In this document: positions 1 through 64,000 of the stretch, in pieces
Layout: the number at the start of each line of letters is the position of its first letter
Position numbering within the stretch: position 1 is the stretch's first letter
Program-made: the position numbers and the translations under genes
Notes under the pieces: model-generated
Database searches by the model: none
Told to the model about the DNA's origin: nothing
Seen by the model: only the letters and a program-made list of their open reading frames with translations
Source of the DNA: Trichosphaerium sp. ATCC 40318
Lineage: Eukaryota > Protista > Tubulinea
DNA: 64,000 nucleotides
Assembly (NCBI GenBank): GCA_038496445.1
Contig: JALMLS010000093.1
Coordinates: forward strand, 310,001-374,000
Direction of reading: 5' to 3'

Positions 1-2362
1 TAGAGTTCTCATTAGCTTGGCACATACCAATAGCACGATTCTTTGCTGGAACGCCATACTGGAGGTCAGAGCACTTGTTTTATCATTTCAGTGAATACTA
101 ACTGTACATTTCGAAACCAGGCGATATCGTCGGTATTATAAAGGTCCTGTTGTATTAGAAAGACTTGTACGTGATGCATTGATTGAGTACCCTTCATGGA
201 GGAAGAATATCGAAAAATGGCAGAAACCTATTACTAAAAACAAACAAATGAATAAGAATTATAAACAAGCATTATTCAATGAACTTTATTACCTTGTTGA
301 TGGCGGTAGTGTTTGGTTAGATAACTTCGATTTGGATGAAGGTACAACAAAACAAAACAAAAAAAACACGTGATTTTGTTTATTAAATCTATTATTAGAT
401 ACTCAGCTTGATGCTAATGACATGGGAAGATTTGGATATTTAGAGGGATTGGAGTATCTCATGTACAATACATACGATGTTCATTTTTATGCTTCTTTTG
501 CGTTGGGTATGCTGTGGCCAAAGATTGAGTTGGCGTTGCAAGTACGTTACCGCAACGTTCATGTAGAGATTTTTATTTTGTACTAGGAGGATGTAGCTAA
601 AGCTACAATGACTGAGTATGAGGATGTATGGACTACTTTACATACAGGAGAAAAAGCCAAGAGAAAAGTAAGCGTTGCTATACTTTATCGCCGTTTAATA
701 CCTTTTAGACGCTTCACTCTGTGCCTCATGATATGGGAAATCCTGGAGATGATCCTTGGAAGCGAGTTAACTCGTATAACATACAAGTAAGTTTCAAAGT
801 AAATAAAATCATCAAACTGAGAAATCATTTATTTCTTTGTGAACGACCAACAAACTGTTCTCTTTAGGATATTTCGAGATGGAAGGATTTAAATTGCAAG
901 TTTGTTTTACAAATATACAGAGACTATATCATCACAAAGGATAATCCAGATATAGATTCAATGGGATTTCTCAAACGTGAGTTTAGAAAAAAGTAAAAAT
1001 CTCCCACCTAAATTTTTTGCTCAACTATAGGTATGTGGCCTGTTATGAAGCACGCAATTGGATACATGATGCAGTTTGATAAAGATAGTGATGGAATGAT
1101 AGAAAATGAAGGTTTCCCTGACCAAACTTATGATGCGTGGTCTGTTTTAGGTTGCAGGTAACGCATTTAATAAAATACCGTAATTTTGCACGTGATGCTT
1201 AACAAAACACTGATAGCGCGTACTGTGGAAGTTTATGGATAGCAGCGTTGAAGACTTGCAGGTTAGGACATTTTTGGTTTTGATATAAGCTATTGTTTGT
1301 TAAATGGTTTCGCTTTTCTGTAGTGTCGTCGGTAAGCTACTGGATGATAAAGAGAGTGCTGAGAGTTATGATGTAAAATACGCTAAAGGTAATCGATTTT
1401 TTTATTATCTTTTCTTCTTAATTCGTTAACTGATGGTTTCTTTAGCGTGTTCTGTATACATTGATAAATTATGGAATGGTCGGTATTTTGATTACGACGA
1501 AACAGATCGTAATCACGGAGACTCTATAATGGCACGTGATTAAAACAAATAATATCGCTCTTTTTCGTTTCTCTAATGTCTTTTATTTATATAGAGCGAT
1601 ATGCTTGCAGGTGTATGGTATGCCAATGCGTGCGATTTAGGAGATATTTTACCTCGTGATAAAGTCATTTCATCGCTTAAGGTGATACATGAGTTTAACC
1701 TACAGAAATTCAATACTACACAAAATATGAGACTTGGACCAATAAATGGCATGCACCCAAACGGTACGTAAAAAAATACTGTATAACTATAGTTTGTCAT
1801 TGGATGGCCATGTTCGATACTTATGTTAACCAGGAACTATTGATAAGACGTGTTTGCAGTCAAGAGAAGTATGGACAGGGACTGCATATGCACTAGCAGC
1901 GTATGTTTTAATGTTCAAAAAAAAGTTGTTTTAAGTTGTTTCTTGCTATGTTGGATTATCATCAAAGCTGTAGTAACAAGTTGATTTTTAGGTTATTCCT
2001 ACAATATGACCTTGTAGAAGAGAGTAAATCAGTTGTAGATGCTATGGTAGAGAGCACGTATTACACTCTAGGATACGCGTTCCAAACACCAGAAGTATGT
2101 CAACAACAAAAGCTTTGCATCTTTGGTTTTTTTTTGTGTATACTTCTTTCTGTTTGTTTAATACCCTCATCTTTAGGCGTGGAATCCTGATGGTAAATAC
2201 AGATCTATGGGATATATGAGGCCACTGTGTATATGGGCAGTTCAATTAGAATGTTATCAAATGCAGAAACGTAATAATGAGAAAAGCGCTAAACTAACGA
2301 GCCCTGGGCCTCCTTTAAAGAAAAAATCTGTAAATTCTGATAATCTGCCAGGACACAATTAA
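1..2362 (+). CDS. GBA2: Non-lysosomal glucosylceramidase (GH116), multi-exon, 5' part outside window
   Basis: Spliced exons give [121 protein letters not shown]; stop TAA at 2360-2362. Confidence 0.95.
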
Positions 2363-3534
2363 ATATCAGGTTTAGAATCACATCGAATCGAAGTATACAC
2401 ATTTTTTTTTTTGTTTTTTTTGCCTTTTGTTTTTTTGATGGTTTGTCTGACACATCGATTTGAATTTCTTGAAGTAATACCCTATGCTTAGCGAACGCTA
2501 TGGCACGTGTCATTACCTCAACAATTTTGTTTGTCCTTCTCTCAAAGCGGCTCACAAAGTATGGATTGAGGTCGCAAATATAGGGTAACAACGTATGTAG
2601 TTTGCCATTACGGATGATCGTATGTTTTTCGAAAGATACTTATCTTTCGAAGGTTACGTCAGAGTTTTTTTTAAATATAACCGTTGGATTGTTCGTTTTG
2701 ATTTTGAATTTTCATAAAAATGTCGGTTTGTTACCGGTTAAATACTGTGGATTATTTTTTTTATCCTATTGTTAGTACTTTGTACTAGCGACTTATTAAA
2801 CATTACAATATAATATGTACAAGCGTATGAAAGCGAATCACAGGCCGAAAATGTCGCTTTTCTTCTTTTTTTTTCTGTAAATATTTTTAGGTACTTCAAA
2901 ACGTGTGGTAGGCATAAAAATGATAAATAAAGCGCGCAAGTAACTTTTTGGTGTCGTTGAAACTTTTTTTTTTTTGACTTTTTATCATTTTTGGTTGCTT
3001 TCTCAATAAAATTTTTTCCTAACGTACACTAAATTTTACGAAAATGACGGTAGTGTATCTTGATTACATGGCGTAATTGCGGACTCCGAATAATTTTTTT
3101 GATTTTTTTCATGGTACTCTGTGGTATTGAAGACGCATTTTTGGAGAATATCTTTTTTTTCTCAACACTTACACTAATCACGATGATTTATACCCTGTTG
3201 TACCCACAATAATACGCTTGTTACGCGCGCATACTTTTGGATAATTACAACGCCGGTTAAACCACAATACAATGAGAATGTCGTAACGAAGCCGAAACTG
3301 GTTTCTACGCATAATACATCGCCACGAGCGTATGGTAGGTAAATAGTCAGAACTTGACAACACCGAAAAAAATTAACGGCGAAATGCACTTAAGCACCGA
3401 AAACTTTAAGGCAACTAGTAATTTCTTCCATTTTTTACTGTAAACATGTAAACGCGTTATAACCCTCTACGCATTTGTTTAAACGTACTCTACGCCCCGT
3501 AGAACAAAAAAACAGCTTATCGTGACTGACCTCA

Positions 3535-3695
3535 TTTTCGCGCGGTTTGAAAAAAAAAACCTCCAACACTCGATAGTTAGGACGGGCTTTTTGAGTGCGA
3601 CCAACACCAAAAGTGTCAGCGCCATACTTTAGATAGATTCTATTTTACCGCGCAAAAAATGAGATGGCGCGAAATATTTAAAAATAAAACCGTTA
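3535..3695. promoter_or_regulatory. Cell-cycle-type promoter elements upstream of 3R-MYB: E2F sites, CHR-like element, MYB site
   Basis: TTTTCGCGCGG immediately followed by TTTGAA (3535-3551); TGGCGCGAAA (3665-3674, reverse complement of TTTCGCGCCA); AACCGTTA (3688-3695); all within ~290 bp of the ATG at 3822. Confidence 0.55.
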
Positions 3696-3821
3696 ACAAA
3701 TTAGTGTCTGTACTGAAATCTCGTTTTTTTTTGCAAATTTCCGTGAAAGTCTTTACCCGTCAGCAATATAGCGAACTCTGGTGTCTCCCACGGCACCAAG
3801 TCGATTAAGTATAACAAATTA

Positions 3822-6800
3822 ATGTCTTCTGGCTTAGTAAATAGCCGTGGAAGGGATCTAGGAGTACGGTAAGGGTCAATTAGCAAATCGATTTTACGCG
3901 ACCGAGACATTCGTAAGAGGGCTCTAAAGTCGTGAGGACGTTGCAAAAACAGAGCGTATCCTATTTAGAGTACTCGCGACGCCTCGTTTGTAGTTGTCGC
4001 AAGATGAGCATAAAACAAACCTCTTATTATTTATCTATAGCCATGGTAACACCGCACAACCCAAACAAGCGCGTTCACGAGGTCGTTGGAACTCTAAAGA
4101 GGTAAATTAAGAACCTTCTACGATGTAACACTTTCGCATCTTTCCTTTGCTTTTAACGCATTCCAATACCACTCTATTATTGCGTCAAAATTGTTTTCTA
4201 TGTTTTTGGAGTACTTTTATGCGCAAATAAGGCCGTGTAGCGGTGTTCACTAAATCTGTTCGTTAACTTGAGAATCGCTAGGATGAACTTCTAAAAGACG
4301 CTGTACATAAATACGGTGGGAAGAATTGGAAGAAAATAGCAGAGCACGTTCCTGGGCGAACTGATGTCCAATGCCTTCACAGATGGCAAAAAGTGCTCAA
4401 TCCAACGCTCGTAAAGGGCCCATGGACCAAAAAGGTATTATAGAGTACCTTTCGCGTTCGTGCGAGTCGGTTACAAAGCTTTTTCAGATCTTTTCTAAAT
4501 TTAATACAGGAGGACGATATTGTCCGTGGGTTAGTTCTAAAGAACGGGCCAAAGAAATGGAGCTTCATTGCGGACAGTTTGCCAGGTAGAAACGGAAAAC
4601 AATGCAGAGAAAGGTATGTTCATCGTAGTATGTCTTCAAACGCGCCTATACTTAGCGCTTGTATCGGTGGTGCATGACAGTTTTGATCGAATTCAACCTA
4701 GCCGAAAAAAACGTGATTTTTTAATTAACGGTAATATCCCCTCTCAATACGCGTAGGTGGCACAATCACTTGGACCCTGCTATTAAGAAGGGAAACTGGT
4801 CAGAGTCGGAGGATAAATTAATAAAGGAGCTACACAGCAAGTTTGGCAATAAGTGGGCAGAGATCTCGAAACATCTTGAAGGACGTACAGCCAATGCTAT
4901 TAAAAATCATTGGAATTCGACAATGAAACGAAAAATGAGACAAAGTCAAACAAGTAAACGAAAAACTTCTACGAGGAAGAAAGGTACTGCGTTTAGGAAG
5001 CGTCAAAGTGAGCACAAAAGTTTTTCTTTTTTTTTTTTTGTTGTTGAAATAGTTTTCTGACATTTTTTGTTTTAAGCGACACCAACGACTAGAACTCGTT
5101 TGAGAAAGCGTGCACCTGTTGTACAAGAAGAGAAGCCAGTTGTTGCAGCACCACCAACGAACTTGCCTCGGCCGTACCCGGCTGAACGACAAGAACTGGT
5201 TGCTGAAGAAGCTTTCGAGCCAAACGCTGATTGGGAGCCTCCACAGGCTTTACCAGCTATTGTGCCTTCTTTTCCAGTACGTCCTTGCTTTGAACTTTTT
5301 TTTTGGATTGTTTTTTGTTTTCGTTGCAAATCGTCGCTTTTGAGTGTTTGTATCGTTTAGCTTATCATTTTTTTCTAAAAGGTAAACGAACAACCTCAAC
5401 AACAGCCTTTGGTTGAACCGAACATGAACCCTTACTCTACACCTCAAAAGTATAAGGGAGAGTACTCTGGGTCATTTCTTGAGTCAAACACGCGTACGTT
5501 TAGTGCTAAAAGCCGTTTTCTTTTTTTTTTGAATTTTGAATTGTATTGACTTTTTGAGTGTAGCACAAGGCCTTGGAAGTCCTATGGATGTTGAATACCT
5601 TTGCTTGAATAATTTATTTGATACACCAGAGTCTAGAACAGTTTTATCGCCTTACATTGTAAGAACACCTGATAAGTTCAAATGTCACCTTTACTCCCCT
5701 CCTACGATTCTACGCAAACGTAAGTCGCCTGGTAGTTCTGGTTTTTCAAGCCCTTCACCTATGGTACGTATTCTGTTTTTTTATGTCAAGTCTACAATTT
5801 CTTTTCCTTTCCAGAATTTTTTTTTTTTGGTTTCCGGTGCTTTGGAGTTTTTACGCGCCTTTTTTGGCGCGTAGTTGGTGTTCGGTTTTAATGGTATTTT
5901 CTTACGTTATTGTTTAGAAAGGACCTCCTCCTATTGGTTCGCCATATTCTTTGGACCTTTGTAGATCTCCATTTTCTCCTAGTATCTTCTTTTCGTCTTC
6001 TAAAGGCGTTGCTACGCCAAAAGCAGTTCGTCCGGATAATAGGTTCGTATTTTTTACCATTTTGATTTTCTCCACGTAGCGTCATAACGCTACGCGGTTA
6101 TTTTTACTAGTAGTAGAAACCAGCAAATAACCTTGTTTTAGGTCGCCTACTAAGTTTCCTACACCAAATGGGAAGAATTCCCGACTCTCTCTTACACCTC
6201 AGGTATGACTTTTTTTGTAAATTCTTGTTACTGTACCAATGCGTTATTGCGTTATTGCGTTTGTATTCGTTTTTTTTTGAGTTTGAGCAATTGCAAAAAG
6301 TTGAGAAAAATGCTTACGCGTTGTTTAGAGACCAATTATGACGTCTTCTGAGACAGAGGAAGAGTTCATGTCACCTTACAAGCGTGCTAGAATATCTGGC
6401 TCTTTTTCAACGCACTCACTCGCCAATACTCCAAATGCAAAATCTAACAATATTCAAGTATGCGTTGGACCTTTTTGGTCTCTTGGACACGCTCAGGAAT
6501 TTAAAAAAATCAACTCACGTATAAACGGCTTCCCTGCAGACTCTGGCAAGCAAGCCATACAACAATTGAAAGAAAACAACCACCAATCTGCAGCTTTCTT
6601 CAAAAGAGCTCGTGATATCCTTTCCACAACGTCTACGCAGTCATTTGTCACTTCTCCACAACAAAAGAGTGGCGCCTGGACGCGTTCTAGTAGCCTTAAA
6701 ACCAAAACAACAGAACCTCCTACAAAAACTTCGGCGAACGGCAAAGTCCCTCTACACGTCACTCCAAATCGAACACGTAGCAGCCGCAGGGCGGCTGTTG

Positions 6801-6979
6801 TACCTGCAAAGGTTCTAAACACACATACACCAACAAGTCGCAGCTGTGCTGCGACTATCAAGCGTGAAGCTTCAAGCAAACACGAAGTTGCAAATTTACC
6901 GAAACCTCAGTTTGTTGGCGATAGTTTGAAGGAGAATTTACCTAATCATATCCTTTCTATGGCGAATGTTGGCGTTTAA
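3822..6979 (+). CDS. Three-repeat (R1R2R3) MYB transcription factor, B-Myb/MYB3R-like
   Basis: R1 [48 protein letters not shown]; R2 KGPWTKKEDD...[17 protein letters not shown]; R3 [12 protein letters not shown]...[18 protein letters not shown]; downstream [10 protein letters not shown] motif and many S/T-P sites. Confidence 0.93.
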
Positions 6980-7851
6980 AGATGCTGTTGATTGTAATTA
7001 TAGACTTGATGTGATGGTGTGGGCCACAAAAGCGGTGGGTTATTCTCCCTTGGCATCTTATTATTGAGATGCTGCGCTCGTCGAACGAAAACATTTTTTT
7101 TGAGCCGGATGCCTTTATTTTTTTTTTAAGCCGGTCATCGAATTTCAACGCCGAGGAAATTGTAAATTTAATGTCAAAAAGAACTCAACACAACAAAAAC
7201 AAAACACGGTGGGATAATACTCAAAAATACACGCAACACACAAAAATCTCTGAAAAAAAAAAGAAGAAAAAAATACTAAAAACCCGAATTGTATGCTATG
7301 TTAAAATAAAAAAAGCCCCAAAAGATTGTAAATAACTAGTGTTTATAATTTTACTTTTGTTTGTTGTCGTCTTATAATGTCATTTTGTTTTGGAAAAGAA
7401 AAGACGGATGAAACAGCTTTTTTTTTTTTGGGCAGCAAATGCTTTTACTTGCATTTCTTGGTTGAGAAAACACCTCAGTAACTCCTGGCGGTTTTGGGGA
7501 AGACACAACAATTTGAGCTTTTTGTAGTGCCATACATGTCTCATCACTAAATGCTGACGTAGCAGCTGTACTGTCTCCTTGATAGCTGTTATTGACATGT
7601 TTCTATCACGTGCTTTTCTCGAAAGTTGTCTTAGCACAAGCAAATATCCTCGCCGTAATAACAATGACATAGGTTCTTCTAGCCATTTTCATAAAGCAGC
7701 GATTTGGCACTCACTTAAAACCGCAGCATAAGTTACAAGTTACTGCTAACCGAAGTATGTCAGTTACAAAACAATCTGTTGTACCCATCTAATAAATAAC
7801 GTTTGAACTAAAAGATTTAACGAAGATAAATAGGTTATAGCGTTAACTTTA

Positions 7852-9289
7852 TTGGCGCTAGTAGTATGTTATCCTACAGTGCCTCTACACAATGGTGCGA
7901 CACCAGGTATGCGAATGCCAGTAGTTGGACTTGGTACAGGTCCGTATGGGTACGTAACGTACTCTACAATGGCTATTAACACTACGTCAAGTACTGGCGA
8001 GCATTGGGATAACACCGTCTCTGAAAAGGCAACCGCTGAATGGTAAACTTACCAAAAAAAAAAACGTTTAGAAAAATCGGTTGACGTTTCGAACTAAAAT
8101 TCTCTTCAGGCTTGAATTAGGAGGTAGACGAATCGATACGTCGACCAGTTATGGTACTCAAATAGGTATTGGTAATGCAATAGCAGCTAGCAAGATCCCT
8201 AGGAGTGAGATATTTGTTACAAGCAAAGTACGGCGTTCGAACAGTTTTTATTTTTTTGCTTTTTTTTTTCTCTAAGAGCCATTGTTTCTAGATAGCTCAG
8301 CCATACCCGCTTGACTACAACTCATCATTTACACAATTCAAACAAATACAAGAACAACTACAAACAGATTATGTTGATTTATTGCTTATTCATTGGCCTG
8401 GTGCGTCACGTGATAATTGCAATGTTAAAACCAACCTAGGTTGGGTAAAAGGCACAACACCAAGAGACGGATTTCCTCCTTGCTATGAAAATGACACTTG
8501 GAAGAAATGCCGCGTAGAAGCGTGGAAGGCCCTTCAAGATATTTTTCATAAAGGTGGCGCTAAAGCAATTGGCGTGAGCAACTTTGAAATCAATCATTTA
8601 TCGGGTAAATGCCAAGCTTTTTTGTTATGTATTGACTTTTTATAGACATCATGGAGATCCCTGGTAATATAATTCCTGCAGTAAATCAAGTAAGTAGCTA
8701 TCTCCAAGTATGTAACCTAAATACCCTATTTAGGTAGAATGTCATCCGTATTGGCATGAACCAGAATTAATTGCTTTTTGCAAATCTCATAAAATCCAAT
8801 TCAACACTTATTCTCCTTTCGCTGCCCCAGATCATATGGCACGTGTCAAATTACCTTATTCTTGCAATTTCAAAAAACGCAGGGAACATAACATGCTTAT
8901 TGTGTACTTCATAGAAATTCAACCCAGCCGTAATGCCTGTGCTTCTTCCAAACAACACAGTTGTAAAGAGTATTGCATCTTCACATAAAAAATCACCAGC
9001 ACAAGTTTGCTTCCGATGGGCCGTTCAACAAAACCTAGTTATAAACCCAAGGTACCAACAACCTACTCAATTCGATTGTTATCTAACACAATTAAAGAAC
9101 CCTCTCGGGAGATCATATGAAGGAGAATATGGACATATTTGACTTCAAACTGACAGACGAAGAAATGAAGTCTTTGAGTATGTTTTTTTTTGTTTGCGTT
9201 ATTCAACCTGGTTTTCTTATTTTTTTACCAAAGGTGCTTTAAACCATCCTATGAGAAAAGTATGCCCAGATCCTCATAAAATCGAATAA
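7852..9289 (+). CDS. Aldo-keto reductase (start codon uncertain)
   Basis: MPVVGLGT, GGRRIDTSTSYG, RSEIFVTSK, YVDLLLIHWPG, AKAIGVSNF, PAVNQVECHPYW, KSPAQVCFRWAVQ, MKENMDIFDFKL; stop at 9287-9289. Confidence 0.92.
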
Positions 9290-9547
9290 ACGTGAACATC
9301 TAACATCCCAAAATCTACAGTTTTTTTTGCCCAATACGAAAATGAAACTTCATGTCTTCAAAGTTTTACATCCATGCGTAAGGACCTACTCTCCTGCAAA
9401 CTATTCAAAAGTTTAAATGTTAACAACGTGTAGTAAGTTCATTATGTCAATTCATAAACCAATTCTATTTAACTGAGGTTCAACAAACCACTAGTCTAGT
9501 TTTAATCTAAAGTAGTTCTACAATTACATTTTCTTTCTTTTTTTTTT

Positions 9548-12500
9548 CTATATTTTCCCGAGCATCTTACATATATGGTCCATCTTAGGTCTCTTATCTG
9601 GATCGAATGACCAACATAAATTCATTATTTTGACATAATCTGGTGGTGTTAGTTCTGTGTCTATTTCTGGAGTTGTTCCTTCTTCTCGAATTTTTATTGC
9701 AATGTCAATGAGGTTATCATTGTCGTACCAAGGCTCTTTCTCATGAAATATCTCGTACTAAACAGTCAAATTAGTACAAGTACACGCAAGCAAACAATAC
9801 TATAAAGTTCAAAAAAAGATCGCATAGCAAGAGCAGGGTTAAGCCGTAAAATATTATTTTTCTTTTTTCGAGGAATTTTGTAGGTTGTGAAGTACCAGCA
9901 GACATGCGAATGACCAAACATCTGATTTTGCAGAAAACGATTTGTGCATGTTCTCAGGAGCCATCCATTTGATTGGACCAATATTACTCTTTGTCTTTGC
10001 TGCAACATGCTCTGCATCATCAACGTTTCTAGACATACCGAAATCGCTTATTTTAGGAACAAAGCGATCATCTAGAAGCACATTTCTGGCAGCTAAATCC
10101 CTAGACAAAAATAAACCACGTGAAACTCGCTTTGTTAACAAATTTCGAAAAAAAGTGTCAAAAAAGGCGACTGATGTTTTCAACAGCCTGGAGGCTGAGT
10201 ATGATTTAATGATTATCAAGAATGTGATCGTACCTATGTACAATTCCTTCTTTATGTAGGTGAAGTAATCCCTTTGCAACACCAATAATAATTTTTTCTT
10301 TTGTGAAAGGGAAGGTCTGCCTTCCTTTGGACCGTAAAGCATTGCATCAAGTGAACCACCTTGTGTCAAAATAATAAGAACATTACTCATTAACGGTTAT
10401 TGAATCTTAGTACCGCTCATGAATTCCATGACAAGAACGTTTGTGTCCTCTTTGACATACAAACCATATACCTTGAAATTTGTCACGTTTTTTTCAATGA
10501 ACAGTTGTTTAATGTAAGTGCAGGTACCTGTACAACGTTTGAATGTGGTCTCAAATTAGCCTATTAGTATATAAGATTATACCGGCTAAAATATATTAAT
10601 CTATAGGTACCATGAGCTTCACTTCTTCTTTAAATTGATCAGCTCCTGAAATATCAGTGCAAAATTTCAAGGCAACTTCATTGAAACGAAACAATCCCTT
10701 GCTAACTACTCCGTAGGCTCCTAGTACAAAAATGTTATCGAAGGATACCTTGTAATATTTTAGGCTTGTTCTATGGTATAAGGAGGGAGGTAATGTACCT
10801 TGTCCTATCTTCTCACCAACTTCAATTTCATCAGGATTAATCAACCAGCTGTTTGTTATTGCTTCCTTATTAGTAGATATGTTCATCAATGGAATAGAGT
10901 CTAAAAGCACTCATGTTAGTTGTTGAAGAATCAAATTATAAGTCTTACTATCATTCATTTGAGCGTAGTGAGAATCTTTGCGTTGTTGTGGTGCAGGTAC
11001 TGAATCATACGTTTTTGGTTCTGCGAAAAAAGATTAACAACTCATCTTTCTAGAACAGACTTTGTACCATCGATTATTGCTTCTTCTTGGTGACTCTTGC
11101 TAGCAGTACTGATATGGCTTGATTCTCGTCTCTTCTATAGAGGGTACTTGGTGAGATAGGGCCGTCTTTTCCAATTTCCAAGAAAATAGAGAGCGTACTT
11201 TGAAAAGCACCAAGATCACGATCAGAATCAACAATAGAGAAACCATTACTACTACAACTACAATGATAACTATCAGAGTTATAGGTGACTCATCGCCAGT
11301 TGACGTTGCTTGTGAGTTTCCACATTGAACAGAATAAGACTGTTCACAAATGACATTTGTTATTGTTAAATTGCCATCGTTTTGAGCAAGTACATCGGTT
11401 GGAAGACAACAAAACTTGATAGCAGTTCCCTCAGCGCCAGTTCCTAAGTAAGGATAAGATTGTGAGTTTGTTTATGATACAACACATACCATTAATCACC
11501 CCTATAGTCGCATTAAAGGCAATCATTCTTTTCATTGATTGTTGTCGAACAAGTTCGCGGATTTCAAAAGAATCAGGACCTATGTTCAACCTTATTGCGA
11601 TTTCTTCAATCAATTCTGCTCCAATATCAGAAGAACTTATTAGCAAGCCATCATATTCGAACTCGACAGTAACAATAGTGACAACTGGTTGTAATTGTGG
11701 TTCTGTTGGTATCACAAAAGTAGGAATCGGAGAGCTTGGTTGAGAAACAGTACTTGGCGGGGTTGTTGATGGCTCTGCTGGTATTGGTATTATATAAAAG
11801 AATACTTCATCATCTGATTCGTATGTAATCTTATACCAAGTACGTAAGTAATAACTTTTGAATTGCATTGACTCAAAGCAAATCAAGAAAACACTTAGAA
11901 CGTACAAAGAAGTCTTGGTCTACCACCAGGATGGTTGGGTTTTTTGGAAGGTATTGATCAATATTCAAATCTGTTGTTCTTACACTACAGTCGCTGTCTA
12001 CTATAGAAATTGCCAATTTGTGCTTTGCTTTCTGTAGTTCACGTGATGTGATAACGACAAATTTGTCTTCATATGACTCAATATGGACATTCTCAATTCC
12101 GGTTATGTTCTCATTAGAAGGATGTAGTATTTCGCTTTCACATATAAGTGTATTTTCTCTTTCAATTGCGCTTGCTTTAAGTAGTAACGCTTTTAAATTA
12201 CCCTCTAAAAGAAGGATAAATTAGCAATCACAGAAGCTAAATAAACCGTTTTAGCTTTTTACTTCCGGCTGGTGCCGAGCAGACTCGAATGGTGCTGAGA
12301 AAAAAAAAGACAGTATGGAGCTTTAAAAATTGTCTTCTCGCTTACCACTATTGAGAGCAGCAACGCCTGTGGATTTAGTCATGTCGTTCAAGGTGCATTT
12401 TACATCTTCGGTATTAAAGTTTGTTAGGTTTGCATGATGCCTTGCGTGGGACTATTGAAGGTATCAGCGGAAGTCAGTTTATCGTCAAATGGGAACTTAC

Positions 12501-13508
12501 TACTCCTCCGGGGTTAATATTGATCCAACTTATATCCGCTTGTTTTGCGTATACAATCACAATACAGTCATTGCACTCATCACTACCTGCGCTCATATCC
12601 CAATATGTAGAGAGCTCTAATAGCATAGTTATAAGTAAGCATTTGAAGTATACTCTTACCTTCTACAATAGGAATAGCAGGTTCTGGAATTCGCTTTATT
12701 GTTACCTTAGGGTCTCTCCTGGAAAACGGTTGAGAAGCTGCATAAGATTGCATCCTATTTTGGCTGTATATAATTGATACAGTATTCTCGATACTCAAAT
12801 CATCGAAAAGCGTTAAACCACTAATAAGGTCTTTCTATATTATGGTAAAATGAGTGAGATATAGTTGACAGATAACGCTCGAAGGGGTAGCTTACGATGG
12901 GCGGGATAATTGTGTTAAGCACAATGGATATACTTTGGTCTTTCTGTTCAGTCACCAGTGCGAAAAACTGTCCGTTGTCATATCCTACTTTTGGATTGTA
13001 CCCTGATTCCTGTATATTCAATCTTTTTGGCACTACTTTTGTTCCACTTTGAATATCTAAAGCAAAAACAAAAATAAAATTTTGGGCACGTGCAAACTTG
13101 CTATGTTTTTTTTTTCGTTCTGCGTGAAGTGTACCATCGAAAGTGAAAGAAGCGGCCATAACGGTGGTGCTCGCTTCAAAAGCGACTACAAAGTACTCCT
13201 ACATTTCATTAGATTTCAGAATTTAGTTGGCTGATGGATAGATGTCATAAACTACCACGTACTGAGCCATAATCAATAGACGCATGTGCTAGGGTTTGTC
13301 CAGAATGAACGTTTATCAACTCGCGTAGTAGAAATGGCTTTGCCAAATCCAAGGAAACAGCTGTAAAGAATAAACGACAAATACAATTTTGTAACTTGCA
13401 AAAAAAAACTAAAACTAGAAAAACTGAATGGAAGGCGCCAGCTACCGAACCTGATCCGAATAAAAAGGATAACACTATAATATATCGATATAAGGTAAGG
13501 CGTTGCAT
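9548..13508 (-). CDS. Single-pass receptor kinase with tyrosine-kinase-type catalytic domain
   Basis: Signal peptide MQRLTLYRYIIVLSFLFGSGSVAG; long ectodomain; TM helix near 11200-11285; kinase motifs IGQGAYGVV, VALK, HRDLAARN, KISDFGMSR, GPIKWMAPE, SDVWSF, CWSFDPDKRP. Confidence 0.88.
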
Positions 13509-13935
13509 ATCCAGCGAAGTGGCTTCACAAAATGGCTTAAACAAGAAAAGACTCAAACTTGAAAAAAAATAGCAAATCACGTGGAAACACATTCTATTAC
13601 AATAAAATCAAATCTAAAGCGAATTTTATGAAAACGCATGAACAAGAAGTTGATGCTTAACTCAAAGATTCAGTGTACAAGGAAATTAGCTGACTATATA
13701 ATACTATTTGTTACAACGTGTCGCTCAAGAATACGATCAAGGCCACCAATTTAGTTGAACAGTATTTCGCCAAATTTTACGAAAAGCGGTCTTGTACGAT
13801 GGCCTATGGTTTTTGACTTTTTAGATACTCAGTTATACCAATAACCATATATTTAAGGATGTATAAGATGGAAATTTATTACACATGGGATAACAAGTAA
13901 ACTCAAAAACGTGTTGTTGTTTTTCGGGCTTCTTT

Positions 13936-15094
13936 TTAAAAAATTGCATCTTTGACGCGTTCTAAGGAAGCGCATGCATCTTTGAGTTTTACTACAAGTT
14001 CTTGCAACTGTTCTCTTGAACAAGTAAATTCATGTACACTCTCGGTTGTAGAATCGTTACCATCAATACATTTGAGTCGGATCTAATCGAACATGTGAGT
14101 GTTTAACAAAAAAAATTGTTTGCAAAAAAAGATTTTTTTCCTTTTGCTTTTTTGTATTCAGCGATCATTAGCTTTGGATCAAAGTCAGCTAGTGTGGTTT
14201 CTATAGAAGCATCTAACCCTTATCCCACAAGTTGTAGAAAAAAAGTTTTTGTGTCAGAAGCGCTTCTAATAGAACAAGAGCTTGTATTTTAGACTTTCGT
14301 TCATGTATATTTTTTGATAGCTTACCATGTATACTGGGTGATTTATCTTCTCTACACTGTTAGACTTCATAAAGTAGTCAAGGCGCCATTCAACATCAAC
14401 GACATGATCAAAATTAAAGCTTGGTATTGCTAGTGTATCTGTACGAAGAGAATCAAGGTATTCTTGGTAAGCCTAATTCCAAAACAAAAAAGTTAGTTTG
14501 TAACGTCACGTGCACGTATGAAACTAGAAATAAGCAAAACAACAACTCAGCGCCAGATTGGTTAAAGTAGGAGGCGTTAAATCAGTTTTGAGGGTTTTTG
14601 GGTTTTGACATTTCAGAATAGTTTTTGGAGATGTCAGTGTACTACGCTTTGCGTCGTACGATCAATGGCGCTGTTTACACTGTTTTTAAAAAATAATAAC
14701 GTAATTACCGTAGCTACTGCTTCTGATCGCTCCTTTGTTACTTCCAGTTCTTGTAATATCTCTCTACGTTGTTTTTAAGCTATTCAAAGATGAAATGGGT
14801 GTAAAACGTACTGTACTTGTTCAACGTTGTAATTTAGTTTACCTGCTTCAGTGAGAAACGCTGAGAGTGTTCCATATCCTTTTTTAAAAGCAGAAGGATC
14901 CAACGACTTTAGCGCCGAGTCTATTAATGTTAATATAGCGAATGCGCGTAATTTTTACCCTTTAGAGCTCTTTCAGTAGCTTTGCCACATAAAACAGCAC
15001 ATGTTGCAGTTGAGAGTCGTTTACATGCTGGGGCGTCTAGAGCATTAAGTAGTTGCGAAACAGCATTTGTTATTTCGTCTGGTAGTCCGTCCAT
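13936..15094 (-). CDS. COMMD3: COMM domain-containing protein 3
   Basis: C-terminal COMM domain HVVDVEWRLDYFMKSN...HPVYM...FTCSREQLQELVVKLKDACASLER closely follows COMMD3. Confidence 0.82.
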
Positions 15095-15179
15095 GGCGTT
15101 AAAATTCAACAAACTTTAAAAACGTCATGACTTGCGTTGAATGTCAGCTTCCATTTCTTTGTGGCTTGACGTTTTGATC

Positions 15180-15647
15180 ATGGCAGTTCGTAGGAGCACT
15201 CGTGTGAGAAAGAAGAAGCCAGTGTTCGATAGTGAATACATGTGGGCTTGGGCTACGAAGTGGAGAGGTGTTTTAGGTTATCACTCGGTTAGTACAATGG
15301 CTAGCAAGCTTGGAGTACCTATGCACGTATCAGGAGTGTTTGATACAAAAGTGCATGAATTTGCTAAACAACAAGCTATCTCTAAGGCAAAGGGTACTCT
15401 ACTAGCGGAGCGCATGGAGCATGTGTATAATACTAAACAATTTGGAAAGGGTAAATTTAAGTTTCCACCATCTTTGATGATTGTAAAGAAAAATGATGTT
15501 TCGAAGAAAAAAAGAAAGTTGGAAACAGATGTCACTAACGAGCCAATAAAAAAGCCTCGTCTTGAAGAGAAAGATAATATTAGTGATGAAAACATAAGTC
15601 TATGTAGTGAAAAGGATGTGGACAAGAAGGATAGCAGTGAAGAATAA
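15180..15647 (+). CDS. Hypothetical basic protein, single exon, NLS-like stretches
   Basis: Clean ORF MAVRRSTRVRKKKPVF...KKKRKLE with acidic tail; divergent from COMMD3. Confidence 0.6.
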   Translation: MAVRRSTRVRKKKPVFDSEYMWAWATKWRGVLGYHSVSTMASKLGVPMHVSGVFDTKVHEFAKQQAISKAKGTLLAERMEHVYNTKQFGKGKFKFPPSLMIVKKNDVSKKKRKLETDVTNEPIKKPRLEEKDNISDENISLCSEKDVDKKDSSEE

Positions 15648-15865
15648 AAAATGGAGATAAAAATTCTTGGAGTTAACAAAATGTATTCCGAATTTTACCA
15701 CTATGTTTATTATGTACATAGCTAATATTTCACCACCAGTTGTAACAAGTGTATACAAAATGTAGAGTGAATCAACAGCAATTTGAATAGTTTTTTCTTA
15801 GTGAATAATGGTCATCATCACAAAGACTTATAAATTTGGTTTTAATATTAGTGACACCAAATAAA

Positions 15866-16175
15866 TTATTGCTTCTTCACCCAAGACTTCGCACCTTTGA
15901 AAACATTGTTGACTCTTTGACGTGTTGTGTACAACAGCTTATCTGAAGCGTTTGTAAAAGAGGCAACTTACGCTACGCAATACATTGAGTCCATCTTCCG
16001 TTACAAATTCACAACCATAGCCAAGGTTGATAGAGTGTACACATGCCAACGCTTTTAGCATCATCTAATATTGATTTGGAATATAACAAATAGATAGTAT
16101 GTACTCCTGCTAGGCAAACTTTCATTCTGCAATGGCCGTTTCTCTTGAAGCTATTTCATGCACACTAGCCAACGC
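15866..16175 (-). pseudogene. Possible degraded leucine-rich-repeat gene fragment
   Basis: Minus strand reads GIKALASVHEI and LKALACVHSINLGYGCEFVTEDGLNVL (LRR-like), broken by stops; no intact ORF. Confidence 0.3.
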
Positions 16176-16375
16176 CTTGATACCCTACTATACTTGATAA
16201 AGCAACAGTATCCTCCCCAGGTCATGCACCAGCTGGTCGTTGTTTTTTTTCAAATTCTGTTTTTTTAAAAGTAACCTTGGTTACTTTTGCAGGTCACGGT
16301 TCTCAGTTGTCTAACCCAAGTCGTTTTTTCTAATAAATACAATCTAAGTTTATTAATACAATAACTATTAAGCAA

Positions 16376-19272
16376 TCAGCCTAATACATGACCATCTCTA
16401 GTTACAACTAACGGATATTTACTTCTTGTACAGCAGCAACAACAAAACTTTTTGACAATTTTGTATAAATTACTGTGTATATCACTGTTACTTAAAACTC
16501 CTGTCCTTGTATCGATTGTACCAGGTCGTTTTCCAATCAGAAACAATATCAAAATTAACAACGGTATACCCAAGATGTATGCAAAATACCAATCATATAT
16601 TTGCATGCCGACAGGGATGTATCCTGTTACCAATGCTGAAAAAAGAAGAAAAAAGTGAGAATTTTAAAAAAACACTAGAGTGCCGATATTGAAGCTTACC
16701 TACACACAGTACAAGGATAGCATATGGTAGTTGTGTTATTGTATGACGAGTCGTCTTAATACCAGACACAGAAGCACTAACCAGTGTGAGAAAAATTCGA
16801 AAACTCAACGCACCTCAAAATTGTTGTATCTGAGAACGGGCTGCAGTGATCTCCCACGTGAGCAGCACCTATCAGTGGTAAGTCTAGAATTTTATTATTG
16901 ATTGAATAGTACCAACAATAGCTCCAAGCGTTGTAACAAGTAATGCATTATCGTGTTTTGCCAAAGGGACTATTACTGGAAACTTGGAATACAGGTCAGA
17001 TGGTATACGAAATTAGATAGCTAAAAGTACCAATATAGCCATTGTACCAAATGATGTACCGCTGAAGAAACTAACAAATGATCCCAAAAGAACTGTTATA
17101 CACGGTAACCAACCATGACCTACTGTTATTGCAGACAGAATGAACTCATCTGTACAAAAGACAATTAATGAAAAAAAAAAGAAACATCAAAAAAGCTTTG
17201 TATGACTAAAGCGTAACACTCACCTAAATGGATTTCAACAATCATGTTTCCAAACGTAAATGCTAGCAGTAGAACAAAAACTGCACCCACAGTTGTCTGC
17301 ATCCCATTGATGAAGTGTATCATAATCTCGTCTAAAGAAAAGATACCAAGACTTTTAAAGAGTACAATCACAAAGAATAAAATAGCGCAATAAGCCCATA
17401 CAAGAGCTGTCAGTATATCAGCATTAGATATAACCTTAGTGATATTCCAGGGACGAACTTAGAAACAACAAAAACTTAGTTAAAGAATACTTCAACGAAG
17501 AAAGCATACTTGAGTTTGAAAGACCATCATAAGTAACTCCAACAATGACCATAACTAGAAGAGACACTAAGATGATTACTGCAATGATCCATCTTTTCTT
17601 AAGTCCTAGTGTATATACATGAGATATCAGAGAGTCAACTGATACGAGGATTAAGTGCTTACCACATGTTGTACATCCTGAAGGCCTTTTCTTTACTACC
17701 CCAACTTGATGATCATTTGAGTTTATTATATCACTTTGAGATTCGTCTTCTACAATAAATTGCTCGCTATCTATAGACGTGAAAGATGAGTGTATTCTAC
17801 AACGTCTTTCTGAATTATACATCCACCCAAAGTCTCTTCCCAGCAAGGCAACCAAGAAAACAAAAACAACAACGAATATTTGGTAATAAAACCTGTCAAA
17901 ACATAAGCGATTCTGATTTTTTTTTTCAAAAATATATATCTCTTACTGCGTTATTGCACCCAATACTGTCCTATAAGCTGGTTCGCTAATACCTACTTCT
18001 CTGAATGTACGTATTGCATAGCCCAAAATAATCCCGAAAACACTTGATACGGGAGATAAACTAGCAACTGGCCCAGCGGTTGAATCTGCAGTAGTCAGAA
18101 CTGTTTAAGCTATCTAACCCTTTATCGTACCTACTATAAATGCGAGCTTGTCACGTGACACATGTGCCTGGTCAGTGACTATTTGTTTGTTAAATGTCAG
18201 GTTGATAAAAAGTCCTATACGCACGTGGTATCATTGCTGGGCCAACAATGAAAATACTTAAATAATCATCTTGATTTATCAACATACCAAAAAGCCATGT
18301 CATCAATTGAACACGCATCGAAGATGAAGCGAACTTGCTTGCTTTTTTAGCAAGAGAAATCATACTCTTGGATTCTTTCAATAGCTCTAATATCATCACA
18401 TCAGTAAGAACAATCAACAAGGGAAGGGATGTACCAGTAAGTCCACCAAGCAGTAATGTATAAATAATGATCTTTGATATGTCACTAAAAACGTTGTCAC
18501 CTTTGGTTGTATTGCATAACGTACGGTTCTTCGAGTACTCTCGGTACATATGTACCAAAAACATCAAGAAACCCACGCAATGGGTTAAAATTAGCGACAA
18601 ACATAGACGAACACCAAATTCCAATAAAAATGCCTAAAAAAGTCATTTTTGGATATCTTGACACCGTTTCATTGTGTACCTATTTCTGGGCTTCGAAGAC
18701 CTACTATGATAGCAACAGCTAGTAGAGGCGGTAATAGAGTTAGGTATCCAGGCATGCTGTGTACTTTCTTTTCAAAATGATGAGTGTACGTCAAGTTTTC
18801 TTTTCTAGCTTAATAAGAAGGGAACGAACTACTGTTTGATCTCTTTTTTTTAAGCGCACTGTAAAGTAATATTGATCCTCACAGTTCCCGATCCTTTCCA
18901 GTTGATCTCTGGTAACAAGAATCGGTATGTAGCGTTCGTAACAGCAGTGTTATTGGCAATTAAAACATTTTCATCTTTATAAATAACGTATTCTATTTCT
19001 GTTCCTTCTAAGCACGTGTCAAGCGTCGAAAATAACTATAAGCTACCTGAAATTCTTGAACTGAACTTTACGGTTGGTGCATAACTTTCAGAACTCAAAA
19101 CAAATGAATTGAAGTCAACTTCTATAGTTGGGAATGCTCTAGAATAAAATAAAAAAAACCCCAACTTTCTAAATAAAATTAAACATTACTGTGCTTGCCT
19201 GGCGTAGAATTCTCCTTCGCAGTTGATAATACATGTAAAAGAGCATACGAAAAACCATACCAGAATTGTCAT
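16376..19272 (-). CDS. NhaC-family Na+/H+ antiporter-like membrane protein with N-terminal signal peptide and soluble extension
   Basis: DDYLSIFIVGPAMIP, VSRDKLAFIV-DSTAGPVASL, FFSGTSFGTMAI, GDHCSPFSDTTILSAS, HTITQLPYA; many TM helices. Confidence 0.85.
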
Positions 19273-19367
19273 GTCAACTTTGCGATGGAATATTTTAAAG
19301 ATTGAAAAAAAAGCGCGGAGAAAAACAAGTGGAGTCAACGCGAGTTTTAATTCGAAACTTACTTTAA

Positions 19368-20691
19368 ATGAAAGCATTTCTGACGTTTTTGGTGTTGGCG
19401 TTATGTTTTACAAGCGTAATAGGTACTCATTAAACTATATGACGTGGTCAATGACTTAAAAACTCAAAAGGCGCCAAAACGTTAGACAAAACAGTAACTG
19501 GCTATTTGAAGGAATGGTATGAGTTTCTGGGCTATGATCCATGCGCAAGAAACGGTACACGGCCCTAAACATGGATTTAAGCTAACTATGCTCTAGACCT
19601 CAGTAAAATCAGTGTGAGTCTCCAAAAGAATGTTTTTGGCCAACCAAAGGCTATTCAGATGATAGCAAATGCGTTTAGATCTAAAACCCCTCACCAACCT
19701 CTCTCTATGCATTTTGTAGGCGAGAACGGCGTCGGAAAGACGTTAGCAGCAGTGTCAATTGCACAAGGTTTATTCAAGACGTATTCATACGTAGACAAGC
19801 CAGAAGGATTATTATACCTTCACGGACAAGCTTTTACATCATCTGAGCACGTTAGCATAGATGCAACGCGAGCTGCAATAAAAGAAAAAGTAATAGAGCA
19901 ACTTAAAAAATGTCCTGCGTCTGTCATTGTACTCGATGAATCAGAGGTACGATCTTCTAAATACCTTTAAATCATAAACATTAAACTATCCTTTACACTC
20001 ATAGTGTAAAGAACGTTCAAAGCGTTAAACTAAAGCCAAAAAGAAACCTTCTCTCTTTTTTTTTTTTTTCAACGATTTTTTATTGACGTTTTTTTTTCTT
20101 CTTCGACAGCTTATTCACTGGAGAGCTATATCAGTCTTTCAAGAGTTCCTTGATTATACTGTACGTGTAAGAGAAGATGATGGAGAGGCAGTTATACTGA
20201 ACAAGGCCACGTATATATTCATCTCGGACTTTGTCAAGTCTGATATAACACGTGATAAAACAAATGCTGAAATAACTTTAATGGTTAAATCAGAAGCAAA
20301 TAAGATATGGCGTGATGCAAAACAACATCAACTTATTGATCATGTTATACCTTTTTTTCCAAAAACAAGAGATGGTGCTCATCTTATGCTTGATTATTTG
20401 CTTGAACATGTACTTAGACAGCATCCAACTATAGTAGAATCAAAGATTATTATTCTAGAGCCTGATTCTGTTATGTTGGGTAAGATTGCTAATGTTATAT
20501 ATGATATGGCTGAGGATGGAGCAAATAAAGATTCTAATTATAGAGGGATTGATAGACAGTTTAGAGAAGTTGTTTTAGCTAAGTTGATTGGTGAGGTTGA
20601 AAAGGATGGACGATCTGGTGAGACAGTTGAAATTATAGCTAAAAACAAAAAAATTGAGTTTGCTTGGGAGCTTATGCAACACGAGTTGTAA
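19368..20691 (+). CDS. Torsin-like AAA+ ATPase, ER lumenal
   Basis: Signal peptide MKAFLTFLVLALCFTSVIG; LQKNVFGQ; PLSMHFVGENGVGKT (Walker A); CPASVIVLDE (Walker B); FLDY...KATYIFISD; LIDHVIPFFP; C-terminal QHEL. Confidence 0.75.
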
Positions 20692-21078
20692 TACAACAAA
20701 CATAAAAAAATAAATTGAAAATAAAATTGTGTGCATTAACATTTCCTGTACACGTTAATGTTTTAACCTGAGGAACTCGGGCACCCTTTTCAATTTTTGT
20801 TGACCTGAAGTGTAGCAGTTTCTTTTTCATCTTTTTTTTTATTTAACATGAGATTGACGGTTCAATTGTTGATTGAATAAACACATGAATAACATACCTC
20901 TAATAGATTTCATTTACATTGTGAAGTATTTACGTTTTTTCATTTGTTGCAGTTGACGTAAACGTATTTATTTGTTTCACTAAGATTTACAGTTCTCTGA
21001 ATGCATTTTAAACAAATCATACAACGAAGATTACCTCTCTCAGCCCTTTAATTTATTGATTACCTTGTAAACTTTTAC

Positions 21079-21903
21079 ATGACCACAGCATGCCAAGTAA
21101 GAGTGTAAACCAATTTATGAATAAATCTAACATAATCACAGATCAACAACCAAGAATTAGAAGCGTATTGTCTCTTAAACCTCCCATTAGAGTTACAGCT
21201 AGAAATTATAGATTTAGATCGTGAAGTATCTTTAAAATGGCCTTTATTGTCGAAATACACAGCAACTACAACGAGATTCGATAGTGATCTTAATAAACAT
21301 GGTAAATGGTTGAAAACAACTTCTGCCAAAGATCCAAATCAGTCAATAAAATGTGAACAAGAGTATTGGAAGCATGGAACACGTGATGGAGAATTTAAAG
21401 TATGGTGGTACAGTGGCATATTAAAAGATCACAGGCATTATGTAGATGATAAACTAGACGGAGTGCATAAGAGTTGGTACTACTCAGGCGAATTGCTTTT
21501 ACAAGAAAACCATGTGAATGGTTTGAAAGAAGGAGAACAAAAAATGTGGCATCCTAATGGTCTTTTATGGGAGCATCACCTGTACGTCAATGATAAAAAA
21601 GTTGGAGGGAGTAAAAAGTGGCATTCAAATGGATGTTTATACTCTGTGTGTAGCTACATTGACGGTAAGGCTGAAGGTGTAAAACAAAAATGGTACTCTA
21701 ATGGTACGTTGGCTAAACAAGCCCATTATGCCAATGGCGAGCTGGAAGGAGAGTATGAGACATGGGATCGAAACGGTATTTTGAAAGAGAGAAAAGTAAT
21801 TGATGCCAAAAGGCAATGTAAATCAATAAGCGTTGAAACTGATAGTGACCAAACTACAAAAAAATATTTCAGCCGCATTTCATCGGATGGAGTGTATCAA
21901 TAA
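21079..21903 (+). CDS. F-box-like + MORN-variant repeat protein
   Basis: 6-codon first exon (MTTACQ), then LLNLPLELQLEIIDLD followed by W[YH]xNG...Y.NG..EG repeats. Confidence 0.8.
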
Positions 21904-22497
21904 ATAAGAAGTGGTTATGCCTTAAAATATACAGGTCTTTTTGGCCTGTTTGGAATAGATGTTAGTCGTAAAAGGATAAAGATAACTAGTAAGTCCACGT
22001 GATTTCTTGGCAAAGCCTTTATTTCCAGCAGCAAGGTGGCTGATACACATTTGTTGTGTACCAATTGCACAGAAAGAACACTTCAGTGTTTCGTAGTAAC
22101 AGAAGCTATAATATTCACCAAAGCCTCTAGACTTCCAAGTAAATGTGGTCAGGTTTTATAAACCTAGAAAAAAACAACTGGTTGTAGTCAAACTTCTCAT
22201 CTTTGGCACGTGACTGTCGGTGTTTTTTCTAAACAAAGCTTCTAATGAAACAGCACAGCGGAAGTAACCCACTGGAAGGAGTATAAACCGGGGTCGGCTT
22301 GAGGAGTTGCAGAGTTTTTTTTTCAATCAACTTAAGCAAATGCGATTAAGCGTGCCGCAAAAGTTTACGAATCTCCGCCACTACAATGTTTTACAACGGT
22401 ATTACAAAAAAAAAGTGTAAATAGTACTGTTGGGTAATTATTATCGTAGGTTGGGCCATTTACTTAGAGGACGGAAGGCATACACTCGAAATTGAAC

Positions 22498-23313
22498 ATG
22501 GAGTGCTTTCGGTACCTTCTTAAACACGTTGAGGGTATTTTAACAGCGATTTTAGAAAACAATCCTTCGTTTTGATGGTAATGAGGTACATAAAGATCAG
22601 TTCATACATAAAACGCAACGCGCGATCAAATTTAGCCACAATGAACATCAAATAGAGGTAAACTATAGAATTACAATTTGTAACATACAATTACCCGTTA
22701 AAGTGGCTAACGACGCGTCAAGGTTGCTTTCGGCTATAAATTCGTTTATTACACGTATGATGTGTACGTTGATGGTTTCAGTCCGTTTACAGGCAAAATT
22801 GCATCTGTGTACAAGACATCTGGCTGTCTTAAAGTACTGGCAATCACTGTAAGTCACTTTCTGTCGTATTTTGTTGAAAAAAAAACTCAAGGCACAAAAA
22901 GAACTGACTGTATTTTGCTTCTAATAGGCCATCTTTATCAAGACGTTATTACTTATCCTTCTTGGATCACTCTTTTTCATACCTGCAGCTTTGGTTGGTT
23001 GTCTATGCTATGCGTGCTGCGCATCAAAGAGCAAAGCAAGAAGAGAAAGGGTAATCAGAATTTTTTTCCTGTTTTTTTTCGGGTTTTTTTTCCCTTTCTT
23101 CACGTGTTCGGTGTACCTCCTATCTATGGTGGGTATATACTTTAGCCACGGAAGTAAAGCCGCCAACGAAAAAACTAACTGACAAATATTCAGGGATTCA
23201 AAGAACCTTCTTTCGAAGACTCAAGGCCAAAAGTATCTCGTGAAGATGTTCCAACTACACAAGAAGCTAAAGACGTCGAAACTGTACCTCTTACGGCAAA
23301 ATATGAAGTTTAA
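22498..23313 (+). CDS. Small hypothetical membrane protein with Cys-rich juxtamembrane segment
   Basis: Five exons splice in frame with GT-AG junctions; hydrophobic stretch followed by GCLCYACCAS; ends VPLTAKYEV*. Confidence 0.5.
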
Positions 23314-23738
23314 AAACCCTCCAACGCATCAATTAAACTTTTTGGTGTTGTACGTGTACCTCACGTTGAATAAACTAGTAGTAGACAAAAAATCAATTAC
23401 ATTACTATTTTTTTCTATTTTTTTGTTGCTAGCAAGGTTGTCAGTTTTTGTACCTAAGTGACAGGGTTTGCATTACTTTTCGCCAAACTGACGATATGAT
23501 GAATTTCAAAGAGCTCTTCTTCGTCTGCTTCTATTACAAACGCGGAAAGTAATACGTATGAACCCAAGAGCGCAACACGAGGGACAACAAAGCAAATACA
23601 ACCAGAAAAAGTTAAGATAAAACACGTGTACGTAGTTAATAGTATAAACTTTACCAGAACTTTACTATTATTGGTAGGTTTGTTCACTATTATTTGAGAC
23701 TAATTCGAAAGGAAAACACTTTTATTATCTTAGTTTAT

Positions 23739-25242
23739 TCACGTTAATTGCTCTACAATCACACTAGCTATTTCACCATAGGCATCACTATTTGAATCTA
23801 GTTAGCTACAAAAAAAAAAGATGGGTAAAAAAACCAAAGGGCTGGACGTACAGTGTCTTAGATACTATCTTGTACTTTTGAAACGGCATAAAGTATACCA
23901 TATCAGGATGTGCTTGGTTGAAATTTGAACTATAAAATGTCTTTGTCCTAATTGTCATACGCACTTGGTCCCTTGCAACACGTTGACCGGTAGATCTAGA
24001 ACCAATTGAAAAAGCATTTGATACAACTTGAGTATTTTCTCCAATCCCTTTAAACATACTCTTAGGAGCAGTAGCAAATACTTCTGTTGTCAATCCAACC
24101 GTTTGTTGTTTGACCTTATTTAAACCAGACATAAGATTCTTTAAAGCAGCATTAGCAGCAGTAGCTGCTTGGTCTCCTTTCGCCGACTGCCATACTAGAG
24201 CGTTTAAGTCATCTATATTAGCATACCCTTTATCAAGATGTATAAGCATCGCTATCTCTGGCTCTGAAAGCGATTTCATCTTGCGAGTATAAACATACTG
24301 AAGGTCTACTGGTGGTCTTAACTCCACTTTAGACCAGTACTTGTGCATCTTCTTTGCTGATTGTAGCGTTTCATCACCTATGTGTCTCCACTTGTTTCGT
24401 ACAAACGAGGCGACAGGCTTAATTTCATCGCTGATATCGCATACTGAGCGCTTGGTACAGACTTTGGCAACGCTTTTAAACGTAGCTACTGACCCACGGA
24501 TCTTTAAACGCCCGGCTAGGAAAGATAGAAGTCGGCTTGCTGGCCGTCCGACAACAAAATTAAAGGGTCTTACAAGCGGCCGAAAAGCGACGCGAGAAGT
24601 CATTGATATCGCTTTAAACGCTGGGTTCATTACGTTGTATACTACGCCAACAGGTATCCACATGTCAAACAATACGAACTGACCTAACGTGTCATGTTTG
24701 GAAATACCAGAGTTCACGCATTTGTTTGGTCTTCCTACAATAAACTTCTCAAAGTCTGCGCATTGGCTAGCGCGTTCGGGCCATTGGCAGCGTCCATTGA
24801 GTAGTTTAGAGCCTCCATGGCAGCTTACCATACAATAGCCATTCGCTGCTTGGGCAACAAAGCCGGTTCCTCTGTGATTAGGCCACCTGAATACGTGGTT
24901 GCGTACTTCTATTTTTTTGTATTTTCCTCGTTGCATGAGTACGAGAGTATAATCCTTGTTGCGCGACTTCCAGTGGTCTGGCTTGTTCTTGACCTTGTAC
25001 AGCGTCAACGTATACTGCTTCATAGCTCTTCCGGGAGTACTATCGTGAACTTGCATTTTCACGGTCTTATCGTTGTTATTAAACTTGTTTACAATGTATA
25101 GGACGTTTCTTCCGTTTCCCAAGCGAGTTAGCCCAACTTTTGTCCTGCAACTAAACCGCGTAACGTAAGACATACCCCCAGCGACATTTTGAATCGCAGT
25201 GAAGCCCAAGAGGGCAACTAAACAGAGCTGTGTCCACCTCAT
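23739..25242 (-). CDS. Secreted protein with C-terminal degenerate ADP-ribosyltransferase-like domain
   Basis: Signal peptide MRWTQLCLVALLGFTAIQNVAG; ~1.4 kb first exon; C-terminal ~170 aa follow the exoenzyme-ART pattern; one probable short 3' intron. Confidence 0.6.
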
Positions 25243-25657
25243 GTCCGAGAACTCTTGTTTAAGCGCTGCTGGTTTCCTTTTTAGGCAAAAAGACTTAGAT
25301 TCGCACATCGTTTTGTGAATAAAGCTGAAACTGTGCGAGTTTTCTTTGTAAACGTGTAGCACCAATAGCAGGAACTCCTACAATTGCGTATTTTGCCAGC
25401 TAGAGGAAACTTTAAGTGCATGTGTAGACATGATAGGTGATCTTGAATATTGATATCTTACTTAGTACAAAACACATGTTGTTCAACGGACAGTGCTACA
25501 AAAAAGGACCAAAGAATTTAGCTAATGTTCTCACCAATGAGTAATTTGTCCGTTACCTTGTAAATAGTACTGAAGTCAGTGTCTTAGTGCTAAAGACGCT
25601 GATAGACTAGGTTTTTCAGTTCATTGAAAACTGTCGACTGAACATAAAAAGGCACAA

Positions 25658-27587
25658 ATGGACAGTTTAGCAACGCGGCTGTATTTTGGTACAATAGAGA
25701 ACACTTTTAACGCAGTAAACGGTATGCATTGCTAGTTTATTTAGATCTAGTTCTTATTTTTGGTAGGCGACGTTTTTAGCGTTAAAGACCATTCGTTACT
25801 ACAGGAGTACACGCCGGAGAACGAAAAAATTGCTTCTAGCCGATCAGAGCCTCTATCATCATTAGGAGAAGGTAACGAGCTCCAATTACGCGTATTAACT
25901 TACAGAGGTGTAGATTACGCGAACGTTGTAGTCCCTGCTATTCCCACAGTCGATGTAATTTACAAGCGCACAAACGATGGTAAAACTGCCTCAAATATAC
26001 CAGAAACGATGCTTAAACCGCTTTTAAAAGCGAAAGATGGAAAAATAGTAGGACTGCAAAGCGGTAGAAGGTTTGTTTTAACAAATTCTCTATGCTTCGT
26101 TTTAACGTCTTCAAGGTCTGCTGTTCTTTATGCTAATGGTAAATGGTATCGCCTAAAAGGATGTGGAGACTTGTATAATGCATTTCCAATCAGGAACCTA
26201 GAGGTAAGGCAGCATGACACGTGCAATTGCTTAACTTGTTTAGCATCCAAAATATTCTCACTTTGTGGAGGTGAGAGGCTGTATGTTTGAGCATACTTGC
26301 CTTGGGGAACTATATATCACAAGCTTAGTAAGCTCTGTTCTTGATAAGCATAATATGCCATCAGCTAACAAATCCGTTGGTAAGTGACTTATTTTTAGCT
26401 AACAATCACAACATTAACCCAAGTTTGAAAGGCTGGTGGGTTTATGACTTACCAGAACAACCTAAGCCAAAGGTTAAGCGTTATTGTGCATTATACGAAA
26501 CTCTTGGAGATAAGAGACTTGGTGAACATTTGTTAGTTGGGATGGAACGTTTGTTACCGCTTCTTTTTGGTAAGGGTTTTTTTTACAGTTTTTAGAAAGA
26601 AATAATTTGTTTTTAGGTGCCGATTTTGACGCTTCAAGCGTATTAGCAGCTTTCCCAGGAGCTAGAAAAGATCCAAGTGATCCAGAGAGTGTATTTCCTA
26701 CATCTATAGTTGGTTTAGTTGGAGATGGATCGTTTGGTGAATACATCGGTTAGTTCTTTTACTAATTATGTTTGTACCCGCTAATGAGTTTACAGATGTC
26801 CACAAAGTACCTTGTCCATGCAATACAGTCGATCCAAAATTACCTTCAAACGTTGATAGTAAATGGTATGTTCATTACTAAGTCGAAAAGTCTGATTTGG
26901 ATGTTTTTGTAGGGTAGAAAAGTGGGGTGAATGTGCGACTACTTTAAAGACTGAACAAGATATGCGTATGTTAAAGTAATGTGAGTCTTCGTTTCCTAAG
27001 CCTTCTCTACAGGTTCTCTGTTAGCTTCTCTATATTGGATGATAGGAAGAGAATGCGGTAATATACACCGCATTATGGTAGAAAATGGGATAAGTTGGGG
27101 TACATACGAAGACGCTCTTGGATTTCATTGCAATGCACATCCAAACAACTATGTTGTTCTACCAAATGTACGCCTCTTACAGCCTATACATAGTATTGAA
27201 GAAGCTCTAACGCCTACGTAGTTTGAAAATGGGCACTTTTTGGCCCCTCTGGACTTTGACATGGCGTACACTTTTGACAACTTTGTTAAACAAAAAGACG
27301 GTGTAAGAGATGAAGCTATTCTAAAGGAATGGAAGAACTTAGAAAGAAATGCATTAGGAATGGCTTTGGCAGGTGATGATCAAGTTAATTCTGGTGCTAC
27401 TGGAAAGGCAGTATTATCTAAAAGCCTAGAAGTTCTTAAATGTGCACTTCGTGATACATTGATGCTTGGATTTGAATCAGCAACGAGCAACAAAGTTGAC
27501 TTACATCCACTAAAAGAAGGCCAGAAAAAAGCGCTTAGAGCGCTTATAGATATGTCATTAATGCTTACAGCAAGTGACATAGCTTAG
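25658..27587 (+). CDS. Uncharacterised atypical kinase-fold protein, SelO-like
   Basis: SGRRSAVL...WYRLKGCG, EVRGCM, CNAHPNNYVV...LAPLDFDMAY resemble SelO motifs GRA...QLKGxG, RE, HGxxNxDN...IDYG. Confidence 0.55.
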
Positions 27588-27925
27588 TGTATTAGTTGTA
27601 TAAACAAATAAAACAGGAATTGATCCAGATTTATTGTCAATTTTTTTTACTTGCAATTTTGTTGCCAGTAATCTCTATTTTGCAGCGTCTGTAGATGCCA
27701 AATAACAAGTATGCACATTCACGTCTACTGATGTTACCCATTAAGAGACAATATTATCATCTTCGTGTTCTACTGTCCGTAAAATTCTGGTACAATTCCA
27801 CAAACTGTTTTGTGCTTAATTAAATAGTTAAGTCGTTGCCAAATAGAACCAAAATACCGTAACGAGGTTTGACAGAGCTGTGGTTGCCTTACTACGCTTC
27901 GTCGAAGGTTATTTTCGTATAACCG

Positions 27926-30900
27926 ATGATAGCGCGTACTTTGTGCTTAATGGCACTTCTTATCATAGGATTGAAAGCCAAAGATGACAAATGTACGTTG
28001 TTTGCTCTATTCTGAACTTACTTGGCAGTAACGCAGGTATCTGCGAGGTTTCACAAGCTTGTTATGACGTCACAACGCACTGCACTTGGCTACGACATCT
28101 CTCACAAAACCTGGCACCACTACAACACCAAAGTTGTATACTGTGCAAGTTTTACGGATGACGTACGTTCTAAACTATCATTAAACGCTTGAGTACTTCT
28201 CCAGGGTACAGCAGCACGCCAGTATTATCGCATGCTGTTGCACGCTACAGGTTGAGCATCAGGATCATTTAGTTAAACCTACAGCAAGAAAACGGTTCAA
28301 AATAACATTTTCTTCCACATTGTTTTTATGGACATTCAACTCTTTCAACACCTAGCAATGCTAGGTGCGCACTATACCATTCGTTTTATTGATAATTATT
28401 TAGCTAGTAGTTGTGACAGGATTGTTAGAAACTCTTAATGTGTTCCGGTTTAATGAAACAGATCCATACATTGTGTATAAGGCTTCCAACTTGAAAGAAA
28501 GGCCTGGACACATGAGTGCTTTGAATGCTTTGAATACAGTGATTGCTGTTACTATGGAAGGACATTTAAACATGAGGATACAGTTTTTGGATTTGGGGGA
28601 TGATGAAATAGTGCCAAAACAAGTTATTACTATGCCAAAAAAGTACTTTAAAACTATTACAAATATGCAGTTTCATGATGGTCGCTTGCACCTTGTTGGC
28701 ACTCCAAAATCACCAGAGGGTGTTTGTGCTGTGCGTATATCTCTCGAAAGCATTAATACATGGGCTATAGATAAAGTGATTAAATGTCCTCGGATTCCAT
28801 TGGAGATAACACAACGTGAGTAACACTTACTTTTTTGAAAAAAATTGTGGAGTTTCTTTTTTAACATACCTGTCACGTGTTACCGGGATTATCGAAACCT
28901 TACTTTTTAATCATTGCACAACAGCGATAGCACGACCTGTTGATTATTTGTGTTTAAAGGACGTTCTGATTATGTTGTAGTTGTGTTGTCTTCTGGTGAT
29001 TGGATATTCCTTGCTAAAACGAATCATGCTCCGTTTGTTTTTGTCTGGAGTGATAAGTCTAAAAACGCTTCTGTGGTTATTGATAAATACGAAGTACAAT
29101 ATCAACTGCAAATGGTAGAAGTACGTTGTTCGGTGATACTTGGCAAAAGGTATTCGACTTTTACAATGATTTCTTGTTCTTGCTTTTTTCTTCTTTTCGT
29201 TTATTAATCAATTACACTCATACACGTTAAGATATGCAAATAAATTATGCTTGTGTTTTACAACTGGAGGATCTCAGCTGACATACATTGTTTTGGAGGA
29301 CTATGGATTACCGAATAGAATCTCAACTCCGAACCTGATATTTCCTAACACTTATGCACATTACTCAGAAGATAAGTATCAGCGACTTACTAACTGGATA
29401 TCTGGAGATCCAGAAACCCCTTTGTTCATGGCAGCTACTTTTAATGTATGTTTTTAAAGATACAATCGAATCCACTAACTAATTTATTTTTAAACAGAAG
29501 TTTCACTGGAACATGACTGACTCATTCACAACTTTGACACCAGCGCCTCCAGGATTTTATGCACAATGTACATATATTAATATAAGGACGCTATTATTTA
29601 CTTATTGTACAGATAGCTATGGTGAGCAAGTAAAATATGGTACTTGCCCACCAGGTACTTTCAAAAATGAAACAAGTATTTCTTGGTGCCAGTTTTGTCC
29701 GGAGGGTACCTACCAACCAAGGCAAGGTATCGTCCACTTCTCATACTTATAACCTTCTAAGGCGTTTCGTAGGTTCTATAACATGCCTTAAATGTGATGA
29801 AGGCATGTTCTGTCCTTACGGTTCGCAGAAGCAGCGTCCTATGTCTGAAATTACTATTGACTCAGAAGAATGGTATCCATTCTATGATGTACGTTAGTTT
29901 AAACTTGCATTGATTATTAAGACTTTGTAGATAACTCAGTTGAGTATAAAAAAGGCATTCTTCAACCTTATTATAGACATGAGAAATCATGAAAACTTCT
30001 TTATTATTACTGTGACCATTGCAGTATTTTCACTTACTCTAAGCATAATTGCGTTTTTATGCACGTTGCTGAAGAGAGGCCTTTGGTTTACTAATTTTCT
30101 ATCCTATTTGACAATTCACAAGTTTCCTACGATTGCACATACACGGCAAGTACAAAAAAATTAGCATTGAAAAATGTACTGACTAGAATTCTTTAGTGCT
30201 TTAAGGTTAGAATGGAGAGGATCCTCTTTGGGCGGTATTATAACCATTACTTTGGGTCTTCTTGTATTGCTTGCATGTGCAGCATGTGTTGAAATATTTA
30301 TTGACTACAAGCAAACGCCTTATGATATCAACTACACTGAACAAGACAGTAAGCAGCTAAATGCTATTCGGACAACTTCGTTTATTGGTATAAAAACAAA
30401 TATATCACAATCAATCCAGCAACAGTATAAAACTATTCAAAAGTACGTTATCTCCGCCTTATTTAAACTGACATGATTTAGATCATTATCTGTCAATGTA
30501 CGTGAGCATACTTTACAATTATATTCGCCGAGTTCTTGATTTGTTTAGGAATAGCTAACGTTACTAGATGAATATAACTTTTCTAAACATGATGATCTAT
30601 GGCTGGAACACAACTGGGATGAACCTTTACATTAGTACTGGTCTTGGCAAAGACACTGTAACTCGTTTGCCACTCAGTTTAGAGGCTACTGATCATAAGT
30701 ACGATTTTATTTTTGGTTTTTAGACTTAATCACGTGCAGGGTCAATATTCAACTTAGAGCGGAAGAGTTTCATAAAATATCAGCAATTACGATTCAATTT
30801 TCACGTCCTGGTGTAGATCAGTTTTGCCATGTTCACTACAATGGTATTCGATTAGAAATAGCAATGACCACAAAACTCTATGGCAAAGAAATAAGTACTA

Positions 30901-31578
30901 TCACAGAATATTCCTTTTCACTACTCCGCTGTATTTAACACTTATAGCGTCTAAACTATACCGAACGTTTGTGCCAACCAGTGATTTATACTTACCTACA
31001 ATAAAGCATGGTTTCAAACTGACAAGCACTACTGTCTTACGCGACAGTAAAAATCACAATGACCAGATATCAAAATCTGGTACACTTGTAAAGTTGACTG
31101 AAGATCTAACCTAAGAAATTAGGATACATAGGTATCTTGGTATCTGAACACATTGAAGGTGATGCAGAGGCAATAAAGTGTTGTGATGATGCAAGATTAT
31201 ATACAGAACCGTTTAACCCAGCGTAACAACTTTTAAGAAAAAAAAGAGAAAAATAACATCATGACACGTTTTTTGTAGGATAACGTTATCTTTTGAAAGG
31301 GATTCAGTACTTGTATACGAAGTAGAAGATCGCTCTATACACTCCCATGGTAAGTAATAATACTTATAGTAGACAACACAAGATATAGCGCCCTAATCAC
31401 TTGGGTAGATATATTTTTTGCCATTTTGTTCATTTTTACTGTACTATGGGCATTTGCAAATGGTTCAGGTAATGTCTTAAGGATTGTACACCAAAAAGTA
31501 TATAATTACTACAGAAACAAGAAAGAAAAGGAATATGAACGAATACCAAGTTTTGTAGAGCAAGATGTTACCAATTAA
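27926..31578 (+). CDS. Large membrane protein with signal peptide and Cys-rich (GCC2/GCC3, ephrin-receptor-like) repeats
   Basis: MIARTLCLMALLIIGLKA; CPPGTFKNETSISWCQFCPEGTYQ...CLKCDEGMFCPYG; TM helices near 30000, 30240 and 31420. Confidence 0.65.
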
Positions 31579-32053
31579 CACTTATTTCATTATTGAAGAA
31601 AATAGTTTAATAAACCAAAGCCATTTATTAAGAGAAGTTGTCAAGTGTCAAGCATAGTCATCGAATTCACTGCTACCAAAAAAATGGGATCTGGCAGTGT
31701 ACGTCCCATGTTATAGGAGCAGGCTTAAATAGTCGAGACGGATGTTTTGTCGATATTTTTAGCAACGATTTCCAAGCCATTCCTGTGGCTTTACCACAGC
31801 GGTGTCCAGTGATTGTTCGAATAAATATTCTCAAACGTGGGACAACGAATACAAGCAAGTAGAGTCTATGTTAGCTTTCGGTCACCACAGCTGATGACAG
31901 CTGCGAAAAACCCCAAAAACTAACTTAACCAGAGTTTGATGAGCTTAACGTATCTGCTGAACTCAGATTTTAAGTTAAACGCCATACTAGCCACTTTACG
32001 TTATAATCAGCGTATATTCAATTATAAGTGCTCGGTAGTGACGTTAATAGCAA

Positions 32054-33289
32054 ATGGCTTCATTATTTGCATACAATTGCCTTAAAAAAGGTTACAACGC
32101 TTTAATGTACGCCTCCGGCTTCATAACATACCCGCTATTTCGTATTTGGCGATATTTCTTCCCTTACTCATCTTTCGGCAAAAAGGCTAGCGAAGGTACG
32201 TTCTTGTTGCGGCGCTTACAGCGTATATTGTATTTTTAGCATTTGTACCGTTGCTTTTGGACGGTTTTTCGTTTACGGTAGTACAAAACGGCCTATAAGA
32301 TTATACACAAGTGCTACGTTATGTTAACGTTATTATTCCTAGATATAGTACATTATTATCCAAACGGAAGGCTGCAAATCAAGATTGAAATGAAGAATGG
32401 AGTTGCTAATGGTAAAAGGATAGAATGGTACAAGAATGGTAATAAAAAGAAGTATTGTGAAGTAGAGAATGGTATAAACCAAGGAAAAACAATAGAGTGG
32501 CATGAGAATGGAAATAAAAGAACAGAAAGCTATTATGTTAATGGAAAATGTAACGGACTAACCAAGTTTTACCATAAGTCAGGGTACTTACTTAATGAGT
32601 TCACAATGAAAGATAATAAAATCCATGGATCTTATTCAATATATTGGCCAAATGGTACAGTTCTAGAGAGAGGTACAATGGACGAAGGAAAGAAGAATGG
32701 TAAAGTTGAAAATTACCATAAAAACGGAAAAACAAAACAAATAGCACAGTACAAAGATGGTGTAGTTTCTGGTCTTGTAAAAGAATTTTACCAGGATGGA
32801 GTATTTTCAGGAGAATGTAATTTTGTTGATGGTCAAAAACAAGGTGTTCTGAAAAAATTCCATCGTAATGGTAACCTTAACATTGTCCAAACATTAGAAA
32901 AAGGAAAGAAATCTGGAGAATCAAAGAAATTTTATCCAGATGGTTCTCCAATGAGTTTGGAGTATTATGACCCTCCTGATATTAAACATGGTGAACACAA
33001 GTATTGGTATAATGATGGACAACTCAAAAGTCGTTCCATGTATGAACACGGGACAAAAGTCGGTGAGTTTATCCAGTACTTTGCAAATGGACAACTTGCT
33101 ACAAAATGCGTTTATGATAAGTCAGGTTATTTACATGGTAATGCAAAGATATGGTTTTTATCTGGTGGATTGAATAAAGACTACAATGCAATCCATGGTA
33201 AAAGGCACGGATCTTATAAAGAGTGGAAGGAAGACGGGTCAATCGCTATTGATTGTGTCTATGAGAATGGTAAAGTTAAAATACAATAA
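32054..33289 (+). CDS. MORN-variant repeat protein (about 13 repeats)
   Basis: Long exon of YxNG.....Y.NG..xG repeats; short first exon at 32054. Confidence 0.85.
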
Positions 33290-33469
33290 ATATTTTATTA
33301 GAACCCACTGTTATTCCTTCGCTTGTTTTTAGTTTGTTTTGGTATGTATTAGATTGGTTGTAGTTTGACATGGAAATTGAGGAACTTTGTTGTGGAGTTA
33401 TATTTGCACATGCTGTAATACGTAAACATACAATTAATAAACAGAAACTTAAAACTAGCAACCAGTCTT

Positions 33470-33990
33470 GTGACTCCGTTACAAATGCGATGCCTAATCA
33501 AGTTGCCATTGTCTCTCCATTCCTTGTACTCACTCTCTATCTAACAGTTGATGTAATGACACTGCTTACTCAATACACCATTTTGATGCCACTCATTATG
33601 CTCCCCTTCTTTCTTACCATCAACATAATAGCGCACAATTGCCATTGGCGTACCATTGTACTCGCCTCCTAGCTAATCATTGTATTGACATTGCTCATGC
33701 AATTGTCCATTTTGGTGCCAGCTCTTGACCTTGCCTTGGCATTCACCATTGACGAAATTACGTTGCTGTTTCAGTTGATCTTTCCTGACCATTCTCTTTC
33801 TTACCTTCTTTTTTTCCGCTGTAATTTGTATGTTAAATAACCACTTCTAAACCATACGCTGCTGCACTCCTTCTAAGGTACCATTTATGTACGGATACTG
33901 AATCCATAGATTACTGTTTTGATAGTGTACATTTAACATAAACTTCTGAGTCTAAATCTACAATATCAAGCTTTAGTTCAACTGTAAGTA
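33470..33990 (-). pseudogene. Pseudogene of the F-box-like/MORN family
   Basis: LTVELKLDIVDLDSEVYVK, then KSWHQNGQLHEQCQYND* and EWHQNGVLSKQCHYINC*, with in-frame stops and frameshifts. Confidence 0.75.
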
Positions 33991-34201
33991 CTAATACATG
34001 ACAGTTATCCATTTTAATCTTGTGTGTATGACTACTCGTAGTTGATGCTATTCATGAATTTGCTAGTGACAAACATACATTTGACTTCTAATTTATAAGC
34101 TCACAAACCACAATAAATGAGTCACGTGAAAAAGAATTAGTTTTATTTTTATGAAATGATAGCAGCAACATGATTCTGTCGCACAACTTGATGTGGTTGT
34201 T

Positions 34202-37200
34202 TTAATTGTTTGCAATCCACTGCATCTTCAAAGTGAGTTCGCCACTTGTAATCTATGAAAGTAAAGCTTTAGTTAGTGACACAAATTGAGGAAAATATTT
34301 TGACGTAACTGGGTATTTCTTTTTGGCACGTTTTTGAGGATCAGAGAGTTCGAAAGTACGGGAAAATGATCCTGCAGATTGTTTCTCGATAACATCACTT
34401 GAGATTTTTATCTCAGATTGTCCCATGAATGTACCAACTCCAAATCTACTCCAATGCGAGCAAACCACATTGATGGTTTCTTCAGAATTACATTCTCTTT
34501 AGAAAGAAACAACAAATTAGCACAAGTAATAAAGTGTTTTAGAAAATCAGTGTCGAGTGTATCTATCGTACATTTCAATTTCTTTCTTCCATTTAGGCGC
34601 CTTTATTTTTTTCACGTGTGAAGTGATAGCTCCTTTAATCTCTTCGCCATTTGAACGTTCAAAATAAACTTGAGGACAAGTCTTATTATTCTCTAAATAA
34701 TGATTAAAACAAATACTCGGCCATTGAACAATCTCAACGAAAATTATAATTGTTGACGTACTCTCTACTGCTACCAAGCTTTTTCCTCTTATCTCGGTTA
34801 TCTTCAAAATCCCTTGAATTGGTTCAGGTTCTTGCTCTATTTCACTTGTGGCGTATGTGACAAGGTCATCAAGCTTGTCTATTGTCTAAGTAGAATACTT
34901 AGAAAAAAAACCAATCATTGCAGATGTTTTTATCTTTGTCAAGACATACAAGCACATCAGTAAGCTCAGCTTTCTTTGCCTGTGGCTCCAAAACGGCTGG
35001 ATCGTCACAGAAGAATCTAAGTTCATTCTTCCATCCTAATTCGTTCTTAACTTTCTTGATGAGATCCATCTTTTCTTCAATTTCTTCTGTATGTTCATCA
35101 GCCACTGGAACAAAGTATAGTTAGTATTATGATAGTATAAAAATTTACTGTACAGAAATGAGCTAGAATACGTATACTCCTAAAAAATTGGTGTTAGCCA
35201 TGCAATGATGTATAGAAAAGGGTTGCACTACTTTTCGTGAATGTATGATTTTTGTGATACGAAAATTGGTGTAAAAAATCACCAAAAAAATAATTAGAGA
35301 AAGTTTGGAACAGTAGTGCAGGCTTCAATATTTGAATGAGTTAACAAAATACCCTGCTTGGTTTCCAATGTTTTTGTTTTTCTCAATTACGTCGGCAGCC
35401 CATTCTATTGAAGCTATTTTACAAGAAAGTTAATAACAGCCTTTGAAAGAAACCAAAAAAAGAACGTAATCATACTATCAAACTTTTCTGCATCATCATT
35501 GTCGTCAAAGTCAATCCAACGTGCTACAACAATGCCATTATTTTGAATCTTTCGAATAGCTTCCTATTAAAACAGATCAATCAAAAAAAAATCACGTGAC
35601 AGTTTTTTTTTTTTTTTCAAGACTTAATTAACGTACATCAACCTCATTTCCATACGAGTCACCAATCCATAAAAGTGTCACACAGCGACAGTACCTAAAT
35701 AACCTTAGCGATTCCAATAACAATACCCAAAATGTGTGGTATTGTATTCACTCACGTGGTCAGGTACTTCTCACGTGATGATGCAGCAGCATTTGGATGA
35801 GCAGATATGGTTTCATCATCAATCAAATTTTTCTTTACACTTTTTAAATGCTTGTTTGAGGTGTACACCATAACCGGCACCTACAGCTGTTAACAAACTT
35901 TTCTCTACCGTGTCTCTTAATTAAGGAACGTTTGCTTACTTTGATGTCTTCTGTTAAGAGCTGTTGTATGAGATACTTGTAAGCATCATCTTCGTCTGCC
36001 TGATCTTTGTCCAATGGATGGTTTTTGTTACAAATTAGCCTCTAAATATCGTTTCAGTATATGAGCTTAGAAAGACCTCACGTACCCAACGCCACATAGC
36101 TGATACATCTCTAGCCTCAGGACGGAAAGCCATGAGATCCTGGAACACCTAAATCGAAAGAGTTTAGAAGAGACAACCAATATTTAAAAAACCGTTTTGT
36201 TTTCATCCGTACTTCTGTGTAGCATGTACGTTGTACGATAACTACGTTCTTTGTATCCTTCACAATCTTTTTTATGGTAGCATCTGTGCAAAGAAAGATA
36301 AGCAAAAATATAAAACTATTTTATTTCATTTGAAAGCTGAAGCAGGTTTTTTGGATAGAAAAAAAAAAATCACGTGTTAGAGGCAAAAAATTTGAGTTTA
36401 GTTTAAAGGTGTAAAGACATACCATTATTTTCTGGGTGAGGATCAAGCCACGTGATAAGTCTAGAGGAGTATTAGTGCGACTCGTAATTATATCTGGTGG
36501 CGGCAGATATAAAAAAAAGTTCGAGTTTGTGTACTGAAGGTCTTTGTCTTCTTTGATCATTGACATCAATCCCTCCTCTTTATGCACTAGTTCGATGTGT
36601 AAGTAATAAAACGATTGAATACACTTTTTGGAGCTTACTAAACATATCGTGGACTTCACGACGTGATGTCGCTCTCATTACGTCACCGTCGCTTGACAAG
36701 CTGAGCGAACCAACCAAAAGTGTCTGAACTGTGTCTGTCAATCTGTCGTCCATATTCTAACTGCTGTTAGTAACAAAGTAGACAATGCATTTGCTTCAGT
36801 ACAAAAAAGTCATCGTTAGCCGATTGAAGAGCAAATATTTTTCCAAACATGTTGTTTTTAGTGAACTTGCTGATAAAAGCAAGAGCCTCTTCGCTGATTT
36901 GCTGTAATTTCTTCAAAGGAGGTAGTGGCGAGTCTAACATTCTTATCATCCGTTGTTTTTTATCATCTGCAATAAAATCTTGTTAGTTATGGTTGAAACA
37001 GGTTTAAACGTCACCTTGTAAAATATCATTGAGGCTGTTGAATCGGGTTACAATATGAGAACATAGCTTCTTATTATGCTTTACGTCGTCAATAATACTA
37101 TTAAGGTTCTCAACCAACTTGTTAATCTTCTTTAGAGTGTCATCAACATCCTTCATGACTGTTTCTTTGTCAGGTTTGTCTACAGGTTTGCCTTCAGGTT

Positions 37201-39074
37201 CTCTGATTTCCACAACAACAGGAGGTTTAGGTGCATCTATTGTTCTTTTTTTGGTTTTTCGCTTTGGCGTTGGTGTTATCTGTTGTAACTTATAATCGTC
37301 TAGATTGTATCCGAACATGTTTGCGAGTTTGGTTGGTGTTATAGATGACTCACTCTTTACTGTAGTCGATGCCCCTAAAAAAATGTCAGCAACAGAAATC
37401 AAAGACATTGAACCAGCAGTACCTTTAGCGAGCAAGAAAATAATAACTGCTTCATTTTTTGCTGCAATAGCATAGAACAGCGGAGTATCTCCTCTATTGT
37501 TTGTAGCTTCTAGTGATGCGCCTTTTTCAAGAAGAATCTTTGCGTTTTCGATAGTACCACGTGCTGCTACCAAATGAAGTGCAGTTTCTCCGTCTTGATG
37601 ACACAGTTGAGTTTTTTTCTTTTTCGTTTATTGAGACGTACATGTAGTTTTTCCATCAGGTCCTAGTGTAGCTAGAGTATACTCAAAGACAAACATCCCT
37701 GGTTGATATGCATTATAAACTCCGTTACGTTGAGTGTAAAACTGAGAATTAGCTAATCATTAGTTAGTACAGATCCACAAACAAAAAAAAACCACGTGTA
37801 CATTGAAACTGTGTCCCTGGGAAAAGATTAGTTTGACTGTCGGTAGCATCCAATGGGCGATAGTAGATATCATCCATTGGTGTACCAATAGCTTTACAAA
37901 ACCGTGAGAATGTATAAAAAAGCAGTTTGCTGTACCCATAGGTTCCACATTGGTTGTTGTCTCTCTATAATACGTTACTAATACAGTATTGGAATATCCT
38001 TGCACTAGTGCGACAATTAACAGAATGATCTAGAGGAACAAATAAAACGCACCAGCTTGTACGAACATTCCTAATTTCATGGGATCGTCATAGACTGGCA
38101 TTTTTATTTTAGGAATAAAAGAAGTGTTAGCATTGTCTACCTCAACGGGTGTAATTTCGCTGTTGCTGTTTTCTTCGACAAAATATACACTGCAAGGAGG
38201 GATAAATCTTGCTCCTCCAATCATTTGAGCTAGTAGAATATTTAGAAAATTATAACTTCGTATCACGTGATAGAAATCAAAAGTGTAATAACCAACATGA
38301 ATAAATGATTTACGTTACTGACTGTACACTGAGTACCAAGTAAAAAACGTACTTGTTACAGACTCTCCACATTTTATTCTTGGGTGCGATAAGAATTCTA
38401 TACGAGGCGGCATTACACTACATCCTGTATTAACAGTCAGGGTTATGTAATAACTTGTAAACACTTTACCTATCCAATCACTTGCTGTTATTCTCACTTG
38501 TAATATCACCAACGGATTCGTGTTACCGTGCTATAACTCTTAAATGGAAGATACAAAACAAACAAGCGTACCATTTTATGACACACATAAAACTCAAGAA
38601 GACACTTCATGTCAGACTGAGTACCATTAAAAGTTTTTAGGCCTAAAATACTATTAGTTTATTACATTGGTTTAAACAGGTAGCAACGCTTACCTATCTG
38701 TAACGCATCATAGCAAGCGATTCCATGATAAAAATGTCTCTCGTACGGTGAAAGCGCAAATTCTAATGTTTAGAGCACGTGATTAAGAGAAAAACTTGAA
38801 AAACTAAAAAGTTCACCGTACTATCTTCTAACGACAACTGTCGCGTTGGATGGCTTTCTTTGGGTGTTATGACGCATATTACATAGTAATCCGCCTCGTT
38901 TAAGCTCTTGTTGGTCTAAACTAGCGTCAATACTATAAAAAAACAATCTCACGTTACCAGTCTGATTTGAGGTGGGTCCAAAAAAATTTTTGTACCACAA
39001 ATCTCGGTTCCACGGAAGTTTATGGGCGTTTGTATGTTGTCTGAAGAGAGTAATTCCGCAATGGGCTCAGACAT
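34202..39074 (-). CDS. Gene A (left copy): variable N-domain + ankyrin + MLKL-like four-helix bundle + receiver-like alpha/beta region + C-terminal C2 domain
   Basis: Starts MSEPIAELL; DGETALHLVAARG/GDTPLFYA (ANK); VKHNKKLCSHIVTRFNSLNDIL...ISEEALAFISKF (4HB); GILKITEIRGKSLVAVE...TFMGQSEI...SGELTLKMQW (C2). Confidence 0.75.
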
Positions 39075-39274
39075 TTTCTTTATGCTTTGTATCTTGTAGA
39101 GAGACAGATAAATGGCTCTCAATAAGTCTCACGACTCGAGCCGTTTTTACTGCGACTTATCCATTAAAATGTGTACCTTTATTTCAAAAGGAACTATTAT
39201 AATAACGCAACCACAACACTTGGTATCACTAACAAACATTATGCTAAACACTAACATTAATTAGAAGCTTACAA

Positions 39275-40576
39275 ATGGCAAACGTTGAAGTGGGTAAATT
39301 GATTATAGACAGAGCCAACGACTTCAAGCAGTGGAATCCTTGCATACCTCCTCGATTTTTTGGTGGTACGTCGTACCGCTTATTGCTTTTACCGTAATTT
39401 GTTCATTCAATAAAATCTACTAGATGGAGATACGGCGCTTCATTGGGCTGCGTTGAACGGTGTTAAAACAATACTAATAGATAATATTGACAGAATAGAT
39501 GTTAACCACGCTAACAATAACGGTGAGACTCCATTACATTTAGCCGCGGCGAATGGAGACGTATGGATAATCAAGTTTCTTGTGGAAAAAGGCACGTGAT
39601 AATTTTTTTTCGTCTTTTTTTTCGCTTGAACCGCGATCTTAAAGTACTTTAGGCGCCAGGTCTAGTAAAACAAATAATGGCAAGACGCCTGAAGAAATCG
39701 CGAAACAAGCACACAGGGAAGACCCACAACTATTAGCGAAAATTCTACAAGCGTTATGGCCTTGTCCCGTGCGTAGAGAAATACAAGAACAACATCAAAT
39801 GAATCACCTCGCCACCGCAATGGCGACAAGCGACGATCCTATGGAATTCACAACAAACTGTAAGTTCACTGAAATACAAGAAAAACCCTGAGATGTGTTA
39901 ACAATTATTAGTTCCACCGCATGTCAAGGCGAATGAATCTAGCCCTGAAGAATGCAAGTACATGTACGCAAAAACGGTAACGCAAGTGAGGAATAAGGTA
40001 CGAACGACCTCTAAGAACAAAGTACACTGAAAGTTGTTGTAAACTAACTGTAACTTTAGTCACCAATTGTATGGAATAAAAAGGCTGTAGACAAAAATGA
40101 TGAAGAAAGGGAACCAATCACTTTTTCTTTACGTACAGGCGTAAATTACGAATGTTATGTTTCCGGCAATCCAAAACTCAAAAAAGATAAATTTGATGCT
40201 TGCTCTTTTTATTGTGCCGATGAAGGTATTAATAATGATCATGCACAAAATGGTCTTAAGATAAATCAGTGGTTCACTTGTGGTGAAGATGATGATAGCA
40301 TTGGGTATAATATTTTGCTTGCTTTCGCTTTTCCTGGAGAGTACTTTGCTACATTCCGGAACAAGGACACTAATGAAATAGTATGCTTGATTAAGATATA
40401 CGTTACAAGTTGTCGACCTGCCAAACACGTGGACACAAGTGATCATATTGTGATATGTACTTCCAAAACAGATATAAGAACAAAGCATGAAGAAAAAGTA
40501 AAGGAGTTGATAGTAAGTTGTTTTTTTTCTTTTTACTTACTTTTTGGTCTTTGACTTATTTCAAAAATAGGCTTAA
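39275..40576 (+). CDS. Gene B (left copy): ankyrin repeats + uncharacterised C-terminal domain (3' end approximate)
   Basis: DGDTALHWAALNG, NGETPLHLAAANG, NGKTPEEIA; C-domain ...GYNILLAFAFPGEYFATF... Confidence 0.75.
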
Positions 40577-40939
40577 AAATGCGGCAAAGAAACAAAGAAA
40601 GTGCCCTTTAAAAAAACACTAGTAATTGCAACAGTTATTGATAGAAATGGATGCCCAGGACGAACACCAGCAAACACTTTCCAGCCTTTGATATGCGCCA
40701 CTTTCCGCAAGACATACCTGTCAATTGTGGAAAAAAACGCAGAGATAATAATAAGATTTATAAAAGCAACACTTTGTTTCGGTTATTTACAGCTCGCAAA
40801 CGATTAATTATTATGGGACACTTTACTTTTTCTTAAACCTTTTGGTAGCACGTGGACTATTACCCAAGTTACTTGCAGTGCGCTAGAAAAAAACAGAATA
40901 AGCACAATAAGGGATGCAAAAAAAAACCAGAAAATCAAT

Positions 40940-42843
40940 CACGATAAAAAAATTAAAAGTTGTGTATTCTGTCGTCCACGTGAGAGCTACATCTAAACAT
41001 ACCTTTTTAAAACCTTTATTGTTCTTCTTAGGAGAAGGTTTTGCAGCAAAGAAAGAAGTTATACGCCCTTGAGTGCTACTTTTTCTTGTTTTCTTAAGTC
41101 TTGCAATACCTAAACAAAAAAAATCAATAATAGCTTCAACGAAGTGTCAAACGCCTCTTGAGATACAATTGCAAATTATACAATAATATATCGTTTGAGA
41201 TGGTTTACTAGCACATACCAGACTTAATTCTATCTTCCGAGAAGCCATTCTTTTCGCACATGAACTTCAAAATAGCTTCTTCGTCACATTCATCCCAAGA
41301 TACTTTACATTCCTCATCGACTTCAGGTTTCTACATTAAACCCCATTAGAACAAAACCCCTTTGATGTATTTTGTAGATAAACAAGACCTCTATACGTAC
41401 ACGAAAGTATTCTCTGATTTGTTCAAAAGGGTAGTATTCCGGAACCTTGTACTTTTGTTTATCAATCTTTTTTAGAATAGTGTCAATGTCGCCCCATTTT
41501 CTGATCAAGCTTAAAGCCGTCTTTGGTCCAATACCACGAATCTTTTCGCAATAATCACAACCAAGTAATATACATAAATCAATAAACTAAAACCAACAGG
41601 TAAGCCTTAAATAAAGGAAAACAACTGAGCATAAAAAAAAAAAGAAATAAAAAAGAGTAAAACATCAAAGGCGACTGCAAGGAACGGTAGGCCCTATACA
41701 CGCGAAATATTTTCTACCAATGACCAAGACACTGTTGATAAAGAATTCTTGATATAATTTCTAACAGAAAGTTCGTACCGAGTCCATTGTGATGCCAAAA
41801 CCCTCAAGAACTTTGTCCATATGAATTTCCATAACAGGCATTTTGCGAGCAGGACTGAAAGTTAAATGACGCAACAATAATGGTGTTCCAAGAGTAAGTG
41901 TATCCATATCTTCAGATCCAGCACCCCATACCTAATTTTAAACATCAAAAAAACGCGTTATTTCAAAGAAAAAAAAAAAGTTAAAACCTGTAATTTTTCA
42001 GCCTTAATGATGACATTATCGTACCTTTCCTTGTTGTACCATAACTGCACATTGTGCTTCAGCCTCACAAGGAGCCTAAGCGCCGTTAATAATACGCAAG
42101 GTTGCAAAAAACGGTTTTTTTAAAAATGTTCTTAACCGCTGTCTTTTATGTCGTACCTCGATAACTGGAATACCCATAAGGCGTAAAAGCGTCTTTGCTT
42201 GCTCATTGTGTTTTTTTGTTACTTTAACAGTTCTTTTGGCGGCTTTTTGAATTGCTTCTTTATCACCGAGGTCTTTTGCGTCAGCAAGCTCGTTTTGCGC
42301 TTTATTTCTTTTTTTCGTTCTTTTAGCGAGCTAGTATTCGCAAGTAAGTAAACTTGATTGCAGTACAATTAAACATTAAATGCTATCCCTTGACGCTATC
42401 ACATACCTCACCAGTCTTCAAAGAGAATGGTTTACCATCAAAAACGTAAGCAGGCTTAATTCCTGTTACAAGTTAGGTTTTTTTACGTCTTGAGCGTTAT
42501 AACGAACCATTTTCCATCATTCTAATAGATCTGTAGAACATACCAGACAAATGACTGTTTGTAACATTTAGAAGAAAAGTAACGTTAAAGCTTTCGTAAG
42601 TGCCTTGTAGGTTCTCCGTCAGCGTTTGTGAGGTTATATTGACCGCTATCATCGCTTCTTATTTGTATTAAAAATTGGTAGAGAACCATAGACGCGTCAA
42701 TAGCTACTTTACGGCCTACGACAATACGTTTTAATAAACAAATCGATTAGAAGAATCTAACCGAAATAATTTTTTATGTCATGCTCTTTTATAGCATCAG
42801 GCGCATGTTCGCGTATCAAATTAGTTAATCCAAGAATTCCCAT
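40940..42843 (-). CDS. FEN1: Flap endonuclease 1 (3' end approximate)
   Basis: [72 protein letters not shown] box QGRITSFF. Confidence 0.96.
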
Positions 42844-42858
42844 GAGCAGTTGTTTGTA

Positions 42859-42866
42859 TTCCCGCC
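42859..42866. promoter_or_regulatory. E2F-like site just upstream of the FEN1 ATG
   Basis: TTCCCGCC ~16 bp before the start of a replication gene. Confidence 0.4.
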
Positions 42867-43024
42867 AGTAAAGTCTTATTTAACAAAATCAAACTTGTTT
42901 CAGGATTTCAGTTGACCGAAAGAAAAACGTGCGTTCTCGCTTCAAAAAAAATACTATGGCGTAAGCTATGTCGATTGGCAACGCTTACGCATGTCGTTTA
43001 CTGTAAGTTGGTTACAAAATCTCA

Positions 43025-43662
43025 ATGGCAACGAAACTCAAGGTACCTGTTTCAAAACGTTTGCTAGTGCTAAGAAACACGATAAATAGATTCCCACCGA
43101 GAAATTGAAACGTTGCGGTCTGTTTCATCTTCCTATGGAGCTACAGCTTGATATCTTCGATTTAGACTTTCAGGTGTACATTAAGTTACCACTGTTATCA
43201 AAATACGCTGCAACAATGTCAAGGTTTGATGCTGATTTAAAAAAACACGGAAAATGGCAGCAAATCAGAACGGAGTACAGTCCAAGTTATGAAAATAATA
43301 TAAAGAATGGTATAATGTTGAAACAGCAATGTTTCTATATACATGGTAAGCTAGAAGGAGAGTACAGGGTATGGCATGAGAATGGTAACTTGTACAAGGA
43401 GTATTACTTTGTAAATGGTAAACGTGAAGGTGAATATAAACAATGGCTTTATGGAGGTCAGTTGTATAAACAATGCAATTATATTAATGGAAAAAGGGAA
43501 GGAGAATGTAAATGGTTTTATTGCAATGGTAAATTGTTTGAACAATGTACTTTTATCAATGGCAAACGTGAGGGATTCTATAAGGTGTGGCATGATAATG
43601 GGCAACTGTGGGAAAAAGTAAGATATGTTAATGGTAAAAAGCAACAGACATACCTAGTTTGA
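43025..43662 (+). CDS. F-box-like + MORN-variant repeat protein (paralogue of 21079-21903)
   Basis: 6-codon first exon (MATKLK), LFHLPMELQLDIFDLD, RFDADLKKHGKW, MORN-variant repeats. Confidence 0.82.
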
Positions 43663-44273
43663 CTGTATCACTGAAAAACGCCACAAGGTTATGCATACCT
43701 TGAATACACAGGTTAAATATTCACAATTAGTCTTTCTTGAAATGATCGCAAATACTTTCTGACAGAATACTGTGATTATGAAGCGCTGCATGAGACGATG
43801 GATATGGATATCCTAAAGCTACCTAAAGGAGACTGTGATGATAAATGGGAATGTTGGTTTGTTAAACACTACTACTTGGCTTGGAGTCAGCATGTTAGTA
43901 AAACAATAAACCAAACTTACAAAACAAAATTCTTGTAGTACTTCCTACAAAGCCCACTAGAGCACTTGACGATTAATGATGAAAGATTAAAATAAACATA
44001 TTGCGACTTCCTTAATAAATAGTGATCGAGGATTTTTGGAACACTTTGTTCGAAATCTGGTTCGAAAATTTTTTTTTTCGAACAAATTAGTACCAAGTGT
44101 GCCATAAACGCTAGTCCTACAAACTCAAGTAGGGGAGTATCTTAAGGGACCACAGTCAAAGCTTAGTCCAGTTCAAAAAATCACCAGCTTTATTCAATGT
44201 TTTTATCACGTGATACAAAAAAAAAAAAGGGTTCAGACGTGTACAGTCCGTAAATTTGAGTGTGTTGCAATTA

Positions 44274-45628
44274 TTAGTGTTTTTTTAAAGGGCACTTTCT
44301 TTGTTTCTTTGCCGCATTTTTAAGCCTATTTCGAAATAAGTCAAAAACCAAAAAGTAAGTAAAAAGAAAAACAACGTACTCGTTTTGTGGTCCTCTTTTT
44401 CGATTCTTTCGCTCCTTTACTTTTTCTTCATGCTTTGTGCTTATATCTGTTTCGGAAGTACATATCACAATATGATCACTTTTATCCACTGTACAACCTT
44501 TGGCAGGTCGACAACTCGTAACGTATATCTTAATCAAGCATACTATTTCATTAGTGTCCTTGTTCCGGAATGTAGCAAAGTACTCTCCAGGAAAAGCGAA
44601 AGCAAGCAAAATATTATACCCAATGCTATCATCATCTTCACCACAAGTGAACCACTGATTTATCTTAAGACCATTGCCAGCATAATCATTATTAATACCT
44701 TCATCGGCACAATAAAAAGAGCAAGCATCAAATTTATCTTTTTTGCTTTTTGGATTGCCGTAAACGTCACATTTGTAATTTATGCCCTTACGTATAGAAA
44801 AGGTGATTTCTTTCCTGTTTCCCTTATTTTTGTCTACAGCCTTTTTATTCCATTCCATTGTTGCCTAAAGTTACATTTAGTTTACAACAACTTTCAGTAC
44901 TTTTTTCTTAAGAGGTCGTTCGTACCTTCTTCCTCACTTGCGTTACCATTTTTGCGTACATGTACTTGCATTCTTCAAAGCTAGTTTCAGTCGCCATGTC
45001 ATGTGGTGGAGCTAATAATTTTTAACGAGACCTCCTCCAGTTTTTCTTGTATTTCAGTGAACTTACTGTTTGTTGTGAATTCCATAGAATCGTCCCTTGT
45101 AGCCAATGGGGTGGTGAGGTGATTCGTTTGATGTTGTTCTTGTATTTGCGTTTCTGTATGCACAGGACAAGGCCATAACGCTTGTAGAATTGGGTATACG
45201 TTGCTGCTGTGGAAAACTTTCGCAATTTCTTCAGGCGTCTTGCCATTATTTGTTTTACTAGACCTGGCGCCTAAAGTACTTTAAGATCGCGGTTCAAGCG
45301 AAAGAAGACGAAAAAAAATTATCACGTGCCTTTTTCCACAAGAAACTTGATTACTGATAAGTCTCCATTCGCCGCGGCTAAATGTAGTGGCGTCTCACCG
45401 TTATTGTTAGCGTGGTTAACATCTATTCTGTCAATATTATCTTTAAGCAATTTTAAATCACCTCTCGAAGCAGCCCAATGAAGCAACGTATCTCCATCTA
45501 GTAGATTTTATTGAATGAACAAATTACGGTAAAAGCAATAAACGGTACGACGTACCACCAAAAAATGGAGGAGGTGCGTGAGCAGCTGCCTTCTTGACGA
45601 TTTCGGCTATAGCAAAAACGGTTGCCAT
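44274..45628 (-). CDS. Gene B (right copy): ankyrin repeats + uncharacterised C-terminal domain
   Basis: MATVFAIAEIV..., DGDTLLHWAASRG, NGETPLHLAAANG; same exon structure as the left copy. Confidence 0.75.
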
Positions 45629-45826
45629 TGTGGAAGCTTCTAATTTATGTTAGTGTTTAACATTACGTTTGTTAGTGATACCAAGTGTTGTGGTTGCGTT
45701 ATTATAATAGTTCCTTTTGAAATAAAGTCACATTTTAATGGATAAGCCGCAGTGAAACGGTTCGAGTCGTGAGACTTATTTAGAACCATTTATCTGTCTC
45801 TCTACAAGATACAAAGCATAAAGAAA

Positions 45827-48800
45827 ATGTCTGAGCCCATTGCGGAATTACTCTCTTCAGACAACATACAAACGCCCATAAATTTCTACGGCAGCGACCT
45901 GTGCTCTCAAAAAAACTTTTTGGACCCACCTCAAATCAGACTGGTAACGTGAGATTGTTTTTTTATAGTATTGACGCTAGTTTAGACCAACAAGAGCTTA
46001 AACGAGGCGGATTACTATGTAATATGCGTCATAAAACCCCAAGAAAGCCATCCAACGCGACAGCTGTCGTTAGAAGATTATATTGACGCGGGTACGGTGA
46101 ACTTTTTAGTTTTTCAAGTTTTTCTCTTAATCACGTGCTCTAAACATTAGAATTTGTCACTGCGCCTTCACCGTGCGAGAGACGTTTTGATCGTGGAATC
46201 GCTACCTATAATACGTTACGGATAGGTAAGCGTTGCTATCTTTTTAAACCAATGTAATAAACTAATAGTATTTTAGGCCTAAAAACTTATAATGGTCCTC
46301 AGTCTGACATGAAGTGTCTTCTTGAGTTTTATGTGTGTCATAAAATGGTACGCTTGTTTGTTTTGTATCTTCCATTTAAGAGTTATAGCACGGTAACACG
46401 AAACCGCTGGTGATATTACAAGTGAGAATAACAGCGAGTGATTGGATAGGTAAAGTGTTGACAAGTTATTACATAACCCTGACTGTTAATACAGGATATG
46501 GTGTACTGGCACCTCGCATAGACAGAATTTCGCACCCAAGAATAAAATGTGGAGAGTCTGTAATAAGTACGTTTTTTATTTGGTACTCAGTGTACAGTCA
46601 GTAACGTAAATCATTTATCATTTCGTTATTTCACTTGTACACTTTTGATTTCTATCACGTGATACGAAGTTATAATTTTCTAAATATTCTACTAGCTCAA
46701 ATGATTGCAGGAGTAAGACTTATCCCTCCTTGCCGTGTATATTTTGTCGCAGAAAACGGACAATATCAATACAAACTGTACCAAAATACTAACGCTTCGA
46801 ACATTACTGATATACAAATGCCAGTCTATACCGTTCCCATGAAATTAGGAATGTTCGTAGAAGCTGGTGCGTTTTATTTGTTCCTCTAGATCATTCTGTT
46901 AATTGTTGTCGCAATAGTACAAGGCTATTCCGATACTGTAGAAGTAACGTACGAAATCGATAGGATAACCAATCCGGTAAATATGGGTACAGACACATTC
47001 TTTTTTGTGTCCCATTCTAACAGCGGTTTATAAAGATATCGATATCGCATATCAACCAATGGATCCCAACCAGCCTGAATACCCAATGACACAGTTTCAA
47101 TGTACACGTGGTTTTTTTTTTCTGCTTGTGAATCGTACTAACCAATGATTGATTAGATGCTTCTCCGTTTTACACTCAACACGGCGGAGTTAATTACAAT
47201 TATCAACCAGGAGGTTATCCGTTTGGGTATACTCTGGCTACACTAGGACATGATGGAAAAACTATACGTACGTCTCAATAAACGAAAAAGAAAAAAACTC
47301 AACTGTCAGCAAGATGGAGAAACTGCACTTCATTTGGTAGCAGCACGTGGTACTATCGAAAACGCAAAGATTCTTCTTGAAAAAGGCGCATCACTAGAAG
47401 CTACAAACAATAGAGGAGATACTCCGCTATTCTATGCTATTGCAGCAAGAAACGAAGGTGTTCTTATTTTCTTGCTCGGTAAAGGTACTGCTTCAATGTC
47501 TTTGATTTCTGTTGCTGATATTTTTTAGGGGCATCGACTACAGTAAAGAGTGAGTCATCTATAACACCAACCAAACTTGCAAACATGTTCGGATACAATC
47601 TAGACGATTATAAGTTACAACAGATAACACCAACGCCAAAGCGAAAAACCAAAAAAAGAACAACAGATGCACCTAAACCTCCTGTTGTTGTGGAAATCAG
47701 AGAACCTGTAGTCAAACCTGAAGTCAAACCTGTAGACAAACCTGACAAAAAGACAGTCATGAAAGATGTTGATGACACTCTAAAGAAGATTAACAAGTTG
47801 GTTGAGAACCTTAATAGTAGTATTAACAACGTAAAGCATAATAAGAAGCTATGTTCTCATATTGTAACCCGATTCAACAGCCTCAATGATATTTTACAAG
47901 GTGAGTAAAATTGCCTCAACCTCAGCCATAACTAACTTATTTAAACAGATGATGAAAAACAACGGATGATAAAAATATCAGAATCACCACTACCCTCTTT
48001 GAAGGAACTAAAGCAAATCAGCGAAGAGGCTCTTGCTTTTATCAGCAAGTTCACTAAAAACAACATGTTTGGAAAACTACTTTCTCTTCAATCAGCTAAC
48101 GATGACTTTTTTGTACTGAAGCAAATGCATTGTCTACTTTGTTACTAACAGCAGTTAGGATATGGACGACAGATTGACAGACACAGTTCAGACACTTTTG
48201 GTTGGTTCGCTCAGCTTGCCAAGCGACGGTGACGTAATGAGAGCGACATCACGTCATGAAGTGCAGGATATGTTTAGTAAGCTCCAAAAAGTGTATTCAA
48301 TCGTTTTGTTACTTACACATCGAACTAGTGCATAAAGAGGAGGGATTGATGTCAATGATCAAAGAAGACAAAGACCTTCAGTACACAAACTCGAACTTTT
48401 TTTCTTTTCACAGCCACAACCAGATATAATTACGCGAGTCGCTCTAATATTTCTCTAGACTTATCACGTGGCTTGATCCTCACCCAGAAAATAATGGTAT
48501 GTCTTTAAACCTTAAAGTCAAATTTTTTTTGCTTGTCACGTGTTTTCTTTTTTCATTTCTTTGCACAGATGCTTCCATAAAAAAGATTGTAAAGGATACA
48601 AAGAAAGTAGTTATCGTACAACGTACATGCTACACAGAAGTACGGATGAAAACAAAACGGTTTTTTAAATATTGGTTGTCTCCTCTAAACTCTTTCGATT
48701 TAGGTGTTCCAGGATCTCATGGCTTTCCGTTCTACGGCTAGAGATGTATCAGCTATGTGGCGTTGGGTATGAGGTCTTTCTAAGCTCATATACTGACACG

Positions 48801-50652
48801 ATATTTAGAGGCTAATTTGTAACAAAAACCATCCATTGGACAAAGATTCGGCAGACCAAGATGATGCTTACAAGTATCTCATACAACAGCTCTTAACAGA
48901 AGACATCAAAGTAAGCAAACGTTCCTTAATTAAGAGCCACGGTAAAGAAAAGTTTGTTAACAGCTGTAGGTGCCGGTTATGGTGTACACCTCAAACAAGC
49001 ATTTAAAAAGCGTAAAAAAAACTTTGATAAATGATGAAACCATATCTGCTCATCCAAATGCTGCTGCATCATCACGTGAGAAGTATATGACCAAGTGAGT
49101 GTGGATAACAAATGAGAATGCTATTTTTTACGATCGTTAATTTTTTTTAGGTATTGTCACTGTGCGACACTTTTATGGATTGGTGACTCGTATGGAAATG
49201 AGGTTAATGTACGTTAAGTCTTTGTAAAAAAAAAAACTGTCACGTGATTTTTTTTGATTGATCTGTTTTAATAGGAAGCTATTCGAAAGATTCAAAATAG
49301 TGGTATTGTTGTAGCACGTTGGATTGACTTTGAAGACGATGATGATCCAGAAAAGTTTGATAGTATGATTACTTTCTTTTTTCGGGTTTCTTTCAAAGGC
49401 TGTTATTAACTTTCTTGTAAAATAGCTTCAATAGAATGGGCTGCCGACGTAATTGAGAAAAACAAAAACATTGGAAACCAAGCAGGGTATTTTGTTAACA
49501 CATTCAAATATTGAAGCCTGCACTACTGTTCCAAACTTTTCTCTAATTCCCTAATATTTTTTTGGTGATTTTTTACACCAATTTTCGTATCACAAAAATC
49601 ATACATTCACGAAAAGTAGTGCAACCCTTTTCTATACATCATTGTGTGGCTAACACCAATTTTTTTTAAGGAGTATACGCATTCTAGCTCATTTCTGTAC
49701 AGTAAATTTTTATACTATCATAATACTAACTATACTTTGTTCCAGTGGCTGATGAAGATACAGAAGAAATTGAAGACAAAATGGATCTCATCAAGAAAGT
49801 TAAGAACGAATTAGGATGGAAGAATGAACTTAGATTCTTCTGTGACGATCCAGCCGTTTTGGAGCCACAGGCAAAGAAAGCTGAGCTTACTGATGTGCTT
49901 GTATGTCTTGACAAAGATAAAAACATCTGCAGTGATTGTTTTTTTTTCTAAGTATTCTACTTAGACAATAGACAAGCTTGATGACCTTGTTACATACGCC
50001 ACAAGTGAAATAGAACAAGAACCTGAACCAATTCAAGGGATTTTAAAGATAACCGAGATAAGAGGAAAAAACTTGGTAGCAGTAGAGAGTACGTCAACAA
50101 TTACATTTTCGTTGAGATTGTTCAATGGCCGAGTATTTGTTTTAATCATTATTTAGAGAATAATAAGACTTGTCCTCAAGTTTATTTTGAACGTTCAAAT
50201 GGCGAAAAGATTAAAGGAGCTATCACTTCACACGTGAAAAAAATAAAGGCGCCTAAATGGAAGAAAGAAATTGAAATGTACGATAGATACACTCGACACT
50301 GATTTTCTAAAACACTTTATTACTTGTGCTAATTTGTTGTTTTCTTTCTAAAGAGAATGTAATTCTGAAGAAACCATCAATATGGTTTGCTCGCATTGGA
50401 GTAGATTTGGAGAGGATACATTCATGGGACAATCTGAGATAAACATCTCAAGTGATGTTATCGAGAAACAATCTGCAGGATCATTTTCCCGTACTTTCGA
50501 ACTCTCTGATCCTCAAAAACGTGCCAAAAAGAGATACCCAGTTACGTCAAAATATTTTCTTCTCAATTTGTGTGTCACTAACTAAAGCTTTACTTTCATA
50601 GATTACAAGTGGTGAACTCACTTTGAAGATGCAATGGATTGCAACCAGTTAA
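45827..50652 (+). CDS. Gene A (right copy): variable N-domain + ankyrin + MLKL-like four-helix bundle + receiver-like region + C2
   Basis: Same exon chain as the left copy; ends ITSGELTLKMQWIATS*. Confidence 0.75.
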
Positions 50653-51199
50653 AAACAACATGGCTGTACACGTGTTTTACTCCGTTACAGACGTTTGGGT
50701 AAACTTCAGTTGACTTCGTATAAATCAACAACAACAACAAACTACAAAGCTTAAACAACATGGCGAGCAGCAATCACCACATCCCAAAAATTTCCTTTTC
50801 AATCTGTTTTTTTATAAAACTGTAAAAACCTTTTATTTTCCAAGTGTTCTTGTATAATATAACAAATGCTTGGCGCTTACGCTAGAGCCACAAGACATTT
50901 TGTCTTCCTCCCAACATCGTCTTAGTTAGTGTTCCTTGGTTAGTTGATAGAAGAAAGTCAACTGAGAGTGTTAGAACTCTAACATCAACCACATCAAGTT
51001 GTGCGACAGAATCATGTTGCTGATATCATTTCATAACAAACATAAAAATAAAACTAATTGTTTATCACGTGACTCATTTATTGTGGTTTGCGTGGGCTTA
51101 TAAATTACAAATGTATGTTTGTCACTAGCAAATTCATGAAACGAATTAAAACATGGAAAGTGACGATATTATGGTCTCTGCGTCATGATAGAACTGCAT

Positions 51200-51330
51200 T
51201 TTGGTATCAAAACAGTAATCTATGGATTCAGGATCCGTACATTAACGGTAAGTTAGAAGGAGTGCAGCGTATGTTTAAAAAGTGGTCATTTGCAAAACGA
51301 CAGATTTTAACAAAGTCAAATCAATCTTGA
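51200..51330 (+). pseudogene. MORN-variant relic at the outer end of the right arm
   Basis: WYQNSNLWIQDPYINGKLEGVQRMFKKW, mirrored at ~33840-33925. Confidence 0.6.
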
Positions 51331-51670
51331 AATACAAAACTCAATCTTAATATTATGGAAAATCAATCTACTCTAATCATTTGTACCATCTGTACTACAA
51401 AACTACAACTTAGTAACTAGATATACTTCATACGACAAACAAACCGTAACAATCAATCAAAAAAATCAATTGTAAAAAAATGTGATTGAAAGACTATTGT
51501 GCTTTTCACTCAAATTATGAGCCGTTTCAATAAAGTTGGGAGTAGACTTTTGGTGGCTGTTTTGACCAATAAAAACACATACGTTTTCTAGAAAGTTGCC
51601 TTAACGCACAATAACTCAACGAATAAGTCACCATATTTTTCAATTAAAACACAACAACAAGCACTACAAC

Positions 51671-52290
51671 ATGTCCTCTGGAAGACAAAGAAGCCTTCAA
51701 AACAATACACCAAAGAGCCAACAAATGCGAACCGATATGGCAGAGAAATTAGTTCAAAAGCGCCTAAAAGAACTGCATGAATGGTAAGGGAGTGATTTAC
51801 ATTTAATTTGGAACAAACTATCGTTCAACTCCTTAAAACGAGTTTAGCTTCAAAACCTCATCACAATACCTCTAGCTTTTGCAACAAGCGCTAACAACTC
51901 TTTTTTAGGTTTCCAACAGACGAGCAAGTAAGCCGTCATGTCAAACAGTTACAATTCTTTGCAGCTTATAACGACGTCGAGGAATATGACGGAAAAGACG
52001 TGCTCAAAATACGAAACTGCTCTGAAGCAATAATGTACGAGCTCAGTGTTGCCCTTCTCTCAGCTGGACCCTTTCCTACACGTGATATGTTCCCTCGCCA
52101 AGCTTGGGGCGAGTATAAGACCTACTTGATGTGCATTGGCTACGACAACAGACTCGTCGGTTTTGGCAGAAAAGCGAAAAGAGGTGCTGCTATTCCTCCA
52201 ACAATTTATGAAGTGGTACAGAAGAATGGTCCAATGTGCATACCAGGAACAAACACAACTTTTTTTGAAGAATCCAAGATGATACCTTGA
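51671..52290 (+). CDS. Hypothetical protein, two exons
   Basis: MSSGRQRS...ELHEW spliced (GT-AG) to FPTDEQV...ESKMIP*; no recognisable domain. Confidence 0.55.
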
Positions 52291-52998
52291 CTGTATAATA
52301 ATGAACATAAAAATAAATTAAATCAATCAAAAAAAAAAGAAGTTTTGCACAGTGTGTAGGTGCCATAATAATATGGGTGGTAATCGTCAAGCTTTTGGTG
52401 GGTTCAATAATAACAATAGAGGTAATAGCCGTAGGTTTCAGGGCGGCCAAAATTAGGTATTAAGGCAAGGAGGATTTATTTACTCATTATTTTTGCTAAG
52501 GCAAGTCTGTGAGATAAGCAGAACTTGAAAGTTTTACTATTAGAAGGTACAACTAGTGTGTAATCCAGGGACACACTCAAGAGGATATCAGTCATCAATC
52601 AGTGTGTTACGGCACCTCGAGTGCCAAGTGATTGAAACCATGTATAAAACAAAGAGATATTACTCACTGATCAAAGTATAGGCACCTCAAGTTAACCAAC
52701 TGACCAGTCACTATAAAAAAACATGTTGCACGGTTTGTTTATCCTAGCTTTTGATTGATATTATCATTAAAAAAATGTAGACGAATTTACCCCTGACAAC
52801 TTGGTCATTAAACACGTGGAGATACATAAATGAGCTAAAATTAGCCTTATGCAAGCACAACACTTTTCACACATGCAAAAAACACACTGGACTCGGACCG
52901 ATTTCAAAAAAAGTCAAAGTACTTTTTGTAAGTTGTATTGCTTTTTCAAGCAAAGTCAGTTGTATTATGTTCCAAACAGTCTATAACCCCATTTAATA

Positions 52999-55608
52999 AT
53001 GAGTTATGGAATGGCAAAGCGTGTACTATCTAAACGACACACCTGTGGCAAAGGTGCTCCAAAAACTGGTTAGTACAAATAGAACTATTTGGTATAACGC
53101 CACATTTAGGTAAAAAGCGCACTCGCAGGGTTAAAAAGCAACAAGTTGTACGAACAACAGACATCGACTCAATAACATCCATAGGCCTCTATCAATGCGC
53201 AGAGAACCAAAATGGATATATTAGGCCGTGAATTACGCATAATGACACTTGATCAATGGTATTCTGTCACAAGGCGCCAAATATACGATAACGGAGGTAG
53301 AGACCTTCTTTTAAAGTACGATAAACAACTTTGACATCTCAAAAAGCTAATTTGGTTCAAAGATACAAATACTGCATATACAGTGCTCTATGCGCAGTAT
53401 ATCCATCAGTAAAATGGTACATTTACCGATTCAAGTGCGTATACAAACGACTGACGCAAAAAACGCGCTTTTTCTTCAGAATCGTCATGATTTTTTTGGT
53501 TGAGGTTATTGTTCTTATTTTTGCGCTAAGAGACCGGTTCCCTCGTCAGTATTGGAAGTCAATATACAGACAAGCAGTATGCTTTGATCACGTGGGAGAG
53601 CTTTTAGGAGTAAAAACGATAGACGATTGGTACAATCATCAAGGAAAAAAAGTTGCGGAAACTTGTGCATCAGCACGTGCAATTATCAAAGCGTACTTAA
53701 CCACTAAATATTAATATCAGGAAATGATTTATATTTTAGATATCACAAAACGTATTCCAATACATTACAGAAGATATACAAGAAGTTCCAATGGAACTCA
53801 TCAAGATTTGTGTACTGGACTCAAACTTTTTTTTGTTGATATTATTTTTTAAGCTTATACCTTTCTCTCTTCTTTAGGATATACCCTAAATTCGCTGAGG
53901 AATTGGAGTCTCAAAAAAAAATTGTAGAAGAAATGGCACAAACTCTTGGTATTAACTCTGTAGATGAGTGGTACAGTGTCACTGGTGAAGTAATGCATAA
54001 GCATTGTCCAAAAATATATGCAAAGTACAGTTTTCTTTTTCCGCGAAAGCTGCCTCTCATTATCTTATTTTTTGTTGTAGGTATTCTGCTTCACGATCAG
54101 AATTGCTGTCAAATATATTTCCAGAAATTGCTTGGGATTTATCACGATTCACGTGCGCAGAGTTCATAAAAAAATTACTTTTCTTTCAATTCCAGGTTTA
54201 TTCTTATTATATTCTTAGTCGTGTACCTCGTGGATACTTCTCCAGCAATAGGGAAAATCAACTTTTAGTTTTTGACCAAGCGGCTATTACGCTTAATGTA
54301 AAATGCCTTGACGATTGGTACAATTTTACAAACGAAGAGCTACTCGAAGTCGGTTTGCTAAAATGTTTGCAAACGTACGAAACCTTCCTTGAGTTTTTTA
54401 GCTTTTGGGATTACAACGAAAAAACTCAAGCTAACGCTATTCTAGTTATAAAAGCTGTTTATCCTTAGCTTTGAGATCAATATATCCATCACATAATTGG
54501 GTGGAGTGGAAACTACGGTAGGTAGAACGAAAAATCATCTAAAACAATGAGTGATTTTAATGGTTTTGTTCAAGGACATTACCAAAGTACTTCTGGGATA
54601 ACAATGATAATAAGAGGATGTTAATAAATGATATTGGATCTAAATTGAATGTAAAAACACTTGATGATTGGTATAACCACAGTGGTGGAGAAGCATTCCG
54701 AAAAGCAGGCGGATTTAAATCACGAACAGTAATACGGAGGTAAGGAGTACTCCTCATTCATGACAACTATTGGATTCTGACTTCCCCACAAGATATAACT
54801 ACTCATTTTCCGATATGTTAATAGATATCTATCCAGCATACGATTGGCGAGAGTGGCGATTTTCGTACGAAGAACAAAGCACTTTTTTTTTTTTCTTGAA
54901 AACAAAGAACTTAGCAGAAAAAAGATGCGGCTCTTTGTTTTGGATTTTCACAAAATATTTATGGCAAGGAATACCTGAAGATTGAATTTATTGTAGGAAG
55001 ACCGTTAAAGGAAGTTGGAAAAATACATTATGTGTACAAGACTTTCTGCTGAGTACGTGAAAACAACAAAAATGACACGAAGAAAAAAAAAAACGTGGTG
55101 AAAACATTTTTCGTTTACTTTTTATGATCACCCCTCGCACAATTTGCATGCTGATGAAACTTCATCTGACTTTGTCAAATTGTTTTAAATAATCACATAT
55201 CTTCAATACAATATTGTTTTACAAGAAAATCTGTGAACAAAGTCAGATAGTTAACAAGTTTCTTTAGGCATGGAAAAAAGGTATCATATTTCTAAACCAG
55301 AGGATTGGTATAGGGTATCACATAATCAAATAAAATCATTTCGCGGAGGTGGTTTATGGCATCTATTTCCTCAAGTATTAAACGTATTATATCCAACACA
55401 TATATGGAATAAGATGCGTTTCGTTGAATCAAACAAGAAGTCAATGCAAAAGTAAGTTTTTAATTTTTTTCCCCATCACAAAACTTGATTGCAGCTTGAC
55501 ATATGCTTGACCTTAAACGCCTGGTCTTTGTTCAGCCTTATTTACTTTATTTTCAGGTTACTCGTCAAGCACACTAAAGTCATAGTTAACAATAGCGAAG
55601 AGCTATAA
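52999..55608 (+). CDS. Trp-rich tandem repeat protein (W..NQ..FD.LG..L.I...DDWY...GG...YP...W....F repeats)
   Basis: About six repeats: TLDQWYSV, TIDDWYN, SVDEWYSV, CLDDWYN, TLDDWYN, KPEDWYRV. Confidence 0.7.
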
Positions 55609-55708
55609 ACTGAGGACATGTCCAGGAATCGAAAATACAGCACCAAACAAATTGTTGATTCTTACTCAAGGTCGCTAAGAAACATGGCAGAACCCGAACA
55701 ACACTCAC

Positions 55709-56752
55709 CTAGAAACTGAGGGTTAAGGTATAGAAATAACAGCCGCAAGTATTACCAAAGGCAGTATGAATCGTTACGGCATGGTAGGCAATAATAACCA
55801 CAAGAATTTGATCCAAGTTGAGCTTTTGAAAAATGACTCTAAAAGGAACCTGGATAAATTGGAAACCAATACCACGACTATAGACTATTGCATGCGAACA
55901 TGGTAAACAAACCAAAATCATTGACATAAACTTGTTGTAGTACAGTATAAGGGAAATAAAATTTAGCACGATGTCTCGAATTTCGAGTTGGGTTGAAATG
56001 CACATGTGCAAATAACGATGCATCTCGGCGAGATCTGTTTAGAGGCAAAAGTCGCCGGCGCAGGCTATTGCGTGTTGACGTACTTACTTCGTCAGATGTG
56101 TTACAGTGAGTTTGGTTGCTTTGAATGATTTTTTTTTTTACTAGTACAAGTTCGCTTATTTGTTGCCGTTCTCCTCTGGAATTCACTCTCCATCTTCTTT
56201 GCTATCAATGTAATCTAATATGGGCATTAAATAGGCCAATAAACGCATACATAAAGATCTTGGTTTAATGAGAATAGAAATATACTATAACAGTATAAAG
56301 TTACGTTTTGACGCGTATTACCTGCGTATTTGTCGTTAAGGAGGAATCTGTTTTCTTGTTCCGTCAGAATATCTTTAATTTGGTCGATTTCTGATTTTTG
56401 CCACCACTTGGTGTATGTGTATACACCTAGGGTACTATTATTACGTTGATAATAGAGGTGACAATAACGAACCTCCAGCCAACGCAAATACTGTAAGTGA
56501 CGCCACCACTTGCTGTCGACCTTGTTTTAACGTTAATACTATGAATAATTGCTACAAAGGCTTGCCTGGGTTTAACAACACCCATAACTTGACTAATCGC
56601 AAACGTAAAGTGCGATAAAGAGCTGACATTGGGCAAATTGCATTTAAAACGAAAACAAAATAAACAACTGTTAAGTAAGTTTAAGTCTATCATAGTGACG
56701 ATATTAAAAGTTCACTAAATTCATACCTCATTTGTAATGCCATTGCCCACAT
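55709..56752 (-). CDS. Possible hypothetical membrane protein (model uncertain)
   Basis: Several minus-strand ORF fragments with splice-like boundaries and a hydrophobic segment (CVGWRFVIVTSIINVII). Confidence 0.3.
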
Positions 56753-56942
56753 CTGTTACTGTTGTATGTTTCAGTATGATGGTGAACACGTACAAGTGTT
56801 TTTTCCATTGTCTGTTACGCCAAGATGTCTGTTCTTGAACACGTGACTTATTTTTTTCTGCAGAAAGATCCTAGAAGAATCGACTATAACAGTAGGTACA
56901 GGTAAAACTTTTCTTATTTATTTAATTTACTTCGACACTCAA

Positions 56943-59900
56943 TCACTCTTTTTCATGCCTCTTTTTTACACCATCTAACCAACGATGTGCTCTTTTATAA
57001 AGCTGATCTCTAACTTCTTTTGTAACTGTATTAGAATGTAACGTGACACCCCATGCATCAACTTTATATCTTCCATTCTTAACCAAAGATTCTAAAAAGT
57101 CAACAGGATCTTGGTCATCAGCGTTCTGAGGTTCTTTGCTTTTATTGAGCTTAACAATTGTAAGGAATGTATCGTATACCTAGAAGCAATGTATAAGAAC
57201 ACAATACAAGAGAATATAACAATAAAGAAAGCGTACTTGATCAGCCATTTTGATGTCACCACAAACATAAATTCGAGATCCTTTTTTAAGCAAGTCATAA
57301 ACTCTTTTTGAGTTTTCAAGTAACTTATCCTGTACATAAACCTTGTTCTCTGTTTGTCTTGAAAAAGCAACATGTAGCTCTGATATAGCATATCCGTCTC
57401 CTTTTGCTGCTTCAGCAAGTTCTTTCTCATAGATATAGTCATGAGCTTTATTCCGGCAGCCAAAGAAAAGCATAGCAGATCCAAGATTCTAAGAAAAAAA
57501 AAAGTAAGAACAATGTTTGGTCGAAAACAACACGTGTTTCAACATACGATTTTCCATTTTTTGAGTTGTCCTCGCTCACACCAGAAACCTCTAAAAGGAG
57601 CTAAACCAGTACCAGGACCTACCATAATGATAGGTTCAATTGGATTCTCTGGTAAATGAAAGTTTGATTTTCTCCAATATATCTGAATATTAGAACCGAC
57701 TTTCTTTGAAGCCAAAAAGTGCGAGCAAACGCCCTTTATTTTATACCTACAAAATGATTGTAAGTATTTATTAATGTAGAGATAGCACAAAGTTATGTAG
57801 AACATGACATACCCAGATTCTAGTTCAATGGTAGTCACAGCAACTGTGATAGAAATATTATTTGGAGATGCACTTGGACTTGAAGAAATAGAATAAAATC
57901 TTGGCTTCATGAGCGGTAAGCTCGTTATAAACACACCAAAAGGTACTTTAATCTGCGATAAAAACATCATGTGAGTTTAAGTGGTTTTTAGGAGCGCAGA
58001 GGCTATTAATCTGATTACCTTTTCAAAATGTTCCAAAAACTCAAGAACAGTCGGAAATCGGCATAAAACTTCTTTGACGAGTTCCTACAATATCGAATCA
58101 GTACTGATCAGATACTACGTTTCGTACCCCTCTATCCTCCCTCTTTAATTGTCTTATAAACTTTGTTATTGTTGGGTTATCATCCGCAGTACAGTATGGA
58201 AGTAATTGCTTGAAAAAGAACAAAAGCTGACTTGGTGCAAAATTGTGAAGTGCCTAAAACAAAAAATGATTTAGATCAGATGCTTTTTTCTTAAGTTGTA
58301 TCTTGTGTGTGTCACTCTCTTTCTCTTTACGTACCAACTCAACTTTAGTCCTAAACGCATTCATGACGCTCATTGGCAAAGACCAAGCAGCATATCCTAA
58401 AAAAGAAAAGTCAGAAATCGCTCCAAAAATGTACAAAAGAATAACAACTTACCTGGAACGTAAAAATGTCCTTTTGGGTCAACATCTAACCTCCTTGCAA
58501 GACTCTTTACTGTTTGTAAAGAATTGCTAGGGTATACAGCAATATGATCTCCTGATTTGTACATACCAGGAATAGCTGTATCAGAGATATCAAGCTCAAT
58601 GTGCCTAAAACAAGATTAGCATAAAAAATCGTTTCAACTCTTTGACATCACGCAAGGTACCTTGTCGATCTAGGAGAAGCTTCTTTATGTAGCTCATCAT
58701 TCTTTGTTATTGTGACCTTAACAGGGAATCCTTGTCTTGTGCCAGGAGTGTGTTTTAGCGTTGCTTTGCTTTTTCGTTTATTGAACTGCTTTGATTCTTC
58801 CTTTCCTATCCACTTTCCACTAATAGCGTACTGTGCTATCATATGGGATTCAGAAGTAGTCTCAGAAGTGCTCAACTCATTATCTAAGAATGAATCCGGA
58901 TACTTTTCTCTTAATATAAGTATAATTGACTTCATCCATGCCTGAACCAAAAAAGTAAGAAAAAAAAACAAACAAGGAGTTTTTGATTTATACCTTAAAA
59001 CTTTGCTCTTGCTTGTCAAGTTCGTCACCCTATAAGTTTGTAAGGATATATAGAGTATATATTAGGAAATTCTAGATGTAATACCTTTCCGAGTGACGAC
59101 AGTACAGTAGCACCAAGTTCTCCCATTTTTTTGTTTATATCTGTTGCAAATTTACAATAATCCGGATACATTGCTATGATCGTAATTAGTTTTTTAATGC
59201 TTTTGATACTTCTTTAGAGGTATTTTTATACTTACTGTTTCCAAGACCGAATACTGCATATGCTAAATTATTCATACACTGTTCAGGCAAGTCAGGATGT
59301 GTCATCCAGTTTGAAAAATTTATTGCATTGCCAGGAGGTTCACCTTGACCAAAAGTCGATGTTATAACAAGCAAAACACCTCCTCTCTTGTTAATATCAG
59401 TCATATCAACGTCATCCATCTCTCTCAGTGCTAATGATTATATATAAGCTTGATAAAACCAAGTGCAAGAAAAAAAGGACTTCACCGACAAAAACTGGAA
59501 AAGGAACTTACCTAACGACGGAAAGCTTGATGAAAGTTCAGCCTTTAAGGCTTCTGCATATCTTTCCGCTGTTCCTGTTTCACTTCCATAAATAATATTC
59601 AGATTTACAGAAGTAGGAGATTTAGGTTGCTTTGTGATTTCAGGTAAAGCTGTCCACGTTTTTGTTCCAGCTCTGTAGCAAGAAGTGAGAAAAATATGAG
59701 AATCAATGACGTACTTCAAAGCGACAGTATCATAGGTTCTGAACATCCCTGGTTTCTGCACAAAGTTACGCATGGCATGATGCCATACAGGACATAAAGA
59801 TCCACTTGTAGGTGGTACGATCCAAGCCCAGTCCGCAGGTGTGTAATTACAAAAGTCAGCAAAGTTGTACCATATTAAAACAACGTATCTCACGACCGCA

Positions 59901-62900
59901 TTTAGCCTCTTGCCGCTCATGTTGAAGAAACTGCATGCTTGCTATTGCAATAGTTAATCATCTTTGCATATTAATGTGAGTTTTACTGTACCTGTATGGT
60001 GGTCTACAAGTGTTACCTTATTTTTAATAAACGAATGAACAACTGCTTTGTTAAATTGTAGCATTACTTCATCTGAAACAAAAAAAATTAGTCGAAACGA
60101 ACGCTTTACTAAATTTTACCTTTCCACATAGTTCTAGGGCTTGTTGTATCTAAATCCATTTTATCGCCTATGACATGAAGCATATTATATCGGTCTATAA
60201 CACGTGGGTTGTAAGAATAACATTAAAGATTCAATTTTGATTTACCTTCTTCCAGTAAATTTCTAGATATTTCTGTTTCCATGTACCAACCTAGAACGCT
60301 CATTTAGAACGTCATTGGGTTATTTGATATTCTTACCGTTGAAAGGGCACATAGTGTAATGAATACCGCCAATCTCAGTTCTAAAATCGGCAATAGCAGG
60401 TACTAAATGAATTCTTAGTGTTGTACATGTCAACGAAAGATTAGCTGGTTTACATACCAGTGTACCACTTTAGTTTAAGATCTTTAAACCAAGTAAACTT
60501 TGGATGCTCTAGCTCAACTTCAAGTATAATATCTTTAGGGAGCTCAAAAATAACAGGAAGCTGTCCTTGCATCTATCGAAAAAAAGTTAATAAGTTAGAA
60601 CAAAAACATAAAAGAAAAGGTAGGAAAAACAAACCTCAATGACTATTGGAAGTATATCGTATGCTGATCTAGTCTTTGGTGGTTCCCAACCAAGCTTCAT
60701 TATAGCTGAAGTCAAAGCAACAGAAGCAGGATCGCCAAGTATTGTACCATCAGGCTTAATGTAACCGCAATATCTTATAAGCATATTATTCCAAATATGG
60801 CACCCAATTTCATCTCCTTTCTTAGGTGCGAAAACAGTCATTACAGACTAAAAAAAATAAATAAGAAACAGAAGTATAAAGTAATCCAAACGCATTTGAT
60901 TTTGAATTAATATCAAACCATCAAAACATCAAAAACATCAAAAACATCAAAACACGTGCCTTTATATTTCCCTTATTTGTTGCTTGTCTGATGTGATCAA
61001 TAAGAGCATTGAAAACAGTGTTTGGAAGCTTGACATGACGCATATCACGAACTGTAATATTCTTCCATTGAATACGTCCTATACACTTTGCTGCATTACG
61101 CCAAGCCATCTAAGCAAAGTCAACAATCATTAATATTAGTGATTTTGGGGTTTTTTGAAAGAAACAGCTGTTTTATCAGTAAATACGAAATCCTTACCTT
61201 GACACCATACTGCAACTCTTCAGTTGTATGTTTATAAGTACCAGAAATAATTATCTCCGTACTGACCTCTTTTAATCTATCGGCAAGTTCATCTTTGTTT
61301 TTTTTTAGCTCACTTAAACAAAGAGAATTAAGTTAAGTTTGTTGAGACAAAGCCGACTTACGAGTAAAGTTGAGTAAGGAATTTCTTGGCTTCATTGTAT
61401 ATACCGAAATAATGGTTTGTAGCGCTTAACATCACAGATATTACTTTTTGAATTAAAACACTCCAAGCTTCAGCAACGTCCTTTAAAAAAAAACGAAGTC
61501 AGTTGAGCTGTTTATCTTTTCGTTATCTAAGCATACAGCTGTCCATTGGTGTTTCATTGACTTAGATAATGCTTTAATAAGAGCTGTAGAAACTGCAGGA
61601 TAGAGGTCTTTATCTATACCTCTTACAGCATGTTCTTTACCCAATTCCTTCACGTTGATGTAAGTTTACAAAGGGTTATAAGCATTTGCGGTTTGACATA
61701 CAACTAAGCGTGGAGCTATTTTTTCAAAGTCTTGTGCTGCATCTACAATAGCTTTAAGAGCGGCCTATTAATAAATCAGATTCAATTTCAACTGATATTC
61801 CTTAAAAGCGGCGTAGAAAGACAAACAAATAGGAAATAGTCACTTTGTGATTTTTTTTTGTTTCGCCACTAACCATCAAATGCTCTTGTTGCTTATCCAT
61901 TCTCGTTGAACCTGATTTATCGATTAAAAAAATTCAAAATATCACGTGATAAAATTAATATACCAAAGTACTCCATGACGGATGGATTATCTTCAAAAAG
62001 GATGGTGTAGAACACCTCGCCCAATTTACGCTTTGCAGAGTTCGATGACATTGCCTTGAACTTGTGTTTAATAATAACATCCGATAATTTTATTTAACCT
62101 AATAACATACCTTGTTCCACGTTGCGACAACTAGCGCTGTATGATCTTCTGTATCATACAATAAAAGAGTGGCATATGCACGCTCTATCTGTTGACCAAT
62201 GTTACACCTATGACGTGTAAGATGACGACAGTCGGAAACATAAGTGATGTTTTACCAAAGTGCGAAAAATGACGTTATAACATTATCCGGGTTAGCGTTA
62301 GCATTATATAATGGTCCTGTCGTTGAAACGACTTCTATTAGAACCTCTCCAGCCTACACTTTTTTAGCTAGAAAGCCGGCTTTTTATTTATCGTACCAAC
62401 TTAAAAAACTCATGGTTTACACCAGTTAACGCGTAATCAACAGCTAAATAATTTTGTTAAAAAGTTTGTTTGGAATTACCCGGCCAGCATTCAAACTGCC
62501 TTATATCGTACCAAATTCTTCTATAATATGTGTAGGAATCTCACACGTGTTACTTTTGGCCAGGTGGTCGATGATCTGACATATTTTGTCAACAAAACGT
62601 TGACCAAGAGGTATTGTATCTAAGATTGGTGTCCTAAAAAAAAGACGTAAGAAAAATAATGAAGAACATTTTGACAGGTAATATCACGTGGTACGGGTAT
62701 TGTTTAAAAGTCTTCTAAATGACGTACTTTATTGAAGGGAAAAGTTCTGGGAGTCTCTTAGCGAAAGTATCCACAGCAACATCTTCCCAGTGCATAACTC
62801 TACGTAAAGGATTTTTTAGTATTGAACGATAGCGCCATATCGTTACCTGTTCCAAACTGTTAAGATTGTTAGCCTGTTAGCTCTAGTTATCTCAGGAGGT

Positions 62901-64000
62901 GAATCAAAGTCTTTGTCAGAAAAGAAATTCTACAACAAGTTAGCGAGAGGGTTTTTCCAAAGCAATTGTACTCACTTTCTTAGCCGCTGCAGTTACAGCT
63001 GTTACCCCAATCATACTTTTGAGTGTTGCTGCTGTAGATTCGCGGTGTATAGGTTTTGCTTGTTCACGCTTTTTCTGTACATAGACTTAACAAGTGTGCT
63101 CATTTCACAACCAAACCAATACTGCGTACGGAATAAATATTAAATTTTAGCTTGGCGTTCAATCGCCTTCCGTCTTGTTTTATAATAGGCAATGTGGTCT
63201 CGTTTCCTTCTGTTTTTATAGAGCTAGATCTCAAAATAACTATGCCTGCGTCCTGTATGAATAGCGTTTAGTGTCAAATAGAAAATTTGTTCCAAAAGGT
63301 GCAGCAAGTGGATAAATATTAAACAAAATATTCCAAAAGTTTTCGTAAGAATTATCGGCCACCTGTGCCGCAATAACAATAAATGTTGACATCATATGGG
63401 TAGCTACACCACTCACTTTGGAGCATGTCAACTTTATCTTTTATCAAATAAAAAAAATCACGTGATATCCGTGCTTGTCGGGTTTTTACGTTACGAACTA
63501 CTTGTCCCAAAAAATTCAGAACCAAAAAAAGAACACGTGATTATCGGGTTTTTTAACACTACTAGAAACCTACTTAACGGAAAAAAAAATAAAAAAAGAA
63601 ACATTTTTGTTAACTTCGAATACACGTACTTTCCATTGTTGTTTACTACCCGATTGTTTTGATGACACTGAGAATTGAAATACTGAGTGAGGTTTCACGA
63701 TAACACCACTATTTTTAAAAAAATTAAAAGCGTCAACACAACACCACAAACAGCCAAAAAAAAACGTGACAACAGTTTTGTAAAACAATCACTGAAAACG
63801 TACAAAGATCGCTCCACAGCCCATGAAAACCCTTTTTCTGTCCTCTGGTCTGCATTGTCAACCTCAATTTTGCGTCGGAGAACCCTGTTAGCTTCACCGG
63901 CTGGATCCAAAATATCAAGAGAAATACGTAATCCACAGCGTCTACTAGGCGGTTGCCATCCATGTAGTTCAATAACTGTGAAATTATGTTATTGTGGGGC
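56943..64000 (-). CDS. NOS: Multidomain nitric oxide synthase: C2-like + pseudoglobin + globin + NOS oxygenase + flavodoxin + FAD/NADPH reductase; 5' end beyond window
   Basis: Oxygenase [38 protein letters not shown]; FMN domain [27 protein letters not shown]; [44 protein letters not shown]; globin [10 protein letters not shown]...KQQEHL...LGKEHAVRG. Confidence 0.93.
59843..59888 (-). other. 46-nt AT-AC intron in the NOS oxygenase region
   Basis: Removing ATACGTTG...GCTGACTTTTGTAATTAC joins CGRE to TPADWAW in frame; no AG acceptor lies before the conserved ADWAWIVPP. Confidence 0.75.

Follow-up and report, generated by a model that had tools for sequence, protein, structure and literature searches.

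Recognition systems diversifying under selection have been described from animals, plants, fungi and dictyostelids but, to our knowledge, hardly at all from most other protists. In plants, NLRs occur as head-to-head pairs of a sensor and a helper, such as RGA4/RGA5 or RRS1/RPS4. The Dictyostelium allorecognition genes tgrB1 and tgrC1 are adjacent, divergently transcribed and rapidly diversifying, and they encode transmembrane surface proteins with an Ig/IPT fold. Helical bundles of the MLKL and HeLo type execute membrane-targeting cell death, and C2 domains bind membranes. Fungal het/allorecognition pairs and wtf poison-antidote families are intracellular, linked and fast-evolving, show non-allelic gene conversion, and are plausible where cells fuse. 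In concerted evolution of the MHC type, the introns and non-recognition exons of linked paralogues are homogenised, a few segments diverge far above their neighbouring introns, and within these selected segments dS is elevated as well. Gene conversion between paralogues in close linkage has been described as a general process (PMC5470263).

The locus described here lies in a 64-kb window (the whole stretch of DNA that was analysed, 64,000 nucleotides) of an intron-rich protist. A cassette of two genes has truly been duplicated there in inverted orientation; it is expressed, and all four genes are intact. Specifically, two inverted arms of ~6.35 kb each, one copy of the A-B cassette per arm, surround a 3.6 kb spacer.

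34250 to 40650: left arm with genes A1 and B1, defined by inverted-repeat pairs and the arm alignment; beyond its ends at ~34250 and ~40650, identity is at background
34202 to 39074, minus strand: gene A1, 29 exons, 1024 residues, intact; model transferred from A2, exons 9-11 being reconstructed manually
39075 to 39274: common A1/B1 intergenic (promoter) region, 200 bp between the start codons, 94% identical to its right-arm counterpart
39275 to 40621, plus strand: gene B1, 6 exons; the strong donor gives 340 residues with a stop at 40576
40651 to 44259: unique spacer with FEN1 (minus strand, ~41326-42746) and a MORN-repeat ORF (43090-43659, plus strand)
44260 to 50600: right arm with genes B2 and A2, defined by inverted-repeat pairs and the arm alignment
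44274 to 45628, minus strand: gene B2, 6 exons, 359 residues, with a basic C-terminal tail
45629 to 45826: common B2/A2 intergenic (promoter) region, 198 bp between the start codons; an RNA contig starts at 45815
45827 to 50652, plus strand: gene A2, 29 exons, 1028 residues, intact

The arms are linked by 25 inverted-repeat pairs of 80-100% complementarity, and ~44260-50600 aligns with 40650-34250 at 88% identity over 6501 columns (gap columns scored as differences). The repeat boundaries are the stop codons of A and B, the two genes are duplicated only as a unit, and a search within the 64-kb window found no further cassette copies beyond the two arms. The inverted duplication is real, and the original prediction of a close linkage of A and B, with divergent transcription and copying as one unit, is borne out. 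The gene ends it proposed also stand, with start codons of A at 39074 (minus strand) and 45827 (plus strand), start codons of B at 39275 (plus strand) and 45628 (minus strand), and ends of A at 34202 and 50652.

Long-read assemblies do contain inverted false duplications, and alleles could differ by the few percent that separate the arms; the arms might accordingly be two alleles or haplotypes of one A-B locus misjoined as an inverted repeat. We regard such an artefact as highly improbable. The arms enclose the unique 3.6 kb spacer, in which the FEN1 gene (Pfam XPG_N, XPG_I and 5_3_exonuc) and the MORN gene (MORN_2) are intact, and the outer flanks differ between the two arms. Immediately downstream of the stop codon A1 and A2 have unrelated 3' ends, and the 3' end specific to A1 occurs in RNA. 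Letters specific to A1 and letters specific to A2 are both present in RNA contigs from runs of a 2015 and a 2024 study, with run X2 carrying mostly A1 letters and runs X1 and X3 carrying both.

Both copies of A are transcribed and spliced, as is B. In both copies of both genes the frames are open and the GT..AG introns are conserved. In A, 19 splice joints are backed by RNA contigs, and in B the chain of exons 3, 4 and 5 is. The joints of A2 from 47264/47316 to 50540/50602 come from RNA contigs; its exons 1-10 were predicted from conservation relative to A1 together with the reading frame and GT..AG sites, and for exons 8-10 these boundaries lack RNA confirmation. For A1, the ends of RNA contigs agree perfectly at 37717 and 37454, those at 34209 and 38167 have one mismatch each, and the spliced exon 10/11 junction is present in RNA. 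Variant letters of the RNA on A2 are the A1 base at 31 of 40 sites. An RNA contig of B2 joins exon 3, an 87-nt stretch that is not on the arm, and exon 5; the modelled exon 4 is 86 nt. In B1, a weak alternative donor would append a basic tail ending at 40621. The RNA runs contain essentially the same two copies as the genome, with scattered single differences only.

The differences between the arms cluster in coding patches, as predicted, and do so much more strongly than chance would give: the arms share an unbroken identical stretch of up to 158 nt, whereas in 2000 shuffles the longest run averaged 57 nt and never exceeded 109 nt, and the dispersion index is 9.1. The most variable segments are as follows.

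37642 to 38424, minus strand: hypervariable exons 6-10 of A1, ~residues 140-315
38970 to 39014 (exon 1) and 38694 to 38830 (end of exon 2 to exon 3), minus strand: smaller patches of A1
46495 to 47267, plus strand: hypervariable exons 6-10 of A2
45887 to 45931 (exon 1) and 46080 to 46225 (end of exon 2 to exon 3), plus strand: smaller patches of A2
39275 to 39365, plus strand: exon 1 of B1, a variable N-terminal peptide of 30 residues
45556 to 45628, minus strand: exon 1 of B2, a variable N-terminal peptide of 24 residues

In this single comparison of two cis copies, exons 1-10 of A differ at 158 of 922 bases (17.1%) and introns 1-10 at 27 of 528 (5.1%; odds ratio 3.8, Fisher p = 5e-12). The relation is reversed in the C-terminal part, where exons 11-29 differ at 82 of 2135 bases (3.8%) and introns 11-28 at 93 of 1168 (8.0%; odds ratio 0.46, Fisher p = 9e-7). 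Exons 6-10 are 70-82% identical, and introns 5-10 are 92-98% identical except for intron 8 (74%). The same pattern is found in B. Identity is 68.5% in its exon 1, whose copies differ by 18 nt in length, and 88.4% in its exon 2, compared with 98.3% for intron 1 and 97.9% for intron 2. Both genes thus carry exon-limited hypervariable patches on a homogenised background, a pattern to be expected of a co-evolving recognition pair.

Through non-allelic gene conversion between the arms, the introns, the promoter and the last 700 residues of A stay nearly identical, and selection acts on defined coding patches, either blocking their homogenisation or driving them to change. The patches so selected are the N-domain of A and, in B, exon 1, the ankyrin helices and the middle part. 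In the hypervariable exons of A, dN and dS are each ~0.2-0.36, with a ratio of 0.8-1.2; one variable patch has 14 nonsynonymous and 0 synonymous changes. Because dS is raised within the variable patches (0.2-0.7, compared with 0.06 elsewhere), positive selection on point mutations alone does not explain them; the patches must either preserve old divergence shielded from conversion or have been imported from paralogues not seen here.

DGR-like adenine-targeted mutagenesis was considered and rejected, as all four bases are changed, in both copies.

The locus is also a clear natural case of conversion in very short tracts, in which introns of 40-60 nt stay identical between exons that are 15-30% diverged.

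The copies could be ordinary young paralogues, with patches that are loosely constrained, fast-drifting loops of no recognition role and with the rest homogenised by conversion. The ratio dN/dS over the whole N-domain of A is ~1.0, not clearly above 1, which agrees with such drift and counts against a recognition role. A ratio of 0.5-0.7 even in the conserved part of A (0.56 over the rest of the protein) suggests weak constraint, and the family is an orphan of no known function. However, drift cannot give exons that are 3.4 times more diverged than the interleaved introns of 40-130 nt, and elsewhere in the same A gene the introns diverge twice as fast as the exons. Net length differences between A exons (12, 6, 6, 12 and 12 nt) are all multiples of three and keep the frame, and transitions drop from 65% of changes to 40% in the variable exons. 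B shows the same pattern independently, with dN/dS of 1.4-1.9 over residues 109-230. On this evidence, relaxed paralogues seem an unlikely explanation. With modest confidence, we favour the reading that the cassette is a fast-diversifying intracellular recognition module, with two specificities held in cis on a gene-converted background.

The pattern of divergence most resembles concerted evolution of the MHC type. As in that case, the paralogues are linked, the introns and presumptive non-recognition exons are homogenised, a few exons exceed their flanking introns, and dS is raised inside the selected segments. The differences are that A and B are unrelated proteins, intracellular and without an Ig fold, that two different paired genes diversify together, and that two cis copies are compared here rather than a population of alleles.

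The arrangement of the genes is reminiscent of the plant NLR pairs. A and B diverge from a short common promoter on opposite strands, are inherited and duplicated as a unit, evolve fast, and include one large multi-domain partner. The other partner, B, is a small ankyrin protein, and the pair has no NB-ARC, NACHT, Walker A or LRRs. Specifically, a search for the Walker A motif in A1, A2, B1 and B2 found none, and Pfam scans of the pieces returned no NTPase family. For want of an NTPase motif the pair does not qualify as NLR-like, and membership of the NLR/STAND class was rejected.

A and B are like tgrB1/tgrC1 in being neighbouring protist genes that are transcribed divergently and diversify rapidly. 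In contrast to tgrB1/tgrC1, they have no membrane span (the highest 19-residue hydropathy in A or B, 1.57, lies within an ankyrin helix), no obvious signal peptide on reading of the N-termini, and no common domain that we detected. For the first two reasons A and B look intracellular and are probably soluble proteins, and a surface receptor reading was rejected. Pfam found no Ig or IPT match in the pieces of A and B scanned. For the C-terminal domain of B, weak Ig-like hints in an Atlas language-model search all scored below 0.8, and an AlphaFold model from a two-sequence alignment had a pLDDT of 34.

Protein A begins with a beta-rich N-domain (~residues 1-310) and ends in a C2-like C-terminus; between the two lie, in order, the ankyrin repeats, a linker that is basic and proline-rich, a helical region and an alpha/beta region. 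In B, a short peptide at the N-terminus precedes the ankyrin repeats, which a linker connects to a beta-rich C-terminal domain. The alpha/beta receiver-like units originally proposed for A gained no support from any of the tools; no internal sequence repeat was found in A, and no similarity between A and B beyond the ankyrin repeats. Three regions of A bear on its possible action.

47314 to 47484 in A2, plus strand (37593-37423 in A1): ankyrin-coding exon 11; Pfam Ank_2, Ank_4 and Ank, 41-48 bits
47760 to 48276 in A2, plus strand: helical region proposed to be MLKL-like, ~residues 445-590, comprising the end of exon 12 and exons 13 and 14
49965 to 50652 in A2, plus strand (34885-34202 in A1): exons 26-29, C2-like C-terminus

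The Pfam scans were run on single exons or pieces, and the helical, alpha/beta, C2 and N-domain regions of A each span several small exons. Of the domains originally proposed for A, the ankyrin repeats are clear, with 47.7 bits for Ank_2 in A (cut-off 27.3); B likewise reaches 63.8 bits for Ank_4 (cut-off 22.7). The C2 assignment is weakly supported, and two separate pieces point to it. Exon 28 of A2 matches Pfam C2 (PF00168, cut-off 22 bits) at 15.8 bits (E 0.017, profile positions 62-97), with no match from the A1 piece, and the Atlas search with exons 26-27 returned C2-family clusters for 80 of 100 named matches, at a low score of 0.70. The MLKL-like assignment stays below threshold: the only MLKL signal is a match to MLKL_N (PF22215, cut-off 27 bits) from exon 13, with 15.9 bits in A2 (E 0.0096, profile positions 48-94) and 12 bits in A1 (E 0.15). 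An independent piece of the same region, the exon 12 helices, gave generic helical matches only in the Atlas search. Residues ~735-835 of A, encoded there by exons of 9-51 residues, may resemble a dead PTEN or dual-specificity phosphatase core; no HCX5R motif was found, and a PDB search with the 29-residue exon 22 gave no PTEN match.

Compared with MLKL, HeLo and RPW8 executioners, A has a helical region of ~150 residues for which MLKL_N is the best Pfam match, and a C2-like domain in the same protein. On the other side, the match is sub-threshold, A carries no kinase-like, amyloid or NLR module for activation, and the bundle is not N-terminal but internal (~residues 445-600 of 1028), after the N-domain, ankyrin repeats and linker.

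The original prediction took A and B to be cognate partners that match as lock and key, in the roles of sensor and executioner or of poison and antidote, with the arms as two specificities. The helical bundle and C2 domain of A would attack membranes unless restrained by a matching B, or when triggered by a non-matching B. In a plasmodial organism, such a pair would be a post-fusion incompatibility system. Consistent with this proposal, A and B both diversify in patches and are duplicated only as a unit, the absence of a membrane span and obvious signal peptide fits a post-fusion system, and A has the weak MLKL_N match and C2-like signals; a literature search found no cloned slime-mould fusion-incompatibility gene. 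Against it stand the sub-threshold MLKL_N scores in both copies, the featureless second helical piece, the internal position of the bundle, and the extra assumptions demanded by two possibly cross-reactive pairs in cis. We therefore judge the cognate pair improbable, and a lock-and-key or death function of A and B is a conjecture. A more specific version, in which A and B discriminate self from non-self, mismatch between the N-domain and the B surface frees the helical and C2-like part of A against membranes, and two specificities are held in cis, appears decidedly unlikely. The fungal het pairs and wtf families resemble the cassette in being intracellular, linked, fast-evolving and subject to non-allelic gene conversion; no sequence relationship to them was found, and the domain make-up of A and B is different.

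A and B appear to form an orphan family, with no relative detectable with the pieces searched. HMMER with exon 12 of A against 1.84 billion representative proteins gave two low-complexity matches only. A word-indexed protein search with the B C-terminal domain and the ORF of A exon 12, using a length window that left out full-length A, returned nothing. The same two pieces found no homologue in metagenome loci, and the B C-terminal domain found none in viral loci. PDB sequence searches with four pieces gave nothing useful, and an exact-ORF look-up of the adjoining MORN gene, aimed at other assemblies, returned no record.

Under the favoured reading of an intracellular recognition module, the variable patches of A and B would be the recognition surfaces. 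A would sense through its N-domain and act at a membrane through its conserved helical, alpha/beta and C2-like part, and B may be a co-regulated partner or a regulator of A. Candidate targets are a pathogen, the cytoplasm of a conspecific, or B itself, and the output may be death or otherwise.

The locus shows the population-genetic signature of a recognition system without the need for homology, namely exon-limited diversity on a gene-converted background, in both members of a linked pair. A and B are thus a concrete two-gene candidate recognition system from a family without detectable relatives. If the host cells fuse, the locus gives entry to the genetics of somatic incompatibility. If the self/non-self reading were true and the host were a plasmodial slime mould, the locus would be a candidate for the genetically defined, uncloned fusion and lethal-incompatibility loci, and A would represent a death-effector architecture without a described relative.

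The locus comprises two oppositely oriented copies of a head-to-head ankyrin gene pair, designated A1/B1 in the left arm and A2/B2 in the right arm. The window is eukaryotic in character, with a GC content of 36%, many short GT..AG introns, and no long ORFs. RNA-derived contigs from three public runs (X1–X3) were placed on 44651–50650; they cover both genes and define 19 GT..AG joints, from 47264/47316 to 50540/50602. Exons 11–29 of A2 follow the RNA joints, while exons 1–10 were modelled from splice sites, reading frame, and conservation, with the boundaries of exons 8–10 set without RNA support. The gene models are as follows.

Gene A1, 39074–34202, minus strand: intact, 1024 aa; A2 model projected on the left arm, with exons 9–11 rebuilt by hand
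Gene A2, 45827–50652, plus strand: 29 exons, 1028 aa
Gene B1, start at 39275, plus strand: 6 exons
Gene B2, start at 45628, minus strand: 6 exons

All introns of A1 are GT..AG. In the left arm, 200 bp separate the A and B start codons, and in the right arm 198 bp; the models of both arms agree with the start coordinates of the original prediction, which was made from the sequence alone. The acceptor of gene A intron 8 differs by copy: the intron is modelled as 37 nt in A2 (46987–47023) and 44 nt in A1 (37935–37892), with no RNA joint. In gene B, exons 3 and 5 are joined in one RNA contig through an 87-nt stretch, where exon 4 of the model has 86 nt. The 3’ ends of B1 and B2 (40480–40621 and 44274–44420, respectively) differ through an insertion or deletion at the final donor site. 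Specifically, B2 ends in a basic, NLS-like tail, while B1 stops a few residues past the donor and reaches the tail only via a weak GTTGAT donor; as judged from these predicted tails, the two proteins may differ in localisation.

A repeat search found 25 inverted-repeat pairs, collinear and with 80–100% complementarity. MAFFT alignment of the arms shows that ~44260–50600 is highly identical to 40650–34250, with only background identity beyond these ends. The 3.6-kb spacer between the arms is unique sequence. The spacer and the regions flanking the arms contain the following features.

FEN1 (flap endonuclease), intron-containing, 41326–42746, minus strand: XPG_N, XPG_I, and 5_3_exonuc matches
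MORN-repeat ORF in the spacer, 43090–43659, plus strand
MORN-repeat ORF flanking an arm, 32321–33289, plus strand
MORN-repeat ORF flanking an arm, 33676–34051, minus strand
MORN-like ORF, 51073–51327, plus strand: by eye only, with no match in Pfam

Two of the MORN ORFs share a similar N-terminal motif (33914–34051 and 43090 onward). The MORN ORFs may represent an older local gene family, within which duplication of the A-B cassette then took place. If the arms recombined, FEN1 would be inverted and no gene broken.

The borders of the repeat very nearly coincide with stop codons, those of A at the outer ends (34202 and 50652) and those of B at the inner ends (40576–40650 and 44274). The flanks 3’ of the repeat, including the sequences 3’ of the A1 and A2 stop codons, are unrelated between the arms. 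The match of borders reflects either the limits of the original duplication or homogenisation restricted to the coding unit; duplication of the cassette strictly as a unit is well supported. A third copy of A or B was not found in the window by tblastn with the four proteins as queries.

The two arms could instead be misassembled alleles of one locus. Where the RNA contigs depart from A2, 31 of 40 variant letters are the exact A1 base, and where contig ends disagree with A2 they are perfect matches to A1 at 37717 and 37454. Contig ends also match A1 with one mismatch each at 38167 and at 34209 (A1’s own 3’ end), and the spliced exon 10/11 junction of A1 is present in RNA. Other contigs follow the A2 letters, e.g. 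X1 at 47977–48011. Because of this copy-specific RNA evidence, the unrelated 3’ sequences of A, and the unique spacer, misassembly of alleles is unlikely. The two gene copies in the RNA strains are essentially those of the genome. The mismatches at 38167 and 34209 are single-base differences between RNA contigs of a 2024 study and genome A1, one of them changing a Pro codon to an Arg codon within a hypervariable patch, a slight indication that strains vary.

A1 and A2 proteins are 84% identical overall and ~95% identical over residues 316–1024, with differences concentrated at residues 21–35, 71–100, and 140–315. B1 and B2 diverge most strongly in exon 1, whose encoded peptides practically do not align, and also at ankyrin helix positions and residues 109–230. 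In exons 1–10 of A, 158 of 922 bases differ (17.1%), compared with 27 of 528 (5.1%) in introns 1–10 (Fisher test, odds ratio 3.8, p = 5e-12). Exons 11–29 show the ordinary pattern, differing by 3.8% versus 8.0% for introns 11–28 (Fisher p = 9e-7), and A introns are therefore not generally constrained. Several A introns of 41–59 nt are 96–100% identical, sandwiched by exons that are 70–86% identical. Similarly, B exons 1 and 2 are 68.5% and 88.4% identical, while introns 1 and 2 are 98.3% and 97.9% identical. Net length differences between A1 and A2 exons (12, 6, 6, 12, and 12 nt) each keep the frame. The differences are clustered (dispersion index 9.1), with uninterrupted identity extending over as much as 158 nt, compared with a mean longest tract of 57 in shuffles. 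The clustered coding differences on a near-identical background that had been predicted are thus borne out and sharpened by the exon–intron contrast.

Nei-Gojobori estimates for the A N-domain are dN 0.199 and dS 0.192, with one patch carrying 14 nonsynonymous and 0 synonymous changes, while the remainder of A has dN 0.034 and dS 0.060. Residues 109–230 of B have dN/dS of 1.4–1.9. Transitions account for 40% of the changes in variable exons versus 65% elsewhere. A DGR-like mechanism is excluded by the absence of adenine bias. Neutral drift as the source of the variable exons does not fit, since it does not yield a 3.4-fold higher divergence in exons than in the intervening introns. Concerted evolution, combined with selection that favours divergence of defined surfaces of A and B, is well supported by these comparisons of the copies. 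Arm-to-arm conversion would even out whatever selection permits; the variable patches would escape conversion, with dN and dS both rising, as in MHC binding-site exons. Alternatively, the patches could be imported from unseen paralogues.

Domain searches were run on pieces, A being split into 29 small exons. Ankyrin repeats, as predicted for A, are certain by Pfam in both A and B, and are the only similarity between the two proteins (31% identity over ~100 aa). For the predicted C-terminal C2 domain of A, two separate pieces point to C2: exon 28 gives a Pfam match below cut-off (E 0.017), and 80 of 100 named Atlas matches of exons 26–27 are C2-family clusters, with a low score (0.70). A probably ends in a C2-like domain. 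The case for the MLKL-like domain is weak: a single exon matches MLKL, scoring 15.9 bits (A2) and 12 bits (A1) below a cut-off of 27, adjoining helices give only generic helical matches, and the helical region lies inside the protein, in contrast to true executioner bundles. The proposed alpha/beta “receiver-like units” find no support, and A has no internal sequence repeat. The alpha/beta region itself lies upstream of the C2-like domain.

Conserved alpha/beta region of A2, 48569–49900: exons 17–25, with motifs in exons 21–25 (residues ~735–835)

These residues may resemble the core of a PTEN or dual-specificity (DSP) phosphatase that would be dead, having neither the catalytic Cys nor the Arg. 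The linker of A is basic and proline-rich. Profile and sequence searches of pieces gave no match for the A N-domain or the B C-domain; the latter shows faint Ig-like hints, and its AlphaFold model is unusable (pLDDT 34). Neither a hydrophobic span, a Walker A motif, nor an active phosphatase motif was found in A or B, and no signal peptide was seen on reading their N-termini. Both proteins look soluble and intracellular. The searchable pieces found no A/B homologues, and a literature search found no cloned slime-mould incompatibility gene.

Having no NTPase motif, the pair is not a paired NLR; nor is it a surface pair of the tgr kind, since both proteins lack a membrane span and any obvious signal peptide. 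A lock-and-key or cell-death system, as originally proposed, is compatible with the data, though not directly supported by them, and its MLKL pillar is weak. We infer that the cassette serves as a recognition module inside the cell, in which the A N-domain would act as sensor, the conserved C-terminal part of A would be the membrane-directed portion, and B would be the partner of A. The original observation is thus largely confirmed, with the exon–intron result added, and its interpretation is partly supported: the locus would be a linked, diversifying recognition pair, a known kind of system, built on an orphan architecture.

Follow-up and report, generated by a model that had tools for sequence, protein, structure and literature searches.

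Does a heterotrophic protist carry in its own nucleus a multidomain nitric oxide synthase (NOS) of the kind represented by syNOS of the cyanobacterium Synechococcus sp. PCC 7335, and does its product include the C2 domain? This is the question raised by a locus of Trichosphaerium sp. ATCC 40318, for which a preliminary description had proposed an intron-rich, fully intronised eukaryotic enzyme with the layout C2-pseudoglobin-globin-oxygenase-reductase. Our analysis of the window (the whole stretch of 64,000 nucleotides) indicates that the locus is, in all likelihood, a nuclear, transcribed and intron-rich gene for a syNOS-type multidomain NOS, including a probable C2-like domain.

Gene structure and transcripts

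The gene has at least 39 exons, separated by about 38 introns of 42-377 nt, and its 5' end is located beyond position 64000, where the window ends (Table 1). Exons were mapped by their GT-AG sites and then compared with transcript contigs. Spliced contigs from three studies map to the gene with 99-100% identity to the window and with visible splice joints, which bears out its description as a fully intronised eukaryotic gene. Bacterial contamination is ruled out because of the approximately 38 spliceosomal introns and the spliced transcripts.

Contig X3 record 11 (1706 nt) runs from 63324 to 60656 and joins the exons of the pseudoglobin and the globin to those of the oxygenase; its unlisted 1155 nt are filled exactly by the exon lengths of our model. 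X4 record 15 also spans globin and oxygenase exons. The globin exons therefore do not form a separate gene, which would have refuted the proposed layout, but share a single mRNA with the oxygenase. The continuation of the mRNA to the stop codon is supported by overlapping transcript contigs and by P0001, a transcript-derived protein with 99.6% identity to the model over residues 303-1337, which bears four Pfam domains, NAD_binding_1 among them. P0001 first resembled a Physarum-type, globin-less NOS of 1037 amino acids; it is actually the product of a 5'-truncated transcript contig (3115 nt, all of it open reading frame). Starting from the internal AUG discussed below, the exon model yields a stop-free reading frame of 1338 amino acids (the short form, to which residue numbers refer), in which oxygenase, flavodoxin and FAD/NADPH reductase follow each other continuously.

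Table 1. Features of the NOS locus, in window positions
Feature	Position	Strand	Basis
NOS gene	56943-63975, continuing past the window end	minus	exon mapping and transcript contigs
Exon A, N-terminal half of the C2-like domain (IELHGWQPP...FSWAVERS)	63804..63975	minus	X2 record 8
Exon B, middle of the C2-like domain (26 residues)	63630..63708	minus	AG acceptor, GTACGT donor, frame kept from A to C, inside the C2 profile match
Intron of 377 nt separating exons B and C, the longest of the gene	63253..63629	minus	contains two CACGTG sites and the 5' end of a cDNA (63324)
Exon C, C-terminal part of the C2-like domain (ending KLKFNIYS), in frame with the next exon	63130..63252	minus	X3, X4 and X2 contigs
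Linker exon	62976..63074	minus	spliced in X2, X3 and X4
Pseudoglobin, five exons, residues ~14-153	62256..62929	minus	exons and joints in X3/X4 contigs
Haem globin, six exons, residues ~155-326	61362..62207	minus	match to the globin portion of the syNOS-type profile, 75.7 bits
NOS oxygenase, ten exons, residues ~327-673	59715..61312	minus	Pfam NO_synthase on exons
GC-AG intron	60848..60959	minus	junction 60960/60847 in X3 record 11; ends GC..AG
AT-AC intron, 46 nt	59843..59888	minus	joint 59841>59888 in X1, X3 and X4; ends AT..AC
Oxygenase-flavodoxin linker and FMN domain	58994..59672	minus	Pfam Flavodoxin_1
FAD/NADPH reductase, C-terminal tail and stop	56943..58941	minus	Pfam FAD_binding_1
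C-terminal tail, 31 residues	56946-57038	minus	alignment to the tail motif of cyanobacterial proteins, Y-x-[KR]-A-x-x-W
Stop codon	56943-56945	minus	exon model

Globins, oxygenase and reductase

The pseudoglobin has Tyr109 in place of the proximal His; in the alignment, Phe occupies this F8 column in the bacterial proteins. The A-B helices of the pseudoglobin match the N-terminal profile of syNOS-type proteins with 16.6 bits; a sequence search of the PDB with a pseudoglobin exon gave no match. The haem globin retains all the motifs of a flavohaemoglobin-like pocket that had been noticed at first reading (Tyr202 at B10 in GEVFY, Gln224 at E7 in MDKQQEHL and His256 at F8 in LGKEHAVRG), together with Tyr266 at G5 in DLYPAV. 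Single globin exons produced only sub-threshold matches in sequence searches of the PDB, and exon 61537-61647 scores 21.7 bits against Pfam Globin, for which the cut-off is 22; in the relatives a Pfam Globin match stands directly ahead of NO_synthase.

The last globin exon (61480-61362) leads unbroken into the N-terminus of the oxygenase, and the globin ends about 20 residues ahead of the oxygenase core. The N-terminal hook and the zinc motif CxxxxC are absent; residues 1-400 contain no CxxxxC, and ahead of the haem ligand cysteines occur only at positions 83, 95 and 155, so that the globin does run straight into the oxygenase in the manner originally proposed. Single-exon searches matched Pfam NO_synthase in eight exons. 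The oxygenase contains the haem ligand Cys374 within a stretch of 13 residues, Ile528, Glu553 in GWYMETEIS and a further motif of ten residues; among PDB entries, exon 60635-60847 matches syNOS (9q05) best, with 72 bits compared to 58 for nNOS.

The oxygenase ends with an 11-residue motif (residues 648-658), which is followed by 40 residues up to the start of the flavodoxin at NIIYGSETG. This Pro-rich stretch is about 21 residues shorter than in nNOS and Hydra NOS and lacks the residues of their calmodulin helix, in agreement with the earlier reading of a short linker without such a helix. The FMN domain likewise has no autoinhibitory insert, its place being taken by a gap opposite fish nNOS and Hydra NOS in the alignment. 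The end of the reductase has to be corrected: the reading frame does not close at the 11-residue motif given in the preliminary description but goes on for 31 residues, to the stop codon at 56943-56945.

Phylogenetic placement

Membership in the syNOS-type class, as initially suggested, is upheld both by collinearity and by phylogeny. A single blastp HSP aligns residues 27-1333 with residues 189-1494 of a cyanobacterial protein (L002) at 35% identity, from the pseudoglobin to the C-terminal tail. In the tree of oxygenase and reductase (1008 columns) the amoeba sequence groups with syNOS-type enzymes with SH-aLRT values of 95 and 99, and in the oxygenase-alone tree the globin-NOS clade has a support of 98. 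A caveat to both trees is that the branch of the amoeba sequence is long and that its amino-acid composition is biased.

A grouping of the oxygenase with canonical, calmodulin-dependent NOS would contradict this placement. When the amoeba sequence was moved singly to the animals in the tree of the oxygenase alone, the AU test did not reject that position (p 0.33), and the test was therefore repeated on oxygenase and reductase, where a clade with animal NOS is rejected (p 0.00016). Within the family, a subclade comprises all cyanobacterial, Spirosoma and other eukaryotic members, and the amoeba gene branches outside it together with its eukaryotic sister P0087 (from SRR33549325/6). Uniting the other eukaryotic globin-NOS with the amoeba gene and P0087 is rejected by the AU test (p 0.001), for a group that was named after the tree had been seen.

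The probable C2-like domain

The part of the proposed layout from the pseudoglobin to the tail is thus collinear with a syNOS-type protein; the C2 domain at its beginning is probable, with a weak but significant profile match and fitting splice sites. The short seeds QDAGIV and SWAVE led to the candidate exons A, B and C. Spliced together, these exons, which were picked partly by eye, score 10.8 bits (p 1.6e-5) against a profile built from 85 C2 domains of bacteria. The core of the match scores 9.8 bits, a value that none of 5000 shuffled sequences reached (best shuffle 6.9), and hhalign relates the candidate to the bacterial C2 domains with p 0.003. The junction QQWK/DAGIV of exon C aligns with NPWQDAGMV of the bacterial proteins. 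No significant match was obtained when the candidate was compared pairwise with the PDB and with the N-termini of P0087 and P0037, or when bacterial N-termini were searched by tblastn on positions 63000-64000. Exon C was not found in metagenome contigs by an exact 23-mer or by peptide patterns. Reads that connect exon A or exon B with exon C were not found, and none covers exon B.

The first codon of exon A is split with an exon beyond the end of the window. In X2, which represents a related strain, contig record 8 spans 63830-63976 and extends from there beyond the window, where it reads in frame ATG AAA CTA TAT GTT GGT G. Exon A is hence spliced there to an ATG-bearing exon, which gives a long form of about 1489 amino acids. 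The GC content of exon A (0.46) is exon-like.

The 5' end of the transcript and proposed function

X3 record 11, the sole contig to extend this far into the 5' region, reads past the acceptor of exon C at 63252 and ends at 63324, fused to the template-switch oligo, and an X4 contig breaks exactly at that acceptor. Upstream of this cDNA end, exons A and B included, read depth in X3 and X4 is 0 (over 63401-64000, against approximately 6-11 in X3 across upstream exons). The ATG at 63011-63013 is the first AUG of a transcript starting at 63324 and begins the short form; the leader ahead of it comprises 255 nt, and the 377-nt intron contains an in-frame stop at 63268-63270. As its start lies inside the intron that follows exons A and B, the 63324 transcript is either a C2-less isoform or pre-mRNA.

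It is possible, although we do not favour it, that the C2-less protein of 1338 amino acids (AUG at 63013, mRNA from about 63324) is the working product of the gene, and that the C2-like exons are a decaying remnant or belong to a minor isoform. The attached oligo, the depth profile and the lack of any AUG in the leader are in line with such a product, which would resemble the C2-less relatives in a chytrid, in Phalansterium and in Tribonema; several relatives of 1316-1379 amino acids also start 33-93 residues ahead of the pseudoglobin and have no C2-profile match. However, exon C is open and in frame into the next exon, and the read-through at 63324 could be pre-mRNA, because other introns are retained in contigs of the same sample. 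Nor do oligo-tagged 5' ends prove a start site, since the same library has one that sits internally, at 58942. In X2, moreover, the spliced exon A has a depth similar to that of the NOS exons, and a syNOS construct without C2 has no NOS activity (PMC12922734). We infer that the main product includes the C2 exons. The same property of syNOS suggests that the short form, where translated, might not make NO.

By homology with syNOS, electrons from NADPH would pass through FAD and FMN to the haem of the oxygenase, where arginine would be converted to NO. The adjoining globin, reduced by the same reductase, would oxidise part of this NO to nitrate, and control would be exerted by the C2 domain, in response to Ca2+, and by the tail instead of calmodulin. 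A different role of the globin, as a sensor of O2 or NO or as a structural module in an enzyme that releases NO as a signal in the manner of iNOS, appears doubtful to us. The loss of the proximal His in the chytrid relative implies that at least part of the family can do without globin chemistry, but the amoeba globin retains the full set of Tyr B10, Gln E7, His F8 and Tyr G5, and the globin of syNOS produces nitrate (PMC6104048, PMC12922734).

With regard to the 5' exons, we regard it as quite unlikely that exon A is part of a small gene of its own further upstream, with a chance likeness to C2, which would read on to a stop at 63695-63697: its open reading frame (63698-63988, 97 codons) ends in a hydrophobic stretch and has no homologue in the PDB or in a search of 5.8 billion proteins, and exon A is not joined to exon B by any read, but the profile match lies mostly in exons B and C, exon C is certainly in the NOS mRNA and frame, FSWAVE of exon A stands in register with bacterial PSWLVE in hhalign, and a consensus GTACGT donor at 63803 and fitting frames across both junctions connect the exons.

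Origin and significance

The amoeba gene widens the known syNOS-type family into amoebae and founds no new family. N-terminal globin-NOS have already been reported in eukaryotes, namely in diatoms and Tribonema (PMC6104048, PMC8728061, PMC12922734), and the finding is for this reason less novel than first claimed. A transcribed, intron-rich copy in a heterotrophic protist shows that the syNOS family is at home in the nuclei of eukaryotes beyond algae. In the literature on Amoebozoa that we found, only the canonical NOS of Physarum is discussed, and, the organism being an amoeba, the gene described here and its homologue in Phalansterium show this picture to be incomplete.

The Ca2+ switch based on the C2 domain of syNOS has so far been regarded as a cyanobacterial curiosity, and to our knowledge syNOS is the sole multidomain NOS with a full-length structure. 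The deep-branching amoeba sequence helps with the direction in which the family moved between bacteria and eukaryotes, and paired long and short forms would be a natural test of the need for C2 in NO synthesis. The C2 domain is typically a eukaryotic module. One might speculate, with little confidence, that the six-domain layout including C2 was born in eukaryotes, from which cyanobacteria and other bacteria acquired it, and that an internal promoter in the 377-nt intron switches between forms with and without C2. If so, the cell would choose the very element that in syNOS decides the activity of the NOS haem.

Comparison with known systems

The closest parallels are syNOS (PDB 9Q05/9Q06) and its relatives in cyanobacteria, Spirosoma and Acidobacteriota, which agree with the amoeba protein in domain order between pseudoglobin and tail and are collinear with it over about 1300 residues. 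In these bacterial proteins as in the amoeba the globin abuts the oxygenase, the tail motif is present, and the zinc motif, the calmodulin helix and the FMN insert are missing. In contrast to them, the amoeba gene is nuclear and interrupted by its many introns, the identity is only 33-35%, the probable C2 domain is very diverged, and a possible internal start may give a C2-less form that differs from syNOS. At E7 the amoeba globin has Gln, whereas Leu is aligned in the cyanobacterial proteins, and some of the latter have Val in the position of Ile528 of the oxygenase.

The eukaryotic globin-NOS of Pseudo-nitzschia, Skeletonema, Tribonema, the chytrid Siphonaria and the amoebozoan Phalansterium likewise have a globin ahead of oxygenase and reductase and fall into the same clade (PMC8728061, PMC6104048). 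They differ from the amoeba protein in forming a separate subclade and, among those examined, in having no C2-profile match. NOS A and B of Physarum, the genes of which have 27 exons, and animal iNOS share with it the core of oxygenase, FMN and FAD/NADPH domains, the lack of an FMN autoinhibitory insert and a C-terminal tail; unlike the amoeba protein, they have a calmodulin-binding linker and no globins (PMC2677215).

As in the flavohaemoglobin Hmp, a globin with Tyr B10, Gln E7, His F8 and Tyr G5 and an FAD/NADPH reductase are combined in one chain. Flavohaemoglobins that dioxygenate NO, such as E. coli Hmp, have these four as their distal and proximal residues. The amoeba globin is, however, N-terminal to a whole NOS, and its reductase is a diflavin one of the P450-reductase type instead of the FNR module of Hmp. 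The oxygenase finally resembles NOS of Bacillus subtilis, with which it shares the start point without N-terminal hook and zinc site, as well as an Ile close to the haem and, following the Glu motif, RN in place of RD; unlike the amoeba protein, bacterial oxygenase-only NOS lack a fused reductase and globins.

Gene structure and transcript support

The Trichosphaerium NOS is a new, deep-branching and intron-rich eukaryotic member of the globin-NOS family. On the minus strand of the window, the ORF listing and three-frame translation reveal numerous short open stretches bearing NOS, flavodoxin and reductase motifs. Searching Pfam with single stop-free segments retrieved four families: NO_synthase matched eight segments, Flavodoxin_1 and FAD_binding_1 were likewise matched, and Globin reached 21.7 bits (cut-off 22) on 61486-61665. 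Exons were placed by splice sites and reading frame, read off the sequence. The resulting model comprises 36 exons and 35 introns with a stop-free ORF of 1338 aa from the first ATG. All introns but two (33/35) are GT-AG; the single GC-AG and AT-AC introns are both seen spliced in transcript contigs.

Table. Coordinates of the NOS gene (nucleotide positions in the window, minus strand) and its domains (residues of the 1338-aa short form)
Feature	Position	Remarks
First ATG	63013	start of short form
Stop codon	56943-56945
Exon A	63804-63975	candidate C2 exon
Exon A read-through	63698-63803	35 codons, hydrophobic tail, stop 63695-63697
Exon B	63630-63708	candidate C2 exon
Exon C	63130-63252	candidate C2 exon
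In-frame stop	63268-63270	upstream of exon C acceptor
GC-AG intron	60848-60959
AT-AC intron	59843-59888	5' end ATACGTTG; U12 consensus not clear
Open intron	59673-59714	42 nt, in frame, stop-free
CACGTG sites in gene	57531, 60201, 60953, 61943, 62544, 62685, 63459, 63534	7 of 8 intronic, often ATCACGTGAT-like
Further CACGTG	56840	just beyond stop
Pseudoglobin	~14-153	globin-like; Tyr109 at proximal-His column, Phe in bacterial relatives
Globin	~155-326	Tyr202 (B10), Gln224 (E7), His256 (F8), Tyr266 (G5)
Oxygenase	from ~310 (IYNEAKKF...)	haem ligand Cys374; Ile528; Glu553
Oxygenase-flavodoxin linker		40 residues, Pro-rich; ~21 shorter than nNOS or Hydra linker bearing calmodulin helix
Flavodoxin (FMN domain)		without autoinhibitory insert
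C-terminal FAD/NADPH reductase and tail		31 residues past DAWGVTL align with cyanobacterial C-terminal tail

Because the open intron is in frame, the raw ORF runs through it and gains 14 false residues in the oxygenase-flavodoxin linker. The window contains 67 copies of the palindrome CACGTG, where shuffling predicts 9.8 and never gave more than 27; it may represent an intronic or regulatory motif of the whole genome.

Sampled words of the stretch are present in four public sequencing runs (X1-X4, of which X2 is from a related strain) at 11-39%, the level expected of spliced RNA. Run contigs aligned to 58001-64000 are 99-100% identical to the window in X1, X3 and X4 and 95-99% in X2, and are broken by skips of 42-81 nt with plus-strand ends CT..AC, which indicates GT-AG introns of a minus-strand gene. 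That the globin exons might belong to a separate gene is contradicted by one contig (X3 record 11, 1706 nt), which runs from 63324 to 60656 and joins globin and oxygenase exons. The alignment gives only three of its pieces, but its depth of 14.8 is found at the joints 62053, 62205 and 62352, which recur in X4 record 15 (788 nt, depth 10.8). As a check on the model, the 13 exons between 63130 and 61109 total 1155 nt, which is exactly what the three pieces leave over of this contig. The 3' two-thirds of the model are independently confirmed by P0001, whose 1037 aa, encoded by a JGI transcript contig of 3115 nt, are 99.6% identical to residues 303-1337. X4 record 16 keeps introns 62800-62846 and 63075-63129 with the intron between them removed, which shows that sample to include partly processed RNA.

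Domain architecture

A profile built from the N-terminal 520 residues of 85 syNOS-type proteins matches the globin with 75.7 bits and the pseudoglobin with 16.6 bits. The intact globin of the preliminary description, with its B10 Tyr, distal Gln and proximal His, is borne out, as is the short linker without an evident calmodulin helix; the CxxxxC zinc motif was indeed not found in the oxygenase, and no cysteine occurs between residue 155 and Cys374. The protein end had been misplaced, as the tail follows the supposed reductase terminus. We take Tyr202, Gln224 and Tyr266 to be B10, E7 and G5 from comparison with E. coli Hmp; the Ile/Val and RN/RD positions of the oxygenase are equated with those of Bacillus NOS.

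Of the solved structures, syNOS (9q05) is the best match to one oxygenase exon of 71 aa (72 bits; nNOS 58). Full-length relatives came from a bacterial-genome scan and an exhaustive HMMER search. A single HSP with 35% identity pairs residues 27-1333 with 189-1494 of a protein from Prochloraceae. Spirosoma-type proteins and others of 1450-1500 aa align similarly, and Pfam Globin directly precedes NO_synthase in the relatives.

Phylogenetic position

In the oxygenase-only tree (92 rows, 365 columns) the Trichosphaerium NOS falls among the 24 globin-NOS-type sequences of a starred clade, away from animal NOS and as sister of P0087. The oxygenase+reductase tree (26 rows, 1008 columns) has the same topology with support of 95-99. 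Grouping with animal NOS was rejected by the AU test on oxygenase+reductase, moving the Trichosphaerium NOS together with P0087 (p 0.00016), but not on the oxygenase alone, moving the Trichosphaerium NOS by itself (p 0.33). Union of the pair with the other eukaryotic subclade, which was named after the tree had been seen, is likewise rejected (p 0.001); this subclade holds the chytrid Siphonaria, Phalansterium and a diplonemid cluster, with Tribonema in the oxygenase tree only. P0037 forms a third basal lineage of the globin-NOS clade.

The nearest relative, P0087 (L022/L023, runs SRR33549325/6), is an 1817-aa protein encoded by a full-length eukaryotic transcript. Ahead of its pseudoglobin lie a Ser/Pro-rich extension (roughly 300 residues) and a beta-rich segment; it gave no match to the bacterial C2 profile. 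P0037 (L024 4829-7183, 784 aa) has a weak N-terminal C2-profile match followed by an oxygenase, without a reductase. Its gene adjoins the rpsP-rimM-trmD operon, and these neighbouring genes mark it as bacterial.

The C2 domain

While the order pseudoglobin-globin-oxygenase-reductase of the proposed syNOS-type architecture stands, its C2 domain is only probably encoded by the gene. Exon C continues into the following exon in an open frame, and its DAGIVIL...KLKFNIYS resembles the bacterial QDAGMV...KLKVRLT; exons B and A have GTACGT donors, AG acceptors and fitting phases. With a profile built from 85 bacterial C2 domains, the spliced product of exons A-C scores 10.8 bits (p 1.6e-5), and profile positions 62-129 pair with its positions 62-128. 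The best of 5000 shuffles scored 6.9 bits, below the 9.8 bits of the real C2 core, and hhalign (p 0.003) also aligned FSWAVE to PSWLVE. The GC content is exon-like in exons A-C (0.37-0.46) and intron-like between them (0.31-0.33). X2 record 8 joins exon A at 63976 to an out-of-window exon, in frame M-K-L-Y-V-G, which would yield a protein of ~1489 aa with C2 at its N-terminus as in syNOS.

Against this, X3 record 11 passes the acceptor at 63252 unspliced and ends at 63324 at a template-switch oligo, there is no X3 or X4 depth across exons A and B, and an in-frame stop lies upstream of the exon C acceptor. Contigs of the same sample also retain other introns, with a second oligo-tagged internal end at 58942, and an X4 contig stops exactly at 63252, like an assembly-graph break at a splice branch. 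We give about even chances to the 63324 start being a genuine C2-less isoform. Were donor 63803 left unused, exon A would read through to a possible alternative short product.

Proposed mechanism and comparison with known systems

By homology with syNOS (PMC6104048, PMC12922734), the enzyme would act as a dimer in which NADPH electrons pass via FMN to the oxygenase haem, forming NO from arginine; the globin would be served by the same reductase and convert NO and O2 to nitrate, and C2 and tail may control which haem receives electrons. The parts themselves are read from the gene, whereas dimer, NO/nitrate chemistry and gating are probable from this homology.

N-terminal globin-NOS have been published from cyanobacteria, Spirosoma, diatoms and Tribonema (PMC6104048, PMC7400543, PMC8728061, PMC12922734), and our search of the Amoebozoa literature found the canonical Physarum enzyme alone (PMC2677215, PMC7400543). 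Cyanobacterial C2-bearing NOS include further architecture variants (P0190, P0196, P0208; P0239, P0253, P0256): some, of ~1720 aa, have an additional PF18599 domain at the C-terminus, and others, of ~1520-1540 aa, have EF-hand domains and no Pfam Globin match. The syNOS itself consists of C2 (1-134), linker, pseudoglobin (179-339), globin, oxygenase (474-852), flavodoxin and FNR with tail (Nair and Crane, PMC12922734). Its C2 is N-terminal, whereas the Trichosphaerium short ORF begins ~150 residues later; with C2, the Trichosphaerium NOS may be the sole such eukaryotic member of the family.
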